DNA of 64,000 nt, from positions 14,152-78,151 of the forward strand of contig CBFDCK010000001.1 in assembly GCA_965603285.1 (NCBI GenBank), in the 5' to 3' direction. The notes under the pieces are model-generated. The model saw only the letters and a list, made by a program, of their open reading frames with translations, had not been told where the DNA came from and did no database searches. Position numbers and translations under genes: made by a program. The stretch is from an uncultured bacterium (lineage in GTDB: Bacteria > Chloroflexota > Anaerolineae > Anaerolineales > UBA4823). Below are positions 1 through 64,000 of the stretch, in pieces; within the stretch, counting starts at the first letter, position 1; each line of letters starts with the position of its first letter.

Positions 1-257
1 CCCAGAATGCGCTTAATTCCATCTCTCTTTTACAATCAAAGAGCAATATGGATTGCTCCTCTTATTATTGGTCATATATTGGAATAAATGCAATATCGTA
101 TGAGGAGTTTTGAGAACGCACTGGTTCATTGAGATGCTACCATATAGATTTTGGCTGTCAAGTTATGGATTATTCTTGTATCACAAAGTCAGGTATAATC
201 GCGAGCACCATTGTAAGCACAAATTTCATTTAAGTGTGTAATTGGCTTCCCAGCAAA

Positions 258-1277
258 ATGAATTTTTCGCAGAAAATCAGATCGCTATGGTATGGCGACA
301 CGCCAGCCGGGCGGAATACTCGTCGAGCTATAAAGATTATTGTAATAATCGGACTTTTTATTGGTCTATTTTGGATTGTACCTGTTAGAGAAGTCATATT
401 TGCACTTGTAACAGCTGACCTGAGATATCTCCTGCCGGGTTTGTTACTGGTTTTACCGAGTGTATATTTGGGGGCTGTACAGCTTAAATTATTAATCCGA
501 AAGCACGGTATAAATTTAAGCGTTACCCAAATTCTGGTTATAAATCTTACTATAAAGTTCTACCTGCTCTTCCTTCCCGGCACTTTGGTCGGTAGTGGAA
601 TGCGCTGGTATAAGTTCTCTCAAGCGGACGGTAAAGTTGCGGAATCCTTAGTTGCCATTGTATTCAATCGTCTGCTTGAGACTTTTTTAGTTGTCGCCCT
701 TGGGCTTGGTTTCTGGGTGTTGTCTGGAGAGGATATTTTTCAGGATAAAGGGATTGGATTGCTAGTATTATTATCCGTGACCATCATTCTTTGGTTTATT
801 TTGACGCGTATGAGCTTGTTGATGTATGGATGGTTCAAGTCTCATGACTTTAAAGTGCAGCGCCCATTTTGGCAGAACTTGTTATATAAATTTGAAAAAT
901 TATTATCAGCAGTGTCAGCATATGCAGATTTTTCGGCTTTGGAATTATTCTTGGTTGTTACCTTTGGTATTGTACGTATACTATTGAGTATTGTCTCATT
1001 CCAATTATTGGCGAAGTCCGTAGGTATTGAGCTTCCATTCATAGACATGGGATGGATCCATTCGGTTGTAGCGATGACAGCGTTGCTGCCCTTCTCGATT
1101 GCTGGTGGTTTGGGATATCGTGAGGTAAGCCTGATCGCCATGTTAGGCACATTCGGAATTAGCGCCGATCTTGCTCTAGCATTTTCGTTTTTAATATTTA
1201 CCCGCAACGTTTTGCTCGGTCTAATGGGGGGCGTATTGGAAGCCGTGCAAACTATTCGCGTAAGACACACTTCCTAA
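258..1277 (+). CDS. lysylphosphatidylglycerol-synthase TM / flippase-like membrane protein (UPF0104/YbhN-like)
   Basis: Multi-TM ORF with family-like motifs 'LPGTLVGSGMRW', 'FNRLLE', 'LLPFSIAGGLGYRE'; ATG 258 preferred over GTG 234. Confidence 0.75.
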   Translation: MNFSQKIRSLWYGDTPAGRNTRRAIKIIVIIGLFIGLFWIVPVREVIFALVTADLRYLLPGLLLVLPSVYLGAVQLKLLIRKHGINLSVTQILVINLTIKFYLLFLPGTLVGSGMRWYKFSQADGKVAESLVAIVFNRLLETFLVVALGLGFWVLSGEDIFQDKGIGLLVLLSVTIILWFILTRMSLLMYGWFKSHDFKVQRPFWQNLLYKFEKLLSAVSAYADFSALELFLVVTFGIVRILLSIVSFQLLAKSVGIELPFIDMGWIHSVVAMTALLPFSIAGGLGYREVSLIAMLGTFGISADLALAFSFLIFTRNVLLGLMGGVLEAVQTIRVRHTS

Positions 1278-1294
1278 ATTGTTATAGATTAAAA

Positions 1295-3052
1295 TTATTT
1301 AGCATCGATTGCAGGCTTAATATCCAGCACTTTATAATCAAGAGTTTGAAATACTACTGGAAATGGAGATGCATGGTTAATCGGGGCAACCCAGAACCTC
1401 AAAGGATAAACGCTTGAAAGCATAATGACACTTTCATTATCCATGTCCTCATAGAGAGTGCGCAACGCCTGAATTAAAAATGAACTCGTACTGATCCCAA
1501 TCGCTTGCGGTTCATAAAAATTGTAACCCAGGGATTCCATGCGCGGCACCCAATCTTCAACAAAACTTCTATCCCAGAGTATCGCAGCCCCATCTTTGTA
1601 AGTGGTAAAGACTGGTCTCTGGGAGTGCGCTCGAAATTCGCTCCAATTTGGATCAATTAAAAATACATCTTCTATTGAGGTATTCTTTTTCGCCCAATCC
1701 GCAATTTCTTGGATTTGTGAATCCGGAACGCGAATAAAGTGGGCAAGCGCAATTGAATCCGCCTCTCTAGAAATGAAGAACACCCCAAAAGATAGGACAA
1801 TAAGGACTACTATATTCGACAATCGAGTTGGACTACCATCTTTAAGGACAAATCTCCAAAAAGGACGCCATAACACTGCGATTGTTATGATCAGCCACAG
1901 CGACACGATTAAATTAGTGAAGTCAAAAACCTTCTGCCAAAAGATACTGACAAACAAAAGAATCACATAAAGTTTTTTATAGGGTGTATCAAGTTCAATC
2001 AGGTATGCAATGATCGCGATTATCGATATTCCGGTGAAAGCAAACCATAAATCAGTAGCGCGAGCCGGGTGCAAAACCAGCATTGTTGGAGATCTCATTA
2101 TGTATGCAGCTACGAAGGCAACTAATATCCAACCCAAACTCACTAACAGCCATATCATGCCATGTTTATAAAGCTTGCTCAATTCTCGCCTATTGAAATA
2201 TAGTACTGTTGCAGACATAAACATAAAGCCAAAGAATACATAGAACTCTGGAGGATTCCAGGTGAGGGGATAGAGATGCATTGGGAAGCGAGCCTCACTG
2301 GCGAGCAGCCAAATTTCATTGTTTATTGTGCCTATTCGATAAGCGGATGCTGATAGCATGACTGTGGGGAATATCAGGATTGCAAACAGAATAAAAGACC
2401 AAACCCAGTTTTTCCAATCTGACCTGTAGTTTTTATCCAATAAAAACACTGCTGCAAAGTAGACACAAGCGTATGCCCCATACATACTGTTAAGAGTAAA
2501 ACCGATTGCCAACCAAAGAGCCCAATAATAAGGACGTTTTGAATAGAATGCAGCTATAGCGAAGAGAAAAAAAGAAATAGATAAACTAGTTTGTTCGAAA
2601 TAACCGCTAACTAGTGTCCCATGACCTAACAATGAAATTGGCCACAATGCAAAGAATGCCATCGCACCAACCGCCGCGAGCTTGCTTCCTGGATTTATGG
2701 TCATAGCCAATTGTGCGGCTGCTATCAAGACCAGAGCTCGTGCTGCTAAAAATAAAAATGTGAGTAAAATCTCAATGGGTATGTAATTGGCGAGTACCGC
2801 AACCAACCGCCAAATCGGAGCCGCATAATGAACGAGGGTGGAGACGAATGGATCATTAGGAAAAAGTGCTGGATTGTTGATCGATTGTACGAGAGGTATT
2901 GTTATGGCTTGATTGCCATAATAAATTCGATAACCCGTCATGAGTAAAGATGAAATAAACAGGATCAAGCCCTGTAACCACAATGGGAATTTCCATTGTC
3001 CTAATGTGGAAGGCTTTTCTTCCTTAACAACCAATACAGCATTTGCAGTCAC
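1295..3052 (-). CDS. polytopic membrane protein, GT-C-like (DUF6798-like C-terminus), paralog 1 of 3
   Basis: Many TM segments; 'LFPNDPF', 'EARFPMHLYP', C-terminal 'SEFRAHSQRPVFTTYKDG...WVPR'; clearly similar to the next two ORFs. Confidence 0.6.
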   Translation of the reverse strand: MTANAVLVVKEEKPSTLGQWKFPLWLQGLILFISSLLMTGYRIYYGNQAITIPLVQSINNPALFPNDPFVSTLVHYAAPIWRLVAVLANYIPIEILLTFLFLAARALVLIAAAQLAMTINPGSKLAAVGAMAFFALWPISLLGHGTLVSGYFEQTSLSISFFLFAIAAFYSKRPYYWALWLAIGFTLNSMYGAYACVYFAAVFLLDKNYRSDWKNWVWSFILFAILIFPTVMLSASAYRIGTINNEIWLLASEARFPMHLYPLTWNPPEFYVFFGFMFMSATVLYFNRRELSKLYKHGMIWLLVSLGWILVAFVAAYIMRSPTMLVLHPARATDLWFAFTGISIIAIIAYLIELDTPYKKLYVILLFVSIFWQKVFDFTNLIVSLWLIITIAVLWRPFWRFVLKDGSPTRLSNIVVLIVLSFGVFFISREADSIALAHFIRVPDSQIQEIADWAKKNTSIEDVFLIDPNWSEFRAHSQRPVFTTYKDGAAILWDRSFVEDWVPRMESLGYNFYEPQAIGISTSSFLIQALRTLYEDMDNESVIMLSSVYPLRFWVAPINHASPFPVVFQTLDYKVLDIKPAIDAK

Positions 3053-3078
3053 ACTTGCCGTCCCGGGATGGTATCTAT

Positions 3079-4818
3079 TTACGGTTTCAGGTCTAGCACT
3101 TTATAGCCTGCAGTTTGAAAAACAACCGGAAACGATGAGGTATGATCGACTGGAATAACCCAGAACCTGATGGGATAACTGTTTGAAAGAGCAATGATAT
3201 TCTCATCGTCCAAGTTCTCATACATGCGGGTCAATGGTCTAAAGCCGTCAGCTGTACCAGATTCGTCTGTTTTCTCAAAATTGAAACCGAAGGATTCAAT
3301 ACGCGTCACCCATTCACTAACAAAACTCCGTTCCCAAAAAATAGCAGTACCATCTTTCCAAGTGACAAATACAGGTCTCTGGGAAAGCGCTCGGAATTCG
3401 CTCCAATTTGGATCTATTAAGAATACATCACCTTTGGAAGTATTCTCTAACGCCCAATTTGCAACTTCTTGAATTTGCGACTTTGGATATCGAATGATTG
3501 CAATAACTCTATCTGAATACACCTGAATCGAAAACGTAATCAGCCCCAATAACATAACAATAAGTACCACAATATAGGATAGCCGAGTTGGATTGCCTTC
3601 TCTCAAAATCAACCTCCACAGTGGCTTCGAGATTACTCCGATTGTGAGGATTAGAAATATCCATTCCATTAAGAAAGTGAATTCAAAGAACCAGAACCAG
3701 AAGATACTGAAAAAAAACAGGATAATAAAAAGCCGTTTATTGGACATGTTTTTTTCGATGAGGCGCGTAAAAACCGCTATCATCGAAATTACTGCGAAGG
3801 CAAACCATAAATCCATACCACGTGCTGATTGCATAACCAGCATCGCTGGCGACTCCGTTATATATGCGGCTACAAAAGCGAAAATCAGCCAGCACAAGCT
3901 AACCGCCAGCCATATTATGCCGTGTTTATACAACTTGCTCAGCTCTTTTTTTCCGAGATATATCACGATTACAAAGCATGAGATAAACGCGAATAAAAGA
4001 TTGTATTTGAATGGTTTCCAAGTAAGCGGGAATATATGAAATGGATGGCGTACCTCACTGACCTGCAACCAGAGTTCTGTATTTACAGTGTCGAGACGAA
4101 ATGCTGATGCTGTTTGTACGATCGTGGGGGAAGCAAGGACAAAAAACAAAAATCCTGGTACAACCCAAATTTTCCAATTTGATCTGTAGTTGGTATCCAA
4201 TAAGAACAGCGTTGCGAAGTAGACACAGGCATAAACTCCATACAAAACGTTTAGATTAAAACCAATTGCAAGCCAAAGAGACCAATAACAAGGACGCATC
4301 GAATAAAACGCAGCGGTGGCCAATAATAAAAAGGCAATGGATATACTGGTGTGTTCGAAGTAGTTATTGACCAGAGTTCCATGACCAATTATTGGAGTAG
4401 GATACAGAGCAAAAAAAGCCATCGCCCCAATTGGCGCTAGCCTTGAGCCGGGATTTAAAGTCATAGCTAGCCGTGCTGCTGCGACTAAGATTAGTGCCCG
4501 CGTTACTAAGAAAAGAATTAATAGTAACGACTCTAGGGGCACATAATTTGAGATAATCGCGACTACCTGCCAAATAGGACCTATATAATGAACGAATGTG
4601 GATACGAAAGGATCATTAGGAAACAGTGATGGGTCGTTCATCCATTGGACGTACGGGATCTGCATTGCATGATTGGCTGAGTAAACCTGATAACCTGAAA
4701 TGAGTAAAGAGGAGAGGAAAATGATCAAGCCTTGCAGCCACAATGAAAACCTCCATTGTCTGATTTCAGGTAACTTGATTTTGTCAACTAATGTGGCGTT
4801 CAAGGTCATGTCTATCAT
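3079..4818 (-). CDS. polytopic membrane protein, GT-C-like (DUF6798-like), paralog 2 of 3
   Basis: Same motifs: 'LFPNDPF', 'EVRHPFHIFP', 'SEFRALSQRPVFVTWKDG'. Confidence 0.6.
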   Translation of the reverse strand: MIDMTLNATLVDKIKLPEIRQWRFSLWLQGLIIFLSSLLISGYQVYSANHAMQIPYVQWMNDPSLFPNDPFVSTFVHYIGPIWQVVAIISNYVPLESLLLILFLVTRALILVAAARLAMTLNPGSRLAPIGAMAFFALYPTPIIGHGTLVNNYFEHTSISIAFLLLATAAFYSMRPCYWSLWLAIGFNLNVLYGVYACVYFATLFLLDTNYRSNWKIWVVPGFLFFVLASPTIVQTASAFRLDTVNTELWLQVSEVRHPFHIFPLTWKPFKYNLLFAFISCFVIVIYLGKKELSKLYKHGIIWLAVSLCWLIFAFVAAYITESPAMLVMQSARGMDLWFAFAVISMIAVFTRLIEKNMSNKRLFIILFFFSIFWFWFFEFTFLMEWIFLILTIGVISKPLWRLILREGNPTRLSYIVVLIVMLLGLITFSIQVYSDRVIAIIRYPKSQIQEVANWALENTSKGDVFLIDPNWSEFRALSQRPVFVTWKDGTAIFWERSFVSEWVTRIESFGFNFEKTDESGTADGFRPLTRMYENLDDENIIALSNSYPIRFWVIPVDHTSSFPVVFQTAGYKVLDLKP

Positions 4819-4833
4819 CCCGGGAAGTTTAGA

Positions 4834-6525
4834 TTATTTTGGAATGAGGTTTAATACCTTAAAGTCATGAGTCTGAAAAACTGATGGTAAAGATGATGGG
4901 TGGTCAATGGAAACGACCCAGAAACTGATTGGATAATTGTTTGAGAGAATTGTAACATCTTCATCATCCATGTCTTCGTATAGACGACTCAATTGACTAG
5001 AACCTTTAGTTGTACCCAATTGATCAGTATCCATAAAATAGAAGCCAAAAGATTCTATACGCGTCACCCATTCACTAACAAAACTTCGTTCCCAAAGCAT
5101 TGCGGTACCATCTTTCCAAGTGACAAAGACAGCTCTCTGGGAAAGCGCTCGGAATTCTTCCCAATGCGGATCTACTAAAAATATATCTTTTGAAGAGGTA
5201 TTTTCTCTTGCCCAATCCGCGATTTCCATCATTTGAGAATCAGGAAGTCTGATGATATCCCCGACGGCACCTGCCTTCGCTAGATTTGAGATTCTAAACA
5301 CAGCAAAAAACAGGACAACTAGCACAACAATATTCGAAAGACGAGTTGCATCCCCGTGTTTTAGAATAAATTTCCATGTAGGGTTCCAGAATACTCCAAC
5401 AGCGATGATTGCCCAAATATAAATCGTTATAAGAGAGAAGTAAAAAAAATTAAGCCACATGAAACTGATAAAGAAAAAGATTACATAGAGCCGCTTATGA
5501 TTGGTTTTATCATTAATTAGATAGGCAAGAACAGCTATCATAGCGGTGACGGCAAAGGCAAAAAACAAGTCCGTACCGCGCGCTGGATGCATTATCAGCA
5601 TCGCTGGAGAATTCACAACATAAGCAGCTACAAAGGCGTAAATCAGCCAGCATATACTGACAGCCAGCCAGATCATACCGTGTTTAAACAACTTGTCCAT
5701 TTCCTTTTTACTACGATATAGTAATATGGCGTAGCATGAGATAAACGCAAAGAAGAGATAAAAACGATAATACTCCCAGGTAAGGGGATAGAGATGAAAG
5801 GACATGCGTACCTCACTAACCCGCAGCCAAAGTTCTTTGTTTACAGTATTAATTTGAAATGCTGACATTGTTGGTACGATCGTGGGGGATGCAAGGATGA
5901 CAAATAAAATTCCTGGCAGAACCCAATCTTTCCAATTAGACCTGTAACAGGTATCTAAAAGAAATACTGCCGTGAAGTAAACACAGGCATAGGTTCCATA
6001 CATAATGTTGAGATTTAAACCAATAGCAAGCCAAAGAACCCAATAAAAAGGACGCTTCGAATAAAATGCAGCGGTGGCCAATAATAAAAATGCAATAGAT
6101 AAGCTGGTGTGTTCGAAGTAATTAATAACTAGAGTTCCATGACCTATTAAAGGAGATGGCGAAAGTGCAAAAAAGGCCATCGCTCCTACTGATGCTAGCC
6201 TTGAACCGGGATATAAAGTCATGGCTAATCGTGCTGCTGCGACTAAGATTAGCGCCCGCGTGACTAGGAAAAGAATTAATAATAATGACTCTAGGGGCAC
6301 ATAATTTGATATAAAAGCGACCACCTGCCAAATCGGACCTATATAATGCTCGAAAGTGGAGACGAATGGATCATTAGGAAAAAGTGATGGGTTGTTTATC
6401 CATTGGACAAACGGAATTTGCACTGCATGGTTATCTGAATAAACTTGATATCCTGTAAAAAAAACAGAGGACAGGAAAATGATTAAACCTTGTAGCCAAA
6501 ACAATAATCTACTTCGCCATTCCAT
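4834..6525 (-). CDS. polytopic membrane protein, GT-C-like (DUF6798-like), paralog 3 of 3
   Basis: Same motifs: 'LFPNDPF', 'EVRMSFHLYP', 'EEFRALSQRAVFVTWKDG'. Confidence 0.6.
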   Translation of the reverse strand: MEWRSRLLFWLQGLIIFLSSVFFTGYQVYSDNHAVQIPFVQWINNPSLFPNDPFVSTFEHYIGPIWQVVAFISNYVPLESLLLILFLVTRALILVAAARLAMTLYPGSRLASVGAMAFFALSPSPLIGHGTLVINYFEHTSLSIAFLLLATAAFYSKRPFYWVLWLAIGLNLNIMYGTYACVYFTAVFLLDTCYRSNWKDWVLPGILFVILASPTIVPTMSAFQINTVNKELWLRVSEVRMSFHLYPLTWEYYRFYLFFAFISCYAILLYRSKKEMDKLFKHGMIWLAVSICWLIYAFVAAYVVNSPAMLIMHPARGTDLFFAFAVTAMIAVLAYLINDKTNHKRLYVIFFFISFMWLNFFYFSLITIYIWAIIAVGVFWNPTWKFILKHGDATRLSNIVVLVVLFFAVFRISNLAKAGAVGDIIRLPDSQMMEIADWARENTSSKDIFLVDPHWEEFRALSQRAVFVTWKDGTAMLWERSFVSEWVTRIESFGFYFMDTDQLGTTKGSSQLSRLYEDMDDEDVTILSNNYPISFWVVSIDHPSSLPSVFQTHDFKVLNLIPK

Positions 6526-6686
6526 ATCAACCTTTACCTTGTCAGATCCTTTAGCTTTTTTTCACACTTTCTATCTCAATCTCGAGCAAAGCTATTATTA
6601 GACGCATATTTTATGCAAAACAATGTTAAGGACATGGTATTAGCACTAATCAATGTCATGCGTGTACAAAGCGTACTTGTGGAGGG

Positions 6687-8645
6687 TTAAGGCTTTCGTT
6701 TAAAAATACGAATATGAGTGTTGTCTTCGCAGTAAACGGTAGGTTGCGTACTTTCCAGCTCTTCAAAGGCATAAGATTTTAAACGTTCTCTGTACCACTC
6801 ATCGTAATAGCGTTGCTGCACTAATACGAAATCCGATTCGTTTATCCATTGATCAGCCAGCGGCACACTCCACCAGCCGTATTTTAAGAGTTGATCCGGG
6901 TCACCATCATATTTATAGGAGTAGTCACCATTTAACTGTGGTGGATAAATCTTGATCTCTGGAACATATAGTAAAGGTACAACAGAGTTGCCCCCTTTCC
7001 AGTAGACTTGTGCCCCAGGAGGAATAACGCTGGCGAGATGTTCGCCGGCTGCTTCATACGAAGCGATGACATCCCGATTGCAGAAAAAGGCATCTCTTTC
7101 ATCCATGATATCCACCACAGGGGACAGAATTGATCCTATTAGCAAAAATATCAAGAGTGCCCAGTATCCGTAGACTGGAAAGGTGCTTTTATTATCTTTT
7201 GAAAATATCTTTCGAAGATGTGGGGAAATTACCCTGATTACCAGTGCAAGTAGTAAGAGCAGAAGGCCTATCCCAAATCCCGCAATTGTAGAAACTACTC
7301 GGCGTGAAGTTTTAAAGTCGTAATCGTAGGTCTTCTTCAGATAATTTCGGAGGGGCACAGTCCCTGAAACTTTTTCTGGGAACTCAAGGATTGATCTTGG
7401 GATTTGTATCTCAAGGATTTGTTTGCCTATTTGTTCATAAACCCCGAAGCCTACAAGAGTGGAAATGAAAATGATCAACAATATAATGACCAATTGAAGC
7501 CAAAGAGGGATTTGTTTTCGCCAGGCGGTGTAGGTTAACGGGATGAGCAGAATTCCAATTGATGAGAAAAAAGTCAAGTAGCTTGATAGACAGAAAACAC
7601 AGTAATAGCTCCCAACCGATGACCATGTGTGTATAAGTAGTAATAGTATGAATAAGGCACATAGAAAAACAGCAGTACGCAAATCGGATTTCTTCTTAAA
7701 CCCGCCCTTGATTGGCCACAGCAGCACTGCGATCAGCACAGCGATCAAGGCTGGAAAGTGATTGCGAATAGACTGCGATAAACTTAATATCTGATTCTCC
7801 TTTGTAATGACAGGGTTCCAAACGCTTGGGAAATATGTTTGGGTTCGCCATTTGTTCAGGAACGGAGTAACTGAACGGGGTAGTAAAAGCGCCCATACTT
7901 GAAGGATGCCGGGCCAAAAAAGCAGATAGCCAAAAATGACGGTCAATATACCCAGTGAGGCAGCAATGAATCCATTCCTTCTTCCGTGTGCCCAAAAGAC
8001 ATATAGGATTAACAAGGGCAGCACTGGCATAAGGTTGAGCCTGGTTATTGCCATTAATCCGGCCAATATCGATCCTAAGGCTATCTGCCAAGTTGGACGA
8101 TCATCTCCTATCACAAGAATAAGAGTCCAGACTAACATACAGGCGATCAAACCCTGAGACACGCCAAGGCTGAACATCTTGATCGCTGAAATATTTATCG
8201 CGAAAATCCAGACAACGGCTGCTGCCCACCATTTTCCACCCAGACGCTTTCCCAGAACCCATAATCCCAGCAGCATCAATAATGCCAGTGCGATTGCAAA
8301 TCCTCGACCTGTAAGCAATCCAGGCTCCAGTAAATATTGGATTGAACCTGGAATCAGGAATGACAAGGGCATTTTATTGCTCCAGGGACCGTAGAACTGA
8401 TACATCGAATATTGACCGGAAACGTAGAGTAATCCCTTGTACAAATATGTGCCTTCATCTAAAACGGAGGGGAGTAAACGAGCGTATTTCCATAACTGTA
8501 AGATGAATACGATGCCCCCCAGAAGCGACACTACTTCAGCCAACCATGGGAGAGAGGCTGTAGAACGTAGAAATTTGTGTAACATAAACCACAAATTGCC
8601 ATCATGTTCCAATTCTTGGATATCAGCCTGTTTATTGGGGGTCAT
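6687..8645 (-). CDS. ArnT/PMT-like GT-C glycosyltransferase
   Basis: 'LDEGTY' acidic motif after the first TM, 'NKMPL', 'TGR', 'TRLN', many TMs, soluble C-terminal domain. Confidence 0.65.
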   Translation of the reverse strand: MTPNKQADIQELEHDGNLWFMLHKFLRSTASLPWLAEVVSLLGGIVFILQLWKYARLLPSVLDEGTYLYKGLLYVSGQYSMYQFYGPWSNKMPLSFLIPGSIQYLLEPGLLTGRGFAIALALLMLLGLWVLGKRLGGKWWAAAVVWIFAINISAIKMFSLGVSQGLIACMLVWTLILVIGDDRPTWQIALGSILAGLMAITRLNLMPVLPLLILYVFWAHGRRNGFIAASLGILTVIFGYLLFWPGILQVWALLLPRSVTPFLNKWRTQTYFPSVWNPVITKENQILSLSQSIRNHFPALIAVLIAVLLWPIKGGFKKKSDLRTAVFLCALFILLLLIHTWSSVGSYYCVFCLSSYLTFFSSIGILLIPLTYTAWRKQIPLWLQLVIILLIIFISTLVGFGVYEQIGKQILEIQIPRSILEFPEKVSGTVPLRNYLKKTYDYDFKTSRRVVSTIAGFGIGLLLLLLALVIRVISPHLRKIFSKDNKSTFPVYGYWALLIFLLIGSILSPVVDIMDERDAFFCNRDVIASYEAAGEHLASVIPPGAQVYWKGGNSVVPLLYVPEIKIYPPQLNGDYSYKYDGDPDQLLKYGWWSVPLADQWINESDFVLVQQRYYDEWYRERLKSYAFEELESTQPTVYCEDNTHIRIFKRKP

Positions 8646-8730
8646 GTTTTGTTAGAAATAGCTTTAATTGTTTGGTAGTAATAAAGGACTTGAACTTTCG
8701 GAATTCTCGAAAAGTTTGTAATTTAAGTCT

Positions 8731-10359
8731 TCACCCTTCCTGCTTATCGATGGGGGAGTTCGTTCTGGCCCATTCCCAAATAAGGTACATAGCAGCAGTG
8801 ACAAAGCCTAATCCAAGCGTTTTAAACAGGTCTTCGATTGGCCAGTAGAACCCAGTGTAACGCCCCAAATACCATGGTATGAACCAGGCAAGGATCAATA
8901 AAACGCTGATAAAGGCACGGCGCAGCCACGGATCATGCGTACGGCGGTGTTCCACAATGTCCCAGGCTGTCAGAGCTGCACCCAAACCTGCAAAAGCAGC
9001 TCGGTACCTTGGGTTATCCCACATATCGCCCCCACCTCGGAAAGCGGCAATCAGAATGCCGCCCCACACGATCAGGCTGATAATAAATGTAAAACCATGA
9101 TCGTCTTTTTTGCGGGGAGCACGCAGCAGCGCGTAAATTAAGAACGGCAGGATCACGGTCCAACCAACAGCACGCCAGATTGCGATCCAATGCCAGATCT
9201 TGGCTTGGCTGCCTGCAACGATTGCTGCGGGCAGAAACGGCTGAAGTACCCCGTATGTGAGCAGTAATGGGAGATGTGTCCATTCTGGAGTGCTCCTGAA
9301 CACTTGCTGCATCCAGCCAGAATCAAGGCGAGTAAGGTGGGCTTGAAATCTGGCAGATTTGCGAATCCAATACTCCAATACAGCGATCGGATTCGTCATG
9401 CCATCTGGTGCAAACTGCTTCAACGCCAACCACATTCCAGCAGAGATGATGACTGTAACACCGATGATAAGCCAAAATAACTGCTTTGGTAGGATGTGAT
9501 CTTTCAGGGAGGCTTTGTTTAGAGGAATGGCTGCTAGCGCCAACATAAGCAGTAACAATGCCGTGTAAGGTGGAGAGAGGGGTAGGCATAGCAGTAAAGC
9601 CACCAGCATCCATCTCAGACCAGACCATGAGCGCTCCTGAAAGTAGAGTATCAAACCGTAAAAAGCGACCATCGTCAGTGTCATTGTGAACGCTTCGCGC
9701 ATTTGGGAACTGCCTAGCAGCACAGCTTCTGGATAGAGAGTCATTATCAAGGCGGCAATCCATGCTTCAGTTTGACCCCATGCACGCCGAGTGAAGGCCC
9801 AGGTAAAGAGAACCACCAGGGAGGACACTGCGGCTGTTAAGACGATAATCAGTACGGGTTGGTGCTGATCTGTACCCAAGTAGCGGTAAAACCAAGCGCT
9901 CAGAAATAGCATCCCCCCATATTGGTCATATTTTCGATTATCTCGAAATGCTCTCCAAAGTGGCTTGTTGGAACCTGCCAGTTGATGGGCTGCCTGGTCG
10001 CGTTTACTCGCGTCCGCCATCACATAGCCAGCTCTCTCGTGGGAAGAACCGTGCCCCATCACGGGCAACGCGACAAACCAGAACACTCCTACAGCCAGGC
10101 GCAAAAGAGCTGCGGTGATTATTAGAATGCCCAACAAGCGTGGGAGATTCTCTCCTCTGAGCATCCACCAGCAACACACAATTATTCCGGCAGCTATCAA
10201 GACGGCTCCAAGAAATGACGCCCAGCCAGTAACCTCTGTGAACCCGGATGAAATCCAGGTCAGTGCCGAGGAAAGGAGCAGGCAAAACAGGATGGTAATG
10301 AGCCAGAACTGCCACCTCGCTAGTGGGGATTGAAGCCTCTCTTGGTTATTAATTGTCAT
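8731..10359 (-). CDS. polytopic GT-C/Wzy-like membrane protein
   Basis: Multi-TM, 'YPEAVLLGSSQMREA', 'DNPRYR'; start moved to ATG 10359 to avoid overlap with the GT4 gene. Confidence 0.55.
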   Translation of the reverse strand: MTINNQERLQSPLARWQFWLITILFCLLLSSALTWISSGFTEVTGWASFLGAVLIAAGIIVCCWWMLRGENLPRLLGILIITAALLRLAVGVFWFVALPVMGHGSSHERAGYVMADASKRDQAAHQLAGSNKPLWRAFRDNRKYDQYGGMLFLSAWFYRYLGTDQHQPVLIIVLTAAVSSLVVLFTWAFTRRAWGQTEAWIAALIMTLYPEAVLLGSSQMREAFTMTLTMVAFYGLILYFQERSWSGLRWMLVALLLCLPLSPPYTALLLLMLALAAIPLNKASLKDHILPKQLFWLIIGVTVIISAGMWLALKQFAPDGMTNPIAVLEYWIRKSARFQAHLTRLDSGWMQQVFRSTPEWTHLPLLLTYGVLQPFLPAAIVAGSQAKIWHWIAIWRAVGWTVILPFLIYALLRAPRKKDDHGFTFIISLIVWGGILIAAFRGGGDMWDNPRYRAAFAGLGAALTAWDIVEHRRTHDPWLRRAFISVLLILAWFIPWYLGRYTGFYWPIEDLFKTLGLGFVTAAMYLIWEWARTNSPIDKQEG

Positions 10360-10403
10360 ACTGAAATTTCCATGTGATCGGTTATCGTTATGGACTTTCT
10401 CTT

Positions 10404-11603
10404 CTAAATCCCATCCAAAATTCGCTCGGCGCGAGCCTTCCAGGTGTATTGGGCGGCGTCCTTTCTTGCCTGGATTGCCAACTGCTCCAACCGGTCGTGG
10501 TTGGAGCGCAGATTTTGGATTTCGCCGGTCCAAGCATCCACATCATCAGGTGGTAGGAGGACGGCGTTTTGCGGGTTCAGCACCTCTCTTAAAACTTGTA
10601 AGTTGCTGGAAAGTATAGCTCGACCGCAGGCCATGTACTCAAAAAGCTTCATGGGACTCAGATAACGGGAAATATCGCCGCCTGAAGAAGCAGCCACTTT
10701 GTGCTGGTAAGGCATCATCAGAACGTCACAGGCGGCTTGGTAGAGAGGCAATTCGGCGTTAGGCACAAAACCAACCAGGATAATATTGTTTAATCCCATA
10801 GATTGAACATCGCCTTCCAAACGTTTGATTTCTGCCGGTTCGCCTCCAACCAGCAGGTAGGTAATGTCGGGAGTGCAGGTCGCCATTTTTAGGAGCATGC
10901 TCACACCTCGGCCGCGATATAAATGCCCGGTGTAACCTGCCGTAAAACTTTCGGGTGAGAGAGTTGAATCCCTTAATTTGCTCTGGGATAGCAACTCGCG
11001 GGCGTCGGTGGGACCAGGCAAGCCGGCATAACGGTCTAGATCTACACCGTCTGGGGCGATGATAGTGAATGGAGGGATAAGCGGTGTGTTGAATTCCTGT
11101 GCGAGGTCTTGCGCAAGGGACAGGGTTATCACGACCAGCCTGCGAGCCCCTGCCCCTTTGAGGAAGCGGCGAAATAACCTGGTGCCGAAGGACCCGTGGG
11201 GGAAGTCGTGAATTTCAAAGATCACGGGATTTTTAAGAGTGCTGGCAAGAGCGGCGACCTGGGGTAAGCGTGTGTAGATCAAATCCGCCCCCCATCGTCG
11301 CGCCCAATGGATAGCCTGTAAACTGAAGTCGTAACGGCGCAGGGTTGGTCTGGCGGGAAACCATGTAATTGGAAATTCTGCCTGAAGACCATAATGGTGA
11401 GAGAGTGTATCCCAAGAGTGCATTAAATTGGGTGTGTCGGCTGGAAGAGCATCGTGGACTTGATTGCTATTATTATCTTCGACCGGGACGGCAAGGTGCA
11501 CATTGTGACCGAGGTTGACCATCGCCTGAGCCATTTTCATCACCTGGATTGTGTTTGCGCGCCGAGCTGGAATCTGGGTTGGAGCGATAACGGCAATTTT
11601 CAT
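10404..11603 (-). CDS. glycosyltransferase family 4
   Basis: 'APDGVD', 'GYTGHLYRGRG', 'SPMKLFEYMACG', 'YTWKARA'. Confidence 0.9.
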   Translation of the reverse strand: MKIAVIAPTQIPARRANTIQVMKMAQAMVNLGHNVHLAVPVEDNNSNQVHDALPADTPNLMHSWDTLSHHYGLQAEFPITWFPARPTLRRYDFSLQAIHWARRWGADLIYTRLPQVAALASTLKNPVIFEIHDFPHGSFGTRLFRRFLKGAGARRLVVITLSLAQDLAQEFNTPLIPPFTIIAPDGVDLDRYAGLPGPTDARELLSQSKLRDSTLSPESFTAGYTGHLYRGRGVSMLLKMATCTPDITYLLVGGEPAEIKRLEGDVQSMGLNNIILVGFVPNAELPLYQAACDVLMMPYQHKVAASSGGDISRYLSPMKLFEYMACGRAILSSNLQVLREVLNPQNAVLLPPDDVDAWTGEIQNLRSNHDRLEQLAIQARKDAAQYTWKARAERILDGI

Positions 11604-12955
11604 GTCTGGGCACGCTTTTTATTCATTAAGGAACGTATCTTGAATACGTAAATAATTGAGTTTGCTATGTAATACCCGGACAATAATACCGCGCTCGCTA
11701 GATATCCGAATCGAGGTACCAGGAGGATGACAAAAAACACTTTGATTCCTGCCAGCGCCAGGTTGACCCTGGCAGGAAAATCGGGATGCCCTAAGGAGAG
11801 CAGCACCGCGCGCCGCCAGTAGAATGTATTGGAAACCAGAAGACCCAATAGCAGGATAAGTAACGCTGGGTATGCCGGCAGGTATTCGGGGGTGTAAATA
11901 TAGCGTATGACAAGCGGACCAAGGAATATCAGACCAATTGTAGCCGCGAAAGTGTAACTCCCCGCTAAAATGGAACCCTGGCGCATTATGTAGCGTATAT
12001 TCCCCCAATTTTTCTTATCCGCCTGGCGAGAGATTTCCGGATATGTGGATTGCGTTAATGGGGTGACTGGTAATTGAACGATGTTTGCAAGAGACAGAGC
12101 TAGCTTGTAATACCCTGCTTCAAGGGGAGTGCGGAAAAATGAGACCCATAGAATCTCGCTATCTTTAGTCACCAGGCTAATGGTTGCGCTGATATTCGTG
12201 TTTACGGCGAAATGAGCGAGTTCGCGATATTTATCCCTAAGTAATCTTATTGGGACTATCCACCATTGATAACCCCATTGGCGCGTTGCAAGAAATACCG
12301 CTGCTAGGGTTATACCAATGGCACCGATTATCTTACCGATTAAATACGAAAACAGGATTTCCTTCAGACCGCCTTGCGCTATATAGGTAATGGTAATTAA
12401 AGATAATGTGATGACGCTCTGCCCAATGTTTACGGTCGCTATCCGGCGAAACCTGTCGAAAATTTGTAGAAGACCTAATGAACTCTCTGTTATGAAATTA
12501 GCGGGAATAACCAGCCCGTAGATCATAAATAGACTGGTTGTACTCGGGTCCTTGGCGAGGTATTTCGCGCCGAAGGGTGCCAGCAACAGAATTAAACCAA
12601 ATGCAAAAATCGAAGTAAGCATCTCGAAAATAGCTGCAAGCTTAAAAACCGCTGCCGCACGCTGGTGATCGCGAGCTTCGGTGTAGTATCCGACGTATTT
12701 TACAACCAGCTCGGACATTCGAAATGATGCAAGTTTATTGACGACGCTCACGAACAGGATGATTGCACCTAAAATACCAAAGTTCTCCACACCCAATAGC
12801 CGTGCCACCAGGATGCCCTGCAGCATGCTGAGTGCGGCGGATATGCTGGTGGAGCTGAAGAGATACCCCGAGTTCTTAATTAAGCGGCGTATCAGTGCAT
12901 TTTCGAAAAAGTGATGGAAGTGCTTGCGCAACCAGTCGTTTAATCGTCGCGGCAT
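11600..12955 (-). CDS. Wzx/MOP-family oligosaccharide flippase
   Basis: About 12 TMs; 'ARLLGVENFG', 'AGYYKLA', 'YPEIS'; 4-nt overlap with GT4. Confidence 0.85.
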   Translation of the reverse strand: MPRRLNDWLRKHFHHFFENALIRRLIKNSGYLFSSTSISAALSMLQGILVARLLGVENFGILGAIILFVSVVNKLASFRMSELVVKYVGYYTEARDHQRAAAVFKLAAIFEMLTSIFAFGLILLLAPFGAKYLAKDPSTTSLFMIYGLVIPANFITESSLGLLQIFDRFRRIATVNIGQSVITLSLITITYIAQGGLKEILFSYLIGKIIGAIGITLAAVFLATRQWGYQWWIVPIRLLRDKYRELAHFAVNTNISATISLVTKDSEILWVSFFRTPLEAGYYKLALSLANIVQLPVTPLTQSTYPEISRQADKKNWGNIRYIMRQGSILAGSYTFAATIGLIFLGPLVIRYIYTPEYLPAYPALLILLLGLLVSNTFYWRRAVLLSLGHPDFPARVNLALAGIKVFFVILLVPRFGYLASAVLLSGYYIANSIIYVFKIRSLMNKKRAQT

Positions 12956-13044
12956 AACTGAGGGAGTTTACAGGAAAAGAAATGAATGTTTTTCTCGTTA
13001 ATCCAATACATTTATAGTCAGGTAAAACGAGTTCGGCAGAAACA

Positions 13045-14034
13045 TTATTCAGTATCCACAAGTCGGGTCCAGGAGTGTTCGGTACGGTACCAGTCAACTA
13101 GGTTCGTAATGCCTTCGAGCAGTCCAACCCGCGGTTCCCAGTCGAGCAATTTTTTTGCTTTTTCTATGTTGGCCCAATTTGCGCGCATATCAGCAGGATG
13201 GGCGGGTAGTTGTTCGACAAATGCGGTTTGACCAAGGAGTTCTTCTAAGATGTGAATCAACTCGTTTATTTTTAGAATCTCGTGTCCGCCCAGGTTTATG
13301 ATTTCGTAGCCCAGTGGTTTGAGACCCAGGATTGTGCCGCGGGCGATATCGTCGATGTAAGTGAATCCGCGTGACTGTTCTCCATCTCCGAACAACTTTA
13401 CTTTACGCCCTTCGCTGATCCACTGTGTAAAGCGGAACATGCTCATATCTGGGCGACTTGCAGGTCCATATACGGTAAAGTAGCGAACAACGGTGACGTC
13501 AATCCCGTAAAGATAGTGGTAGGTAAAAGTAAGTGCTTCGGCGCTTATTTTACTGGCAGCATAAGGTTGGAGAGGCTTGCTGCTGTCAGCCTCTTCAGGT
13601 GTAGGCAAGGGTGCATTTGATCCATAAACGCTGGACGTAGAGGCCATGATAAATTTAGGGATCTCATATAGACGAGATAGCTCCAGCAAGTTGAGGGTGC
13701 CGGTCACGTTTGTATTGATATAGAGCCAGGGATCTTCCAGCGCTTGGCGTACACCTGCACGGGCGGCAAGGTTGATAATGGCGTCATATGACTTTATTCG
13801 ACCATTGTGTGTAAAATCTGCACATTCGAGAGCGTTTTGGTCGCTGATGTCAACGTGATGAAAGTTAAAATTAGGGTGATCGGTTAGATGTTTGAGACGC
13901 CAGTGTTTCATTCTAACATCATAGGCGTCATTGAGGTCGTCAATACCTGCAACGAAGTGACCATCTTCGAGCAGCATTTCAGTCACCCGGGCGCCAATAA
14001 ATCCTGCCGCACCTGTTACTAAATAATTCGCCAT
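13045..14034 (-). CDS. NAD-dependent nucleotide-sugar epimerase (UDP-glucuronate 4-epimerase-like)
   Basis: 'TGAAGFIG', 'LAARAGVR', 'YAASK', 'RYFTVYGP..RPDM'. Confidence 0.9.
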   Translation of the reverse strand: MANYLVTGAAGFIGARVTEMLLEDGHFVAGIDDLNDAYDVRMKHWRLKHLTDHPNFNFHHVDISDQNALECADFTHNGRIKSYDAIINLAARAGVRQALEDPWLYINTNVTGTLNLLELSRLYEIPKFIMASTSSVYGSNAPLPTPEEADSSKPLQPYAASKISAEALTFTYHYLYGIDVTVVRYFTVYGPASRPDMSMFRFTQWISEGRKVKLFGDGEQSRGFTYIDDIARGTILGLKPLGYEIINLGGHEILKINELIHILEELLGQTAFVEQLPAHPADMRANWANIEKAKKLLDWEPRVGLLEGITNLVDWYRTEHSWTRLVDTE

Positions 14035-14093
14035 TAGGTTTCCTTGTGTTTGGATGTGGGGGAAGAAATCAGTTCTTCTCTCCAGATTTCCGT

Positions 14094-15416
14094 TTACAAT
14101 TTGTGAACTTTCGGATTACCTTGTCCAATGTCACCGATAGCGTTGCGCGTGTCTACGATAAGTTCGGCTTCTCGCAATATGGCTGCGTAATCATAGTTGC
14201 TGTGGTTTGTGATTATTACCACGCAGTCGACATCCCGCAAAGTCTTGGAGAGGTCGGGTACACTGGTTTTTTCCCAATCATCGTGCTGCAGCTTTTTAAT
14301 GTAGGGATCGTGGTAGGATACTTTTGCGCCCTTATTTTCCAACAAAACGATCACATCCAGGGCAGGAGATTCACGCAGGTCGGCTATGTCTGGCTTATAA
14401 GCAGCACCTAAAACCAGAACATGGCTTCCTTTGAGTGGTTTTCTTTGCTCATTCAAGGCATCTTGGATTTTTGCGACCACGTATATGGGCATGCTCGTGT
14501 TGATTTCTGAAGCCAATTCAATGAAACGGGCTGTGTAATTTAGCGTGCGCAATTTCCAGGAAAGGTAAAGGGGATCAATGGGAATGCAGTGCCCTCCCAA
14601 ACCCGGACCGGGAGTGAATTTCATAAAGCCGAATGGTTTAGTCGCAGCAGCATCAATTACTTCCCACACATCTACTCCAAGTCGATCGCACATCATCGCC
14701 ATCTCGTTTACCAATCCGATGTTGATCATTCGGAAAGTGTTCTCGAGAAGCTTTACCATCTCAGCTACTTCTGAGGAAGAGACTTGTATTACAGTTTGCA
14801 AAGCTTGTGAATACCAAGTTGCAGCGACTTCGCTACATGTGGGGGTAATTCCGCCGATTATCTTAGGAGTATTGAGCGTGGTCCAGTCCTTACGACCGGG
14901 GTCTACCCGCTCTGGAGAAAAAGCCAGGAAAAAGTCCTCGCCGGCGATTAATCCACTGGCTTCTTCGAACTTTGGTAGCAGAATTTCACGCGTTGTGCCA
15001 GGATAGGTGGTTGACTCAAGAACAACGATCATGCCGGGATGAATGTGTCTGGCAAGGTCTTCGGTCGCATCCATGATGAATGACAGGTCTGGATCGCCGG
15101 TTTTTCGTAAAGGTGTTGGTACGCAGATGCTGACAGCTTCGATATCCTGGAGGACACTGAATTCTGTGGTGGCATTGAGTTTGCCGGATGACACCAGCCG
15201 AGCTACCTGTTCGCTGGAAACATCCTGTATGTGACTCTCACCCCGCATGATTGAATCGACTTTATCTTCAGCGGTGTCAATTCCTGTAACCGAGAATCCG
15301 GTCTCGGCAAAGACCACCGCCAGAGGTAAGCCTACATAACCTAGACCTAGGACAGCAATCCGGGCTGAGTGTTCTTCTAATTGGTTTTTTAAGGTTTGTT
15401 GGATCGTAGATGACAT
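14094..15416 (-). CDS. UDP-N-acetylhexosamine/nucleotide-sugar 6-dehydrogenase (WbpA/WecC-like)
   Basis: 'GLGYVGLP', 'CVPTP', 'ESTTYPG', 'KLLENTFR', 'GGHCIP', 'DLRESP'. Confidence 0.92.
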   Translation of the reverse strand: MSSTIQQTLKNQLEEHSARIAVLGLGYVGLPLAVVFAETGFSVTGIDTAEDKVDSIMRGESHIQDVSSEQVARLVSSGKLNATTEFSVLQDIEAVSICVPTPLRKTGDPDLSFIMDATEDLARHIHPGMIVVLESTTYPGTTREILLPKFEEASGLIAGEDFFLAFSPERVDPGRKDWTTLNTPKIIGGITPTCSEVAATWYSQALQTVIQVSSSEVAEMVKLLENTFRMINIGLVNEMAMMCDRLGVDVWEVIDAAATKPFGFMKFTPGPGLGGHCIPIDPLYLSWKLRTLNYTARFIELASEINTSMPIYVVAKIQDALNEQRKPLKGSHVLVLGAAYKPDIADLRESPALDVIVLLENKGAKVSYHDPYIKKLQHDDWEKTSVPDLSKTLRDVDCVVIITNHSNYDYAAILREAELIVDTRNAIGDIGQGNPKVHKL

Positions 15417-15514
15417 ATGTTTCCTTTCTGAATTTGGGCGGAAACCTTGATGGACTAAGGTTTAAAGTTTGCTAATTCTTCTCTCATTGCTGTTGCTCAT
15501 TTTCATCATGAACT

Positions 15515-16402
15515 TTATGGATTGTACTCAAAATAATCTGATAATTGATCACCCATTTTATGGTTTAGGACTTCGATCTGGTCTTGATTTAGATAATCGA
15601 CAAAACCTCTTACTTTACCTTTGCGGGTTTTAAAAGAATTTTTATCTGCCTGGTCACCTGGTCTAAGGATACCAGTAGAGAATTCGCCTTCAGTTTCCAT
15701 CCGCTGCATGTTCTCAAAAGAGGCGAAATTAACTGCTTCACTGATAGCAGCATCTTGTATCGCTTTTAGACCAAGAAAATCCATGATTTTCCGTAATTCT
15801 TGATTGGGATTACTCTTAATATCTTCATAGCGTACAAGTAAAAAATTTTTCGGAATGTAACGATTATCGGCCCATATATTGTAATATTTAAGGATGGTGT
15901 CAAACCCACCATTTCTTCGTTTGATAAAACCCGACAAATCACCTTCAAATATAGGTCTTCGTGTTTCATATGGGTTATCCCCAAACATAGAGCCCCTTTT
16001 TTTCATCTCGAAATAGCTGGAAACAACCACGTCGCGTGGGTCGCGAACCAAAAAAATCACGTCCTTGTCCTTATATCTGACTTTTGACTCCTCTAATTCA
16101 TCGGGTGATTTAAGCATAGGTCGATCATCGTGTATTAATGTTATTTTCGGAATATCGGGTTGAATTCTTGTTTTCCAGTTTAAGAGTAAGATTTCTTCCG
16201 TTTCTGGAAGCGAAAAGTGGTTTGCTATGGCGCGTCCGATCATTAACCTCATCCATGTGCGACCACATTTTGGATAAGAGATCAAATAAACGTCGGTATT
16301 TTTGTGCGCATACCATCGCAAAGCACGCTTTGGAATTAGCGACCTAATCCTTATCCTGGTATCAGGTGAGAGCTTATCGTAAAGAGATCTGACTGAATTC
16401 AT
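15515..16402 (-). CDS. PAPS-dependent sulfotransferase
   Basis: 5'-PSB 'SYPKCGRTW', 3'-PB 'RDPRDVVVS', 'RYED', C-terminal 'RKG..G'. Confidence 0.9.
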   Translation of the reverse strand: MNSVRSLYDKLSPDTRIRIRSLIPKRALRWYAHKNTDVYLISYPKCGRTWMRLMIGRAIANHFSLPETEEILLLNWKTRIQPDIPKITLIHDDRPMLKSPDELEESKVRYKDKDVIFLVRDPRDVVVSSYFEMKKRGSMFGDNPYETRRPIFEGDLSGFIKRRNGGFDTILKYYNIWADNRYIPKNFLLVRYEDIKSNPNQELRKIMDFLGLKAIQDAAISEAVNFASFENMQRMETEGEFSTGILRPGDQADKNSFKTRKGKVRGFVDYLNQDQIEVLNHKMGDQLSDYFEYNP

Positions 16403-16424
16403 ATTCGATGAAGGTTGAAGCGTC

Positions 16425-17051
16425 CTAGAACATGTTCAGTTGCTTGGGTTCTTCTTTAACTTGATGTGCCAGCTCCTGATACTCGGGTAATTCACCAGCC
16501 TGGCTGATTAGTTCTGGAAGCTTCACGAAATCCGCTTCGATCGTGGGTCTCAAGGACCTTTGGTGCAAGGCGGCAGCAGGGTGGTACATAGCAACGATCA
16601 ATCGCCCTCTGACGCGTATAGATTGACCGTGTACCTGACTGATCTTGGCGTTCGGAAGATAGTATGCCATGGAATAGCGACCGAGTGTGACGACAATTCT
16701 GGGGTTGATGGCGAGAATTTGGCGTTCCAGATATTCGCTGCACGCAGATAATTCTTGAGGTAATGGATCGCGGTTTCCTGGTGGGCGGCATTTGATGACG
16801 TTAGCGATAAAAACATCCGAACGTTTTAAATTGATACTGGAAAGCAGTTCTTCCAGGAATTTTCCAGCAGCTCCCACGAACGGTCGTCCTTGTTCGTTTT
16901 CATGAAAGCCGGGTCCTTCTCCGATAAAAATTATCTCGGCATCGGGTGGACCTTCTCCAGGGACAGCCAGTTTACGAGAGTAATGTAGTTCACATTTTGT
17001 ACATTGCGCAACTTCTTTGCCAATCTGCTCTAATTCCTGTGCTGCTTTCAT
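16425..17051 (-). CDS. uracil-DNA glycosylase family 4
   Basis: 'CTKC', 'GEGPG..E..GRPFVG', 'KCRPPGNR', 'YHPAA'. Confidence 0.92.
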   Translation of the reverse strand: MKAAQELEQIGKEVAQCTKCELHYSRKLAVPGEGPPDAEIIFIGEGPGFHENEQGRPFVGAAGKFLEELLSSINLKRSDVFIANVIKCRPPGNRDPLPQELSACSEYLERQILAINPRIVVTLGRYSMAYYLPNAKISQVHGQSIRVRGRLIVAMYHPAAALHQRSLRPTIEADFVKLPELISQAGELPEYQELAHQVKEEPKQLNMF

Positions 17052-17146
17052 GATGTGCTCCTGCGCTCGGTTTTCATAATTGGCAGATTATACAACTTAA
17101 TTTGGTGTGTTTCTATACTGCATAGAAAACAAGATGCTTATTTTAT

Positions 17147-17674
17147 TTAATTGACCAGCTCACTGTTAGCGAGCTGAGCTCCTAGTGTCTCCTCTAACTC
17201 AGAAGCCGTCATGATCAGCGCGTCTTCATTATTGTCGCGGTAATATCTGACTCTGCGACCGACAACAATAAACCCGAAACCGCGGTAAAGTTCCTGAGCC
17301 ATGATGTTATTTGCACGCACCTCCAAAGTAGCCTGATGGGCGCCCTTTTTGACAGCATCCTGAAGGGCAACTAATATTAACCGCTGGGCGATGCCCTTGC
17401 CACGATGGTTGGGATGGATGGCTAAGGTGGCGATGTGGACTTCATCCATGATCAACCAGGAAACAATTACTCCGACGACTTGTTTTTTCCTGCCCGGTGT
17501 ATTCGCTTCGGCTACCCACAGAGTTGAGCGAGTATTGTCGTTCAGTTCATATTGGAAAGCCTTTTTCGGCCAAGGCATGCTGAATGAAATACGGTCAATC
17601 TCCCCTACCTGCTCTAAATCATCCTTCTGCATAGGGCGAATGATCAAAGTATCGGCATGTAGAAAAATACTCAT
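17147..17674 (-). CDS. rimI: ribosomal-protein alanine N-acetyltransferase
   Basis: GNAT 'RGKGIA', 'LEVRANN', 'YYRDNNEDA'; next to tsaB. Confidence 0.9.
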   Translation of the reverse strand: MSIFLHADTLIIRPMQKDDLEQVGEIDRISFSMPWPKKAFQYELNDNTRSTLWVAEANTPGRKKQVVGVIVSWLIMDEVHIATLAIHPNHRGKGIAQRLILVALQDAVKKGAHQATLEVRANNIMAQELYRGFGFIVVGRRVRYYRDNNEDALIMTASELEETLGAQLANSELVN

Positions 17675-18360
17675 CCCGGTATTGGTTGGTTGGAATGTAG
17701 ATAGATAGGTGATAAAGAAGCCGGGTCATCAACTTCACCTGCTTGCCAGCGCTGCCAGGATAATTCTGCCAGGAATGCTGGGCGGCGCAATGATTGAGCA
17801 GGGGAAGCCAAGATGGCGTGTTTGCAATTGTCCTTGAGCAGCTGCCGTCCATCTTCGGTTAGTTCACCACAGACCAAGGTCGGTTTTTTAATACGTTCGA
17901 CCAATTCATCTGGGGTAAGGGTTGCGATTTTTCCAGTGGATTTTCGCTTCCCACCCCGGACTTCATACCAGCCTGCCGCTAACCGGCTGCGACCGGCTTG
18001 AAGCACGGCTACGATCGGTAAATCACTCGCGGGCTGAGCGATGGCTAACGCATCCAGTGATGGAACACCTATCAAAGGGAGCCTTTGTGACAGGGCGATC
18101 CCCTTTGCCAGAGCAAGACCAATCCGTAAGCCGGTGAATGATCCGGGACCGAGGGCGACCCCCAATGCTCCCAGGTCGGATATCTTCAACCCGGATTTAA
18201 TAAGTGCGCTATGGACTGCTGGAGCTAATTCAACGGTATGATAATCCATGCTCCTCCAGACGTACTCTCCGATGACCCGTGTGCCATCGTACAGGGCTAT
18301 ACCCACAGTACGAGTTGATGTGTCAAGGGCTAATAATAGGAGAGGTGGAGGTGAACGCAT
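17671..18360 (-). CDS. tsaB: tRNA t6A biosynthesis protein TsaB
   Basis: 'LALDTST', 'GPGSFTGLRIG', 'PIYL'. Confidence 0.93.
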   Translation of the reverse strand: MRSPPPLLLLALDTSTRTVGIALYDGTRVIGEYVWRSMDYHTVELAPAVHSALIKSGLKISDLGALGVALGPGSFTGLRIGLALAKGIALSQRLPLIGVPSLDALAIAQPASDLPIVAVLQAGRSRLAAGWYEVRGGKRKSTGKIATLTPDELVERIKKPTLVCGELTEDGRQLLKDNCKHAILASPAQSLRRPAFLAELSWQRWQAGEVDDPASLSPIYLHSNQPIPG

Positions 18361-18857
18361 CAGTAGGCTCCAAAAACCTGTTTGCGAAAATTGTTCAGCA
18401 ATGTTTGATAACGGGTTCCGAATGCCGTAAACATCAAGTCGCGCTGGTCATCATCAATCCAATGAAATGCCACTGATAAGCGCTGCGCTGGTAAAGCGTC
18501 CTGGATGCGGTCTGCCCATTCAACCACCAGCGGTCCCCTCGCTATGAATGAGTCGATATCCAGGTCTTCGGCTTCTGTCGCGCTGTTAAGGCGGTAAGCA
18601 TCAAGATGAAATAAACTGCCTCCATCAGGTCTGCGGTAGACGTTAACCAGCACATAGGAAGGGCTTGTGACAGGATCGAGCGAACCCCAACCGGAGGATA
18701 AGCCCTGTACCAGAGTGGTTTTTCCGGCTCCAAGTTCGCCAATTAAACAGATTGCGTCCCCCGGATTCATCAGGGCTCCTAAGTGCATACCCACCCGCCG
18801 GGTTTGATCTGTGCTGTGACTAATAAATTCGAGGGATTGATCATCGAGAATGGGCAT
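18360..18857 (-). CDS. tsaE: tRNA t6A biosynthesis ATPase TsaE
   Basis: 'GELGAGKTT', 'VTSPSY', 'HLDAYRL', 'VEWAD'. Confidence 0.95.
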   Translation of the reverse strand: MPILDDQSLEFISHSTDQTRRVGMHLGALMNPGDAICLIGELGAGKTTLVQGLSSGWGSLDPVTSPSYVLVNVYRRPDGGSLFHLDAYRLNSATEAEDLDIDSFIARGPLVVEWADRIQDALPAQRLSVAFHWIDDDQRDLMFTAFGTRYQTLLNNFRKQVFGAY

Positions 18858-18866
18858 GATGTATGG

Positions 18867-18895
18867 ATTATAAGCTGTGAAGCGGAAAGCGTAAA
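18867..18895 (-). promoter_or_regulatory. sigma70-type promoter of tsaE-tsaB-rimI
   Basis: Minus strand TTTACG-17 nt-TATAAT, 9 nt before the ATG. Confidence 0.55.
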
Positions 18896-18977
18896 GAAGG
18901 AGGTGGGATGATGGATGATGTGTGTTCGAATTTCAACTCAATGAAGGCAATTTGATTTGTGATATTTTCCTGATGTT

Positions 18978-21164
18978 TCAGGATAAAATTTCTAGATGAG
19001 CAAGCGAGGCAGCTACACGTTTTAGTCCCAACTCCTCAAAAAAGATATCTACCACTTCATCACCATCATCAATGCGGCTATTCAGCACCATGCCATCACC
19101 CCAGATGGGATGCTGAACCTGCATCCCAGGATGGAATTTCTGCTGGTAAGCCGATTTGGAATCAGGAGTGTTGTCAACAGCGGCGCTCCAGCGTGTGGAG
19201 CGGTGAAGGGGTGTCCTCCTGGGGCGCGGCGAAGGACGCGAGAACCCTGCATCTTCGATGAGATCATAGGGAATATCATCCAGGAAGCGTGATGCGTCTA
19301 CAGATTCGGGGTAGCCATATAAACTGCGATTTTGCGCGCAGACTAAGTACAGACGATCCATGGCACGTGTAATACCCACGTAAAACAGGCGGCGCTCCTC
19401 CATCATTTCTTCTGGGTCATCGAAAGAGCGGCTATGGGGAAGCGTGCCGTCATTTAAACCTACAATCAAAACGATTGGAAATTCCAGACCTTTCGCAGCG
19501 TGCAGCGTCAGCAGTGTGGGTACGTTCATCGTTCCTGTGAGTGTGTCCTGGTCTGAAACCAAGGCAACTTGTTCGAGAAAGGCAGTGAGTCCTTTTTCGT
19601 GAAATTCGGCTGCTAGGCGGCGTAATTCCATCACATTTTCCCACCGGTCACTGCCTTCATCAGTTCCGTCATCTATATAAGAACGATAATCCACATCCTC
19701 CAGGATTAGATCAATAAGAGCTAAGGGAGTTAATTTGGATTTTTGGTCGCTCCACTTGGCAAGTAGCCCCCCAAAATTCCTCAATGCTGCGCCGGCTCGC
19801 TTTGAAACCCGCTCTTGATTTGGAGCTGAGGGGTTTCTTCCCAAATCGAGAAGCAAATTACCAGGGGAAACAGCGCTTGTTTGGGCTTGTGTCCGCAGTG
19901 CAATGGAGGATTTGTCCCCGATTCCTCGCCTTGGAACATTGATAATTCGAATCAGACTGATCTCATCGTCCTGATTGTGTACCAGTCGCAGGTAGGCGAT
20001 CACGTCTTTAACTTCGCGACGACCATAAAAGCGCTGGGCACCCACTAGCTTATAAGGTAAGTCAGCTCTCAGGAAAGCCTCTTCCAGAAGGCGGGATTGA
20101 GCGTTGGTGCGGTACATAACGGCGAAGTCTCCAGGTTTTGCGATTCTTCGAGCGACCATGTTGACGATGGTCGTGATCACAAAAACCGCTTCCTCCCGGT
20201 CGTCGTAGACTTCATGCAGGACCACTTTTTGACCCTGTCCGCGAGAAGTGAATAAAAGTTTAGGGGTGCGGTATGGATGGCGGTTTATGATCGCCATGGC
20301 AACATCCAGTATTGCCTGGGTGGAGCGGTAGTTTTGTTCCAGCAGTATCACCTGGGAGTCGGGGAAGTCCTTCTCAAAGCGTAAAACGTTGCGGTAGTCG
20401 GCGCCTCTCCAGCGATAAATGGACTGGTCTGTGTCACCTACAACGAAAATATTGTGATGAAATGTGACTAGGTGTTTAAGCAGTGCATATTGGGCGAAAT
20501 TTGTATCTTGAAACTCATCTACCAGAATATGCTCGTAGAACCGGGCATACTTAGTACGTACCTTTGGGAATTCTTCGAACAGAAAGGCGGTCCAAAGCAG
20601 CAAATCGTCGAAATCGAGAGCATTGCTGGCCAATAGTAATTTCTGGTAGTTTAGATAGACCCGTTGGACGATCTCGTCCCGGAAGGAGTTGATGGGGAAC
20701 TCATCGGGGAGCAGTAAATCATTCTTGGCGTTTGAGATCGAAGCATGAATGCCCGGAGCACGGTAGCGCTTTTCATCCAGGTCCAGGTCTCGAATGATTC
20801 TCTTGACCAGTCCTACCTGGTCGTCAGCATCGAAGATCACAAAGTTTGATTCGAAAGGCAGGTTTTTAGCTTCGCGACGCAGTATTCGAGCGCAGGTGGC
20901 GTGGAAAGTACCTAATGTCATGCCCTGTGTTCCCTGCCCGATCAGATGAATCACTCGACTTTCCATCTCGCGCGCAGCTTTGTTTGTGAAGGTGACTGCC
21001 AATATGTGTCTGGGTCTTACCCCTAACGCGCTGATCAGGTAGGCGATGCGGTGGGTTAAAACGCGCGTTTTTCCCGACCCGGGACCAGCCAGCACGAGCA
21101 CCGGTCCTGGACCTGCGATCACAGCCTGCTGTTGTTGGGGATTGAGACCGGCAGTAAATTCCAT
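18978..21164 (-). CDS. pcrA: UvrD/PcrA ATP-dependent DNA helicase
   Basis: 'AGPGSGKT', 'TFTNKAA', 'VDEFQD', 'HAAKGLEF', 'EERRLFYVGITRA', C-terminal Tudor-like domain; ATG 21164 preferred because ATG 21176 overlaps a TGcTATAAT box. Confidence 0.93.
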   Translation of the reverse strand: MEFTAGLNPQQQQAVIAGPGPVLVLAGPGSGKTRVLTHRIAYLISALGVRPRHILAVTFTNKAAREMESRVIHLIGQGTQGMTLGTFHATCARILRREAKNLPFESNFVIFDADDQVGLVKRIIRDLDLDEKRYRAPGIHASISNAKNDLLLPDEFPINSFRDEIVQRVYLNYQKLLLASNALDFDDLLLWTAFLFEEFPKVRTKYARFYEHILVDEFQDTNFAQYALLKHLVTFHHNIFVVGDTDQSIYRWRGADYRNVLRFEKDFPDSQVILLEQNYRSTQAILDVAMAIINRHPYRTPKLLFTSRGQGQKVVLHEVYDDREEAVFVITTIVNMVARRIAKPGDFAVMYRTNAQSRLLEEAFLRADLPYKLVGAQRFYGRREVKDVIAYLRLVHNQDDEISLIRIINVPRRGIGDKSSIALRTQAQTSAVSPGNLLLDLGRNPSAPNQERVSKRAGAALRNFGGLLAKWSDQKSKLTPLALIDLILEDVDYRSYIDDGTDEGSDRWENVMELRRLAAEFHEKGLTAFLEQVALVSDQDTLTGTMNVPTLLTLHAAKGLEFPIVLIVGLNDGTLPHSRSFDDPEEMMEERRLFYVGITRAMDRLYLVCAQNRSLYGYPESVDASRFLDDIPYDLIEDAGFSRPSPRPRRTPLHRSTRWSAAVDNTPDSKSAYQQKFHPGMQVQHPIWGDGMVLNSRIDDGDEVVDIFFEELGLKRVAASLAHLEILS

Positions 21165-21240
21165 GTGGCTGGTCATTATAGCATAGGCAAAAACAGCGTT
21201 TGAGAGCAGTTCCAGGTATGAGGGGAGCCTATTTTATACG

Positions 21241-21269
21241 TTGTCAAACTGGTCGCTCTGGGCTAAAAT
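21241..21269 (+). promoter_or_regulatory. sigma70 promoter of holB (likely leaderless)
   Basis: TTGTCA-17 nt-TAAAAT followed 7 nt later by ATG 21277. Confidence 0.65.
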
Positions 21270-21276
21270 TATACAT

Positions 21277-22329
21277 ATGAATTGGGGTATAGCAGGACAT
21301 GAATGGGCGGTAGACCTTTTAAGGGAACATGTCGCCCAAGATCGGATGCGTCACGCTTATCTATTTACTGGCTCTCAGGGGACGGGTCGCCGTACATTGG
21401 CTTTGCGGTTGGCTCAGGCAGTAAACTGCGACCAACCTCCTGCGTCTGGCGTACCCTGTTTAAAATGCCGCTCGTGCGAACAAATTGAACACATGACCCA
21501 TCCCGATCTGGCAATCGTCGAAGCGGAGCGGATCGGAGGGACATTAAAGGTCGACCAAGTTCGTGAATTGCAGCGCAGCCTGACGTTAACTCCTTATGAA
21601 GCCCGTTACAGGGTGGCAATTCTCCTGCGGTTTGAAGAAGCTCATCCCAGTGCGGCGAATGCGCTGTTAAAAACTCTCGAAGAGCCCCCGCCCAAGGTGA
21701 TTTTAATCTTGACTGCAAGCAGCGTTGAGAACTTGCTGCCCACAGTAGTTTCACGCTGTGAAGTGCTCCGCTTGCGGTCTCTGGCTTTGAATGAGATCAG
21801 CCAGTGGCTGGAGGACGATTGGGATCTTGGCTCTGATGAAGCCGACTTATTGGCGCATATCTCTGGTGGAATACCGGGATATGCGCTGCGGTTGCACAAG
21901 GAACCGGAACTTATGGAGAAGCGTACGGTTTGGTTGGAAGACCATCAGCGTATGATCTCCTCTGGTCGAGTTGACCGATTCGCATATATTGCACCCCTTA
22001 TTTATCCCAAAAACCCATCAAAGACCAGAACTGAGCTGCGAGACAGGTTCCTGATATGGATTTCACTGTGGCGTGATGTGCTCCATAAAGCGATCGACAC
22101 CTCTGCGTCAATTTCGAACCTCGACCAGGGCGAAGTGATCGCGGGATTGGTGGAAGCGTTTGGCGAGGATAATGCACGCAGCATGGTATCAGCGCTGCAG
22201 CGAACATTGATCTTGATTGACAAGAATGTGAATACGCGCCTGGCAGCCGAGGTGATGATGTTAGATCTGCCATATCGGAAGGTTGACCCATCTGCGGGGA
22301 AGACGCATTTTCAAGGACAAATCGGTTAA
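21277..22329 (+). CDS. holB: DNA polymerase III delta-prime subunit
   Basis: 'HAYLFTG..GTGR', Zn module 'C...CLKCRSC', 'HPD', 'AANALLKTLEEPP', 'PTVVSRC'. Confidence 0.92.
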   Translation: MNWGIAGHEWAVDLLREHVAQDRMRHAYLFTGSQGTGRRTLALRLAQAVNCDQPPASGVPCLKCRSCEQIEHMTHPDLAIVEAERIGGTLKVDQVRELQRSLTLTPYEARYRVAILLRFEEAHPSAANALLKTLEEPPPKVILILTASSVENLLPTVVSRCEVLRLRSLALNEISQWLEDDWDLGSDEADLLAHISGGIPGYALRLHKEPELMEKRTVWLEDHQRMISSGRVDRFAYIAPLIYPKNPSKTRTELRDRFLIWISLWRDVLHKAIDTSASISNLDQGEVIAGLVEAFGEDNARSMVSALQRTLILIDKNVNTRLAAEVMMLDLPYRKVDPSAGKTHFQGQIG

Positions 22330-22451
22330 ACTCAAATTCCATTAATGGAGAAGACGTTTTTTTATGCATCAACGGTGTAAAATGTACTATATGGAAAATA
22401 CACCCAACAGCGCTGTAGAACACAGCGTCAGAGACAACACGCGAGGAGTCT

Positions 22452-23309
22452 ATGCAGGAAATTGATGAAGGAATTTATTACGAAGATTCATTCTCGGGAG
22501 TAACATTAGGTGCTTTGTTTTTTTCTCAAGGCATGATCCTCATAGATGCTCCACTGAGAACAGAGGATGCTCGCTCATGGCGCTCAGTGTTAATGAATCG
22601 CCATGGATGGTCAAACCGATTCCTCGTGAGCTTGGATTCTCATCCGGATCGAACGTTGGGTTTGAGGGCGATGGAAAGCACTATAGTAACTCATCAGGAA
22701 ACAGCCGAAGTGTTTGACGGTCGCCCTACAATATTTAAAGGTGAAGATGTAAAAACTGGCGCTGATTGGGAATTCTATAATGAAGTGATTGGGATGCGTT
22801 GGGTGGTTCCAGGTATAACCTTCAACCAGCGCCTCACCCTTCATTGGAATAGCTCGGAAATTATCCTTGAGCACCACCCTGGACCTACTGCGGAATCGAT
22901 TTGGGTTGTTCTACCTGAAGAACAGGTGGTTTTTGTGGGAGATACGGTTGTCCTCAACCAGCCCCCATTCTTAGCGAACGCAAACCTGGAAATATGGGTT
23001 GAAGAATTAGAGCTGCTACTAAAATCTTACAAGGATTATGTGATTATTTGTGGTCGCGGAGGTCCTGTAAAAAAAGAGGATATGCATGAGTTGAGAAAAT
23101 TCTTGAGAAATGTAATTCGGAGAATGGAACGGCTGGCAAATAAAAAAGCCTTACCCGAAGCTACTAAAAAGATGGTACCTTCTTTGCTCTCGAAACTCTC
23201 TTTTTTAAGTTCAGATCAAACGAAATATACTAAGCGTTTGCAATACGGTTTGTACCAGTGTTATCTGCAGCGATATTTCCCATACGATGCTCTTGATCAA
23301 TCCGTTTGA
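22452..23309 (+). CDS. metallo-beta-lactamase-fold protein with degenerate metal motif
   Basis: 'LIDAP', 'DSHPDR' in place of HxHxDH, 'PGPT' in place of GHT, 'FVGD'. Confidence 0.7.
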   Translation: MQEIDEGIYYEDSFSGVTLGALFFSQGMILIDAPLRTEDARSWRSVLMNRHGWSNRFLVSLDSHPDRTLGLRAMESTIVTHQETAEVFDGRPTIFKGEDVKTGADWEFYNEVIGMRWVVPGITFNQRLTLHWNSSEIILEHHPGPTAESIWVVLPEEQVVFVGDTVVLNQPPFLANANLEIWVEELELLLKSYKDYVIICGRGGPVKKEDMHELRKFLRNVIRRMERLANKKALPEATKKMVPSLLSKLSFLSSDQTKYTKRLQYGLYQCYLQRYFPYDALDQSV

Positions 23310-23417
23310 AGACCCGAAAATCAATGAAGGTTAACTTGTAGCCGTTATTTATGTTACTCCTCGCAATGGCATTTCATCCAATTCAATATGGCTGATTATT
23401 GGTAAACACAAAAAAAT

Positions 23418-24500
23418 ATGCTATCTTCTAGTTACCTCCCTATTTACAAGCTCACTCGTGGTGAAATGGTTGAATCCGTTCATTATGGGGCTGTTGCAGT
23501 AGTTGATGTCAGCGGCAATCTGGTTGCCTGGTATGGCGATCCAAATGCCGTGACTTTTTTGCGTTCATCCGCAAAACCATTCCAAGTTATGCCTCTTTTT
23601 GAGCACGGGGGCAAGGAAGCCTACGATCTGACAAATCGAGAAATCGCAATCATGTGTTCATCCCACTCCGGTACAGACGAACAATTTGATTTTGTGCGAT
23701 CAATTCAGGAGAAAACAGGTGTTCACGAGTCAAATCTCTTGTGTGGTGTCCATTATCCTTTAGATGAAAAAACAGCTGAGGGGATGCGTATGAACAGCGT
23801 GCAGCCCACACTTAACAGGAATAATTGTTCAGGTATGCATACCGGTTTACTCGGGTATGTGATGATGTTGGAAGGGTTCTCGCCTCAAACATCTGAAGGT
23901 TTAACCTATATTGATCCCAATCATCCTGTGCAGGAGGAAATCCTTACATCCTTTGCAGGAATGTGCAACATATCAGAAGATCGGATCGCGATAGGGATCG
24001 ATGGTTGTTCGTTGTCAACCTTTGGTGTGCCCTTGCGAAATGCCGCCTTGGCATACGCCAGGTTGTGCGACCCAGAAGCAGGCGAGGTCTTGCCCATCGA
24101 AAGAGCTTCTGCCTGTCATACCATTACTGAGGCGATGACCTCAAATCCGGATATGGTTGGCGGACCTGGTCGTTTTGATACCCGCCTGATGGAGGTTGCT
24201 GCCGGGCGTGTAGTTGCTAAAGGTGGGGCGGAAGGCTTTCAGGGGGTGGGCTTGATGCCGGGTGTTATGGGCTCAGGTTCACAGGCGCTTGGTGTCGCCA
24301 TAAAGATATCGGATGGCGATGCACGTGGGTCTGTCTGTTCAGCGGTCACGTTGGAGGTTCTGCACCAGTTAGAGGTACTGTCCCATGGAGAAATGGCTGA
24401 TATGGCCGAATTTGGTCCGAGCACACCCGTTTACAATTTGCGGGACATTAAAGTGGGACAGGCTCGTCCCTCCATTGCGCTTGAATTTGCATCTGGATAA
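23418..24500 (+). CDS. L-asparaginase II (Rhizobium etli type, class 3)
   Basis: 'RGEMVESVH', 'RSSAKP', 'SHSG', 'NNCSGMH', 'DGC', 'KGGAEG', 'KISDG'. Confidence 0.85.
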   Translation: MLSSSYLPIYKLTRGEMVESVHYGAVAVVDVSGNLVAWYGDPNAVTFLRSSAKPFQVMPLFEHGGKEAYDLTNREIAIMCSSHSGTDEQFDFVRSIQEKTGVHESNLLCGVHYPLDEKTAEGMRMNSVQPTLNRNNCSGMHTGLLGYVMMLEGFSPQTSEGLTYIDPNHPVQEEILTSFAGMCNISEDRIAIGIDGCSLSTFGVPLRNAALAYARLCDPEAGEVLPIERASACHTITEAMTSNPDMVGGPGRFDTRLMEVAAGRVVAKGGAEGFQGVGLMPGVMGSGSQALGVAIKISDGDARGSVCSAVTLEVLHQLEVLSHGEMADMAEFGPSTPVYNLRDIKVGQARPSIALEFASG

Positions 24501-24527
24501 AATGTCTGTCTTCAGTTCAATTTAAAT

Positions 24528-25256
24528 ATGCAGCCCAGCGAATTTGCCCTAGCAATCCACAAAAGACTGCTTGACACCTATGGTATTCCAGAGTGGAGGA
24601 ATCCCGTTTCACCTTTAGATGAATTGGTCTCAACCATTCTTTCCCAAAACACGAATGACACAAACCGTGATCGCGCCTTCAAGTCTTTGAAAGCCCGTTT
24701 TCCTACTTGGGAAGCGGTAAGGGATGCGGATGAACATGAGGTGATTGGTGCTATACGAACTGCAGGTCTTGCCAACCAAAAAGGACCGCGTATTCAAAAT
24801 GTACTCCGAGGAATCACAGCCCAACGCGGTGAATTGGACTTGGATTTTCTAGAAAAACTTTCTACGGAAGATGCCTCAGATTGGTTGAGGAGCTTCAAGG
24901 GAGTTGGACCGAAAACAGCAGCGATTGTGCTTCAATTCTCGCTCGGTAAACCAGCGTTTCCGGTGGACACACATATCTATAGGGTAACGGGGCGCTTGGG
25001 ATTGCGCCCCCAGAAGATGAACGCCGATAAAGCCCATACTTATTTGACAGAACTCTTTCCCCCGCAATCCTATTATGCAGTCCATCTCAATATAATACGT
25101 CTGGGTCGTGAGGTTTGCAACGCTCGCCGCCCAGATTGCGAATTCTGTCCTTTAAACGATCTGTGTGAATATTACAACACTAAAAGCAGTGAGAAAATGG
25201 CTGATGTTCTTCTCAATCAAAATCACCGGGAAAGGGGTCAATACGAGAACAGATAG
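24528..25256 (+). CDS. nth: endonuclease III family HhH-GPD DNA glycosylase
   Basis: 'ILSQNT', 'GVGPKTA', 'VDTH', C-X6-C-X2-C-X5-C Fe-S motif. Confidence 0.85.
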   Translation: MQPSEFALAIHKRLLDTYGIPEWRNPVSPLDELVSTILSQNTNDTNRDRAFKSLKARFPTWEAVRDADEHEVIGAIRTAGLANQKGPRIQNVLRGITAQRGELDLDFLEKLSTEDASDWLRSFKGVGPKTAAIVLQFSLGKPAFPVDTHIYRVTGRLGLRPQKMNADKAHTYLTELFPPQSYYAVHLNIIRLGREVCNARRPDCEFCPLNDLCEYYNTKSSEKMADVLLNQNHRERGQYENR

Positions 25257-25443
25257 AATTGTGGAAAATGGAATTGTAAAAAGAGGCCGCGAATTTACGT
25301 GCCTATTATTGTCGAATTTATTAGTCACATTTGTTATGAACAAAATCATCTGGAACATATGATTTTTGACAATTATCGAAACAGGAAATTCCCTGTAAAA
25401 TATGTACAGGTTGAATTTCAGGGTATATCTCTGATGTTGCTCA

Positions 25444-25512
25444 TCGCTGTTTCCTCCTTTGGCGAAAGCCTCCGCCTGGTCACCTCCATTTCCCAGGCGG
25501 AGGCTTGATTTT
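25444..25512 (+). other. tandem hairpins with CU-rich anti-SD-like loops; candidate small RNA or terminator
   Basis: Perfect 14-bp inverted repeat aagcctccgcctgg/ccaggcggaggctt with loop tcacctccatttc; preceding hairpin has a ttcctcct loop. Confidence 0.45.
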
Positions 25513-25527
25513 AAGTAGACGGAGTAC

Positions 25528-26802
25528 ATGAAACGTATCGCTCCTTTAAAAGTAAAAGCGATTGTCCTAGTGTTTGGAATAACACTTGCAGCCTGTTCGA
25601 CATCTGGAAAAACGCCATCAGGAATAACAAATCCTGACCTGGTTGCGGAAGCCGAAGTTACATCAGCAGTTAACCAACAGGGCGCTCCGCTGACGACCAT
25701 GACTGCAGAGCCAACGTATAGATTGAAGGAAACATCAACTCAACCCCCAAATATAACGCTGGCGACAAATAATACCCTGCCGGAACATGTGGATTTACGT
25801 TCATTCCAGGATGACCTTGTGCGGCTGTATGAAAAGGCAAGCCCTGGAGTTGTATCGATCCGTGTTCTCTCCCTGGATGGGGGTACCCTAGGTTCCGGTT
25901 TTGTATACGATAAGGACGGTCATATCGTCACTAATTATCACGTCGTGCGGACCGAATCTGATGTGGAGGTGACTTTTTCAACGGGTACTAAGACGAACGC
26001 TAGAATAATTGGAGTGGATCCGGATTCAGACCTGGCTGTATTAAAGGTGGATATACCATTCCAGGAGCTTGTCCCGCTCCCTTTGGGTGATTCTGACGAG
26101 GTAAAGGTTGGACAATTTGCAGCAGCTATCGGCAACCCGTTTGGATTGGAAGGAGCGATGACGTTCGGTATCGTTTCCGGAACGGGGCGTATATTACAAT
26201 CCCTATCATCTGCATATGGCAAAAGCAGCACTTCAGTGGTTGAAACCATCCAAACAGATGCAGCAATAAACCCAGGGAACTCCGGAGGTCCGCTGCTTAA
26301 TTTGGACGGTGAGGTGATCGGTATCAACGAATCGATTGCCACAAGTGGGGCTGACCGACATTATTTTGGAGTCGGTTTTGCGATTTCCATAAATTTTGTT
26401 AAGCGGATTGCTTCAGCATTGATCCAGGAGGGAGAGTTCATCTATCCATATTTAGGGATTTCAAGTGTCGATGAACTGAGCATTTTTACGCAGGAAGCTT
26501 TAGGTTTGTCGCGTTCGAGTGGTGTTTACATCACCGATGTGATGCCGGATGGACCGGCTGACCAGGCTGGACTTCAGGCGGGCACTCAGGAAACGGATGT
26601 TCAAGGCGTCCGCGCGGGTGGGGATTTGATATATGAGATTGACGTTCATCCTGTAAACGACTTTAATGAATTGATCAACTACTTGATAAAAAATAAGAGT
26701 CCAGGAGATGAGGTCGAATTGACAGTTCTGCGGGGAGATCAAGTGATTAAAATTGTAGTCATTCTGGGCAGACGTCCTATCGAGGAAATCGAAGAACGCT
26801 AG
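25528..26802 (+). CDS. HtrA/DegP-like serine protease with PDZ domain, lipoprotein
   Basis: Lipobox 'LAAC', 'TNYHV', 'DLAV', 'GNSGGP', C-terminal PDZ. Confidence 0.92.
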   Translation: MKRIAPLKVKAIVLVFGITLAACSTSGKTPSGITNPDLVAEAEVTSAVNQQGAPLTTMTAEPTYRLKETSTQPPNITLATNNTLPEHVDLRSFQDDLVRLYEKASPGVVSIRVLSLDGGTLGSGFVYDKDGHIVTNYHVVRTESDVEVTFSTGTKTNARIIGVDPDSDLAVLKVDIPFQELVPLPLGDSDEVKVGQFAAAIGNPFGLEGAMTFGIVSGTGRILQSLSSAYGKSSTSVVETIQTDAAINPGNSGGPLLNLDGEVIGINESIATSGADRHYFGVGFAISINFVKRIASALIQEGEFIYPYLGISSVDELSIFTQEALGLSRSSGVYITDVMPDGPADQAGLQAGTQETDVQGVRAGGDLIYEIDVHPVNDFNELINYLIKNKSPGDEVELTVLRGDQVIKIVVILGRRPIEEIEER

Positions 26803-26949
26803 AAATTGATCTTATAAAAGTAGAGAAATGTGGAGTGCATGTCAATCCAAATCCGATTTATGTAATGGTTCATTCAAGGTATTATTTCTATCAAACGGTA
26901 AGCGGTCGTTACCGCGTTAATTCAAGTGACTCAAGGAGGTTAAGGTACC

Positions 26950-28050
26950 ATGATAACTGACCGAGATCTAAGAGAGTTGTTGAGCTACGAGGCGAAGCAC
27001 GCTGTCCTGAGCGTATACTTAAATACCGATCCGGTGGATGGGAGTCCTGAGACATTCAAACTCCATTTGCGTAGTATGTTGAAGGAAATCGATCTACCCG
27101 AAGATGTCCTTGCAGTGACACGGTTTTTTGACTTCGAACACGATTGGTCTGGAAAGAGCGTCGCGGTTTTTTCCTGTGCGCCGGAAGAATATTTCGAAGC
27201 CTATTCATTGGCAGTTGCGGTGCGAAGCCGGGTGCGGACAGATTTGCGACCATATGTGAAACCGCTAGCTGATGTTTTTGATTCATACGGCGGATACGGT
27301 GTCGTATTGGTTGATAAGCAAGAGGCGCGCCTGTTCTACTTCAACCTGGGTGAATTGCAAGAGCATAAGGACGTGACGGGAGAGAGTGTGCGCAGGACGA
27401 AGCGGGGCGGCGGTTCGCAATTTGCCAGACGGCGAGGAGGTACGGCTGGGCAGACCGATTATGTTGATGAGTTAACCGAGCGGAACATCAAGGAAGCGGT
27501 TGATAGTGCGGCTCGATTTTTTTCAGCGAACAATATTCGGAGGGTCATGATTGGTGGCAGCGAAGACAATGTCGCCCAATTTCGAAGCTTGCTGCCTAAA
27601 TCCTGGCAGAGCCTGGTCGTAGGCGTTTTCCCAATCAGTATGACCGCCAGTCACAGCGAAGTTCTGGAGTGCGCGATGGAGGTCGGTGCAGAAGCGGAAT
27701 ATCACCGGGAAGCTCTGCTTGCCAATACCGTGGTGACAAACGCCGCCAAAGGTCGCGGGGGCGTGATTGACCTTGAGGATACTCTAAATGCGATTCACGA
27801 GGGTCGCGTACAAACGCTGCTCATCAGAGATGGCTTTCGAGCGCCAGGGGGGCAATGCACGAGCTGCGGTTATTTATCTGCTGGGACCATTGTTGTGTGT
27901 CCATACTGCGGGGGCGAGGTGGACCAAATTCCGGATGCCGTCGAACTGGCAGTACGTCGTGTTATGCAAACGGGCGGCGAAGTCGAAGTCCTGCCCAGCG
28001 ACCAGGATGTGGGTGAGTTTGACCAGATCGGAGCTTTATTACGCTATTGA
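26950..28050 (+). CDS. bacterial archaeo-eukaryotic release factor (baeRF)-like protein with Zn ribbon
   Basis: 'VLSVYL', 'GVVLVDKQEARLF', 'KRGGGSQ', 'GRVQTLL', 'CTSC..CPYC', C-terminal 'IGALLRY'; strong AAGGAGG RBS. Confidence 0.75.
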   Translation: MITDRDLRELLSYEAKHAVLSVYLNTDPVDGSPETFKLHLRSMLKEIDLPEDVLAVTRFFDFEHDWSGKSVAVFSCAPEEYFEAYSLAVAVRSRVRTDLRPYVKPLADVFDSYGGYGVVLVDKQEARLFYFNLGELQEHKDVTGESVRRTKRGGGSQFARRRGGTAGQTDYVDELTERNIKEAVDSAARFFSANNIRRVMIGGSEDNVAQFRSLLPKSWQSLVVGVFPISMTASHSEVLECAMEVGAEAEYHREALLANTVVTNAAKGRGGVIDLEDTLNAIHEGRVQTLLIRDGFRAPGGQCTSCGYLSAGTIVVCPYCGGEVDQIPDAVELAVRRVMQTGGEVEVLPSDQDVGEFDQIGALLRY

Positions 28051-28086
28051 TCGGTTTGGTTATGGGTATGCTGTACTTACCAACAG

Positions 28087-28130
28087 GGGCTGTCTAAAAA
28101 GAGTGATTAGACAGCCCGCTTTTCTTTCTT
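28087..28130 (+). terminator. intrinsic terminator
   Basis: gggctgtctaa/ttagacagccc stem followed by a T-rich tract. Confidence 0.65.
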
Positions 28131-28178
28131 AAATGTGCCTGGCAATTGCAGTCAGTCACTTGCGATGAAAAAATTTGG

Positions 28179-28913
28179 TCAGATTTTAGATGCCAGTATT
28201 ATCAGATTGGGCGAACCCTGCTGGTGGGGTGACTGGTCGTAGTTGCCGTATGTATTGTTTATGATAAAACCAGCGTTTTGAATCTCTGCCAGATAATCTC
28301 TGGTGGAGATCAGGTTATGCTTGATCTGAGTGCTTGATCGTTCGATCCCTCCATCCGGCAGCAGGTGGTCGTAGTGCCATTGGACAGTGATGAAGTGATC
28401 GGAGCGTTCCCAACTGCTGCTAACCTGAACCGGTTCACCATCTAATGGATGAGGGAAGATTTCTTCCACTTCGAGTTCGCTGCGCTCAGGAAGATGCTTG
28501 AGAGTTGTGGGATTCGGTAAACTCAGGGCAAACACACCATCTTCATGCAGGTGAAAACGTACGCCTGAGAGGGTGCGACGGCGGGTTTTGTTAGAGAAGG
28601 AGCTGTATGTATTGCACGGCGCAATGATCAAGCTGAAATGAAGGTCAAAATGGAATGCGGCAGTGTCAGCCTGCAAGATGTGCGTGTACTTTTTTTGGTC
28701 AGGCGTAATACGGCTCCGTAGGAGAGCTAACACACCCCGCTCGTTGTCAATTCCATAAACCTGTCTCCCGCTTTGAGCCATAGGCAGCAATACCCGTCCA
28801 GTCCCACAACCCAGCTCCAGGATGGGACCAGTGGACTGTCTGGCGAGTTCCTGCCAGAAGGAAATATCTTCTGAATAAAATCCGAGGTGGATGTTTTGGA
28901 GAGAGACGGACAT
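28179..28913 (-). CDS. class I SAM-dependent methyltransferase
   Basis: 'ILELGCGTGR', 'GID'. Confidence 0.85.
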   Translation of the reverse strand: MSVSLQNIHLGFYSEDISFWQELARQSTGPILELGCGTGRVLLPMAQSGRQVYGIDNERGVLALLRSRITPDQKKYTHILQADTAAFHFDLHFSLIIAPCNTYSSFSNKTRRRTLSGVRFHLHEDGVFALSLPNPTTLKHLPERSELEVEEIFPHPLDGEPVQVSSSWERSDHFITVQWHYDHLLPDGGIERSSTQIKHNLISTRDYLAEIQNAGFIINNTYGNYDQSPHQQGSPNLIILASKI

Positions 28914-28977
28914 CTAATATCCCGGACATCTAAAATCCTTGACGATTACAACCAGTTAGCATTATACTCAATCCGCT

Positions 28978-29053
28978 CGGGGCGTAGCGCAGTCCGGTTT
29001 AGCGCACCGCGTTTGGGACGCGGGGGTCGGCGGTTCAAATCCGCCCGCCCCGA
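28978..29053 (+). tRNA. tRNA-Pro(TGG)
   Basis: Acceptor CGGGGCG/CGCCCCG, anticodon arm CCGCG-TTTGGGA-CGCGG, GGTTCAAATCC T-loop; CCA not encoded; upstream TTGACG-18-TATACT. Confidence 0.95.
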
Positions 29054-29139
29054 CTTTTATTAATTCCCGCGGGGTCTAGTTGTTCTTATCAAATCATTTT
29101 AGGCATCGTTTCATCATCTGGGAGTATTGAGGGATACTA

Positions 29140-29451
29140 ATGGCAAAGGTTAAATACGATGGTGTCGTGGTGGCAGTCCATTATTCGTCCGATAACCAGG
29201 TGGATTGGGTGCGCACCTTTTTACGGCGGGGTCCTATATTTTCGGATCGCGTCATGTTGGATCGCCAGGCTCTGGTTGAGCATTTGGAATCCGGCAAGAA
29301 ATACATGGTCGGAAAACGGGTGCCTTATATGGCGGGCTTGTTCGAGGTTTCCGAACCGCTACGAGTGATCAAAACGGAGGACGATTTCGTTCTGGTTACG
29401 GGGGACAGTCCAGCTAAGCAGGACAATTTGGAAGGTATCCCAATCATCTAA
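29140..29451 (+). CDS. hypothetical protein
   Basis: Non-overlapping ORF with GAGGGA RBS. Confidence 0.65.
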   Translation: MAKVKYDGVVVAVHYSSDNQVDWVRTFLRRGPIFSDRVMLDRQALVEHLESGKKYMVGKRVPYMAGLFEVSEPLRVIKTEDDFVLVTGDSPAKQDNLEGIPII

Positions 29452-29469
29452 AATTGGGACCTGGCTACG

Positions 29470-30219
29470 GTGTTAAATCCATTTCTCTCGATTATTATTC
29501 CAGCACATAACGAGGAAAACCGCCTGCAGAGAACGCTGCAGCAGGTGGGTGAATTTGCGCAATCCCAAAACTACTCTGTTGAGGTCCTGGTTGTAGAGAA
29601 TGGAAGCCAGGACCGCACTCTGGAGATTGCACGAACGTTTGCGATCGAACGCCCTCAATTTCATGTCTTCCACATTGATGAGCGCGGCAAAGGGCTGGCT
29701 GTCAAACGAGGGATGCTTGAGGCGCGGGGTGAATATCGCTTCATGTGTGACGCCGACCTCTCGATGCCCATCAACGAGATCAAACGTTTCATTCCTCCAG
29801 TTTTGACCGAGTTCGATGTCGCGATCGCCTCGCGGGAAGCCCAGGGCGCAGTGCGCTACAACGAGCCCTTCTACCGGCACATAGGCGGACGGGGGATCAA
29901 TGCCATGATCCGCTTACTGGCTTTACCGGGTTTGCATGATACACAGTGTGGTTTTAAGTGTTTCCGTGCTGATGTGGTCGATGATTTATTTGGACACCAG
30001 ACGATGGTAGGCTGGTCGTTCGATGTTGAACTGCTTTATATCGCCCGCATGCGCGGATATCGAATCATTGAAATCCCAATTCCGTGGTATTTCAACTCCG
30101 AGACCAAACTCAATGCAATCCAGGACGCAGTTATTATTGGTCGGGATGTCCTGACTATTCGGCGCAACGCAGCAAGCGAAATCTATGATCGCTCACTACC
30201 TGAAGAGAGAGATTCTTAA
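29470..30219 (+). CDS. GT2 polyprenol/dolichol-phosphate glycosyltransferase
   Basis: 'SIIIPAHNE', 'GKGLAV', 'DAD', 'DTQCGFK', 'FDVE'. Confidence 0.9.
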   Translation: MLNPFLSIIIPAHNEENRLQRTLQQVGEFAQSQNYSVEVLVVENGSQDRTLEIARTFAIERPQFHVFHIDERGKGLAVKRGMLEARGEYRFMCDADLSMPINEIKRFIPPVLTEFDVAIASREAQGAVRYNEPFYRHIGGRGINAMIRLLALPGLHDTQCGFKCFRADVVDDLFGHQTMVGWSFDVELLYIARMRGYRIIEIPIPWYFNSETKLNAIQDAVIIGRDVLTIRRNAASEIYDRSLPEERDS

Positions 30220-30321
30220 CCTGCACGCAGTTTAACCTGATTGTAGCGGAGGGCTGCGTTTCAGAATTAAATTCCGTCACCTTCATATTGACAGACTATC
30301 AGACTTTTTGTAATTGACCGA

Positions 30322-30978
30322 ATGAGAAGAAAATTCCCCCTAGAATCTCTCCCCGCAAAACCTGACCTTGGTTTTGAAAGCGCGCTGTGGTCATCCGGTC
30401 TGGATAAAATTGCCGGGATAGACGAAGCCGGGCGGGGGGCGCTGGCGGGTCCGGTCGCAGCGGCGGTATTGCTGCTTCCAGCGGATGATAGCGTTGCAGA
30501 CCGATTGGAAGGCGTGCGCGATTCGAAGGTAATGACTCCTAAGGCACGTGAGTACTGGGGGGAGTTAATTATGGAAACTGCCCTGGATTGTGCGGTCGGA
30601 TTTGCAACTCATAAGGAGATTGATGAAATTGGAATCCTGCCTGCTACCCGTTTGGCGATCGGGCGCGCGCTTGGCCTTTTACAATTTACCCCACAGTATC
30701 TCCTGATCGATTATATTGAGTTAAAGGAGTACTCCATCGCTCAAACTTCACTCGTCAAGGGAGATGCGCGCTCTTTGAGCATTGCGGGGGCTTCGATCTT
30801 GGCCAAGACGAGTCGTGATGACATGATGCGCCAATTTGGTGATCGTTATCCGGGTTATGGATTTGCAGCCAACAAGGGCTATGGAACGAGGACACACCGG
30901 GAGGCTCTGATGAGCCTGGGAACGTGTCCAATTCATCGGAAGAGTTTCAGATTACAGGGAATAAGGGATAAGGGGTAG
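30322..30978 (+). CDS. rnhB: ribonuclease HII
   Basis: 'GIDEAGRG..AGP', 'DSK', 'KGD', 'ASILAK', 'NKGYGT', 'HRKSF'. Confidence 0.95.
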   Translation: MRRKFPLESLPAKPDLGFESALWSSGLDKIAGIDEAGRGALAGPVAAAVLLLPADDSVADRLEGVRDSKVMTPKAREYWGELIMETALDCAVGFATHKEIDEIGILPATRLAIGRALGLLQFTPQYLLIDYIELKEYSIAQTSLVKGDARSLSIAGASILAKTSRDDMMRQFGDRYPGYGFAANKGYGTRTHREALMSLGTCPIHRKSFRLQGIRDKG

Positions 30979-31061
30979 CGGATCGGGGAGAAGCGGATTG
31001 TCTTTATACCTTATCCCATAGCCCCTGACCATTCCTGCCCAATATATTAAGGAGACGATAT

Positions 31062-32966
31062 ATGACTGATAAAAAGATAGGTCGCCAGTATGGTCTTTGG
31101 GACAGCCCAATTTCTCCCATTAGTTTGGCACGCGTGATGAGTTTTGGGGATGTTGCTTGGGATGATAGCGGTAACCTGGTGTGGTTGGAGATGCGTTCTG
31201 ACCGAGGGGTTTTGATGGTGCAGCCCCCGGATGGTGAGGCGATGCGCGAGCTTAACAGCGAGTTCTCTGTGCGTGCGAAGGTGGGATATGGTGGTGGCGA
31301 TTTTTGCGTCGGGCATGGAAACGTATATTTCGTAGAAGCGGGATCGGGGAGAATTTACCGCCAGCCCTTGGCTTCGGGGGTTGCGCATCCAGTCACCCCG
31401 GCTTTCGGGAGTTCAGCTTCGCCAAAACTCTCACCGGATGGACGCTGGTTGATGTTCGTGCGTTCGTATGAAGAGCAGGATACGCTCGAAATTGTCGATG
31501 CAGGTGGGAAATACTGGCCGCAGAAATTAGTCAGTGGTAATGATTTCTACATGCAGCCCGCGTGGCATCCTGAGGGTCAACGCATCGTATGGATCGCATG
31601 GAATCATCCCAACATGCCGTGGGATGGGACCCAACTGCACATAGGAAAGCTGCAGGTGGACGAGGGCTTTCTACCAACTCTGATAGAAGAGAAAACAGTG
31701 GCAGGAGACGTGGAGACCTCCATATTCCAGCCTGAGTTTTCCCCTGATGGTCGTTATCTTGCGTACGTAAATGATGAGACCGGATGGTGGCAGCTCTATT
31801 TGTACGATCTATCCAGCGGCGAAGTACGCCAGGTTACGGATGCTCTGGCTGAACATGGGCATCCCGCCTGGATTCAGGGATTGCGAACTTACAATTTCGG
31901 CTCAGATGGCACGACCTTGTTCTTCCTGCGCAACGAATCTGGTTTCATCTACCTCTGGCAAATCGACCTGTCCTCCGGTAAAGAGCAGCGACTGCTGTTG
32001 GATGGCGGATATACATTCCTGGATCAGATCAGCGTGAGAGAGGACTACCTGGCGCTGATAGCTTCGGGTGGGAGGCAGCCTCCTCGGGTTATCACCTATC
32101 GACCGGCGGACGATGGATCCAGCGGTGATACACACGTTTGCCGGCGCGGGACTTCGGAGGAGCTGCCCGAGGACGCTTATTCAAAACCGGGGGCAATCGA
32201 ATGGCTGGGCATGGATGGGGGAACCGTGCATGGCCTGTATTATCCACCTCATAATGAACGTTTTGAGGGGGTGGGAACTCCGCCTCTGATTGTCCGTATT
32301 CACGGCGGTCCGACCAGTCAAACTCGAGATAAGTTCAATCTAACAGCACAATTTTTCACCAGCCGCGGTTACGCCGTATTGGAGGTGAATTATCGCGGCA
32401 GCACCGGCTACGGGAGGGTGTATCGCGATAAACTGCGGGGCAATTGGGGGGTTTATGACGTAGAAGACGCTGTCAGCGGAGCCAGACACCTGGTAGAAGG
32501 GGGTTTGGTGGATGAAAATCGTTTGACGATCATGGGAGGCAGCGCCGGTGGTTTTACAGTGCTCAAGGCGCTGGAGGACTACCCAGGGTTCTTTACTGCC
32601 GGCATCTGCCTGTATGGAGTTTCCAACCAGTTCACCCTGGCTTCTGATACCCATAAGTTTGAAGCTCATTATTCAGATTCGCTGCTCGGTACGTTGCCGG
32701 AAACCTCTGATCTTTACCGCGAGCGCTCCCCCATCTTTTTCGTCGACAAGATCCAGGATCCAATCGCTATCTTTCAGGGCGAAGATGATGTGGTGGTGCC
32801 GCGCCTCCAGTCGGACGAGGTGGTGGAATCGCTGCAGAAGCGGGGCGTGCCGCATGTGTACCACGTCTACCCGGGGGAGGGACATGGTTTTCGGAAATCC
32901 GAGACCATTGAGCATTTTTATAACGAGGTGGAGAAGTTCTTGCGGCAGTATGTGATTTTTTCTTGA
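31062..32966 (+). CDS. S9 family prolyl oligopeptidase/acylaminoacyl peptidase
   Basis: Beta-propeller N-terminus, 'HGGP', 'GGSAGG', 'D.VV', 'EGHGF'. Confidence 0.92.
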   Translation: MTDKKIGRQYGLWDSPISPISLARVMSFGDVAWDDSGNLVWLEMRSDRGVLMVQPPDGEAMRELNSEFSVRAKVGYGGGDFCVGHGNVYFVEAGSGRIYRQPLASGVAHPVTPAFGSSASPKLSPDGRWLMFVRSYEEQDTLEIVDAGGKYWPQKLVSGNDFYMQPAWHPEGQRIVWIAWNHPNMPWDGTQLHIGKLQVDEGFLPTLIEEKTVAGDVETSIFQPEFSPDGRYLAYVNDETGWWQLYLYDLSSGEVRQVTDALAEHGHPAWIQGLRTYNFGSDGTTLFFLRNESGFIYLWQIDLSSGKEQRLLLDGGYTFLDQISVREDYLALIASGGRQPPRVITYRPADDGSSGDTHVCRRGTSEELPEDAYSKPGAIEWLGMDGGTVHGLYYPPHNERFEGVGTPPLIVRIHGGPTSQTRDKFNLTAQFFTSRGYAVLEVNYRGSTGYGRVYRDKLRGNWGVYDVEDAVSGARHLVEGGLVDENRLTIMGGSAGGFTVLKALEDYPGFFTAGICLYGVSNQFTLASDTHKFEAHYSDSLLGTLPETSDLYRERSPIFFVDKIQDPIAIFQGEDDVVVPRLQSDEVVESLQKRGVPHVYHVYPGEGHGFRKSETIEHFYNEVEKFLRQYVIFS

Positions 32967-32991
32967 TGTTCAAACTCTCGTACGAAACAAT

Positions 32992-33150
32992 GAGATTCTT
33001 CACTCCATTCAAAATAATAGACCGGGTCGTGTCATTCCGTACGCAGTGATGAATCCCTGCAGCGATGGACGTATTGCTGCCTATGCTGGTATGAAATAGC
33101 GATATGCCTCAGGTTTTTCTTCACTCCTCTGGGCTCCGTTCAGAATGGCA
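32992..33150. repeat. REP-like imperfect palindromic repeats
   Basis: gattcttcactccattcaaaat, tgtcattccgtacgcagtgatgaatcc and ttcttcactc..ctccgttcagaatggca; a further copy lies at 34502-34527. Confidence 0.5.
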
Positions 33151-33204
33151 TCCCATAACTTTTATATTGATAGTGTGCCAGCATCAAAATTGTTATACGG
33201 TGGT

Positions 33205-34116
33205 TTATCCGGCTGGTGGTGTGATGTCCGTCGATTCGTCAGCCGTTGACTCATCTCCCCCCTCAGGTACGATTTTTGAACCGAACATCGAAGCGTAAAC
33301 CCTGGTAAAGACCGCTCCGAAGAGAAATATCTGGGCGAATATATAAAATGCGATCAGCAGAACGGCTACTGCTCCGGCGGCCGCTACAGCAGAGGTAATG
33401 TTGCTGTAAGTGAAGTAGATCCCTAAAAGCCAACCGCCCAGCGCCATTAAAACTGCCGTCACGATTGAACCCACCCCCACATCTCCCCAGCCAATATCGA
33501 CATCAGGTAGATATTTATAAACCAGAGCAATCGAGATGGTCATCAACCCAAAAACAGCGATGAGAGTTATGAAAGAGACCGGGCTGCCTAGGTCAATATA
33601 TGTCTGTAAGAATGAAACGATGATACTGGCTACCGTAGCAACTATCATCAAGAAGCCTAAGCCGATGACCATCAGGAAAGCCATCAGGCGGCTTTTTATC
33701 AAGGTAAGCGTCTCTTGTTTTTCAGCAACCGGGACCTTCCAGATCGTGTTGAGGGCGTACTGCAGTTGGAAGAATAGCATCGAGGCGGCGAAGATCAAGG
33801 CGATGTAGCCGATCAGGGTTGTTAAAGTCGAGCCCCCAGTCGTAGTTTGTGAGATACTTAGTACGGTCTCTTGAATATACTGGGCTGCTTCAGCACCTAA
33901 AGTGTTTTCGACCCGCTTTATTATTTCACCGACCAGTGCCTGTACGTCGATGAACAATGAGGCGATGGTGAAGGCGATAAAGATTGCCGGAGCGAAGGAA
34001 AATAGGGAATAGTAAGCCAGCGCAGCCGCTAATGTGCTCGGTCGTTCGGTGACCCAGATGTGATAGAGCTCCTTCAGGAATTTGATGATTGATTCAGATT
34101 TACTCATCGCGCTCAC
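33205..34116 (-). CDS. YihY/BrkB family membrane protein
   Basis: 'LAAALAYYSLFS..P', 'ALNTIW', 'YKYLP', 'QIFLFGA'. Confidence 0.9.
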   Translation of the reverse strand: MSAMSKSESIIKFLKELYHIWVTERPSTLAAALAYYSLFSFAPAIFIAFTIASLFIDVQALVGEIIKRVENTLGAEAAQYIQETVLSISQTTTGGSTLTTLIGYIALIFAASMLFFQLQYALNTIWKVPVAEKQETLTLIKSRLMAFLMVIGLGFLMIVATVASIIVSFLQTYIDLGSPVSFITLIAVFGLMTISIALVYKYLPDVDIGWGDVGVGSIVTAVLMALGGWLLGIYFTYSNITSAVAAAGAVAVLLIAFYIFAQIFLFGAVFTRVYASMFGSKIVPEGGDESTADESTDITPPAG

Positions 34117-34501
34117 CTATCTTCTATTTGAAAAAAAATTATAAAAACCAATTCATGCCGTTTCGATTAGAAAATGCATCCTACCTTCACAGGTGCAACG
34201 CACTTATTGTACTAGACTTCAATTTTAATCGCACTTGATATGATCCGGTGTGGTGATATCCTCATCGAGATAGACTCGATTGGGTAAATCATGCTGTTCT
34301 CATCCCGCCATCTTAGTCGTGGTCTATGAGTTAAGTTCCCGGCGTGAGCACACCTACAGCACCGGCGACGGCCTCGATCCTAAGCGGCGTCTCGCCCCAC
34401 AACTCGCCGCCCAGATGGATGAGCTGAGGTGGGTCGGTTTCGATAATGTAGGGTTAGATGTGTTACTGCTTTTGCTGGTACGAAATTGTGGCGCGTTATG
34501 G

Positions 34502-34527
34502 GGATTCTTCGCTCCGTTCAGAATGAC
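34502..34527. repeat. REP-like repeat copy
   Basis: ggattcttcgctccgttcagaatgac matches the copies at 32992-33150. Confidence 0.5.
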
Positions 34528-34936
34528 GATAAGGGGCACGTCTCTTCGGAGATGCTAATGACAGGCAGTAAAGAAAAATATCCATTAGTTGTTCATTCCA
34601 TCAAATTATACTTGTCGCTAGCTATCAATTAGTCGAGGTTAGGATTGGTGGAGTTCCCCTGGTTGATCATATCCCCGGTATGCGTGCCGTATGGCACTGC
34701 CCCCCATTGATCAACACAGATACTTGCGTTCCAACAGGGTCTACAATCCGGGGATACCCCTGCACTGGGTTAACCCTGGTTCGCAGACCCCTCAATCGTA
34801 CACGTCCCCATAACTTTTCGTCACAACAGGTTCTATGCCCTCGGCGCTATGTGGTGGAGTAAACCTCAAGGGTGCCATAGATCTCCTGTTTAGAAAGCTA
34901 ATAAAATTTCGCTTCGGAATCTTCCCAAGGATTAGA

Positions 34937-35473
34937 TCACGTAGTACGCAGCCGGAAAGCCATCACTACGGCTGCAATTCCGCCGAAGATGAATGTAAAG
35001 CCCAATACCCACGGCAAAAGAGCAACTGCGATCACTGTGTTGCCCAGCAGGATAATGCCGAAAATGATACTCAGCACACCCAGGATACCGACACCCCAAC
35101 CAGCACCACTGAAAGCCTGGACGAGGTTCACGATACCCATGATGATTCCGCCGATGCCTAGCATAATGATGGCCGTCGCCGATACCACAAACGTGCTCCC
35201 AACGGGGTACTGGAGGATATAGATTCCAGCCAAAATACCGATGATGCCGGCGAACAGCTTCCAGCCCCACATTGAATGATCAAGGAAGATGCTGACGATA
35301 AGAAAAATCCCCTTGATGAACCAGTAGATACCCAGGACAAAAACCATGGAAACCATTCCCACCCCGGGTTTCGCCAGTAAAAGGGCACCCAGGAGGATGG
35401 CGAGGATGCCTTCAATCAGGACCAGCCACCAATGCACTTGTCTGGTTTCTAGCTCTAAAGCTTCTTCTGTCAT
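34937..35473 (-). CDS. HdeD/DUF308 family membrane protein
   Basis: 'WWLVLIEGIL.ILLG.LLL..P' and repeated helical hairpins; AAGGAG RBS. Confidence 0.85.
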   Translation of the reverse strand: MTEEALELETRQVHWWLVLIEGILAILLGALLLAKPGVGMVSMVFVLGIYWFIKGIFLIVSIFLDHSMWGWKLFAGIIGILAGIYILQYPVGSTFVVSATAIIMLGIGGIIMGIVNLVQAFSGAGWGVGILGVLSIIFGIILLGNTVIAVALLPWVLGFTFIFGGIAAVVMAFRLRTT

Positions 35474-35757
35474 TGTTGTCTCCTTTAGTATAAAAATTTC
35501 ATGGATTGAAGTTGTGCAGCTCCACCACGCGCGCCTTCTTATCGAGCGATATTAGAGAGCGTGCAGCTTGTTGGAACTTAAAAGCTTAACCTATTATAAA
35601 TGAAAAAATAAAGTTGGGGAGAGTCGAATTTTGTGCTATCGAGACCGCTGTAATTACACATACCCGCAGGAACTGCCGAAGGTGGAACATGGCAGTTCTG
35701 CGGGTATAAATTGTACGAATTGTTCTGCGAGAGTTCGCGTTGGTTCTGGAGGGTGGA

Positions 35758-36579
35758 CTATTCCTCTGCGTCGGCGTCTTCAAGCGCCTCGCCGACACCG
35801 GCCAGCGTTTCTGTTGCGCCCAATTCGGCTGAGCCTTCGGCGACTTCGGCTACCCCTTCCACAGCCAGGTCTTCGGCGGCCTCGCGCATACCCTTGGCTG
35901 CCGCTACCTCAACCATACCTTCAGCAGTCAGTTCGGCGCCGGCTTCCCCAAGTTCATCGCTCCGGACGGCAATACCGTCGGCTACGGCGAGTCTAGTGAG
36001 ACCCTCTGCTATCTCGTTGGCGCCCAAATCCGCTATATCTGCGCCGCTGGCGCTTATAGCGGCTGAAAGCGCCCGCGTAGCGCCGAAGCGCAGTATTGTG
36101 TCTACGGACAGGTCCTGCAGTTCATCGCTTTTAGAATCAAGAAAAGCGGACATCACCGGTAAACCCAAGATGTCTGCCACATCCCCAACAGCTTCAAGCT
36201 GCCCGGCAATAGAGGCTAACTGCATACCTAGCGCCAGGTCTTCCTCGCTCATTGAGCCGACAATTGCGCTCTGCACGGCGATATCATCGGAGGTTGCCAA
36301 CAGGTCGGCGCCTTCGGAAATATCGGTAATACCGGCAATCCCCACGACACCGCTCAGCACTGCGGCGCGATCAGCAATCGCCATGGCATCTATGCCGCGC
36401 GTGACGTCGCTGGCGCCAGCAGCCAGGGCTGCCCGGCTTGCCATCCCTACATCAGCGGCAGCATCCAGAGTCTCCATGCCCTCTATGACTTCTTCGATAC
36501 CCTCTTCTGCCATCTCTGCGCTCGCGGCTTCGACGGCTTCCGTGGTTTCCTGCAATTCATCCTTATACTCATCATTCAT
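35758..36579 (-). CDS. very acidic Ala/Glu/Gly-rich repetitive protein, function unknown
   Basis: AGGAGA RBS, 273-aa ORF with recurring 'AEG..EV.EG' units. Confidence 0.7.
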   Translation of the reverse strand: MNDEYKDELQETTEAVEAASAEMAEEGIEEVIEGMETLDAAADVGMASRAALAAGASDVTRGIDAMAIADRAAVLSGVVGIAGITDISEGADLLATSDDIAVQSAIVGSMSEEDLALGMQLASIAGQLEAVGDVADILGLPVMSAFLDSKSDELQDLSVDTILRFGATRALSAAISASGADIADLGANEIAEGLTRLAVADGIAVRSDELGEAGAELTAEGMVEVAAAKGMREAAEDLAVEGVAEVAEGSAELGATETLAGVGEALEDADAEE

Positions 36580-36751
36580 GTCAGTTTCTCCTAAAAAAAT
36601 TTTTATAACTAATTATCTGAACCAGTGCTTGGTTCTATTCTACCGCAGGTTGCCGCTTACTGAGATTAACTATTTAAGAAAATTCTTTACCAAACCCACT
36701 GCATCTGCGACTATTCCTGCGCCACCAGGTGCTGCACCTTCGGTGTAGGCT

Positions 36752-37441
36752 TTATTTCTCATTCCCCTTGATTATCCTGGCGTGGTTTTCTAGTTTGTCC
36801 CGGTCCGTGATCATAAATTCAGTGCGCTTGATATGGATGCTGCCCTCTTCAGCCAGGCGATACAGCACCCGGCATACAGTCTCGCGAGTGCTTCCAATGC
36901 GAGCTGCCATTTCATCTAGGGTCAAGTCACGAGCCACATAATCTTCCACCGCATCGCCATAACGATCCAATAACAAGTTCGCCAAACGACCGGCGACCGG
37001 TTGAAAAGCCAACACTTCCACCATCTCACTAGCTGTCTGCATACGCGTGACCATCTGTCGAGATAACTCCCAGGACATGTGACCATTACCCAGTAAATAA
37101 GGTAAAAAATGGTCGCGTGACCATAAATGGATGCGGCATGCTTCCCCCGCAACAAGCGCAACCGGCATTGGAGTAGTATCCAAAAAGAATGCTAACCCCT
37201 AAAAAGTTTCCCCAGGTCTGATTGTAGCGATGAGCAGGCTGCGACCTTCGAATGACTCTTTAATGGCGGAGACTCTGCCATTCTCAACGATAAATAGATA
37301 CGGCCAGATATCCCCATAATGGGTGATCCATTGGTCCTTTAGATAATTGCGCGAGATAGCCAAGCCAGCCAGGTTGGCTCGATCGCTGTCACTCAGGTGG
37401 GCATAAATGGGATTCTGTGACAGCAGTTGGGTTACTTTCAT
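36752..37441 (-). pseudogene. Crp/Fnr family regulator interrupted by an in-frame TAG at 37199-37201
   Basis: ORFs 37199-37441 and 36752-37183 share a frame: 'PGETF*GLAFF'; cNMP-like N domain and HTH 'LTLDEMAARIGSTRETVCR'. Confidence 0.85.
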
Positions 37442-37574
37442 ATATTATTCCATTATAAGATCATGCAGCATCCAACAATCGCTGGGAGTATGTGTGATCC
37501 CTCTTATCCTGCATTCGGGTTGCTTTTTATAATGCCTCTAAATTTGCGTTTAGGCAAAGATATTTTACCTGGTT

Positions 37575-37590
37575 TGTGATATTTATTACA
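37575..37590. promoter_or_regulatory. CRP/FNR-type operator
   Basis: TGTGA-tattta-TTACA between the divergent Crp/Fnr gene and the membrane operon. Confidence 0.6.
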
Positions 37591-37659
37591 TAGGTTATTG
37601 ATTATACCCAAATCCAATTCTTATTTCCCCAAATTCATCCTATGCTTAGGAGGCATAAA

Positions 37660-38559
37660 ATGCAAGCAACTCCGCAAAAAAACCGTACTGTTATGGCTAT
37701 CATCGCCGTGGTGATCGGTCTACTCATGGTGGCTGTGATTCCCTTTATAGTACAGACGTCCCTGGAAAGAGTATTAGTCCATTTGATGGCACATATTGCT
37801 GCTGGCAATCCAGCTTTCACCAGTGGGCTTACACTCTTCGATTTCTTCTATCCTGTCTGGCGAGCCGTCATCTTTGTGGCTGGCGTGACCTTACTGGTCA
37901 TCGCGACGCAAATCAAGAAAGGAGAAGAATGGACCTACCCCCTGTCTATGGCGCTTTTCGCCCTGCCAGCGATTGGCGGCATGTTTATGTTTTTGCCCTA
38001 TATCAGCTTTGTTTCCGGCTTCCCACTGCCGATGGTCATCTCGTTCATTGGATTAACGGGTTACTGGGCATTCATCTTCCTGCGTAAAGCCGAGACAATG
38101 GTGAAGTGGACGCGCTTCGGTGCACTGACCTTCATCGGTATGTTGTCCACCCACGCATTTACCATTGGTATCGGCGCCCAACGCACAATGTGGACCCGCC
38201 CTGGTCATCCCTTATACCCGGATTTTACATGGTGGCTGTTCAACTGGGTTGGCGAAGTAAACTGGGTTGCGGTCATTCTACTTTTCCTGTCTATCCCACT
38301 GCTGGCCGTTGGCAGGCGTAAAGGCTGGTGGCTGGCCGTAATCGGGACGATCTCAATCCTGATGATCAATATCCCGACGCAATTCTTCCGTACGAAAACG
38401 CTGGACTATCTCTACGGCGCGATTCTTGGCATTGGTGTGTTGGTCTTCCTTATGGTGCCCTATTTCAAAAAACACCTGCTCACAGTCGAAGCCTCTGAAA
38501 CAGATGCAGAGGCGGCAACAGAAGCAGAAGAAGAAATAGAGGCAGGAGAGACGACATAA
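37660..38559 (+). CDS. uncharacterised ~8-TM membrane protein
   Basis: AGGAGG RBS before ATG 37660; hydrophobic segments; acidic tail. Confidence 0.75.
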   Translation: MQATPQKNRTVMAIIAVVIGLLMVAVIPFIVQTSLERVLVHLMAHIAAGNPAFTSGLTLFDFFYPVWRAVIFVAGVTLLVIATQIKKGEEWTYPLSMALFALPAIGGMFMFLPYISFVSGFPLPMVISFIGLTGYWAFIFLRKAETMVKWTRFGALTFIGMLSTHAFTIGIGAQRTMWTRPGHPLYPDFTWWLFNWVGEVNWVAVILLFLSIPLLAVGRRKGWWLAVIGTISILMINIPTQFFRTKTLDYLYGAILGIGVLVFLMVPYFKKHLLTVEASETDAEAATEAEEEIEAGETT

Positions 38560-38633
38560 TTAGTTTGAACGAAACTTACAATCAGTTGCAAAGACTTCCC
38601 ACCGGAACGTTTCTGCACTAATAAGGAGTAGTC

Positions 38634-39434
38634 ATGAAATTCTTAAAAAACAACAATAGATTTGGCGCAGTCCTGGCTGTTGTTGGCATTCTGACCGGGT
38701 TGCTTGCTCTTTATTTGCTCGTCAGTATATACAATATCAATATCGAAGGGAAAATCGCCGATGGGCGTCCAGATGAAGCCATTACTGTGCAAATCGTTTT
38801 TGCCATGCTCGGTTGGTTGGGTGCTTCCGCTGGAGCGCTCTGGATTGCAGTACTGTATGGCTTCCTGAACAAAGCAAATTGGGCCTGGTTCTGGGGCACG
38901 GTCGCGGCCACCGTACAACTTCTTGTTGGCTTTTTCCCGATGATTCCAGCTGCCAGCATTGGTTTGCCCACGCCAACGATTTGGGTATTCCTGATTGCAT
39001 TCGTTTTGTGGTTCGGGATGCTCTTCATAGGCGGGGTGGATCTGAAAATTATTGCGCTTGCTTTCGTCAGCGGCTTGGCTTATGTGCTGACCTATATTGA
39101 TGGTGTCGGTGCGATTTCACGCTTCCAGACCGAATCAGAAGGTTTTGTGAACGGTATGTACGCTATGTCGCAAATGGTCAATTGGTGGGGCGCGGCGGCC
39201 TGGGCTGTCTTCATCTTTGCGCTGATCAAACGTAAATCGTGGACCATTCCCATGGGTGTCTTTGCCGCGTCCATGTCGATGTTTGGCGGCTATCCCGTCG
39301 GACTGACAGATGTGATCGCCATTAAGGGAGGCTTCTCCATGTTTCTGGTTGCACCTATCGTCAGCACAGGACTGCTGATATATTTGTTGCTGCCAGGCAC
39401 GAAAAAGATGCTCGCTGAATGGCAAAACAAATAG
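38634..39434 (+). CDS. uncharacterised ~8-TM membrane protein, probable distant paralog of the previous gene
   Basis: AAGGAG RBS; similar layout ('K.NWAW', 'KRKSW', 'FFPMIP' vs 'FLPYI'). Confidence 0.75.
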   Translation: MKFLKNNNRFGAVLAVVGILTGLLALYLLVSIYNINIEGKIADGRPDEAITVQIVFAMLGWLGASAGALWIAVLYGFLNKANWAWFWGTVAATVQLLVGFFPMIPAASIGLPTPTIWVFLIAFVLWFGMLFIGGVDLKIIALAFVSGLAYVLTYIDGVGAISRFQTESEGFVNGMYAMSQMVNWWGAAAWAVFIFALIKRKSWTIPMGVFAASMSMFGGYPVGLTDVIAIKGGFSMFLVAPIVSTGLLIYLLLPGTKKMLAEWQNK

Positions 39435-39626
39435 GGAACTGGCGGAAAGAATAAACGGATCGTCATCGATCAAGACCGCTGCACATCCTGCCATCGTTGC
39501 GATGCCGATTGTCCGGTCGATATTGCACCCATCCCAGAAAATATGCGCAGCCTTGAATGTGTGCAATGCCTGGAGTGCATTGAAACCTGTACCAGTCCCG
39601 ATGCCATCGATTTACGCCTGGGCTAA
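39435..39626 (+). pseudogene. 2x[4Fe-4S] ferredoxin domain (NapH/FixG C-terminal-like) without its own start codon
   Basis: Hand translation GTGGKNKRIVIDQDRCTSCHRCDADCPVDI...ECVQCLECIETCTSPDAIDLRLG*; in frame with the TAG of 38634-39434; absent from the ORF track. Confidence 0.75.
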
Positions 39627-39957
39627 ACTTCTTATTACCCATGCGGTCCCAATATTATTGGTGCAACCTCCATCTTTGCCCATCCCGACGATGAGTTATA
39701 TCACTCCGGAGGCACTCTGGCGCTGCTTGTCAGAAAGGGTGCACCAAAGACATCTAAGCAAATTGAGCAAGTTTAGATTCAACTTGTCACTTGTCAAAGA
39801 CATAAAGCCCGCGCTGTGGTAAATTTGTACAGGCAACGCAGCGTGGGCTGCTTTTTCGTAAAAGATGTGCATAGGATGCACAAAGCAAATCAATTCTGTG
39901 TTGTTTGAATATCCTGCGGACTTCTGGTTACTTTTCGTTTGCACTGGAGTGAACTTT

Positions 39958-41493
39958 ATGCAAGCAATCAAAACTCGTTTTACCTACCTGTTCCGCTCCA
40001 CCCGGGGCTTAACGTTGGTAGCCATCGCCATGGTAGCTCTGGTAACCGCGATTTGGGGTACCCTTTCTGGTCCGATGGTTGAATGGGGGGTCAAGGATAT
40101 CACCGTCAACCTGCTCAACATGGATTTGGTGCAAGCCGAGCGCGAAGGTCGCATCATCATGCTCTACCACACCATCGCCATGACCATCATCGCCATTGAA
40201 GTCTACTTCATGACCGAAATGTTGCCAATGAAGCGTTATGAGCAGGTAATCATCAACGCTACCATTACCGTTGGCTATCTCACTGCGCTCATTTTTGGAT
40301 TGGTCTTTGGGTATTTTGGCCATAACTTTGTCTTCCACGGGCTGTTCCTTGTCGGTCAGTCGCTGGTCTTCTTCGCCGGCATCCTGCTGGCGGCGGCGCT
40401 CTGGCCGTGGAAAAAAGATTACCGGCTGGAAAAGGAATCGCCCTTCACCCACACCAAAAGTGGTATTGATCTGGAGCGCACGGCTTTCTTTGTAATGGTA
40501 GTCGCCACACTGCTCTCGGCTACCTTTGGCGCAGTGACTGGCTCTTACTGGGGCAACGGTCACGAGACCTTTTTAGGCGAAGATTTGATCCGTGTCCCTC
40601 ACAAAACCGCGTTGCAGAAAGCCATAATCGGTCACCTGCACATTATGTTAACCCTGGTTGCTGTAGCTATCACTCTTATTGTGGGGCGCTGGATGAAATT
40701 CCAGGGCATCCTCCAGAAAATTGCCATGCCCTTGATGATTATCGGCACCATCATTATTACAATGGGAGCCTTGTCGATCGTGTGGTTGACCTGGGCTCAC
40801 ACTACGATCTACTTTGGTTCGGTTTTTGTGATGTTGGCTGCGCTGTTGTTTGTGATCTTCTCTTGGAACAAGTTGATCAAAGAAGGCACCGCAGATATCG
40901 AAAAACCCAATTTCTTCAAAAAAACAGGTGCACTTTTGCATGATCCGCTCAAATTCGGCCCCGGTTGGCAGATGGTTTTCATGAACTTCGTTGTCAGCGG
41001 TGTGGGTATCTTCATGGCAGTCAAATTGGATGAGATCTTCCGCGTTTGGCCGCACCGGGATGAACGCATCACTCTTTCCGGGCACTGGCACATCCTGGCA
41101 GCGCTGATCGCCACCATAATCCTCTTATACTTCGGTGATCTCTCCGGACTGAAAGGTAAGGTGCGCAAATGGTACGGGTGGATAATTATCATTATGTCTG
41201 ACCTGGCATTTGCCTCTGCGACCATCTTTTCTATGAAACGCTTGTTCGTTCCCGAAAGTGAGCAGCAGTCGTTAGTCAATACGCTTATGTTGCTGATGGA
41301 TATGGGATTAGCCCTGGTGCTGTTGGCACTGGCAATCTTCATGGGCTGGCGATTATTCGATCTGTTCAAGAAAAATGGTCTTTGGAGCAAAGAATTAGCT
41401 GCTGAGAGAAAAATCAACGCAGAAACTGAGATAGAGGAAAGCAAACGCAAACTGGATGAACTCCAGGCAACTCTTGAGGAGGTATCCAAATGA
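39958..41493 (+). CDS. 12-TM His-rich membrane protein, heme-copper-oxidase subunit I-like architecture (non-canonical)
   Basis: 12 hydrophobic segments by eye; His in TM2 'MLYHT', HxH in TM6 'GHLH' and TM10 'GHWH'; GGAG RBS before ATG 39958. Confidence 0.6.
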   Translation: MQAIKTRFTYLFRSTRGLTLVAIAMVALVTAIWGTLSGPMVEWGVKDITVNLLNMDLVQAEREGRIIMLYHTIAMTIIAIEVYFMTEMLPMKRYEQVIINATITVGYLTALIFGLVFGYFGHNFVFHGLFLVGQSLVFFAGILLAAALWPWKKDYRLEKESPFTHTKSGIDLERTAFFVMVVATLLSATFGAVTGSYWGNGHETFLGEDLIRVPHKTALQKAIIGHLHIMLTLVAVAITLIVGRWMKFQGILQKIAMPLMIIGTIIITMGALSIVWLTWAHTTIYFGSVFVMLAALLFVIFSWNKLIKEGTADIEKPNFFKKTGALLHDPLKFGPGWQMVFMNFVVSGVGIFMAVKLDEIFRVWPHRDERITLSGHWHILAALIATIILLYFGDLSGLKGKVRKWYGWIIIIMSDLAFASATIFSMKRLFVPESEQQSLVNTLMLLMDMGLALVLLALAIFMGWRLFDLFKKNGLWSKELAAERKINAETEIEESKRKLDELQATLEEVSK

Positions 41494-42458
41494 AGCGCCT
41501 TATCTTCAGTTTACTATTAGTTATTTTACTGGCAACCGCCTGTGGACCAGCCCCCAGCGTCAGTGCCATTAGCCCACCTTACGTGGATACAGGCATCGAT
41601 CCAGATTCCTGGGCAACCGTCCCGGCTGGCGAATTCCACTACGGGCAGCACGATCACATAACCATGGTGGATTACACTTACCAGATCATGGTCACAGATG
41701 TAACCGTCGATCAATACGCCACCTTTCTTAACGAGGCCATAGCATCTGGCGATATCAGCATCGGTGAATTTGAATTAGAGGCCGGGGAAACCATCTGGAC
41801 CGAAGGTGGAGCCGGTGGCTTTTATGAAGGCGATCCCTTCGATGGCTACAAACACGAAGAGGAAATCAAGGCTGGCGATAAACTCTATGTACCTCTGCAT
41901 GACGAGGGTCTGCGTCTGATATTCGATGGACAGACCTTCTCCGCTATCCCCGAATACGCCAATCACCCTATGACGCTGGTCACCTGGTTTGGCGCCAACG
42001 CCTTTTGCGAGAATTATGACTGGCGCCTGCCGACCGAAATCGAATGGGAAAAAGCCGCCCGCGGTACTGAGATAGTGGATGGTCATGGTCTGCCCTTCCC
42101 CTGGGGTGAGGAAATCCACGGCAATAATGCCAATTATTACTCTTCTTTCGATCTGTTTGAAAGAATGTTCGGTAAATTGGGCAACACCACCCCAACCGGT
42201 TTCTATAATGGTCAAACCTACGAAATTGGCGAAGGCAGTTACGAAACACTTGATTCACCCAGCCCCTACGGACTGTATGACATGGCTGGCAACGTCTGGC
42301 AGTGGATGGGTGATGACTACCCAGACCAGCACTACCGCTACATGCGCGGCGGCAGCTTCTATACCTACGAAGTTGACCTGCGTGTATGGAAAAACAACAG
42401 CGCTGGTCCACAGTACTATAGCCCAGCATTGGGATTCAGGTGCACACAGAATCAGTGA
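41490..42458 (+). CDS. FGE/SUMF1-fold (NirV-like) lipoprotein
   Basis: Lipobox-like 'LATAC', 'RLPTEIEWEKAARG', 'GLYDMAGNVWQW', 'RGGSF', 'GFRC'; ATGA overlap with the upstream gene. Confidence 0.88.
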   Translation: MKRLIFSLLLVILLATACGPAPSVSAISPPYVDTGIDPDSWATVPAGEFHYGQHDHITMVDYTYQIMVTDVTVDQYATFLNEAIASGDISIGEFELEAGETIWTEGGAGGFYEGDPFDGYKHEEEIKAGDKLYVPLHDEGLRLIFDGQTFSAIPEYANHPMTLVTWFGANAFCENYDWRLPTEIEWEKAARGTEIVDGHGLPFPWGEEIHGNNANYYSSFDLFERMFGKLGNTTPTGFYNGQTYEIGEGSYETLDSPSPYGLYDMAGNVWQWMGDDYPDQHYRYMRGGSFYTYEVDLRVWKNNSAGPQYYSPALGFRCTQNQ

Positions 42459-42528
42459 ATTGGGACCAGGCAACCAGGCGCTAGCCTCATTGCCAATCGA
42501 TGCCCGTAGCCTTGTTAAGGAGCGCTTT

Positions 42529-43383
42529 GTGAGTATCCTGAAATCGAAATTTCGCCTGTACTGGTCGCTGATCAAAAGCTTGCAAACTGCCCTGTTGCTG
42601 ACAACTGGGCTTGCCGGCTACATGAGCGCCCGCTGCCCAATCTTCAGCATCTGGACCATCTTAGGTGTGGCTGGCAGCCTGTTCCTTGTAATCAGTGGCA
42701 GTACTGTCCTCAATATGTGGTATGACCGCGATATAGACGCCAAAATGTCGCGCACCTGCACCCGTCCGCTCCCGGCAGGGGAAATCCCACCGCAGGAAGT
42801 CCTGTTCTTCGGGTTAACGATCTCGATTCTGGGTGTTGGTTGGGCTTTCGCAATGGACCCACTCTTTGGAGCCATCGTCTTTGCCGGGCTGTTCTTCGAT
42901 ATGTTAGTTTACACCATCTGGCTCAAACGCCGCACCTGCTGGAGCATCGTCTGGGGAGGTATCGCTGGGGCAATGCCCGTACTGGCAGGTCGTGCCCTGG
43001 GGTTGGGCTATATCGACTGGGTCGGCATCGCGCTCGCGCTGGGGATCCTTTTCTGGATTCCCACCCACATCCTAACCTTCAACATGCGTTACCACAAGGA
43101 GTTTCAGGCTGCAGGCATCCCCACTTTTGCATCCACCTACAGCTTCCAATTCACCCGCGTTACGATCGCAATCTCCAGTGTGCTGGCTGCCATGCTAATG
43201 GGGTTTGCAGCCTACGGCATCGGCATGAATTGGGGATACCTGCGCTTGATGGTCGTACTCTCCAGCGGTCTGCTGGTGCTGGCCGTGGTCAGTATGATCA
43301 AACCCTCTGAACAAGTGAATTTTGGGCTCTTTAAATACGCCTCGCTCTATATGCTCGGCTCAATGTTATTAATTACATTGTAA
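42529..43383 (+). CDS. cyoE: protoheme IX farnesyltransferase (heme O synthase)
   Basis: 'NMWYDRDID.KM.RT..RPLP', 'YTIWLKRR', 'GG.AGAMP', 'WIPTH'; AAGGAG + GTG 42529. Confidence 0.9.
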   Translation: MSILKSKFRLYWSLIKSLQTALLLTTGLAGYMSARCPIFSIWTILGVAGSLFLVISGSTVLNMWYDRDIDAKMSRTCTRPLPAGEIPPQEVLFFGLTISILGVGWAFAMDPLFGAIVFAGLFFDMLVYTIWLKRRTCWSIVWGGIAGAMPVLAGRALGLGYIDWVGIALALGILFWIPTHILTFNMRYHKEFQAAGIPTFASTYSFQFTRVTIAISSVLAAMLMGFAAYGIGMNWGYLRLMVVLSSGLLVLAVVSMIKPSEQVNFGLFKYASLYMLGSMLLITL

Positions 43384-43400
43384 GTTCTGGTGGGAAATCT

Positions 43401-43724
43401 CAGGCTAGGAAAGAATATCTATCTTGGATCGAATTTTTACTGCTGATGAGCGGATTGCTGGCGGTGGTCGTGATCTGCTTCGCCACACCTGGATAGTTGG
43501 TAACCTTCACGTTAGCCTTTATTCATGGCATAGTAAGTATGCCGATCTTCTTGTTGTCCATCATCCTAAGCCTGCGCATGTATACACCCATCCCCAAGCC
43601 GCTTCTGGCGTTAATGTACATCGGGATTGGCGGCAGCTTGTTCCTTGCGAGTCTCCATTATTATAAACATATCTGGGTGACAGAGAGAGGGCGGGTTAAG
43701 GACATCGCTGGTATGTCGCATTGA
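43401..43724 (+). pseudogene. small membrane-protein remnant with an in-frame TAG at 43494-43496
   Basis: 'EYLSWIEFLLLMSGLLAVVVICFATPG*LVTFTLAFIHGIVSMP...': hydrophobic frame continues across the stop. Confidence 0.45.
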
Positions 43725-43788
43725 ACGCCGTATTTTTTTGGTGAGGCGGGGATTTCCGGTAGGGACGCCGGAGAGATCTTGTAAAAAC

Positions 43789-46596
43789 TCAGGCTCGTTT
43801 CTGACGCCAGGTCAGAATGTACTTGTAAGCTTCAGCTGTCAGGGATGGCAAAATAAGAAGGGGGATGATCAACTGCCATTGGGTCCAACCCAGGGGGATG
43901 GTGTTGAAAATTGGCTGTAAAAAAGGAACGTACACGACCAGCAGGATCAATATAAACGAGGATAGCACCGCCAGGTTCATATAGCGGTTGGTAAAAACGC
44001 CGATTTTGAGAATTGGGTAGCGCTCTGAACGGGCGGTGAAGGCACGCAGCAGTTCAGAGAGCGAGAGCGTCACGAAGGCCATCGTCATGGCGAATTTGGG
44101 CTGGTTGGGATAGAGACGCAATCCCATCATGTAAGCTGCCAGTGTGACGGCAGTGATAGCTACGGTCTGGATGGCGATACCGTTGCGCATAGAGCGGTTG
44201 ATGATGGGCTCCTTCGCCGGGCGAGGGGGTTGATCCATGATGTCCGGATCGCCTTTTTCGGTGGCGAGGGCTAGAGCTGGTGCGCCGTCGGTAATCAAAT
44301 TCAACCACAGGATCTGCAGAGCAGTTAAGGGAGAGGCGCCAACAAACAGGGTGCCTAGGAAAATAATGGCGATCTCCGCCAGGTTGCAAGAGAGCAGGTA
44401 GTAGACGAACTTGCGGATGTTGCTGTAGATCACACGCCCCTGCTCGACGGCGTCGACGATGCTGACGTAGTTATCGTCGGTCAGTACCATGTCGGCGCTC
44501 TCCTTGGCGACATCAGTTCCAGTGATACCCATCGCTACACCGATATCAGCGCGCTTGATGGATGGGGCATCATTGACGCCATCGCCGGTCATGGCGACTA
44601 CCTGTCCATCCGCGCGAAAAGCCTCAACGATGCGCAGCTTGTGCTCCGGAGATACGCGTGCGTATACACCGGTGTGTGCGACCTCGCCCTGCAAGGTGGC
44701 ATCGTCCATCTGGTTCATATCGGGTCCGGTGAGAACACCCTGTCCGGATTTAAGTAGACCGATTGATTCGGCGATGGCGCGTGCTGTTTTTGGGTAATCG
44801 CCAGTGATCATAACGGTGCGAATGCCGGCATGGTTTCCCTTTTCCAGGGCCGAGGGTACTTCAGGACGCGGTGGGTCGATCATGCCGATCAAACCCACAA
44901 AAACCAGATCCTTTTCCAAGGAAGCGACATCATCAATCTCAGGCGGTTGTGGGGTGATGCGATAAGCCATTCCGAGCACCCGTAGCGCGTCCTGCGTCAT
45001 CAGATCATTCGCGGCCAGTATGCGCATACGCTCATCCTCATCCAAGAGGGATGTGCGGTCATCCATGCGCTGATATTGGGTGCAGTATTTCAGCACGATG
45101 TCCGGCGCACCCTTCACGGTAATTGTGTAGCGCTCGCGCTGTTGGTTGTCATAAAGTGGGGAAATGTCCTCCGGTCGGGGATCCTTAATTTGGTTGATTG
45201 TCAGCATACGTTTGCGGTCCGAATCAAAGGGAATTTCCTGAACGCGCGGATATGCGCTGTTCAGGTCTTCGGATCGCGCTCCGGCTTTGACTGCCGCCAC
45301 GATCAGAGCGCCTTCGGTTGGATCACCTACCATGCGGTAAGTTTTCTTGTCTTGGCTGGTACCGCTGACCTCTAAACCGGCGTCATTGTTCAGAGCGGCA
45401 ACCCATAAATTTGTTAACGCTGCCGGGTAATCTGCTAGGTTGATCTTCTTCTGGTTGTGTAAGAATTCTCCGGTTGGGGTGTAACCATGTCCACTAATGG
45501 TAAAAAACTCACCATTGACCCACATTGTGGTGGCTGTCATTTCGTTTTGGGTCAGGGTGCCGGTCTTGTCGGAGCAGATGACAGTGGTGGACCCGAGGGT
45601 CTCAACAGAAGATAGGCGCCGGATTAATGCATTGCGCTTGATCATCTCGCGCATCCCCAGGGCCAGGCTTATTGTAACCACCGCGGGCAATCCCTCCGGA
45701 ACGGCTGCGATCGCCAGGCTGACCGCGATAAGGAACATATCGAGTGGGTTGAAGCCGCGTATCCAGCCGACCAGAAAAACCAGGGCGCATACGGCAATCG
45801 CCGCCCAGCCGAGCGTTTTCCCCAATTGATCCAGGCGTCGCTGGAGAGGCGTGGGTTCCATCTCCACGGACTGCAGCATCTCGGCGATTATGCCGATCTG
45901 GGTGTTCATGCCGGTGCTTATCACGACACCCTTACCGCGACCATGATTGACCATGGTGCCCATGAAGGCGGTATTTTTACGGTCCCCAAGAGGAATATCC
46001 GACTCGAGACGTACGGTGGCGTCTTTCCGCACAGGCACGGATTCGCCTGTCAGGGCGGCTTCCTCAATGCGTAGATTGACTGCTTCGATCAGGCGCAAAT
46101 CCGCGGGGACGTAATTGCCAGATAACAGAAAAGCCAGGTCACCAGGGACTAGACCGCTGGAGGGGATTGTCTGGTGCGAGCCATCGCGGATAACGTGAGC
46201 TTCGGGAGCTGCAAGCTTATGCAGCGCTGCCAGGGACTGTTCAGCGCGCCGCTCCTGGATGATTCCCAGCGCGGCGTTCAAGATTACAATTGCCAGAATC
46301 GCGGCTGCCTCAATGAAATCCCCCAGCAGGGCTGAGATAACTGCCGCAACGATCAGCAGCATCACCACAAAATTATTGAACTGCTCCCAAAGCATCTGCC
46401 AGAAAGTTGTGGGGGGAGCTTCAGCAAGCTGGTTGGGGCCATATTGCTCTAAACGGTGCTCTACCTCCTGGGATGAAAGGCCGCGTTCCTCCAGCGTCCT
46501 TAATTCAAAAAGCACATCCTTGGCTGCCAGGGTGTGCCAATCATTCCCGTGTTTATTGGTAGAGATTACTTGTGGGCTAAATTTCTCAATCGTCAT
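43789..46596 (-). CDS. P-type cation (Ca2+-like, P2A) transporting ATPase
   Basis: 'TGES', 'PEGL', 'DKTGT', 'KGAP', 'TGDGVND', 'NLITDG.PA'. Confidence 0.93.
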   Translation of the reverse strand: MTIEKFSPQVISTNKHGNDWHTLAAKDVLFELRTLEERGLSSQEVEHRLEQYGPNQLAEAPPTTFWQMLWEQFNNFVVMLLIVAAVISALLGDFIEAAAILAIVILNAALGIIQERRAEQSLAALHKLAAPEAHVIRDGSHQTIPSSGLVPGDLAFLLSGNYVPADLRLIEAVNLRIEEAALTGESVPVRKDATVRLESDIPLGDRKNTAFMGTMVNHGRGKGVVISTGMNTQIGIIAEMLQSVEMEPTPLQRRLDQLGKTLGWAAIAVCALVFLVGWIRGFNPLDMFLIAVSLAIAAVPEGLPAVVTISLALGMREMIKRNALIRRLSSVETLGSTTVICSDKTGTLTQNEMTATTMWVNGEFFTISGHGYTPTGEFLHNQKKINLADYPAALTNLWVAALNNDAGLEVSGTSQDKKTYRMVGDPTEGALIVAAVKAGARSEDLNSAYPRVQEIPFDSDRKRMLTINQIKDPRPEDISPLYDNQQRERYTITVKGAPDIVLKYCTQYQRMDDRTSLLDEDERMRILAANDLMTQDALRVLGMAYRITPQPPEIDDVASLEKDLVFVGLIGMIDPPRPEVPSALEKGNHAGIRTVMITGDYPKTARAIAESIGLLKSGQGVLTGPDMNQMDDATLQGEVAHTGVYARVSPEHKLRIVEAFRADGQVVAMTGDGVNDAPSIKRADIGVAMGITGTDVAKESADMVLTDDNYVSIVDAVEQGRVIYSNIRKFVYYLLSCNLAEIAIIFLGTLFVGASPLTALQILWLNLITDGAPALALATEKGDPDIMDQPPRPAKEPIINRSMRNGIAIQTVAITAVTLAAYMMGLRLYPNQPKFAMTMAFVTLSLSELLRAFTARSERYPILKIGVFTNRYMNLAVLSSFILILLVVYVPFLQPIFNTIPLGWTQWQLIIPLLILPSLTAEAYKYILTWRQKRA

Positions 46597-46841
46597 GTTT
46601 ATCTAGAAGTAATTGTCATCAGATATTTTGGTTGAATGCTAAGATTCTATGGGGAATCCTGAGACGTGTAATTCTCCTTTCCCAAATCGTCTGGTTCGCA
46701 AGTTTTATTCTAAATGGAATACCATGTAGCTTACTGCGTGGGTTCCAAGTCTATTAAATGAAATCATATGATTAATTACCGGAAAAACCGCCCCGCATTG
46801 TACCCCACGATTAAAAATGTGACCACCTGTGGGATAAGTGT

Positions 46842-46885
46842 TATGACAATCGTCACTGTTATTTTAAGACAGCCCTAACTATAAT
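46842..46885 (+). promoter_or_regulatory. CRP/FNR-like box plus -10 element upstream of icd
   Basis: TATGA-caatcg-TCACT (46842-46857) and TATAAT (46880-46885). Confidence 0.45.
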
Positions 46886-47023
46886 CGGCGTACATTCTAA
46901 GAGCAAGTGTGCGAGTCTAAACGGTTTGCTAACTACCAGCGTCCAGATATGCTGATCAGGTATTGTGTATGGGGTGTAAGAATGTGAACTCGCATAGAAA
47001 TTATGAGCGACGGAGATTGTGTT

Positions 47024-48322
47024 ATGAGCTATGAAATTGTCCTGGTTCCTGATAATGGGACAAAAGTATCCATAGAAAACGGCAATCTGAACGTGCCCGA
47101 TAATCCAATTATCCCATTCGTAGAAGGGGACGGCACAGGCAGAGATATCTGGAAGGCTTCTCAGCGTGTGTTTGATGCAGCTGTGGAGAAAGCTTATCGT
47201 GGGCGGCGAAAGATCTTTTGGATGGAAGTATTTGCTGGGGAAAAAGCTTTTTCTAATTATGGTTCCTGGCTGCCCGATGAGACCATAAACGCTTTTCGGG
47301 AATTTCGAGTGGGGATTAAGGGACCTCTGATGACCCCAATTGGTGGGGGCATCCGCTCGTTGAATGTCGCTTTGCGTAAGGCTTTGGACCTGTACGTCTG
47401 CCAACGACCGGTGCGCTATTTTGCAGGTGTGCCGTCGCCAGTGAAGCATCCGGAATATGTTGATATGGTGGTCTTCCGCGAGAACACGGAAGATATCTAT
47501 GCCGGTATTGAATTTGAACTTGGAACCGCTGAAAGCCAGCTTTTTAAGGATACTTTCAGGGAGCAATTCCCGGACGAGTACGCCAAGATGCGCTTTCCGG
47601 ATACAGCTGGGATCGGTCTCAAGCCGATTTCAAAGGAAGGTACGGATCGCCTGGTTCGAGCGGCAATCCAGTGGGCGTTGGACAATGGCCGCCGCAGCGT
47701 GACGTTGGTACACAAGGGCAACATCATGAAATTCACGGAGGGTGCCTTCCGAATGTGGGGCTATGAGTTGGCTGAGGTAGAGTTTGAAGACCTGGTATAC
47801 ACCTGGAAGCAATGGGAACGCACTAAAGACGAAGTGGGTGAAGAGAAAGCTAACGCCGAGCAGGATGAAGCCCTCAAAAATGGAAAACTGCTCGTAAAGG
47901 ATGTGATCGCGGATATCGTTTTCCAGCAGACGATCACCAGGGCGCGCGAATTTGATGTACTGGCGACCATGAATTTGAACGGCGATTACCTCTCAGATGC
48001 GTTGGCAGCTCAAGTGGGCGGAATTGGCATTGCTCCCGGTGGAAATATAAATTACATGACCGGACACGCAATATTTGAAGCCACGCACGGCACGGCGCCC
48101 AAGTACGCTGACCAGGATAAGGTCAACCCGGGTTCGGTTATCTTGTCTGGGGAGATGATGTTTTGCTATATGGGCTGGACCGAAGCCGCGGATATAATCC
48201 TCCAAGGGATGGAGGGAGCCATCGCTGCCAAGACCGTTACGTATGATTTTCACCGCTTGATGGACGACGCCTCGCTTCTTAAATGCTCGGAGTTCGGCGA
48301 CGCTGTGATCAAGCATATGTAG
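47024..48322 (+). CDS. icd: NADP-dependent isocitrate dehydrogenase
   Basis: 'EGDGTG', '[15 protein letters not shown]', 'RENTED', 'NLNGDYLSD', '[10 protein letters not shown]'. Confidence 0.96.
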
Positions 48323-48492
48323 GTTTGGTTTTTGATGGTGGTAAAAATTTAATTGAGCCGTTTTCCTTAAAGGGCAGGTAAGTCACAACAGATAGTCAAC
48401 CTTAACCAGCCGACCAACCTTAATCAGCTGTCCGGGCTCCCACGACCGGCGTATCCATAAGACAATGACAATAGAAGCCGCATTGATAGAAT

Positions 48493-48519
48493 AAAGCCCC
48501 CCGGGAATGGGGGGCTTTT
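48493..48519. terminator. bidirectional intrinsic terminator between icd and the bc operon
   Basis: aaagcccccc-gggaat-ggggggcttt. Confidence 0.75.
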
Positions 48520-48616
48520 GCAATACTGAGGAGGACAAGCGCAGTGCGATGCTTCTGTAATGAAGTTTCTAAGCGATGGGGTAGTAGTGTCAGCGTGCCA
48601 GTCCTCTCAGTTATCG

Positions 48617-49822
48617 CTAAGGTGATGGTGTCGGCGTGACCGTGGGTAGGGTCTCCTCTGAAGGTGGTTCTGCGCTGCCGGTGGAAGCGGCAGTCGCATC
48701 GTCAACTGTGTTCGGTGCACCGCCGAGCACCCAGCGCTCAAAGATATCTATCAGTTCAGGCTTGAGCGCCTTAGTGGGGGGCATGGGTCCACCGGCCTCA
48801 ATCTCTTCACGGTGGATCATACGGATCAGGTTGCTGGTCAGATCACCGGGAATGACGTTCGGAGCGTAGTCGCCGCTCTGCATAACCTCATCGTAGGTCG
48901 CCATGAAGTACTCCCCGTTCTTCTTGCCGGGGCGGTGGCAGGAGATACAGTAGCGTTTGATAATTGGGGCGACGTGCACTTCGTACGAAGGCACCTCGTC
49001 GGAAGCGAGCTCAGGAATAGCGGACGCTTGGGCGGCTTCTGCGGGGATTTCGATACGGTCGTCCCAGGTATAGCGCATGAAAGCCACGATTGCTTCGATT
49101 TCTCCCGGACCAAGCTCTCCGGCGTACGCCTTGCTAAATGGGGGCATCCCCAACGACCCTTGTCCGAATCCGATGATATTGAAGAAGGTTTCGTCGCTGC
49201 GAGTGTACATTTCATCCTGACTGCTTATGGACTTTACTTCAACACCTTCTAGACCTTCCACACCTATAATTTCACCCCCTTCACCATCAGCGCCGTGGCA
49301 TTCTACGCAGTAGAGACCGTAAAGTTCTTCGCCTGCTACGATCTTCTCGGAAATTGTGCCGGCAAGCGTGCCGCTCTCTTCCTGTGCTGGTGTGGTCACA
49401 ACCGCTACGACTGTCAGGGCAACCATTCCAATTACGATGACTGTCATTATCGAGATGGCGAGTTTTCGTTTGCGCCAGAAGCGATTCGGGTTGCGATCGA
49501 AAAATGGTAACAGGATCAGCGCCAGAACGGCTATTGAAGGGATAATTGCGGTTCCAACCCATTCGAGTTGACCCGGAAAATATTTGAGCATTTGGAAGAG
49601 AAATAAGAAGTACCATTCCGGACGTGGAATGTAGGATGTATCGCTGGGGTCGGCTTTCGGTTCTCCGGCAACGCCCACGAATATAGCCAACCCGATCAGC
49701 AGCACGAAAAGACCAAACGAGACAATGATGTCCTTGTATACGATGTCAGGGTAGAACTTGACACCCTTCTGCTTCTCTTTTTTATACTTCTTGTAATACT
49801 CTTGCTTTTGTTCTTCGTTCAC
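48617..49822 (-). CDS. Rieske/cytochrome b complex subunit IV fused to a diheme cytochrome c (QcrC-like)
   Basis: 'RPEWYF', 3 TMs, 'CVECH' and 'CISCH'. Confidence 0.88.
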   Translation of the reverse strand: MNEEQKQEYYKKYKKEKQKGVKFYPDIVYKDIIVSFGLFVLLIGLAIFVGVAGEPKADPSDTSYIPRPEWYFLFLFQMLKYFPGQLEWVGTAIIPSIAVLALILLPFFDRNPNRFWRKRKLAISIMTVIVIGMVALTVVAVVTTPAQEESGTLAGTISEKIVAGEELYGLYCVECHGADGEGGEIIGVEGLEGVEVKSISSQDEMYTRSDETFFNIIGFGQGSLGMPPFSKAYAGELGPGEIEAIVAFMRYTWDDRIEIPAEAAQASAIPELASDEVPSYEVHVAPIIKRYCISCHRPGKKNGEYFMATYDEVMQSGDYAPNVIPGDLTSNLIRMIHREEIEAGGPMPPTKALKPELIDIFERWVLGGAPNTVDDATAASTGSAEPPSEETLPTVTPTPSP

Positions 49823-49834
49823 TGCGATGCTCCT

Positions 49835-50494
49835 CTAGTCGTCCTCTTTGGGGATGGACGAAATTCCTAGACGAACGATCAGATACATATGGATACTGAT
49901 GGTCAGAACGAGTACTGCGGGCAGGATCCAGATATGCGCAGAGAAGAAGCGCGCCAGGGTTACAGCACTGATATCCATGCCGCCTCTCAGCACCCTCATA
50001 ATGAAAGTGCCGATGAATGGTACCGTGGCAGCGATCTCGGTGCCAACCGTGGTGGCCCAGTAGGCGCGCTGATTCATGGGCAGGAGGTAACCCGTAAAAC
50101 CCATCCCTAAGGTTACCAGTAAAAGAATTACACCTGTGACCCAGGTGAGCTCGCGGGGATATTTATATGCGGCGCAGTAGAAGGTTCGCAGCATGTGCAT
50201 AAATACGAAGATGACCATCAGTGAAGCACCCCAGTGGTGTATGCCGCGAATCAGCCACCCAAAGTCGACGCCGTTCATGATGTAAAGGATGCTGTCGGCA
50301 GCATGGTCTGGAGTAGGAACGTAGTAAATAGTAAGAAAGATGCCCGTGATACCTTGAACCACGAATAAAAAGAGACTGGCGCTTCCGAGTGTGAACCACC
50401 AGTTCACTTTTGGAACGTCGCGGTCTAATACGGTGTCGTATACTGTTTTAATACCCAGGCGTTCGTCCAGCCAGTTGAGAACTTTTGCTGCCAT
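49835..50494 (-). CDS. cytochrome b6-like (split cytochrome b, QcrB-like)
   Basis: 'YYVP', 'RGIHHWGAS', 'HMLR', 'GFTGYLLP', 'RFFSAH', 'IHMY'. Confidence 0.92.
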   Translation of the reverse strand: MAAKVLNWLDERLGIKTVYDTVLDRDVPKVNWWFTLGSASLFLFVVQGITGIFLTIYYVPTPDHAADSILYIMNGVDFGWLIRGIHHWGASLMVIFVFMHMLRTFYCAAYKYPRELTWVTGVILLLVTLGMGFTGYLLPMNQRAYWATTVGTEIAATVPFIGTFIMRVLRGGMDISAVTLARFFSAHIWILPAVLVLTISIHMYLIVRLGISSIPKEDD

Positions 50495-50496
50495 GA

Positions 50497-50982
50497 TTAA
50501 CCTTCCACTATGCGGATGAACAACGTATCGTCTTCAACTTTTGTTTCATATTCGAATAGGGGACGTGGGGGTGGACCAGCGACCACCTCTCCATCGATAT
50601 TGAAGCCTCCATCGTGACAAGGACAGAAGAAAATTTCTTCATCTTCAATCCAGTTCACACGGCAGGCGAGATGCGTGCAGATGTTGGAGTATGCTTTGAC
50701 CAGATCTTCGGTCTCACGGTATATATAAACCCCATAACTGGACACCGTTTTTTCCCAGCCGTTGATTTTGCTGCGCGTAAAACTGAACAGGGTAGGAAGA
50801 CCGATCGGGTAATTCTCGAGCGGTCCGGCGGACACCCATGCTTCTGATTTGCTGATTTTTAATGCGGGAGAGAGCAGATATCCGATTGTGGGCAGACCAA
50901 TGACAACACCCATGATTGCTCCAAGCGCGCCGATGGTTATTTTTACAAATTCGCTGCGACTTATATGAGGTGATTTTGCCAT
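50497..50982 (-). CDS. Rieske [2Fe-2S] subunit (QcrA-like)
   Basis: 'CTHLAC', 'CPCHDG', 'GPPPRPL', N-terminal TM. Confidence 0.93.
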   Translation of the reverse strand: MAKSPHISRSEFVKITIGALGAIMGVVIGLPTIGYLLSPALKISKSEAWVSAGPLENYPIGLPTLFSFTRSKINGWEKTVSSYGVYIYRETEDLVKAYSNICTHLACRVNWIEDEEIFFCPCHDGGFNIDGEVVAGPPPRPLFEYETKVEDDTLFIRIVEG

Positions 50983-51271
50983 GAAGTGATTTGCTCCTGT
51001 TTGGAGAGGCGGCTTTTGGTAAGTAAATAAATTATAATGGTATATTGCTTGTCTGTTATGAGGATATCTGGAACTATTAACGTATGAGTATTGTCACTTT
51101 CCATTGAGAAACGATAAATGCGATAATATTGGAGGATGGGTTTCAGGATGGATGTACTTGCGGCACTTGAATTGGACGAACTTAGCATTCAATTGTGCCG
51201 TTTCAACCCCGGCTAGTATTTTTTATTTATCGTGGATCACGAGTCGCATAAAAAATTCACAGGAGGCGCTT

Positions 51272-51658
51272 ATGGCTCTTAAGAGAAATGTTGGCTTGAA
51301 GGGCTTAAGGTACCGCGGTGGTGGTCCGATGTTAGCGTGGTCGTTTCACAGGATTAGCGGGCTGCTAATGGTCGTCTTTGTGGGTACCCATATACTGGCT
51401 TCATTCTTCATGCAGCAGACCGCCAGTGATCTCGCGACCAATCTCAATATCATCTACGAGTCGCTGTATTTCCAAATATTGATTTATTTTGTTGTTATGT
51501 TCCATGGTTTGAATGGATTACGTATCCTGATACTGGATACCTGGCCGCAGCTCCTGGAATACCAACGCGAGGTGACCTGGCTGCAGTGGTTGGTTTTTAT
51601 TCCCGTATACGGTTTAACGGTCTTCATCATGATCCAGTACGCCGCCAGCAGTGGTTAG
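51272..51658 (+). CDS. sdhC: succinate dehydrogenase cytochrome b subunit
   Basis: 'FHRISG', 'FHGLNGLR'; AGGAGG RBS before ATG 51272. Confidence 0.85.
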   Translation: MALKRNVGLKGLRYRGGGPMLAWSFHRISGLLMVVFVGTHILASFFMQQTASDLATNLNIIYESLYFQILIYFVVMFHGLNGLRILILDTWPQLLEYQREVTWLQWLVFIPVYGLTVFIMIQYAASSG

Positions 51659-51679
51659 AAGGGAGAAGGAGATGGCGAC

Positions 51680-52102
51680 ATGAGCACTCGAACGGCTCCT
51701 CAACTCGGTTTCAGTTTTGAATACTTGATGTGGATTTTCACCCGCATCTCGGGGCTGGCATTGATCCTGCTGATGTCATTTGGGATGGCAGCGGCGTTCT
51801 GGATGGGCGCACGCACCCAGACAGACGTTGGGACGTTGATGCGCTGGACATTTTTCCCCAACCCCAATCACGTGGTCAATAGTGATATACCCGACGTAAC
51901 GCTTGGATGGGCTACCGCCTACTGGCAGATTATGCAGATACTGATTGTATTCTTCGCTGCCGCACATGGTATAAACGGGGCGCGTGTAGTGATCGAGGAT
52001 TACATCGGGCGATCTTGGTGGCGACCATTCTGGCGCGGATTGTTGTTCCTGATCTGGATGTTCATTCTCATCGTAGCCGTATATGTTATTTTAGCTTCCT
52101 AA
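51680..52102 (+). CDS. sdhD: succinate dehydrogenase membrane anchor
   Basis: 'RISG', '[13 protein letters not shown]'. Confidence 0.85.
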
Positions 52103-52118
52103 CCACAGGAGTGGCTTT

Positions 52119-53912
52119 ATGACCGAATTTCATCAATATGACATCTTAGTCGTAGGAGCAGGAGGTGCCGGTCTAATGGCAGCCTTATACGCTTCAAAAA
52201 CCACCAGTACCGCTGTGATCAGCAAGCTGTATCCCACTCGTTCGCACACTGGTACTGCCCAGGGCGGTGTGGGCGCAGCCTTGGGAAATGAGGGGGAAGA
52301 TCACCCCGAATGGCATACCTACGATACTGTTAAGGGCAGCGATTACCTGGGAGACCAGGATGCCATTGAGTTCATGTGCCAGGAAGCAGTGCAAACGGTC
52401 TACGAGTTAGAGCACATGGGATTACCGTTCTCGCGAACTCCCGAAGGTCGCATCGCTCAACGACCTTTTGGCGGTCACACCAACAACGTAACTGGAAAAC
52501 CTGTGCCGCGAGCTTGCTACGCCGCCGACCGTACAGGGCATATGATCCTGCAAACCCTGTACCAGCAGTGCATCAAGAACAATGTCACCTTCTTTGACGA
52601 ATTTGAAGTCTTGGATTTATTGATTGTCAACGGTGCTGCCGCCGGTGTGGTTGCCCTGGAAATATTGACCGGGGAAATGCATGTTTTCCATGCCAAATCA
52701 GTAATATTTGCCACAGGGGGGCACGGACGAATCTGGGATATCACCTCCAACGCCTACACCTATACCGGGGATGGAGTAGCGGTTGCCCTACGAAGAGGAA
52801 TTCCGGCTGAAGATATGGAGTTTTTTCAATTCCACCCGACCGGGATTTATAAAATGGGAATTCTGATCACTGAAGGTGTGCGCGGAGAAGGCGGAGTCTT
52901 GCTCAACGATACGGGAGAGCGCTTCATGGAGCGCTATGCTCCCACTGCCAAGGACTTGGCCTCGCGTGATGTGGTCAGCCGTGCTATGTATATCGAAATG
53001 CAGGAAGGGCGCGGTATCGGCGGGAAGCGTTATCTATACCTGGATGTGACACCTGAAATTGTCAATAAATATGCCGCCGAAGATGGTCGCACACGTACGG
53101 ACGGCTCTCCATACGTCGTAACGGCGGAGGAGATACTCTCAAAACTGCCGGATATCGTTGATTTCGCTCGCACTTATCTGGGCGTAGATCCGGTTTCTGA
53201 ACCGATGCCTGTGCAGCCCACGGCTCACTACGCGATGGGTGGTATCCCGACAGATAAGTTGGGTCAGGTGGTAATTGACGAGCATAACACCGTTATGCCG
53301 GGTTTTTACGCCGCCGGTGAAGCAGCCTGCGTTTCAGTGCATGGAGCCAATCGTCTGGGCACAAATTCGCTGGTGGATATCATCATCTTCGGTAAGTATT
53401 CTGGTCTGCAGGCGGCTGAGTACGCCAACGGCGTCGATTTCCAGGAATTGCCCGCGGATGCGGATGATTTCGCCCGCCAGCAGTTGGATGCGATTTTGAA
53501 TTCCACGGGCACCGAGAACGCTGCCGATATCGCTAACGAGATGAAGAGCGTCATGTTCGATCATGTGGGCGTCTTCCGCACAGAGGATGGGATGGCGCAG
53601 GCGCTCGAGAAAGTGCGCGAGCTGCAGGAACGCCTGAAGAACGTGAATAGTACGGACCTCGGCAGCACTTTCAACACCGAGTTGATCGATATCTGGGAGC
53701 TGGGTAATTTGCTGGATCTAGCGGAGGTCACAGCGGTCTCGGCGCTGGCTCGTAAAGAGAGTCGCGGCGCGCACGCCCGGGAGGATTATCCCAAACGGGA
53801 TGACGCGAACTGGATGAAACATACCCTGGCATGGATAAAAGATGGCGAGGTTGAGCTAAGCTACAAACCGGTAGTGATAACCAAGTACGAGCCCAAGGAA
53901 CGCGTTTACTAG
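52119..53912 (+). CDS. sdhA: succinate dehydrogenase/fumarate reductase flavoprotein
   Basis: 'GAGGAG', '[10 protein letters not shown]', 'QFHPTG', 'HYAMGG', 'HGANRLG', 'ESRGAH'. Confidence 0.95.
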
Positions 53913-53928
53913 GCTGCGGGAGACCCTT

Positions 53929-54633
53929 ATGCAGGTAACACTCAAGATATTTCGTTACAATCCCGAAGAGGATAAGAAGCCACATTACGAAAGCTACAAA
54001 TTGGAGGCCGAACCGACCGACCGGGTGCTTGATCTGCTGGAGTATGTCAAAAGCTATCATGACGGTACTCTGTCCTTCCGGCGTTCCTGTGCTCACGGTG
54101 TCTGCGGCTCGGATGCGATGCGCATCAACGGTCTCAACCGCCTGGCTTGTAAAGTGCTGATTAAAGAGTTGGGTGCCAAAAAGATCACTATCGAGCCGAT
54201 CCTGGGAATGCAGGTCATCAAGGACCTGATAGTGGATATGGAGCCTTTCTTTGAGAATTTCCGCATGGTAATGCCTTACTTTGTAAACGACGAACCGCCG
54301 CCCAAGCGCGAACGTTTGCAGAGTCAGGAGCAGCGCGAGCGCTTCGACGACACGACCAAGTGCATTCTGTGTGCCTCCTGTACAACCTCCTGCCCATCAT
54401 TCTGGGCAAACGAAAAATATCTCGGACCGGCGGCGATCGTGACCGCGCACCGTTTCATCTTCGACAGCCGCGACCGGGCGGGGGCAGAGCGTCTAAAGCG
54501 ATTGAATGACGCCTTCGGCGTGTACCGCTGCCACACGATCTTTAACTGCACGGTCGCCTGCCCACGTGAAATCGAGGTCACACGCGCGATTGGGGAGGTG
54601 AAGGTAGCCATCGCTACGGGGAAGATTGATTGA
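53929..54633 (+). CDS. sdhB: succinate dehydrogenase Fe-S subunit
   Basis: 'SCAHGVCGSD', 'CILCASCTTSCP', 'CHTIFNCTVACP'. Confidence 0.95.
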   Translation: MQVTLKIFRYNPEEDKKPHYESYKLEAEPTDRVLDLLEYVKSYHDGTLSFRRSCAHGVCGSDAMRINGLNRLACKVLIKELGAKKITIEPILGMQVIKDLIVDMEPFFENFRMVMPYFVNDEPPPKRERLQSQEQRERFDDTTKCILCASCTTSCPSFWANEKYLGPAAIVTAHRFIFDSRDRAGAERLKRLNDAFGVYRCHTIFNCTVACPREIEVTRAIGEVKVAIATGKID

Positions 54634-54840
54634 GCTTAATATCACGCAAAGACATAAAGCACGCCGAAGATAATTTTATCGTTGTTGAGTGATAAATCCT
54701 ATAAGTGATCCGCCGGGGTCTGTGACCCTGGCTTTCTCTTATTATGGGAGTTATTCGGGGATCGCAAACCCCCTACAAGCGTTTTTTCTTTGCGATATTT
54801 GTGGTTTTGCGAGGTCCTATCTGCTATAATTGCCATGTAA

Positions 54841-54913
54841 GCCCCAGTAGCTCAATGGATAGAGCAAGGTCCTCCTAAGACCGAGGTTGTGGGTTCAACT
54901 CCCGCCTGGGGCA
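54841..54913 (+). tRNA. tRNA-Arg(CCT)
   Basis: Acceptor GCCCCAG/CTGGGGC, anticodon loop CTCCTAA, GGTTCAACTCC; extended -10 TGcTATAAT at 54822-54830. Confidence 0.93.
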
Positions 54914-54925
54914 TCGGGTTTATAA

Positions 54926-54963
54926 GAACCACTCACGGATATCGTGGAGTGGTTCTGCGCTTT
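54926..54963 (+). terminator. hairpin downstream of tRNA-Arg
   Basis: agaaccactc...gagtggttct stem. Confidence 0.5.
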
Positions 54964-55110
54964 AATTTGCTTTGAATGTATATTCGCTCGCATTCCCATG
55001 CTGATTGATCCCTTACCAGCGTTTGCCTCTCCGTTAATTTTTCTCGAATTTTATCGGATATCGTCATTAGTTTTTCCATGATCTGTGGAGTAACGATAAA
55101 TTTATTCTGG

Positions 55111-55212
55111 TTGGAATACCCCGTAGCTTGCTACGGGGGTTCCAACGTTTTAGCAAAATCTGTACCCGAAGGGGCAAAATACCGTAATACGCCGTCCGCT
55201 TGCGGCGGGGAT
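55111..55212. mobile_element. pair of GCTTGC-centred hairpins resembling IS200/IS605-family ends (non-autonomous remnant)
   Basis: ttggaataccccgtagcttgctacgggggttccaa and atacgccgtccgcttgcggcggggat; no transposase between them. Confidence 0.45.
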
Positions 55213-55370
55213 AGGAATTTTGAAGATTTTGCCAGTTTATTTTTGGATTTTGGGTGAATTGGTGGTGACTTCACAAATTCTTCATCATTTACCTATGCAT
55301 TCTTCAAAAGTGTGAATTAAACTTGTATCACTAAAAAACAAACCGTGATATCTGTACGCAGGAGTATTCG

Positions 55371-56771
55371 ATGAAATCATCTTTACCAGATGATCAATCC
55401 GCTAATATGTTTTCCCGTATGCGCCATTCCCTTGCACCGAATGAAGTGCCCGTTGACGACCGGGGGCGTATGCGCATGGTGATGAACAACCTCATTTTGC
55501 ATATCCACCCTTCTAAAGTAAATGTGCGCTCACTGCGTTTTACATATACATGGGGTTTAGGTGGGCTTTCAGTTATGTTAACCATGATTCTTGCGATGAC
55601 TGGGGTGCTCTTACAGATGAACTACACTCCTAGCCCTCCCCAAGCTTACCTGGATATTATCAACATGAATACCAATATTTGGTTTGGGGAGCTGATTCGC
55701 AATTTACATCACTGGTCAGCTAACTTGCTCGTTGTTGTCTCGGTGCTGCATCTGTTGCGGGTGTTTTTCACCGGTGCATATCGCCCGCCCAGGGAAATGA
55801 ACTGGTTGATCGGAGTGGCAATGTTGCTGCTGGTGCTGGGGGCTAACTTCACCGGCTATCTGCTTCCCTGGGATCAACTGGCCTTCTGGGCCATCACCGT
55901 TGGGACCAGCATTATTGAATACATCCCCATCATCGGACCCGGGCTCAACAGGCTGCTGCTTGGCGGGCCAGAAGTTGGCGCACCAACATTGCTCAACTTC
56001 TACTCACTTCATATCAGTTTCATCCCTATATCGATTGTTGCATTGATGTCCTATCATTTCTGGAAGGTGCGCAAAGATGGCGGTCTGACGATTCCCAAAA
56101 AACCCGGGGAAGATCTCCCCTCACGCCCTGAAAAGGTCACCACAATCCCTCATCTGGTGCGTCGAGAGTTGGTGTTTGCTCTGGTCTGGCTGGCTATTAT
56201 GTTGTTTTGGGCCATGCTGGTCCCCGCTCCCTTGGAGGGTATTGCTAACCCTGATGTTAGTCCTAACCCTGCCAAAGCACCCTGGTATTTCCTCGGATTG
56301 CAGGAATTGATGCTTCACTTCCATCCGTTGGTTGCAGCTATTATCATTCCTACCTTGGCTTTGCTAGCCCTCGCCCTGTTGCCATTTTATGATTTCTCTT
56401 CCCACAGTGTAGGTGTTTATTTCCGGTCCTGGCGGGGTCGTTCTCTCGCTTTTTTATCAGTTGGATTAGCCCTGGTCGTTACACCTGTCTGGGTGTTATT
56501 CGATGAATTTGTTCTCAATTGGGCAGGCTGGCTGCCCAGCTGGCCCAGCCTGATATCCAATGGTCTCATCCCCTTCGCGGTTGTCTTGCTGGGCATCCTG
56601 CTTCTGGATGAGGTTATCCAAAAAATTTTCACGACTGACCATGAAGAACGCGTGTTGTTTTTATTCATATTCTTGTTTACAGCATTATTGGTGCTCACGA
56701 CAATCGGAATATTTTTCCGCGGTCCGGGCATGGAGCTTTTTTGGCCGTGGGATATGCCGGTTCACGTGTGA
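55371..56771 (+). CDS. cytochrome b (fused b + subunit IV) of a second Rieske/b complex
   Basis: 'RNLHHWSA', 'HLLRVF', 'FTGYLLPW', 'FYSLH', 'YHFW', 'KAPWYF'. Confidence 0.9.
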   Translation: MKSSLPDDQSANMFSRMRHSLAPNEVPVDDRGRMRMVMNNLILHIHPSKVNVRSLRFTYTWGLGGLSVMLTMILAMTGVLLQMNYTPSPPQAYLDIINMNTNIWFGELIRNLHHWSANLLVVVSVLHLLRVFFTGAYRPPREMNWLIGVAMLLLVLGANFTGYLLPWDQLAFWAITVGTSIIEYIPIIGPGLNRLLLGGPEVGAPTLLNFYSLHISFIPISIVALMSYHFWKVRKDGGLTIPKKPGEDLPSRPEKVTTIPHLVRRELVFALVWLAIMLFWAMLVPAPLEGIANPDVSPNPAKAPWYFLGLQELMLHFHPLVAAIIIPTLALLALALLPFYDFSSHSVGVYFRSWRGRSLAFLSVGLALVVTPVWVLFDEFVLNWAGWLPSWPSLISNGLIPFAVVLLGILLLDEVIQKIFTTDHEERVLFLFIFLFTALLVLTTIGIFFRGPGMELFWPWDMPVHV

Positions 56772-56851
56772 TGGAGGACAGTCAGTGTGGTGCCGACCAG
56801 GGTCTGGAAACTGTCTTGATCACCACACTCACCAATAATGAAGAGGTACTT

Positions 56852-57343
56852 ATGTCGAAACAAAACAACGATGCATTGATATCCCGGAGCGACTTTTTAA
56901 AGACTGCCTGGAGCGCGGCAGGAATTATAGCCGCATTGGAATTCGGAGGGCTCTCTCTTTTTTACATGCAGCCCCGCTTAACCGAAGGAGAATTCGGGAG
57001 CATTGTCACCGTCGGTCCGGTGGATGATTACCCCCCAGGCTCTGTCACTCATATCCCGGATGGGCGTTTCTATCTTTCCCGGCTGAAAGATGGAGGTTTT
57101 CTGGCCGTTTACCAGCGTTGCACGCACCTCGGTTGTAATGTTCCCTGGGATCAGACGCAGGGTAAATTCACCTGTCCATGCCACAACTCGCAGTTCACTG
57201 CTGATGGTGAGTTGCTTACTCCCCCAGCTCCACGACCTCTGGATATCTTCCCTATCTTTATCGAAGACAACATTATCAAAGTTGATACTGGAAATCCAAT
57301 CGTACGTCAAAACTTTGACCCGTCGCAGGTGGTGTACTCATGA
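56852..57343 (+). CDS. Rieske [2Fe-2S] subunit
   Basis: 'CTHLGC', 'CPCHNSQF', 'PAPRPL'; GAGG RBS before ATG 56852. Confidence 0.92.
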   Translation: MSKQNNDALISRSDFLKTAWSAAGIIAALEFGGLSLFYMQPRLTEGEFGSIVTVGPVDDYPPGSVTHIPDGRFYLSRLKDGGFLAVYQRCTHLGCNVPWDQTQGKFTCPCHNSQFTADGELLTPPAPRPLDIFPIFIEDNIIKVDTGNPIVRQNFDPSQVVYS

Positions 57344-57402
57344 CTGATAAACAAATTACTGACAGATAAATTACTGACAAACAAATGACTGACAAACAGA
57401 TT
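57343..57402 (+). repeat. 15-bp tandem repeat x4 (encodes TDKQI-like units)
   Basis: actgataaacaaatt actgacagataaatt actgacaaacaaatg actgacaaacagatt. Confidence 0.85.
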
Positions 57403-58569
57403 ACCTCCCCCAAACATCCGGATATTGAACTCTTTGAAGTTCTGATTGGTCTTCTTGCTACCCTCATGATCGCAATCGGGGTACTGGTTTATTTTTTTGG
57501 TGAGCCGGACCGGCTGGAAAAAGCTCAGGCTGCCCAGCTAGGTTCTGAGCTTGACGATGCCATGACTCTCTACGCCGAGAATTGTTCGGTGTGTCACGGT
57601 ATCGCCGGCGAAGGTATTGGTTCCATGCCACCCCTTGAGGACACTGGTCTGCGTGAATCCGATCCTGACACCCTGTTTAAGATCATCGGACGTGGTTTGT
57701 ACGGCACATCCATGCCCGCCTGGAGTAAAGAGGACGGCGGTCCGCTCAGCGATTACCAGATCGATGAGTTAGTGGTTCTCCTCCAAAATGGGAACTGGGA
57801 AGAGACTCATGACCGGGTTGTCAATCTGGGGTTAGCTTCCTTGATCCCTTTTGTTACCGAACCTGATCCGGAAATTTTGGATGGGTTAGCTGGTATCCCC
57901 GATGGAGAACTGCTCACTCAAGGTGTCACTCTTTATGCCCAGGAATGTGTTGCCTGTCATGGCGCCGATGGATTGGGCACCTCTCTGGCGCCTGCCTTGA
58001 ATGATCCTCAGGTGCGCGCCAAATCCGAGGATGAATTACGGCGAATTATTCTTTATGGCGTGCCCAGCACACTCATGGCTGGGTGGGAAAACGCTCTCAA
58101 TACAGACGAGATAGATGCCTGTGTTGCTCTCATTACCCAATGGGATCAGATTCCCACAGGGGCTATCCCTGCGCCAGATATACCGGTTCCCGTGACTGAA
58201 GAATCCCTGGTCCTGGGGGCTGACCTGTATGCGGCTAACTGCTCGCGCTGCCACGGTCCCGATGGACAGGGAACACCGCGCGCCTCGTCTTTGAATGTCA
58301 AAGGTTACCTGGAGGAGACCAGCGACCAAGCCATCCAGCAGATCATCACACTGGGTGTGCCAGACACTGCCATGCCTTCTTGGGGTGACCGCATGACAGA
58401 TACTGAAATAGGGGCAATTGTGGGTTTCATTCGCTCGTGGGAACCTACCGCACCGGAAGTGGCTGAACCAGCCCGCGGTGGAGGTGGTCCCTGGTGGAAA
58501 ACTGAAGGCGGCAGCCTTGGAGGACGCTCTGGAGGTGGTCGGGGGCGTGATGGTAGTCATTCGCCATGA
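57385..58569 (+). CDS. membrane-anchored triheme cytochrome c
   Basis: N-terminal TM; 'CSVCH', 'CVACH', 'CSRCH', each followed by a Met-containing 'MPAW/MAGW/MPSW'. Confidence 0.9.
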   Translation: MTDKQITSPKHPDIELFEVLIGLLATLMIAIGVLVYFFGEPDRLEKAQAAQLGSELDDAMTLYAENCSVCHGIAGEGIGSMPPLEDTGLRESDPDTLFKIIGRGLYGTSMPAWSKEDGGPLSDYQIDELVVLLQNGNWEETHDRVVNLGLASLIPFVTEPDPEILDGLAGIPDGELLTQGVTLYAQECVACHGADGLGTSLAPALNDPQVRAKSEDELRRIILYGVPSTLMAGWENALNTDEIDACVALITQWDQIPTGAIPAPDIPVPVTEESLVLGADLYAANCSRCHGPDGQGTPRASSLNVKGYLEETSDQAIQQIITLGVPDTAMPSWGDRMTDTEIGAIVGFIRSWEPTAPEVAEPARGGGGPWWKTEGGSLGGRSGGGRGRDGSHSP

Positions 58570-58669
58570 GTGAGCTGTCAGGTTGATCAATCAAATGAGA
58601 CAGATGTGTATAATAGTCTTGCTCTTGATAGGCACAGGAAACACATCTCTTTACCGGTCTTAGCCACAT

Positions 58670-59275
58670 ATGCAAGAAAAGAATTTCTGGATATTGATGT
58701 CGATTTTGGTTATTGTTCTTAGCTCAATTTGTGTTTTGCTGGTTGGGTATATGTATTTTTACGTATTACCAAGCCCTAAAATTGCTGCGCCCACACCTAT
58801 TGTTAATTCGACGAAAACACCAATAATCACTGCCAACTATGGGGAGAATGGAACCATATTCCCTACTATCGCGTTGTCCATATCCTCACCAACGCCAAGC
58901 ATTACTGCTGTCCCCCCTACAACCACAACTGCAGCCCAATCCGGATTATCTCCCGAGGAATTCATCAGATCTTATTATTCTTTGATCAATCAACGCCAAT
59001 ATCAAACCACTTTCGCGATGCTTTCGGATAGTTTTAAGGATAGAAAACATTGCTGTAATCCAGATGGCTCATATAAATTTCGACCTTATGAGGAATGGTG
59101 GGACAGCATATCCGAAGTTAAAATAATCTCGGTTGATACAATAGGGTGGGATAATAGATCGGCGAAAGTAGTAATTAGGATCAGATACTATATGAATGAT
59201 GGGCGCATCGTAGACAGCACCCACACATTCGATTTGAAAGCTGACCCCTTGAGAAAAAGCTGGTTGATAGAATAG
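58670..59275 (+). CDS. membrane-anchored hypothetical protein with Pro/Thr linker
   Basis: N-terminal TM, PT-rich stalk, C-terminal globular domain ending 'WLIE'. Confidence 0.7.
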   Translation: MQEKNFWILMSILVIVLSSICVLLVGYMYFYVLPSPKIAAPTPIVNSTKTPIITANYGENGTIFPTIALSISSPTPSITAVPPTTTTAAQSGLSPEEFIRSYYSLINQRQYQTTFAMLSDSFKDRKHCCNPDGSYKFRPYEEWWDSISEVKIISVDTIGWDNRSAKVVIRIRYYMNDGRIVDSTHTFDLKADPLRKSWLIE

Positions 59276-59412
59276 CGCCTAATTGCCATAAACTTTCTTG
59301 AAGAAGTAATAAAACACAAAGGTAGAGGCCTACGGTTAACTGACAACCAGTAGTCCCTCTACCCCTGTTTACTCACAAAAAACCAAGACTGAATGTCTGA
59401 AAAAAAGTTATA

Positions 59413-59775
59413 TTACACGAGACCTATGAGAGCGAGCAGCCAAGCAAGCAGCCAACTAACCACTGCAATGGCAACCGCTGCGATTATCGCACCGAGGAAA
59501 CCATTTACCTTCATACCCGGCAGTATCTTGTCGCTGAGTAGCAGAACCACCGCTGCGATTATTAATAAAACTACTGCACCTAAGAATCCCGCCCCAACGG
59601 TAATTCCCAGAAGACCAAGCAACCAAAAAACAATAGCATTAACGATTCCGATCACTATCGCTGCAATGATTGCGCTTCCGTATCCGTCGACTGAAAGTCC
59701 GAGGTTAAGTTTACTAACGATCCAGATAACAACAGCTGCGACCAGGATCGCTATAATGAGACCGAGTATATCCAT
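59413..59775 (-). CDS. 4-TM holin-like membrane protein (YvlD/DUF360-like)
   Basis: 'VDGYGSAIIAA...G.VN', 'PGMKVNGF.GA'; AAGGAG RBS. Confidence 0.75.
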   Translation of the reverse strand: MDILGLIIAILVAAVVIWIVSKLNLGLSVDGYGSAIIAAIVIGIVNAIVFWLLGLLGITVGAGFLGAVVLLIIAAVVLLLSDKILPGMKVNGFLGAIIAAVAIAVVSWLLAWLLALIGLV

Positions 59776-60105
59776 TTCAAATGCTCCTTTATAAAGATAA
59801 GTTAGTTGTAGATTTTCACGAGATCTATAAAAAATATTACACTAGTTAATCCGTTTTTCTGATAAAATATCGTCTCCTTTCCGGGAATTTGACCAGATCT
59901 TTGAGACTTTGCTGGTTTACTCCCAGATTCACATAGCGCCATTAATTCATATATCGACGCTCGTATTATTTACGTTGCCGGTAAGTTTGGCAACACCTTT
60001 TCTTAACCAGTAAGTTTAACACCATTTTTGACCCATAGTTACGATTGGTTCGTAAGTTTTTGTGGGCCAACTATTAAACTCACCTTTCTAAGCTCTCAAT
60101 TTTGA

Positions 60106-60575
60106 TTATTTTTCCCTCAACCACTGGAGAGCCCACTCGTGATATTCGTCCCAGGCTGCCCACACTGATCCCACCCAGTGATGGACACGCTCGGCGTGTT
60201 CTTCAGGAGTTGACGAGCCACGCACATCTGCGACTATTATCCCCCCCGGTCTTCGGGTGGTTCGAAGAACGGTATCTCCTGGTCGTTTTCGATCTGGCAT
60301 GCAAACCAATCCGGATTCCAACCCAGCCGCGGGGTTGCATTGTGTTCTAACAACATACACAGACGGATCAAGTAGATGGCATTGGACCTCGGTCTGTGAT
60401 CTTCGCAGTGCCGCAGAGCATAAGCGTCAACGCTCAGGAGGTGGATAGCTCCGTATGCGGTTTCGCTGTATTCTAAAGCCAGGATCTCTTGAAACAACCG
60501 CTGGCAGCCTTGAGTGCCGCCAGGCACAACTGCGCCGCAGCGTGTGCAGTATGCAATTGATTCTGGGTTCTCCAT
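60106..60575 (-). pseudogene. DUF5946-like protein split by a frameshift at a G7 tract
   Basis: 'CTRCGA', 'HLLSVDAYALRH' in one frame and 'IVADV...EHAERVHHW..SVWAAW' in another; junction at the C7 run 60241-60247. Confidence 0.6.
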
Positions 60576-61137
60576 TGGCAAATTTGCCACTTGGTTTGGA
60601 ATCACTCTGCAACCGCATTTCAATGTAGCAGCAAGAATTCTGATAACTCAACTACACGGGGATCAATAAGAGCATAATGATATGGTCTCTGGTGCATGAC
60701 CAGGCAAGGAAGCTGTTGTGGTTAATTGGTCATTGAGATCCTTTCCAAAGGCCGTTGAAAGCCTGGTTGAGAGCCGAGTGGCTATAAAACTGGTAAGGTG
60801 TACTCTCCTCGTTTGGGAGTCGCCCGCTAATTTTCCTGTAAATTCAAGATATCTGAAGAGTCGCGTGGAATCCGCATTGGATGTTGTTCGTCCGATTCAA
60901 CATTATTAGTTGTTGAAAATTTTTGGTCGTACAATGAGTTTATACGAACGAGTTTGATAAATGGCTCTTTAACTATTATGATTGTTCTGTTCATTCTACC
61001 GATTGAGAAGAGTCGGGTTGCCTAATTGCAGTGATCGAGAGAGTTGATTGTGTTCAGACAATCGTAGCCCCCAATATTACAAGTTATGATGAGATTGCTT
61101 GTCGACCTGCGGTCTCATCACGATGACACAAAAGATT

Positions 61138-62931
61138 TTAGATCATTGGATCCATCATTAAAGCGGGATGCGCGCTTGCTTCCATATGGGCTAGGATTTC
61201 TTCCTCGGTCAGTGCGTTCTCCTCGGTGGCGATCATATCCACAAATCCAGGCACCCCCGCTTCGTTCGCGAGCGTCTCCAGCACAGGACGCAGTTCCTCC
61301 CTCAGGGCGCGATTCATCCACACAATGCGCCGCCAGCCTCCTTCGGCTGAGATGAATTTATCCCTTTGCAAAGCCCGCTTGCTGTGACCAATGAAGCCGG
61401 GAACGGGAGCACCCGCTCCGACTATCTCATATAGCATCGCCCAGTCCATCCCGCTTGGCGTCATGCCATCGTATGTATGTTCCATTATCATCACACCGTT
61501 GGATATCGGGAGCATGGCTGTGATGCACTCGAAATCGCCGCATGCAGAGCCGGGGTCTTGCATCATGCTGTACAGGCTATAGGCTGTTAAGACACCGCCC
61601 GATTCTTGCTGCACGATCTGGTTGACACTCTCCCATTGACCGAGGTTGGCATCTATTAAACCGCTTTTTTTGACCGCTTTGTTAGGACCGACAGGGCGGA
61701 TAATGACCGCCGCGCGCGCATCCATCCAGTCTACTGCACCGCAAACTCCGGGATGCTCCGGGCTAATGACGCAGAGATGCCCGCCAGCGATGGATTGACA
61801 AAGACTGCAGGTGTAGAAGGTATCTACGTCTTCATCAGTTAGGCTGATTAAGCGTTTATCCCGCTGTTCATAGATTGCTTGAGCTCTTTCTGTGATGATC
61901 GGTATTTGCGTCGGTTCGGTATAAATGGTGATCTGAACACGGCTGAGGATATTGCCAAATTCATTGTGATATCGAGCGTGTAGAATCTCTCCCAGGTGGC
62001 GTAAGTGTAGACCTTTATCAATGGCTTTTTGGGTGATGCGCAAGGTAACAATCGTCCGCTGCCCTCGATGTACGACTCCATCTACATCGTTGATCATCGT
62101 CTCGATTTGCCGCTCCAGGACTGGCTCGAAGTCCGGCTGCATCTCCCGCCCGCTGATTTCGATCAGCATTGCGTAGGATTGGTTGCCGCTCAAACCAGAA
62201 TCCAGGTCTGGTCCGACAACCATTATCTGCCCGTCGATGATCTTTTCTCCCGTTTCGGTCAGTTCAACACCGGCAAGACATGCACCGCAGGCTTCATCGT
62301 GCACAACCTGGCCAGAGAAATCAGAGCTATATGCCACGGGCAATTCCGGTATTGGGACGTTAATCTGCAAGCCCCGCTCCTCGATGCCAATCTGGACGAT
62401 GTCGGAGAGATCAACCCCACCGATGGCGGGGAGGTACTCAGCCGAAATCTCCCAGGTTTCCACAGAGGCTGGCAGATCGGCGTTACTCAGCAAAGGGCAG
62501 CCCAGGGGTGTGGCAGCCTGTGCCAGCGCCAAACGGTCAGGTGTCGGTTCGCCCAGCAGCAAGGTGATACCGGGCAACCGCTGGCGGGCGTAGCGCAGCG
62601 CATCTTCGGGGCTATCGGCATTGCCAAAGATCTGTGCCATACGAGCGATGAATCCCAGGGCACACTGCAGGTCAAAAGGCACAATGCCAGAATTCCAACC
62701 AAGCGGCAGACCAGCTTCTCGCAGAGCAGCGGTCAATATATCTTCGGTGACAAAAACCACAACTTTCCGTTGGGTCAGCGACTCGATTATCGTTGAAGCC
62801 GCTACAGCATCATCGCCCATTAGCAGTGTATAGCCGGAAGTCGAACCGTCGATGAACCCAATCCCCTGGTGCCGCACATCGGCATCGTCAGCCAAAGCTG
62901 CGGCGGAAAAAATATCGATAGAATCTGACAT
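61138..62931 (-). CDS. divergent acetyl-CoA synthase (AcsB/CdhC) homolog
   Basis: 'GREMQPDFEPVLERQI', 'LTDEDVDTFYTCSLCQS..HLCVISPEHPGVCGA', 'ACGDFECI', 'KFISAEGG..RIVWM', 'HPALMMDPM'. Confidence 0.88.
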   Translation of the reverse strand: MSDSIDIFSAAALADDADVRHQGIGFIDGSTSGYTLLMGDDAVAASTIIESLTQRKVVVFVTEDILTAALREAGLPLGWNSGIVPFDLQCALGFIARMAQIFGNADSPEDALRYARQRLPGITLLLGEPTPDRLALAQAATPLGCPLLSNADLPASVETWEISAEYLPAIGGVDLSDIVQIGIEERGLQINVPIPELPVAYSSDFSGQVVHDEACGACLAGVELTETGEKIIDGQIMVVGPDLDSGLSGNQSYAMLIEISGREMQPDFEPVLERQIETMINDVDGVVHRGQRTIVTLRITQKAIDKGLHLRHLGEILHARYHNEFGNILSRVQITIYTEPTQIPIITERAQAIYEQRDKRLISLTDEDVDTFYTCSLCQSIAGGHLCVISPEHPGVCGAVDWMDARAAVIIRPVGPNKAVKKSGLIDANLGQWESVNQIVQQESGGVLTAYSLYSMMQDPGSACGDFECITAMLPISNGVMIMEHTYDGMTPSGMDWAMLYEIVGAGAPVPGFIGHSKRALQRDKFISAEGGWRRIVWMNRALREELRPVLETLANEAGVPGFVDMIATEENALTEEEILAHMEASAHPALMMDPMI

Positions 62932-62947
62932 AATTACTCCAGGTATG

Positions 62948-63448
62948 TCACCCGTTCAGTATTTGCTGCCAGCACGCAGGACGCAGGTTAAACATGGGTA
63001 CCCGTTTCTGGTATTCACGGTAGGCGTTGCCAAACTTACGGATCGCTTCCGGTTCCTCCACCAGCTTGATCATCACTACCATAAAGAGCATCTCTAACGG
63101 AGCGATGAACATGATAAAGGAGGGCGAGCCGAGGATCAAGGCCACCGACCAAGGGAAGAAAAGAAGCCCAAAGTGCATGGGGTGGCGCATACAACCATAA
63201 ACACCTGTGATGACCAGTTTATTAGTCTCCAGGCGGGGAATATCGCCTTCACGGCCCATACGTGCCAGCAAACGACCAGTGTGCCGGCTGGCGCGCATGA
63301 CGAGGCGCAGCAGCAATACCCCAACAACCAGGGTCACCAAGTGGAAAGCAGGGTTGACGAACAGTGCGTAGAACCAGTGCCAGTCCAGCCAGATTCCCAG
63401 AGCGCCGCCACCGATCAACATAAGTACCCAGATCAACATTCGCACCAT
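62948..63448 (-). CDS. isoprenylcysteine carboxyl methyltransferase/PEMT family membrane protein
   Basis: 'LVITGVYGCMRHPM', 'EEPE..RKFG.AY.EY..RVP'. Confidence 0.85.
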   Translation of the reverse strand: MVRMLIWVLMLIGGGALGIWLDWHWFYALFVNPAFHLVTLVVGVLLLRLVMRASRHTGRLLARMGREGDIPRLETNKLVITGVYGCMRHPMHFGLLFFPWSVALILGSPSFIMFIAPLEMLFMVVMIKLVEEPEAIRKFGNAYREYQKRVPMFNLRPACWQQILNG

Positions 63449-63451
63449 GGC

Positions 63452-63682
63452 TTAATTTCCTCCCGATTTGCGCGCCGCCAGCCAGCCGATGTTCCTAAAC
63501 GCACCGACGACGGGGTCTACGTGAGAGACCAGGATGTCAGCCCAGACCCGCGTTAGGGCTACGTCTTCGCCAAGCGCTGAGCCAAGAATCATGTCAGTAT
63601 AGTAGGTTCCGACAAAGGAGTAGACACTTCTTTTTAGCACATTTAACGAATACTTGGACATCGCTTTATTATTCTCCTTCAT
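63452..63682 (-). pseudogene. N-terminal fragment of an AIR synthase/HypE-related protein
   Basis: 'ILGSALGEDVAL', 'SHVDPVVGA..NIGWLA', then the ORF stops after about 76 aa. Confidence 0.6.
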
Positions 63683-64000
63683 TCTACAATCTTAATGACC
63701 GCATTCGGCTGCTCTAGCTCCCCATGTTTTACATGGATGAGAGTATCTTGCAATGATTCAAAGGGGAACAGACTTGTACCTATTTTTATATCTAACTCTC
63801 GATCGCGAATGATTTTAAATAATCCTTCTGCGTCACTTTTGGTTACGTTATAAAGGGTCTTTAATGAGCGCCCCCAAAAGTTTTGGCTATAATTATCAAT
63901 GACAATCTGAGACGAACTTACCGGCGCCATCACCAGCGTCCCACCTTTCTCCAAGTGGGAGAGAGCAGGCTCGACGAGATTTCCTGCTGGAGGGAATATA
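63679..64000 (-). CDS. C-terminal part of a probable zinc-type/medium-chain dehydrogenase (runs off the window)
   Basis: 'FPPAGNLVEPALSHLEKGGTLV...FPFESLQDTL...AVIK'. Confidence 0.6.
   Translation of the reverse strand, partial: IFPPAGNLVEPALSHLEKGGTLVMAPVSSSQIVIDNYSQNFWGRSLKTLYNVTKSDAEGLFKIIRDRELDIKIGTSLFPFESLQDTLIHVKHGELEQPNAVIKIVE

What the first reader, a model, noticed from the sequence alone, without database searches (positions are those of the whole stretch)
36752..43724. Candidate undescribed heme-O membrane redox system built on a non-canonical heme-copper-oxidase-like protein
Seen: the 511-aa protein (39958-41493) has 12 hydrophobic segments in an apparent 3x4 repeat. His motifs fall at equivalent positions: TM2 'RIIMLYH', TM6 'KAIIGHLH', TM10 'RITLSGHWH', with extra His in TM4 (FHG) and TM8 (AHT). 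Established: HCO/NOR subunit I is 12-TM and pseudo-threefold, with His in TM2, His in TM6, HH in TM7 and HxH in TM10. Here the TM7 HH pair and HPxxY are absent and TM6 has a second HxH, so a canonical CuB/FeB site cannot form. No CuA or cytochrome c subunit II is adjacent. Instead the gene is translationally coupled to an FGE/NirV-like lipoprotein and followed by heme O synthase, and preceded by two 8-TM proteins, a 2x[4Fe-4S] domain and a divergent Crp/Fnr regulator with a CRP-type box. Inference: a new multi-heme membrane oxidoreductase or sensor using prenylated heme, possibly in O2 or nitrogen-oxide metabolism.
Basis: partly seen in the sequence, partly recalled or inferred. Interest (0 to 1): 0.85.

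Follow-up and report, generated by a model that had tools for sequence, protein, structure and literature searches.

The report
Seven-histidine oxidase-fold heme O protein
An unannotated 12-helix membrane protein predicted to have the fold of respiratory oxidases keeps seven invariant histidines, lacks their copper-binding pair, and travels with its own heme O synthase even in genomes where no ordinary oxidase was found, so it is likely an overlooked multi-heme enzyme that probably removes nitric oxide or oxygen.

Summary
The core is confirmed; the accessory part only partly. The 511-aa protein (39958-41493) has no Pfam or NCBIfam hit. Its AlphaFold model (pLDDT 93) matches heme-copper oxidase/NO-reductase subunit I: the top 10 hits are all of that kind (Z 13.8-19.6; next 11.4). 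All seven His, plus E208, R362, E369 and Y70, are near-invariant in 90 homologues from bacteria and archaea. The TM7 His-His pair and the cross-linking Tyr are absent. The order 12TM-FGE-heme O synthase holds in 38 of 44 assessable bacterial loci; a 12TM-FGE fusion exists. The heme O synthase forms its own clade and occurs in four ≥93%-complete genomes with no canonical oxidase found. Distant homologues lie beside qNOR/narGH, gNOR-like and DUF438 genes. Corrections: in this window the Crp gene has a nonsense codon, the 4Fe-4S 'domain' is a startless remnant of a NapH-like gene, and the usual 7-TM partner is deleted. Most carriers lack NirS, NirK and NosZ. Best reading: a three-pocket multi-heme protective oxidoreductase, NO favoured (0.4). 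It works like an HCO relative but is not a member of any canonical HCO/NOR family. Pei 2014 (HCOH) was unreadable. The scan found this family before in other genomes.

The parts
36752..37441 (-). Crp/Fnr-family regulator without the FNR Cys cluster, recognition helix TRETVCR; interrupted by an in-frame TAG at 37199-37201 (probable pseudogene)
37575..37590 (+). CRP/HcpR-type box, one mismatch to TGTGA-N6-TCACA, upstream of the first 8-TM gene
   Evidence: consensus as in PMC1274295
37660..38559 (+). Accessory membrane protein 'c8' (299 aa), no Pfam hit, paralogue of the next gene; 8 of 53 loci
   Evidence: (hhalign P 94.5%)
38634..39434 (+). Accessory membrane protein 'c5' (266 aa), no Pfam hit, no conserved His; 14 of 53 loci; related to a neighbour of the Asgard-like loci
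39456..39626 (+). Startless C-terminal remnant (2x[4Fe-4S] motif) of a NapH-like polyferredoxin gene
39669..39740 (+). 24-codon remnant of a PIG-L-family gene
   Evidence: E 6e-6
39958..41493 (+). Core 12-TM protein (511 aa), predicted HCO/NOR subunit I fold; near-invariant R65, Y70, H71, Y119, H127, E208, H226, H228, H281, R362, E369, H376, W377, H378
41490..42458 (+). FGE-sulfatase-fold lipoprotein (322 aa), no catalytic Cys pair, invariant H122-E123 and H159; fused to the 12-TM protein in P0123
42529..43383 (+). Heme O synthase (CyoE/CtaB, 284 aa) of the operon-specific clade, with the motifs shared by that clade intact
43437..43724 (+). Chimeric remnant: internal piece of the 7-TM partner 'c3' (with an in-frame TAG) joined to the C-terminal third of the small membrane gene 'c7'

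Best explanation
The 511-aa protein is predicted to be a deeply divergent heme-copper-oxidase-fold membrane enzyme that likely holds up to three hemes, at least one probably heme O from the adjacent dedicated synthase, and likely uses electrons from the membrane quinol pool to remove nitric oxide as a protective rather than respiratory reaction. SHOWN: the fold match of the model, seven near-invariant His, loss of the TM7 His pair and of the TM6/TM7 Tyr, the operon, a separate heme O synthase clade, and CRP-type boxes. INFERRED by mapping the repeat onto the recalled HCO structure: pocket C holds a low-spin heme between H71 and H378. Pocket B holds a heme on H376 with H228 and H281 on the distal side, as a two-His metal site or bare distal pocket. 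Pocket A, cofactor-free in oxidases, holds a third heme on H226 with H127, Y119 and Y70 nearby. R212, R362, E208 and E369 would bind propionates or a cation on the outer face. The FGE lipoprotein would cap that face in place of subunit II, and the 7-TM partner 'c3' would be an electron-entry or assembly subunit. A Crp/Fnr regulator of the HcpR/Dnr kind would switch the operon on. In this window the three core genes are intact but regulator and accessories are broken; the genome has a second core copy and intact c3 genes elsewhere.
For: Fold: VIA-align top 10 all HCO/NOR (3mk7 Z 19.6, rmsd 4.2, 408 aligned), next 11.4; Foldseek top rows cbb3 and ba3, TM 0.53-0.61, E 5e-3. A profile comparison puts H228 on the TM6 CuB His and H376/H378 on TM10 HxH (global P 67%, E 7e-6). 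All seven His in 33 of 35 full-length distant homologues (the other two lack the N-terminus) and in 119-120 of 120 near ones. Heme O link: among 61 related genomes, all 13 carriers with an oxidase have 2-3 synthase genes; 5 of 6 carriers without one still have the synthase; only 2 of 14 genomes lacking both have it. Operon-type synthases form a clade of 32 (support 0.96) apart from 21 oxidase-linked ones (1.0). G000 has no PF00115 or CtaA match. Context: c3-12TM directly upstream of narGH in 7 archaeal loci, with qNOR and/or cytochrome cd1 genes upstream where the locus reaches (L060, L061, L067); a gNOR-like subunit I just upstream in 4 loci; DUF438-hemerythrin-PAS in 9 of 50 distant loci; NnrS-like, DUF1858, DUF423 and Rrf2 neighbours. 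36 CRP-type sites against 11-20 in shuffles, 16 of them beside c3. FGE next in 41 of 44 loci and fused in P0123 (E 2e-65).
Against: The register of H71 is unresolved: hhalign and the modelled helix ends align it with H228/H378, while real HCOs align the TM2 His with the first His of TM10. NO-producing or N-oxide enzymes are rare in carriers: NirS 2, NirK 4, NosZ 1, Hcp 0 of 19; NrfA 13 of 19 against 16 of 42 non-carriers; G000 has none of the five. 13 of 19 carriers have an ordinary oxidase and 15 of 19 have cytochrome bd, which fits O2 exposure as well as NO. Several loci already carry a NOR next door. The local profile match to HCO is weak (P 12%), and no Foldseek row reaches E 0.001. The distant loci are redundant samples, not independent events.
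Confidence: 0.4

Rival explanations
1. It is a copper-free or low-copper O2 or peroxide scavenger: a heme O high-spin site with nearby invariant Tyr (Y70, Y119) reduces O2 at microoxic levels, as cytochrome bd does.
For: Heme O is known mainly from O2-reducing oxidases (recalled). Two Tyr are near-invariant: Y70 82 of 82, Y119 83 of 86. Most carriers lack NO-forming nitrite reductases but have O2 reductases.
Against: No Tyr at the TM6 or TM7 cross-link positions and no TM7 His pair; Murali 2024 treats the Tyr as required for O2 reduction in this superfamily. Carriers already have bd or A-type oxidases. Neighbours are mostly nitrogen-oxide genes.
Confidence: 0.22
2. It is not catalytic for a gas but a transmembrane electron wire (three bis-His-type hemes) that passes quinol electrons to an outside partner, such as the periplasm-facing nitrate reductase in the archaeal loci or the FGE lipoprotein in bacteria.
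For: Seven His can pair into up to three heme sites. c3-12TM lies directly upstream of narG-narH-EbdC-like genes in 7 loci. NapH-like and multiheme cytochrome neighbours occur.
Against: All His lie near the outer ends of their helices in the repeat, which suits a ring of hemes at one depth rather than a wire across the membrane. No fixed redox partner across clades. A dedicated heme O synthase is unusual for a plain wire (recalled).
Confidence: 0.14
3. It is a heme O chaperone, store or sensor: the pockets bind heme O or NO and serve the assembly, repair or regulation of other proteins, in the manner proposed for NnrS-type HCO homologues.
For: Tight linkage to the synthase; it sits beside complete qNOR and gNOR-like enzymes; it lacks the canonical catalytic ligands; NnrS-like and DUF423 neighbours.
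Against: Four carriers at 93-96% completeness and G000 show no HCO client for heme O. Invariance of 7 His, 2 Glu, 2 Arg and 2 Tyr across bacteria and archaea looks catalytic. No signalling domain is fused in the homologues inspected; longer forms were not searched systematically.
Confidence: 0.18
4. The heme O synthase serves another client, such as cytochrome bd, and its linkage to the 12-TM gene is regulatory only; the 12-TM protein uses heme b.
For: The five HCO-less carriers above 85% completeness all have bd; 41 of 50 distant loci have no synthase nearby.
Against: Of 9 bd-positive genomes lacking both an HCO and the 12-TM gene, 7 have no synthase. The linkage holds in 40 of 44 bacterial loci and in the Asgard-like clade.
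Confidence: 0.06

Closest known systems
Heme-copper oxidoreductase subunit I, C family (cbb3 CcoN, 3mk7), B family (ba3, 3eh3/3s3b) and cNOR NorB (4xyd)
   Same: 12-TM pseudo-threefold fold (Z 19.0-19.6, 392-434 residues aligned); His in TM2, TM6 and HxH in TM10; heme O synthase in the operon.
   Different: 9-13% identity, no PF00115 hit; no TM7 HH, no cross-link Tyr, no TM6 Glu; extra invariant H226, H127, H281; no CuA or cytochrome c subunit; FGE-fold and 7-TM partners instead.
Divergent NOR families gNOR, eNOR, sNOR, nNOR, NOD and the putative N2O reductase (Murali et al. 2024, PMC11214002; parts 1-2 of 6 and passages read)
   Same: Same superfamily, no active-site Tyr, altered ligands; gNOR-like genes are direct neighbours in 4 distant loci.
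   Different: The paper calls gNOR the first family to replace even one active-site His; this protein lacks two and adds three elsewhere. The gNOR-like neighbour is detected by PF00115; this family is not.
Three-unit HCO-homology (HCOH) proteins including NnrS (Pei, Li, Kinch, Grishin 2014, PMC4243994; not held, content recalled, citation seen)
   Same: 12 TM, three homologous four-helix units, no CuB His pair, nitrogen-oxide gene context. This is the class it fits best.
   Different: Most three-unit HCOH are recalled to keep two His for one heme; this family keeps seven His and has a dedicated heme O synthase and an FGE partner. No NnrS (PF05940) match among the 25 families shown for 55 members. 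Whether the paper lists this family could not be checked.
MAPEG proteins and styrene oxide isomerase (single-unit homotrimers; 6ssr, 8pnu)
   Same: Match one repeat unit (Z 11.2-11.4, about 135 residues); SOI is recalled to bind a heme at each subunit interface, like the three-pocket model here.
   Different: One-third the size, homotrimeric, different chemistry; Z is in the range that helical bundles reach by common arrangement.

Membership tests
HCO O2 reductases (A, B, C) | 12-TM pseudo-threefold subunit I fold | tested here: met
HCO O2 reductases (A, B, C) | TM10 HxH heme ligands and TM6 CuB His | tested here: met
   H376/H378 and H228 align in the profile comparison; near-invariant
HCO O2 reductases (A, B, C) | TM2 His pairing with the second TM10 His for the low-spin heme | tested here: inconclusive
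   H71 is invariant, but its register is ambiguous; no coordinates available
HCO O2 reductases (A, B, C) | Adjacent His-His CuB ligands at the end of TM7 | tested here: not met
   No HH; only a single H281 at the start of TM8
HCO O2 reductases (A, B, C) | Cross-linked Tyr in TM6 (A, B) or TM7 (C) | tested here: not met
   Majority-Tyr columns are 70, 83, 107, 119 and 424; none in TM6 or TM7
HCO O2 reductases (A, B, C) | CuA or cytochrome c second subunit in the operon | tested here: not met
   The next gene is FGE-fold in 41 of 44 loci; no such subunit among the conserved clusters
HCO O2 reductases (A, B, C) | Conserved proton channel | not tested
   Needs model coordinates
cNOR / qNOR / nNOR | FeB bound by three His and a TM6 Glu | tested here: not met
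   TM6 after H228 reads IMLT with no Glu; TM7 HH absent; definition
gNOR / eNOR / sNOR / bNOR | PF00115-detectable subunit I with a cupredoxin second subunit | tested here: not met
   No PF00115 hit for P0001 or among the families shown for 55 members; a gNOR-like neighbour does hit
Three-unit HCOH class (Pei 2014) | Three homologous four-helix units related to HCO, without the full six-His set | tested here: met
   definition recalled
Three-unit HCOH class (Pei 2014) | Being one of the families listed in that paper | not testable with these tools
   Paper not held
NnrS | PF05940 match | tested here: not met
   None for P0001 at E<=1 and not among the 25 families shown of 36 for 55 members; six distant members have no Pfam hit
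Heme O synthase CyoE/CtaB (third gene) | TIGR01473 cut-off and prenyltransferase Asp-rich motif | tested here: met
   212.1 vs 210.3 bits; motifs present; the product heme itself was not testable
Formylglycine-generating enzyme (second gene) | Catalytic Cys pair | tested here: not met
   Only Cys18, 173 and 318; none in the active-site stretch after the RGGS motif (position recalled); fold family PF03781 met
Heme A synthase CtaA | 8-TM two-bundle fold and PF02628 match | tested here: inconclusive
   No PF02628 hit; not among the 50 fold rows listed, which does not exclude it

The most novel reading that the evidence does not exclude
This is an ancient, unrecognised branch of the heme-copper superfamily, shared by Chloroflexota, other anaerobic bacteria, Thermoproteota and Asgard archaea, in which all three symmetry-related pockets carry hemes. 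Its catalytic centre is copper-free, uses heme O, and has moved to the pocket that is empty in known oxidases (H226, H127, Y119, Y70). It would be a new class of NO- or O2-reducing enzyme invisible to current annotation, and a living model of the tri-heme ancestor of respiratory oxidases.
Probability: 0.25. Interest if true: 0.9.

Novelty: new variant of a known kind. Interest (0 to 1): 0.68.

Why it matters
The family is large (3227 hits among 7997 scored candidates; 19 of 61 related genomes) and unannotated. If it turns over NO or O2, genome surveys miss an NO or O2 sink in abundant sediment Anaerolineae and in Asgard-like archaea that are scored as lacking oxidases and NORs. It also explains orphan heme O synthase genes, which could be misread as remnants of aerobic respiration. 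A His set in all three pockets makes the proposed origin of oxidases from a triplicated four-helix unit testable in a natural protein. Named homologues exist in Infirmifilum and Thermoactinomyces, and the three core genes can be expressed in a laboratory host.

Tried and rejected
Pfam and NCBIfam for the 12-TM protein: nothing credible. PDB by sequence profile: no match under E 0.1. Plasmids: no match. ESM Atlas: unnamed clusters first; one cluster auto-named 'cytochrome oxidase subunit I profile' at 0.90 and Aq_1264 at 0.78 are leads only; nothing named for c3. Complex prediction of the 12-TM protein with c3 and four hemes gave no verdict (score 0.00); it counts neither way, and 12TM with FGE was never folded. 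TAG read-through for the three in-frame TAGs was rejected: no tRNA(CTA) found, TAG ends 206 long frames, and two of the three sites are deletion remnants. A link to NosZ, Hcp, NirS or NirK was not found in the 61 genomes. FNR-type boxes: 4 of 47 loci, not pursued. Alternative heme A synthase: no client oxidase in several carriers, and the fold rows are HCO. The c3 model (pLDDT 94.7) matches only generic 7-TM GPCR/rhodopsin-like bundles (Z 11-14, no row standing out). RNA runs: four cold-seep RNA libraries hold short contigs resembling parts of the operon, mostly under 95% alike; these runs had small shares and show neither transcription nor this strain. The register of H71 could not be fixed by sequence; size compensation between positions 72 and 227 (9 rows with I/V and A) is one lineage only. 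Literature searches that found no description of this family. The library omits most subscription papers. Pei 2014 with its supplements and the datasets of Murali 2024 were not seen, and either could list the family. An earlier scan note (e1-3812308) is marked 'part of it fell', but what fell was not shown.

Full report
Observation. The ORF at 39958-41493 encodes 511 residues. It has no credible Pfam, NCBIfam or PDB sequence match. AlphaFold2 on a 55-row alignment gave mean pLDDT 93.0 and pTM 0.93, with twelve long helices and a C-terminal helix. The internal repeat is real for units 2/3 (P 96%, E 1e-9) and 1/3 (P 72%), weak for 1/2 (P 15.5%), against reversed controls of 0.3-3.4%. The FGE lipoprotein gene overlaps its stop, and the heme O synthase follows from GTG 42529.

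The window copy is partly decayed. The Crp gene has an in-frame TAG at 37199-37201. DNA contigs carry the same stop: one 3-kb contig from a possible source run, and two from other studies that end 14-16 letters past it. The genome uses TAG as a stop and no matching tRNA was found. The 4Fe-4S motif is the last 56 residues of a NapH-like gene without a start. A PIG-L fragment follows it, and the ORF after the synthase is a chimera of pieces of two operon genes. The three core genes keep their frames and conserved residues. The genome (87.5% complete) has a second 12TM-FGE-synthase copy on C243, cut by the contig end. It also has a Crp, c3, synthase, c3, c6, DUF423 cluster on C39 and a whole NapH-like gene on C191.

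Fold. Foldseek's best rows are cbb3 and ba3 subunits I (TM 0.53-0.61), none at E 0.001 or better. The wide structural search ranks ten HCO/NOR chains first (Z 19.6 to 13.8, about 400 residues aligned, rmsd 4.2-5.0, 8-11% identity), then single-unit MAPEG/SOI proteins at 11.4 and 11.2. A profile of 26 HCO/NOR sequences taken from fetched loci aligns globally at P 67%, E 7e-6, with H228 on the TM6 CuB His and H376/H378 on TM10 HxH. The local score is only P 12%, against 0.5% for the reversed control.

Conservation. Over 90 rows (55 of alignment A1 plus 35 distant ones; gaps excluded) the counts are H71 82/82, H127 86/86, H226 89/90, H228 89/90, H281 89/89, H376 88/89, H378 88/89, E208 90/90, R362 88/88, E369 88/88, Y70 82/82, Y119 83/86, R65 81/82 and W377 89/89. 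There is no TM7 His pair, no TM6 Glu and no Tyr in TM6 or TM7. H127 and H281 are repeat equivalents at the start of TM4 and TM8. In the two HCO alignments each falls beside the TM7 HH, so they may be shifted ligands (inference). H71 may pair with H378 as in oxidases: real HCOs align it with the first TM10 His, and Arg spacing and one size compensation agree. But hhalign and the modelled helix ends put it in the H228/H378 register. I put the canonical register at about 65%. Either way pockets A and B each collect two or three His, which no canonical family has.

Range. 3227 proteins scored E<=0.001 among 7997 candidates; the named ones are Anaerolineae/Chloroflexota. The 53 genome loci include Calditrichota, Aminicenantes, Marinimicrobia, Bacillota, Bacteroidales and Melioribacter records. 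Distant clades at 24-33% identity include Infirmifilum and a cluster with a Promethearchaeota member. The labels 'Pyrobaculum-like' and 'Asgard-like' for unnamed metagenome loci are my inference from the tree and gene content.

Operon. In 44 bacterial loci with enough downstream DNA, FGE is next in 41, the synthase lies within 2.3 kb in 40, and both hold in 38. Over all 53 loci: c3 40, Crp 22, c6 17, c5 14, c7 10, c8 8, NapH-like 8 (the profiles were built from these loci). P0123 fuses the 12-TM and FGE parts. In 50 distant, redundant loci FGE is absent, the synthase occurs in 9 and c3 in 11. c3 is a 7-TM protein with one near-invariant His, often in two paralogues. c5, c8, c6 and a neighbour of the Asgard-like loci are related to one another. 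CRP-type boxes number 36 against 11-20 in shuffles; 16 lie beside c3 and 12 are perfect. The same consensus is given for Desulfovibrio HcpR, with the Arg-Glu recognition pair that the window's regulator has (PMC1274295, passages). E. coli CRP shares that box, so it does not identify the signal.

Heme O. Among 61 related genomes 19 carry the gene. Thirteen of them have a canonical oxidase, and all 13 have a second or third synthase gene. Six have none, four of these at 93-96% completeness, and five of the six keep the synthase. Of 14 genomes with neither, 2 have a synthase. In the 50 genomes behind the first loci, 17 have no PF00115 match over the cut-off, 6 more have only a qNOR-like one, and 32 have no CtaA over the cut-off. 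The operon-type synthases form one clade (32 sequences, support 0.96) apart from 21 oxidase-linked ones. The tree used 29 of 58 operon-locus sequences, and one of them, a second gene on L042, fell outside. Cytochrome bd is an unlikely client: 7 of 9 bd-positive genomes lacking both HCO and this gene have no synthase. These are incomplete genomes and kin, so the counts are not independent tests.

Function. Pointing to nitrogen oxides: c3-12TM directly upstream of narGH in 7 archaeal loci, with qNOR and/or cytochrome cd1 genes upstream where the locus reaches; a gNOR-like subunit I just upstream in 4 loci (His-to-Asp in TM6 and, in most, a CuA-less cupredoxin gene, as Murali 2024 defines gNOR); DUF438-hemerythrin-PAS in 9 loci; and NnrS-like, DUF1858, DUF423 and Rrf2 neighbours. 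Against a role in respiratory denitrification: NirS 2, NirK 4, NosZ 1 and Hcp 0 of 19 carriers, NrfA 13 of 19 (16 of 42 non-carriers), and none of these in G000, which has bd only. A protective NO-removing enzyme fits both sets best (0.40). O2/peroxide scavenging (0.22), a chaperone or sensor (0.18), an electron wire (0.14) and an unlinked synthase (0.06) remain. That it is a heme-binding HCO-fold protein served by this synthase I put near 0.8.

Comparison and novelty. It works like an HCO-fold heme protein but fails the defining ligand tests for A/B/C oxidases and for the NOR families in PMC11214002 (parts 1-2 of 6 and passages read; datasets not seen). It fits the HCOH class of Pei et al. 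2014, which was not held. I saw only its citation and one secondary sentence, so its content is recalled and it may already list this family. Searches found no description. Earlier scan notes report the same family in other genomes; I reached the fold, His and synteny results before reading them. Verdict: a real, widespread, apparently uncharacterised variant of the heme-copper superfamily with an unusual seven-His set and a dedicated heme O synthase. The copy in this window has lost its regulator and accessories. Interest 0.68.

Noticed in passing
G000:C243:1-2855 and G000:C39:15625-20979 (L143, L142): The genome has a second 12TM-FGE-synthase copy at a contig end, and a separate Crp, kinase-like, c3, synthase, c3, c6, DUF423 cluster that lacks the 12-TM and FGE genes.
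   Followed up: partly
L142:2903-3529 (c3 family; L001:4228-4827): The partner c3 is an unannotated 7-TM protein with a GPCR/rhodopsin-like bundle and one near-invariant His in TM5, often as two paralogues, shared by bacteria and archaea.
   Followed up: partly
L060:3117-15231, L067:2164-15284: In Thermoproteota-like loci the gene pair lies directly upstream of narG-narH-EbdC-like genes, inside an island with cytochrome cd1, NnrS-like and (L060, L061) qNOR genes.
   Followed up: partly
L091:1516-6505, L083:1296-5304, L035/L130: gNOR-like operons (TM6 His-to-Asp, CuA-less cupredoxin) lie directly upstream of the 12-TM gene in a separate clade; an HCO with a similar TM7/TM10 motif precedes the close-clade locus L035.
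   Followed up: partly
L092-L094: Asgard-like loci continue 12TM-synthase with a His-bearing small membrane protein, an FAD-binding oxidoreductase and a CCG/4Fe-4S protein, a possible electron source.
   Followed up: no
L151:8328-9245, L152:8448-9341, L153:4413-5312: Operon-clade heme O synthases also occur without the 12-TM gene beside them: partial operon remnants or another client.
   Followed up: no
window 35758-36579 (-): A 273-aa acidic, Ala/Glu-rich ORF with no Pfam or NCBIfam hit lies just downstream of the Crp gene.
   Followed up: no
window 49835-50494 (-), 52119-54633 (+), 55371-56771 (+): Two cytochrome b6-like genes flank a succinate dehydrogenase/fumarate reductase operon in a genome where no heme-copper oxidase was found.
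   Followed up: no
window 61138-62931 (-): Acetyl-CoA synthase (CODH/ACS) subunit, pointing to an O2- and NO-sensitive Wood-Ljungdahl pathway in the host; the genome also has a selenocysteine tRNA.
   Followed up: no
window 41490-42458: The FGE-fold partner has an invariant His-Glu (H122-E123) in a loop, a candidate outside ligand.
   Followed up: no

Follow-up and report, generated by a model that had tools for sequence, protein, structure and literature searches.

The minus strand of the window, the 64,000-nucleotide stretch of Anaerolineales DNA analysed here, carries near its end a gene for a protein of 597 amino acids derived from acetyl-CoA synthase (ACS), the C-C bond-forming enzyme of the Wood-Ljungdahl pathway (Table 1). 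The frame (61138-62931) is free of stops, as the original prediction had it. Pfam assigns residues 198-342 to CdhC and residues 354-597 to ACS_CODH_B_C; PF18537 (CODH_A_N), which is matched in the canonical AcsB of the same genome, has no Pfam match in this protein. The N-terminus had also been described as shorter than that of bacterial AcsB, and this is borne out by the lack of PF18537 and by the best local alignments to solved bacterial ACS chains, which begin at query residues 13-16, corresponding to chain residues 114-142. The N-terminal ~125-135 residues of bacterial AcsB are absent, and residues 1-125 of canonical AcsB gave no tblastn match in 27 loci carrying related genes. An AlphaFold2 model (80-row alignment; pLDDT 89.7) has the three-domain ACS fold, superimposing on 3git with a Z score of 51.6 and an rmsd of 2.6 Å over 405 aligned residues, and the ACS match runs along the whole length; a search of the ESM Atlas returned ACS-named clusters only. 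The protein scores 594.6 bits against NF040764 (NCBIfam; cut-off 800) and 317.4 bits against TIGR00316 (cut-off 355.95), below the threshold in both cases, the former deficit being due in part to the missing N-terminus. Most of the contact between domain A1 and CODH is borne by the N-terminal helical part, which is the part absent here. In acetogens A1 is described as the CODH-binding domain (PMC11474084).

Table 1. Coordinates of the ACS-derived gene, its altered and retained sites, and its upstream neighbours in the window
Feature	Positions	Strand	Basis
597-aa ACS-derived protein: Rossmann half of A1, A2 and A3	61138..62931	-	Pfam, alignments, AlphaFold2 model
[4Fe-4S] ligand motif Cys375-x2-Cys378-x8-Cys387-x9-Cys397 (Moorella C506/509/518/528)	61741..61809	-	Cys in all covering subfamily sequences
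Cys464-Gly465-Asp466 (TGC GGC GAT) in place of Ni-binding Cys595-Gly596-Cys597	61534..61542	-	alignment
Ile381 in place of alcove/gate Phe512 (QSF to QSI)	61789..61791	-	I 113, L 1, gap 1; canonical Phe 172/172
Glu277 in place of His408 (His386 of C. autoethanogenum)	62101..62103	-	E 112, D 3 of 115; canonical His 172/172
Thr296 in place of Trp427 (Trp405 of C. autoethanogenum)	62044..62046	-	T 89, S 18, W 0 of 115; canonical Trp 172/172
Glu502, new conserved carboxylate; invariant Gly (G633) in canonical ACS	61426..61428	-	E 110, D 4, gap 1
Retained gating-helix Arg20, Gly23, Ile24 (R142, G145, I146); Val149 to Ile27	62851..62874	-	alignment; roles as described in PMC11474084
Cys215-Cys218 (CxxC in A2)	62278..62289	-	85/115 members
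Cys145	62497..62499	-	105/106 covering members
ICMT/PEMT-type membrane methyltransferase	62948..63448	-	PF04191; 16 bp upstream of the gene; homologue in 15/27 loci
76-aa ORF	63452..63682	-	no Pfam match at 1e-5

Among the best 120 of 302 results of a homologue search, 117 clusters are 60-100% identical to the protein (among them three that are the window's own copy or nearly identical to it), and the next are at 40-42%. Fifty-seven of the 117 are exactly 597 amino acids long, and the frames are intact at 60-93% identity. The sources are named as Chloroflexota, Anaerolineae or Anaerolineales, and the database labels on the members read acetyl-CoA synthase. Twenty-three sampled members form one clade on a long stem (FastTree); by this tree and the alignment, the gene belongs to a monophyletic, mostly Chloroflexota subfamily in which Cys-Gly-Asp (CGD) is fixed. 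No description of a CGD or Ni-cysteine-less ACS subfamily was found in full-text searches, a scope outside which subscription papers and bioRxiv supplements lie.

The median dN/dS of the subfamily is 0.154 (range 0.09-0.27; 84 pairs with 0.05<dS<1.5 from 21 distinct genes), compared with 0.129 for canonical Anaerolineae AcsB (90 pairs, 35 genes), and it is lowest in domain A3 (0.124). The original prediction had allowed for a CGD motif unique to this genome and evolving under relaxed selection. That case is excluded by the value of 0.154, which indicates purifying selection, and by the presence of Asp in 113 of the 115 aligned clusters. Relaxed selection, stops or frameshifts, and private substitutions, by which a pseudogene would be recognized, were all absent. 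The gene is rare: it occurs in one of 61 genomes in a set of relatives and in two of 401 in a sample of the class, and at ≥65% identity in six of 80 GTDB loci, one of which is in a Desulfobacterales bin. A DNA pattern for the Fe-S motif, strict enough for divergent forms to escape it, matched 46 of 401 genomes when applied phylum-wide, and among the matches listed QSI was found only in the window's gene.

Column statistics were taken from one alignment of 115 subfamily clusters (the 117 minus two self copies) and 172 canonical AcsB sequences from fetched loci. Moorella numbering was transferred through alignment to Carboxydothermus hydrogenoformans chains plus an offset, and checked against the residues named in PMC11474084 and bioRxiv 10.1101/2024.08.05.606187; G633, F628, L527 and R524 are offset labels only. 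The four [4Fe-4S] cysteines reported in the original prediction are present, and its two substitutions, CGC to CGD and QSF to QSI, proved to be features of the subfamily at large. In ACS, Cys597 bridges both Ni ions. Its column holds Asp in 113 of 115 sequences, Asn in one and a gap in one, with Cys in none, compared with Cys in 172 of 172 canonical sequences; for this reason CGD cannot be put down to chance or sequencing error. The preceding columns are Cys in 113 (Val in two) and Gly in 114 (one gap). The GAT codon of Asp466 is two changes away from TGY. It is fixed in 21 of 21 genes, yet three of 57 invariant two-codon columns are equally fixed, and we rejected it as a nucleotide-level signal.

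Two further fixed changes, which the original prediction missed, fall by alignment at acetyl-CoA contacts: His408 has become Glu or Asp and Trp427 has been lost, each in 115 of 115 sequences. In acetyl-CoA-bound ACS of Clostridium autoethanogenum, Trp405 is stacked on the CoA adenine, His386 contacts acetyl-CoA and is the proposed base deprotonating the CoA thiol, and Arg383 is suggested as a stabiliser of the acetyl group (bioRxiv 10.1101/2024.08.05.606187). The last of these (R405), invariant in the 172 canonical sequences, is kept in the subfamily, as are H419, C595-G596 and the equivalent of G399. The CO alcove is described as comprising five residues, G145, I146, V149, F229 and F512 (PMC11321310), of which G145, I146 (Ile or Leu) and F229 are kept, V149 is mostly Ile and F512 is Ile in 113 of 115, so that the full alcove set is not present. 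Altogether the subfamily has a different residue fixed in 14 columns; five of these swaps create carboxylates (D204, E277, D401, D466 and E502), one removes a carboxylate, and one adds an aromatic residue, Trp497. Domain A3 is conserved overall, with 97 of 232 columns at ≥95%. Cysteines absent from canonical ACS were also observed, a CxxC pair in A2 (Cys215-Cys218) and Cys145 (Table 1), and these might constitute an extra metal or redox site.

The gene had been described as standing alone with no acs genes adjacent. The second part of the description holds: homologues of CooS, AcsC, AcsD and AcsV are lacking from the 11 kb around the gene (L005) and from all 27 subfamily loci (228 kb in total; many are short and some are probably near-duplicates), and a distant AcsE-like pterin-binding gene occurs in one of the 27. 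The first part does not, since the gene lies in a recurring non-acs cassette. Its commonest neighbour is the ICMT/PEMT-type membrane methyltransferase of Table 1, followed by a fusion of LarC-like (Pfam Ni_insertion) and TrmO parts (11/27 loci), an OYE/FadH-type flavoenzyme and a class I SAM methyltransferase (10/27 each), an alpha/beta hydrolase and an MFS transporter (8/27 each), and MBL, NUDIX, xanthine-dehydrogenase-like and CGGC genes (6/27 each). No neighbour is universal (the maximum is 15/27), and at one locus of 8 kb, L127, all ten core genes are missing. The order of the cassette is shuffled among genomes and partly broken in G433, a genome of another order, as would be expected of a mobile island. 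At the G433 locus (L235:8967-13448) the MFS gene forms a fusion with the C-terminal portion of the SAM methyltransferase, and the OYE gene is split, while the subfamily gene is intact.

Near the window's gene, the LarC-like/TrmO fusion lies past the window end, ~4.4 kb upstream (L005:7462-8703, minus strand). It joins a TrmO/TsaA domain and a short His-rich stretch to a LarC-like nickel-insertion protein that is degenerate, and has 165 homologous clusters at E≤1e-20. We considered it as a dedicated maturase and rejected it as an exclusive partner because it is commoner than the ACS-like gene (15 of 401 class genomes versus two) and its LarC part is degenerate. In one protein, P0358, the N-terminal part of this fusion is joined to a CGD-containing piece of the ACS-like protein, which is probably a deletion junction inside the cassette. 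The 76-aa ORF, between an alcohol dehydrogenase gene and the ICMT-type gene, is common to five close loci; by eye we take it to resemble the start of an AIR-synthase-like gene. A scan for promoters and terminators gave seven and two sites, compared with 4.4 and 3.4 in shuffled sequences, which is chance level.

A canonical acs operon was sought elsewhere in the genome, and a complete cluster is present on contig C2: cooS, an acsB-acsD fusion with CGC, acsC, a RACo/AcsV gene and acsE. The canonical AcsB is 37% identical to the 597-residue protein. In six further genomes (G061-G065 and G433) cooS adjoins a CGC acsB in every case, with acsD and acsC in five of the six fetched stretches; canonical cooS-acsB with CGC is thus found in all seven genomes examined. 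An ACS match occurs in 198 of 401 class genomes and in 30 of 36 genomes of the same family and, because about half of the class has such a match, this co-occurrence is weak evidence of dependence. The fused acsB-acsD gene (L003:11096-14782, minus strand; G000:C2) specifies 1228 amino acids with a Pro/Ala/Glu-rich linker, and open frames near this length were seen in G010, G028, G020 and G062-G065. The window itself holds, at 47003-58569, genes for isocitrate dehydrogenase, succinate dehydrogenase-like genes and two Rieske/cytochrome b/cytochrome c sets (by eye), alongside the full acs operon found elsewhere in the genome.

These data bear on the suggestion that the gene is an inactive paralog giving rise to false Wood-Ljungdahl calls. 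The ACS labels of the subfamily are in its favour, as is a published survey rule that accepts as ACS any COG1614 HMM match of 350-762 amino acids at E≤1e-30; the description of the rule mentions no motif check for ACS (PMC13240472), and it would probably count the 597-residue protein. However, since seven of seven genomes carry canonical cooS-acsB, the pathway call would be right anyway unless the bin were incomplete, and false calls from the CGD subfamily are a minor risk limited to such bins. ACS homologues nevertheless need a motif check of the sort that CODHs already get in surveys (PMC13240472).

The word paralog also needs amendment, since the trees put the subfamily outside the host's own AcsB clade and it is probably a xenolog. 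Maximum likelihood analysis of A2-A3 (IQ-TREE, LG+G4) groups it with Desulfobacterota/Planctomycetota-type AcsB (support 96/95), and a mixture model with the long-branched P0145 and P0133 left out recovers the same grouping (support 97). The GC3 of the gene is 0.59 compared with 0.44 for the canonical acsB of the same genome, and G433 holds a close copy (82% over the C-terminal 220 residues); both observations fit transfer. The gene was thus likely acquired rather than duplicated, though not certainly so: the stem is long, and the test against a clade shared with Anaerolineae AcsB gives only weak rejection (p-AU 0.035).

Loss of the Ni cysteines recurs across the wider family. A set of 149 other 50%-identity representatives (P0121-P0269) includes 105 that cover the Ni site, of which 37 have lost one or both Ni cysteines, although many of the 37 are singletons that may include errors and P0152 may be an alignment shift; the Fe-S quartet is kept in almost all. 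At least ten changes are forced on the FastTree tree, and the replacement motifs in other lineages (SGY, SSL, IGA, FGG) are non-ligands. P0133, which nests among the Anaerolineae AcsB sequences, is a second origin of CGD (grouping it with the subfamily in one CGD clade is rejected at p-AU 0.0005), and it also lacks one cluster Cys.

Very probably the gene is maintained and yet, to judge from its sequence, does not specify an acetyl-CoA synthase. Acetyl-CoA synthesis is not expected because the protein has lost the bridging Ni thiolate, the residue proposed as the base for CoA, the Trp that stacks on the adenine, and the N-terminal region, and the normal enzyme is present. The original prediction had offered a neofunctionalised ACS-fold Fe-S protein as one reading, and the fixed Asp and low dN/dS support it, the loss of ACS activity being what we infer from sequence. 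The explanation we prefer, tentatively, is that this offshoot of ACS, under purifying selection, is an Fe-S protein other than an ACS, with a metal site that is re-liganded and rich in carboxylates. In peptides, Ni can be chelated by a Gly-Asp backbone, with two amide nitrogens and the side-chain carboxylate as ligands. A metal with Cys464 and the carboxylate of Asp466 as ligands would be bridged by Cys378 to the predicted [4Fe-4S] cluster, and Glu277 might be a further ligand or an acid/base, since it stands at the place of the His facing the proximal Ni on A2/A3 closure; Glu502 and Asp401 are candidates for the same site. The retained gating helix (R20, G23, I24, F102) would close A1 over the site, and the protein would work without CODH docking. 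The substrate of the rebuilt site would be small and other than CoA, and the reaction most likely a metal-centred methyl/thiol transfer or a redox step, carried out beside the SAM methyltransferases and oxidoreductases of the cassette. Any specific reaction type is at best improbable; as substrate, a methylated thiol, amine or sulfonium compound is weakly suggested by the many methyltransferases of the cassette and by the acidic/aromatic character of the cleft.

Counting for a re-liganded site, His408 and Gly633 are replaced by Glu or Asp only (115/115, and 114/114 covered), C597D arose twice (P0133), and the LarC-like/TrmO fusion and the CGGC gene recur in the cassette at the frequencies given above. 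Against it, two members read Val-Gly-Asp and one Cys-Gly-Asn, and the conserved Asp466 need not be a ligand, as A3 is highly conserved overall. In its fullest and so far unlikely form, the proposal would be a natural variant of the A-cluster, a [4Fe-4S]-coupled site of Ni or Fe in which a Cys thiolate bridge has become an Asp carboxylate and the CoA cleft has been rebuilt by acidic and aromatic residues (E277, D401, W497, Y501, E502) for a cationic methylated substrate. If true, it would take the ACS fold for the first time beyond acetyl-CoA metabolism, to an enzyme of organometallic or methyl-transfer chemistry, with C597D having arisen convergently at least twice.

The main alternative, and a distinct possibility, is that the protein is a nickel-free Fe-S scaffold, a pseudoenzyme with the [4Fe-4S] cluster only and with Asp466 in a structural role. 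It would then sense redox state, carry electrons or bind a partner, which might be the corrinoid Fe-S protein (CFeSP) of the host's canonical acs operon. The ACS scaffold can persist without a second metal site, as the 37 of 105 representatives with arbitrary replacements elsewhere demonstrate; the two Val-Gly-Asp members and the canonical cooS-acsB in all seven genomes fit this as well. However, the co-occurrence carries little weight in a class and family where ACS matches are so frequent, and genes for CFeSP adjoin the subfamily gene in none of the 27 loci. A re-liganded site is favoured over such a scaffold because Cys464 is kept (113/115) and the new residues at or near ligand positions, including 277 and 502, are restricted to carboxylates.

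Rather improbable is a monomeric variant that is still active as an ACS, its distal site being N2SO and its bridge a carboxylate, and that makes or cleaves an acetyl-thioester, perhaps of a non-CoA thiol, with CO taken from solution. The host has CFeSP genes and two CooC-like ATPase motifs, the retained R142, G145, I146, F229, R405, H419 and C595-G596 would suit such an enzyme, and the distal Ni is described as having a mainly structural role (PMC12289521). Yet His408, Trp427, Phe512 and Cys597, each invariant in 172 of 172 canonical sequences and the last of them the bridge between both Ni ions, are all replaced, the NF040764 score is below the cut-off, and each genome examined already has the canonical enzyme. 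Decay of a spare acsB copy without current function is highly improbable and, for the subfamily, refuted by dN/dS and the fixed alignment columns: the patchy distribution, the broken cassette genes of G433 and the deletion fusion P0358 speak for it, but all 84 pairs lie at 0.09-0.27, the frames are intact with 57 of 117 clusters at exactly 597 residues, and the swaps are fixed rather than random.

We know of no other natural reaction of the ACS fold. Some Anaerolineae maintain by selection, beside the normal enzyme, a second ACS copy which likely has another job at a rebuilt acidic metal site. With C597D, H408E, W427T and F512I, the subfamily is a natural experiment on the contributions of the distal Ni, the thiolate bridge and the CoA cleft.

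Of known relatives, the other Ni-site-less homologues (Omnitrophota SGY, P0126; Chloroflexota SSL, P0134; Eubacteriaceae IGC/IGA, P0168 and P0182) likewise combine the ACS fold and the Fe-S quartet with a changed Cys-Gly-Cys, and they too have often lost the CoA Trp. They have separate origins and mostly non-ligand motifs, and most of the near-full-length ones keep the N-terminus; the CGD subfamily, unlike them, keeps Cys595, has a carboxylate fixed at 597 and travels with its own cassette.

Bacterial AcsB (Moorella thermoacetica 1OAO/1MJG/3GIT, Carboxydothermus hydrogenoformans 1RU3/7ZKJ, Clostridium autoethanogenum 6YTT/9G7I; NF040764) is 37-42% identical to the 597-residue protein and shares with the subfamily the three-domain fold, the [4Fe-4S] Cys quartet, C595-G596, R142, G145, I146, F229, R405 and H419. 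The subfamily differs in C597D, H408E/D, W427T/S, F512I and the new Glu at G633; it lacks the first ~130 residues (PF18537), falls below the NF040764 cut-off and lies in an acs operon in none of 27 loci. It is thus excluded from AcsB by its Ni motif, CoA contacts, N-terminus and operon. Archaeal CdhC (the ACDS beta subunit; 9C0S_E; TIGR00316) resembles the 597-residue protein in being without the bacterial N-terminal helical region, and the two have A2 and A3 in common (Z 36.7). The protein described here, however, keeps ~190 residues of A1 (the Rossmann half and gating helix) that CdhC is without, has CGD rather than Cys-Gly-Cys, scores below the TIGR00316 cut-off and takes its place in the tree among bacterial AcsB.
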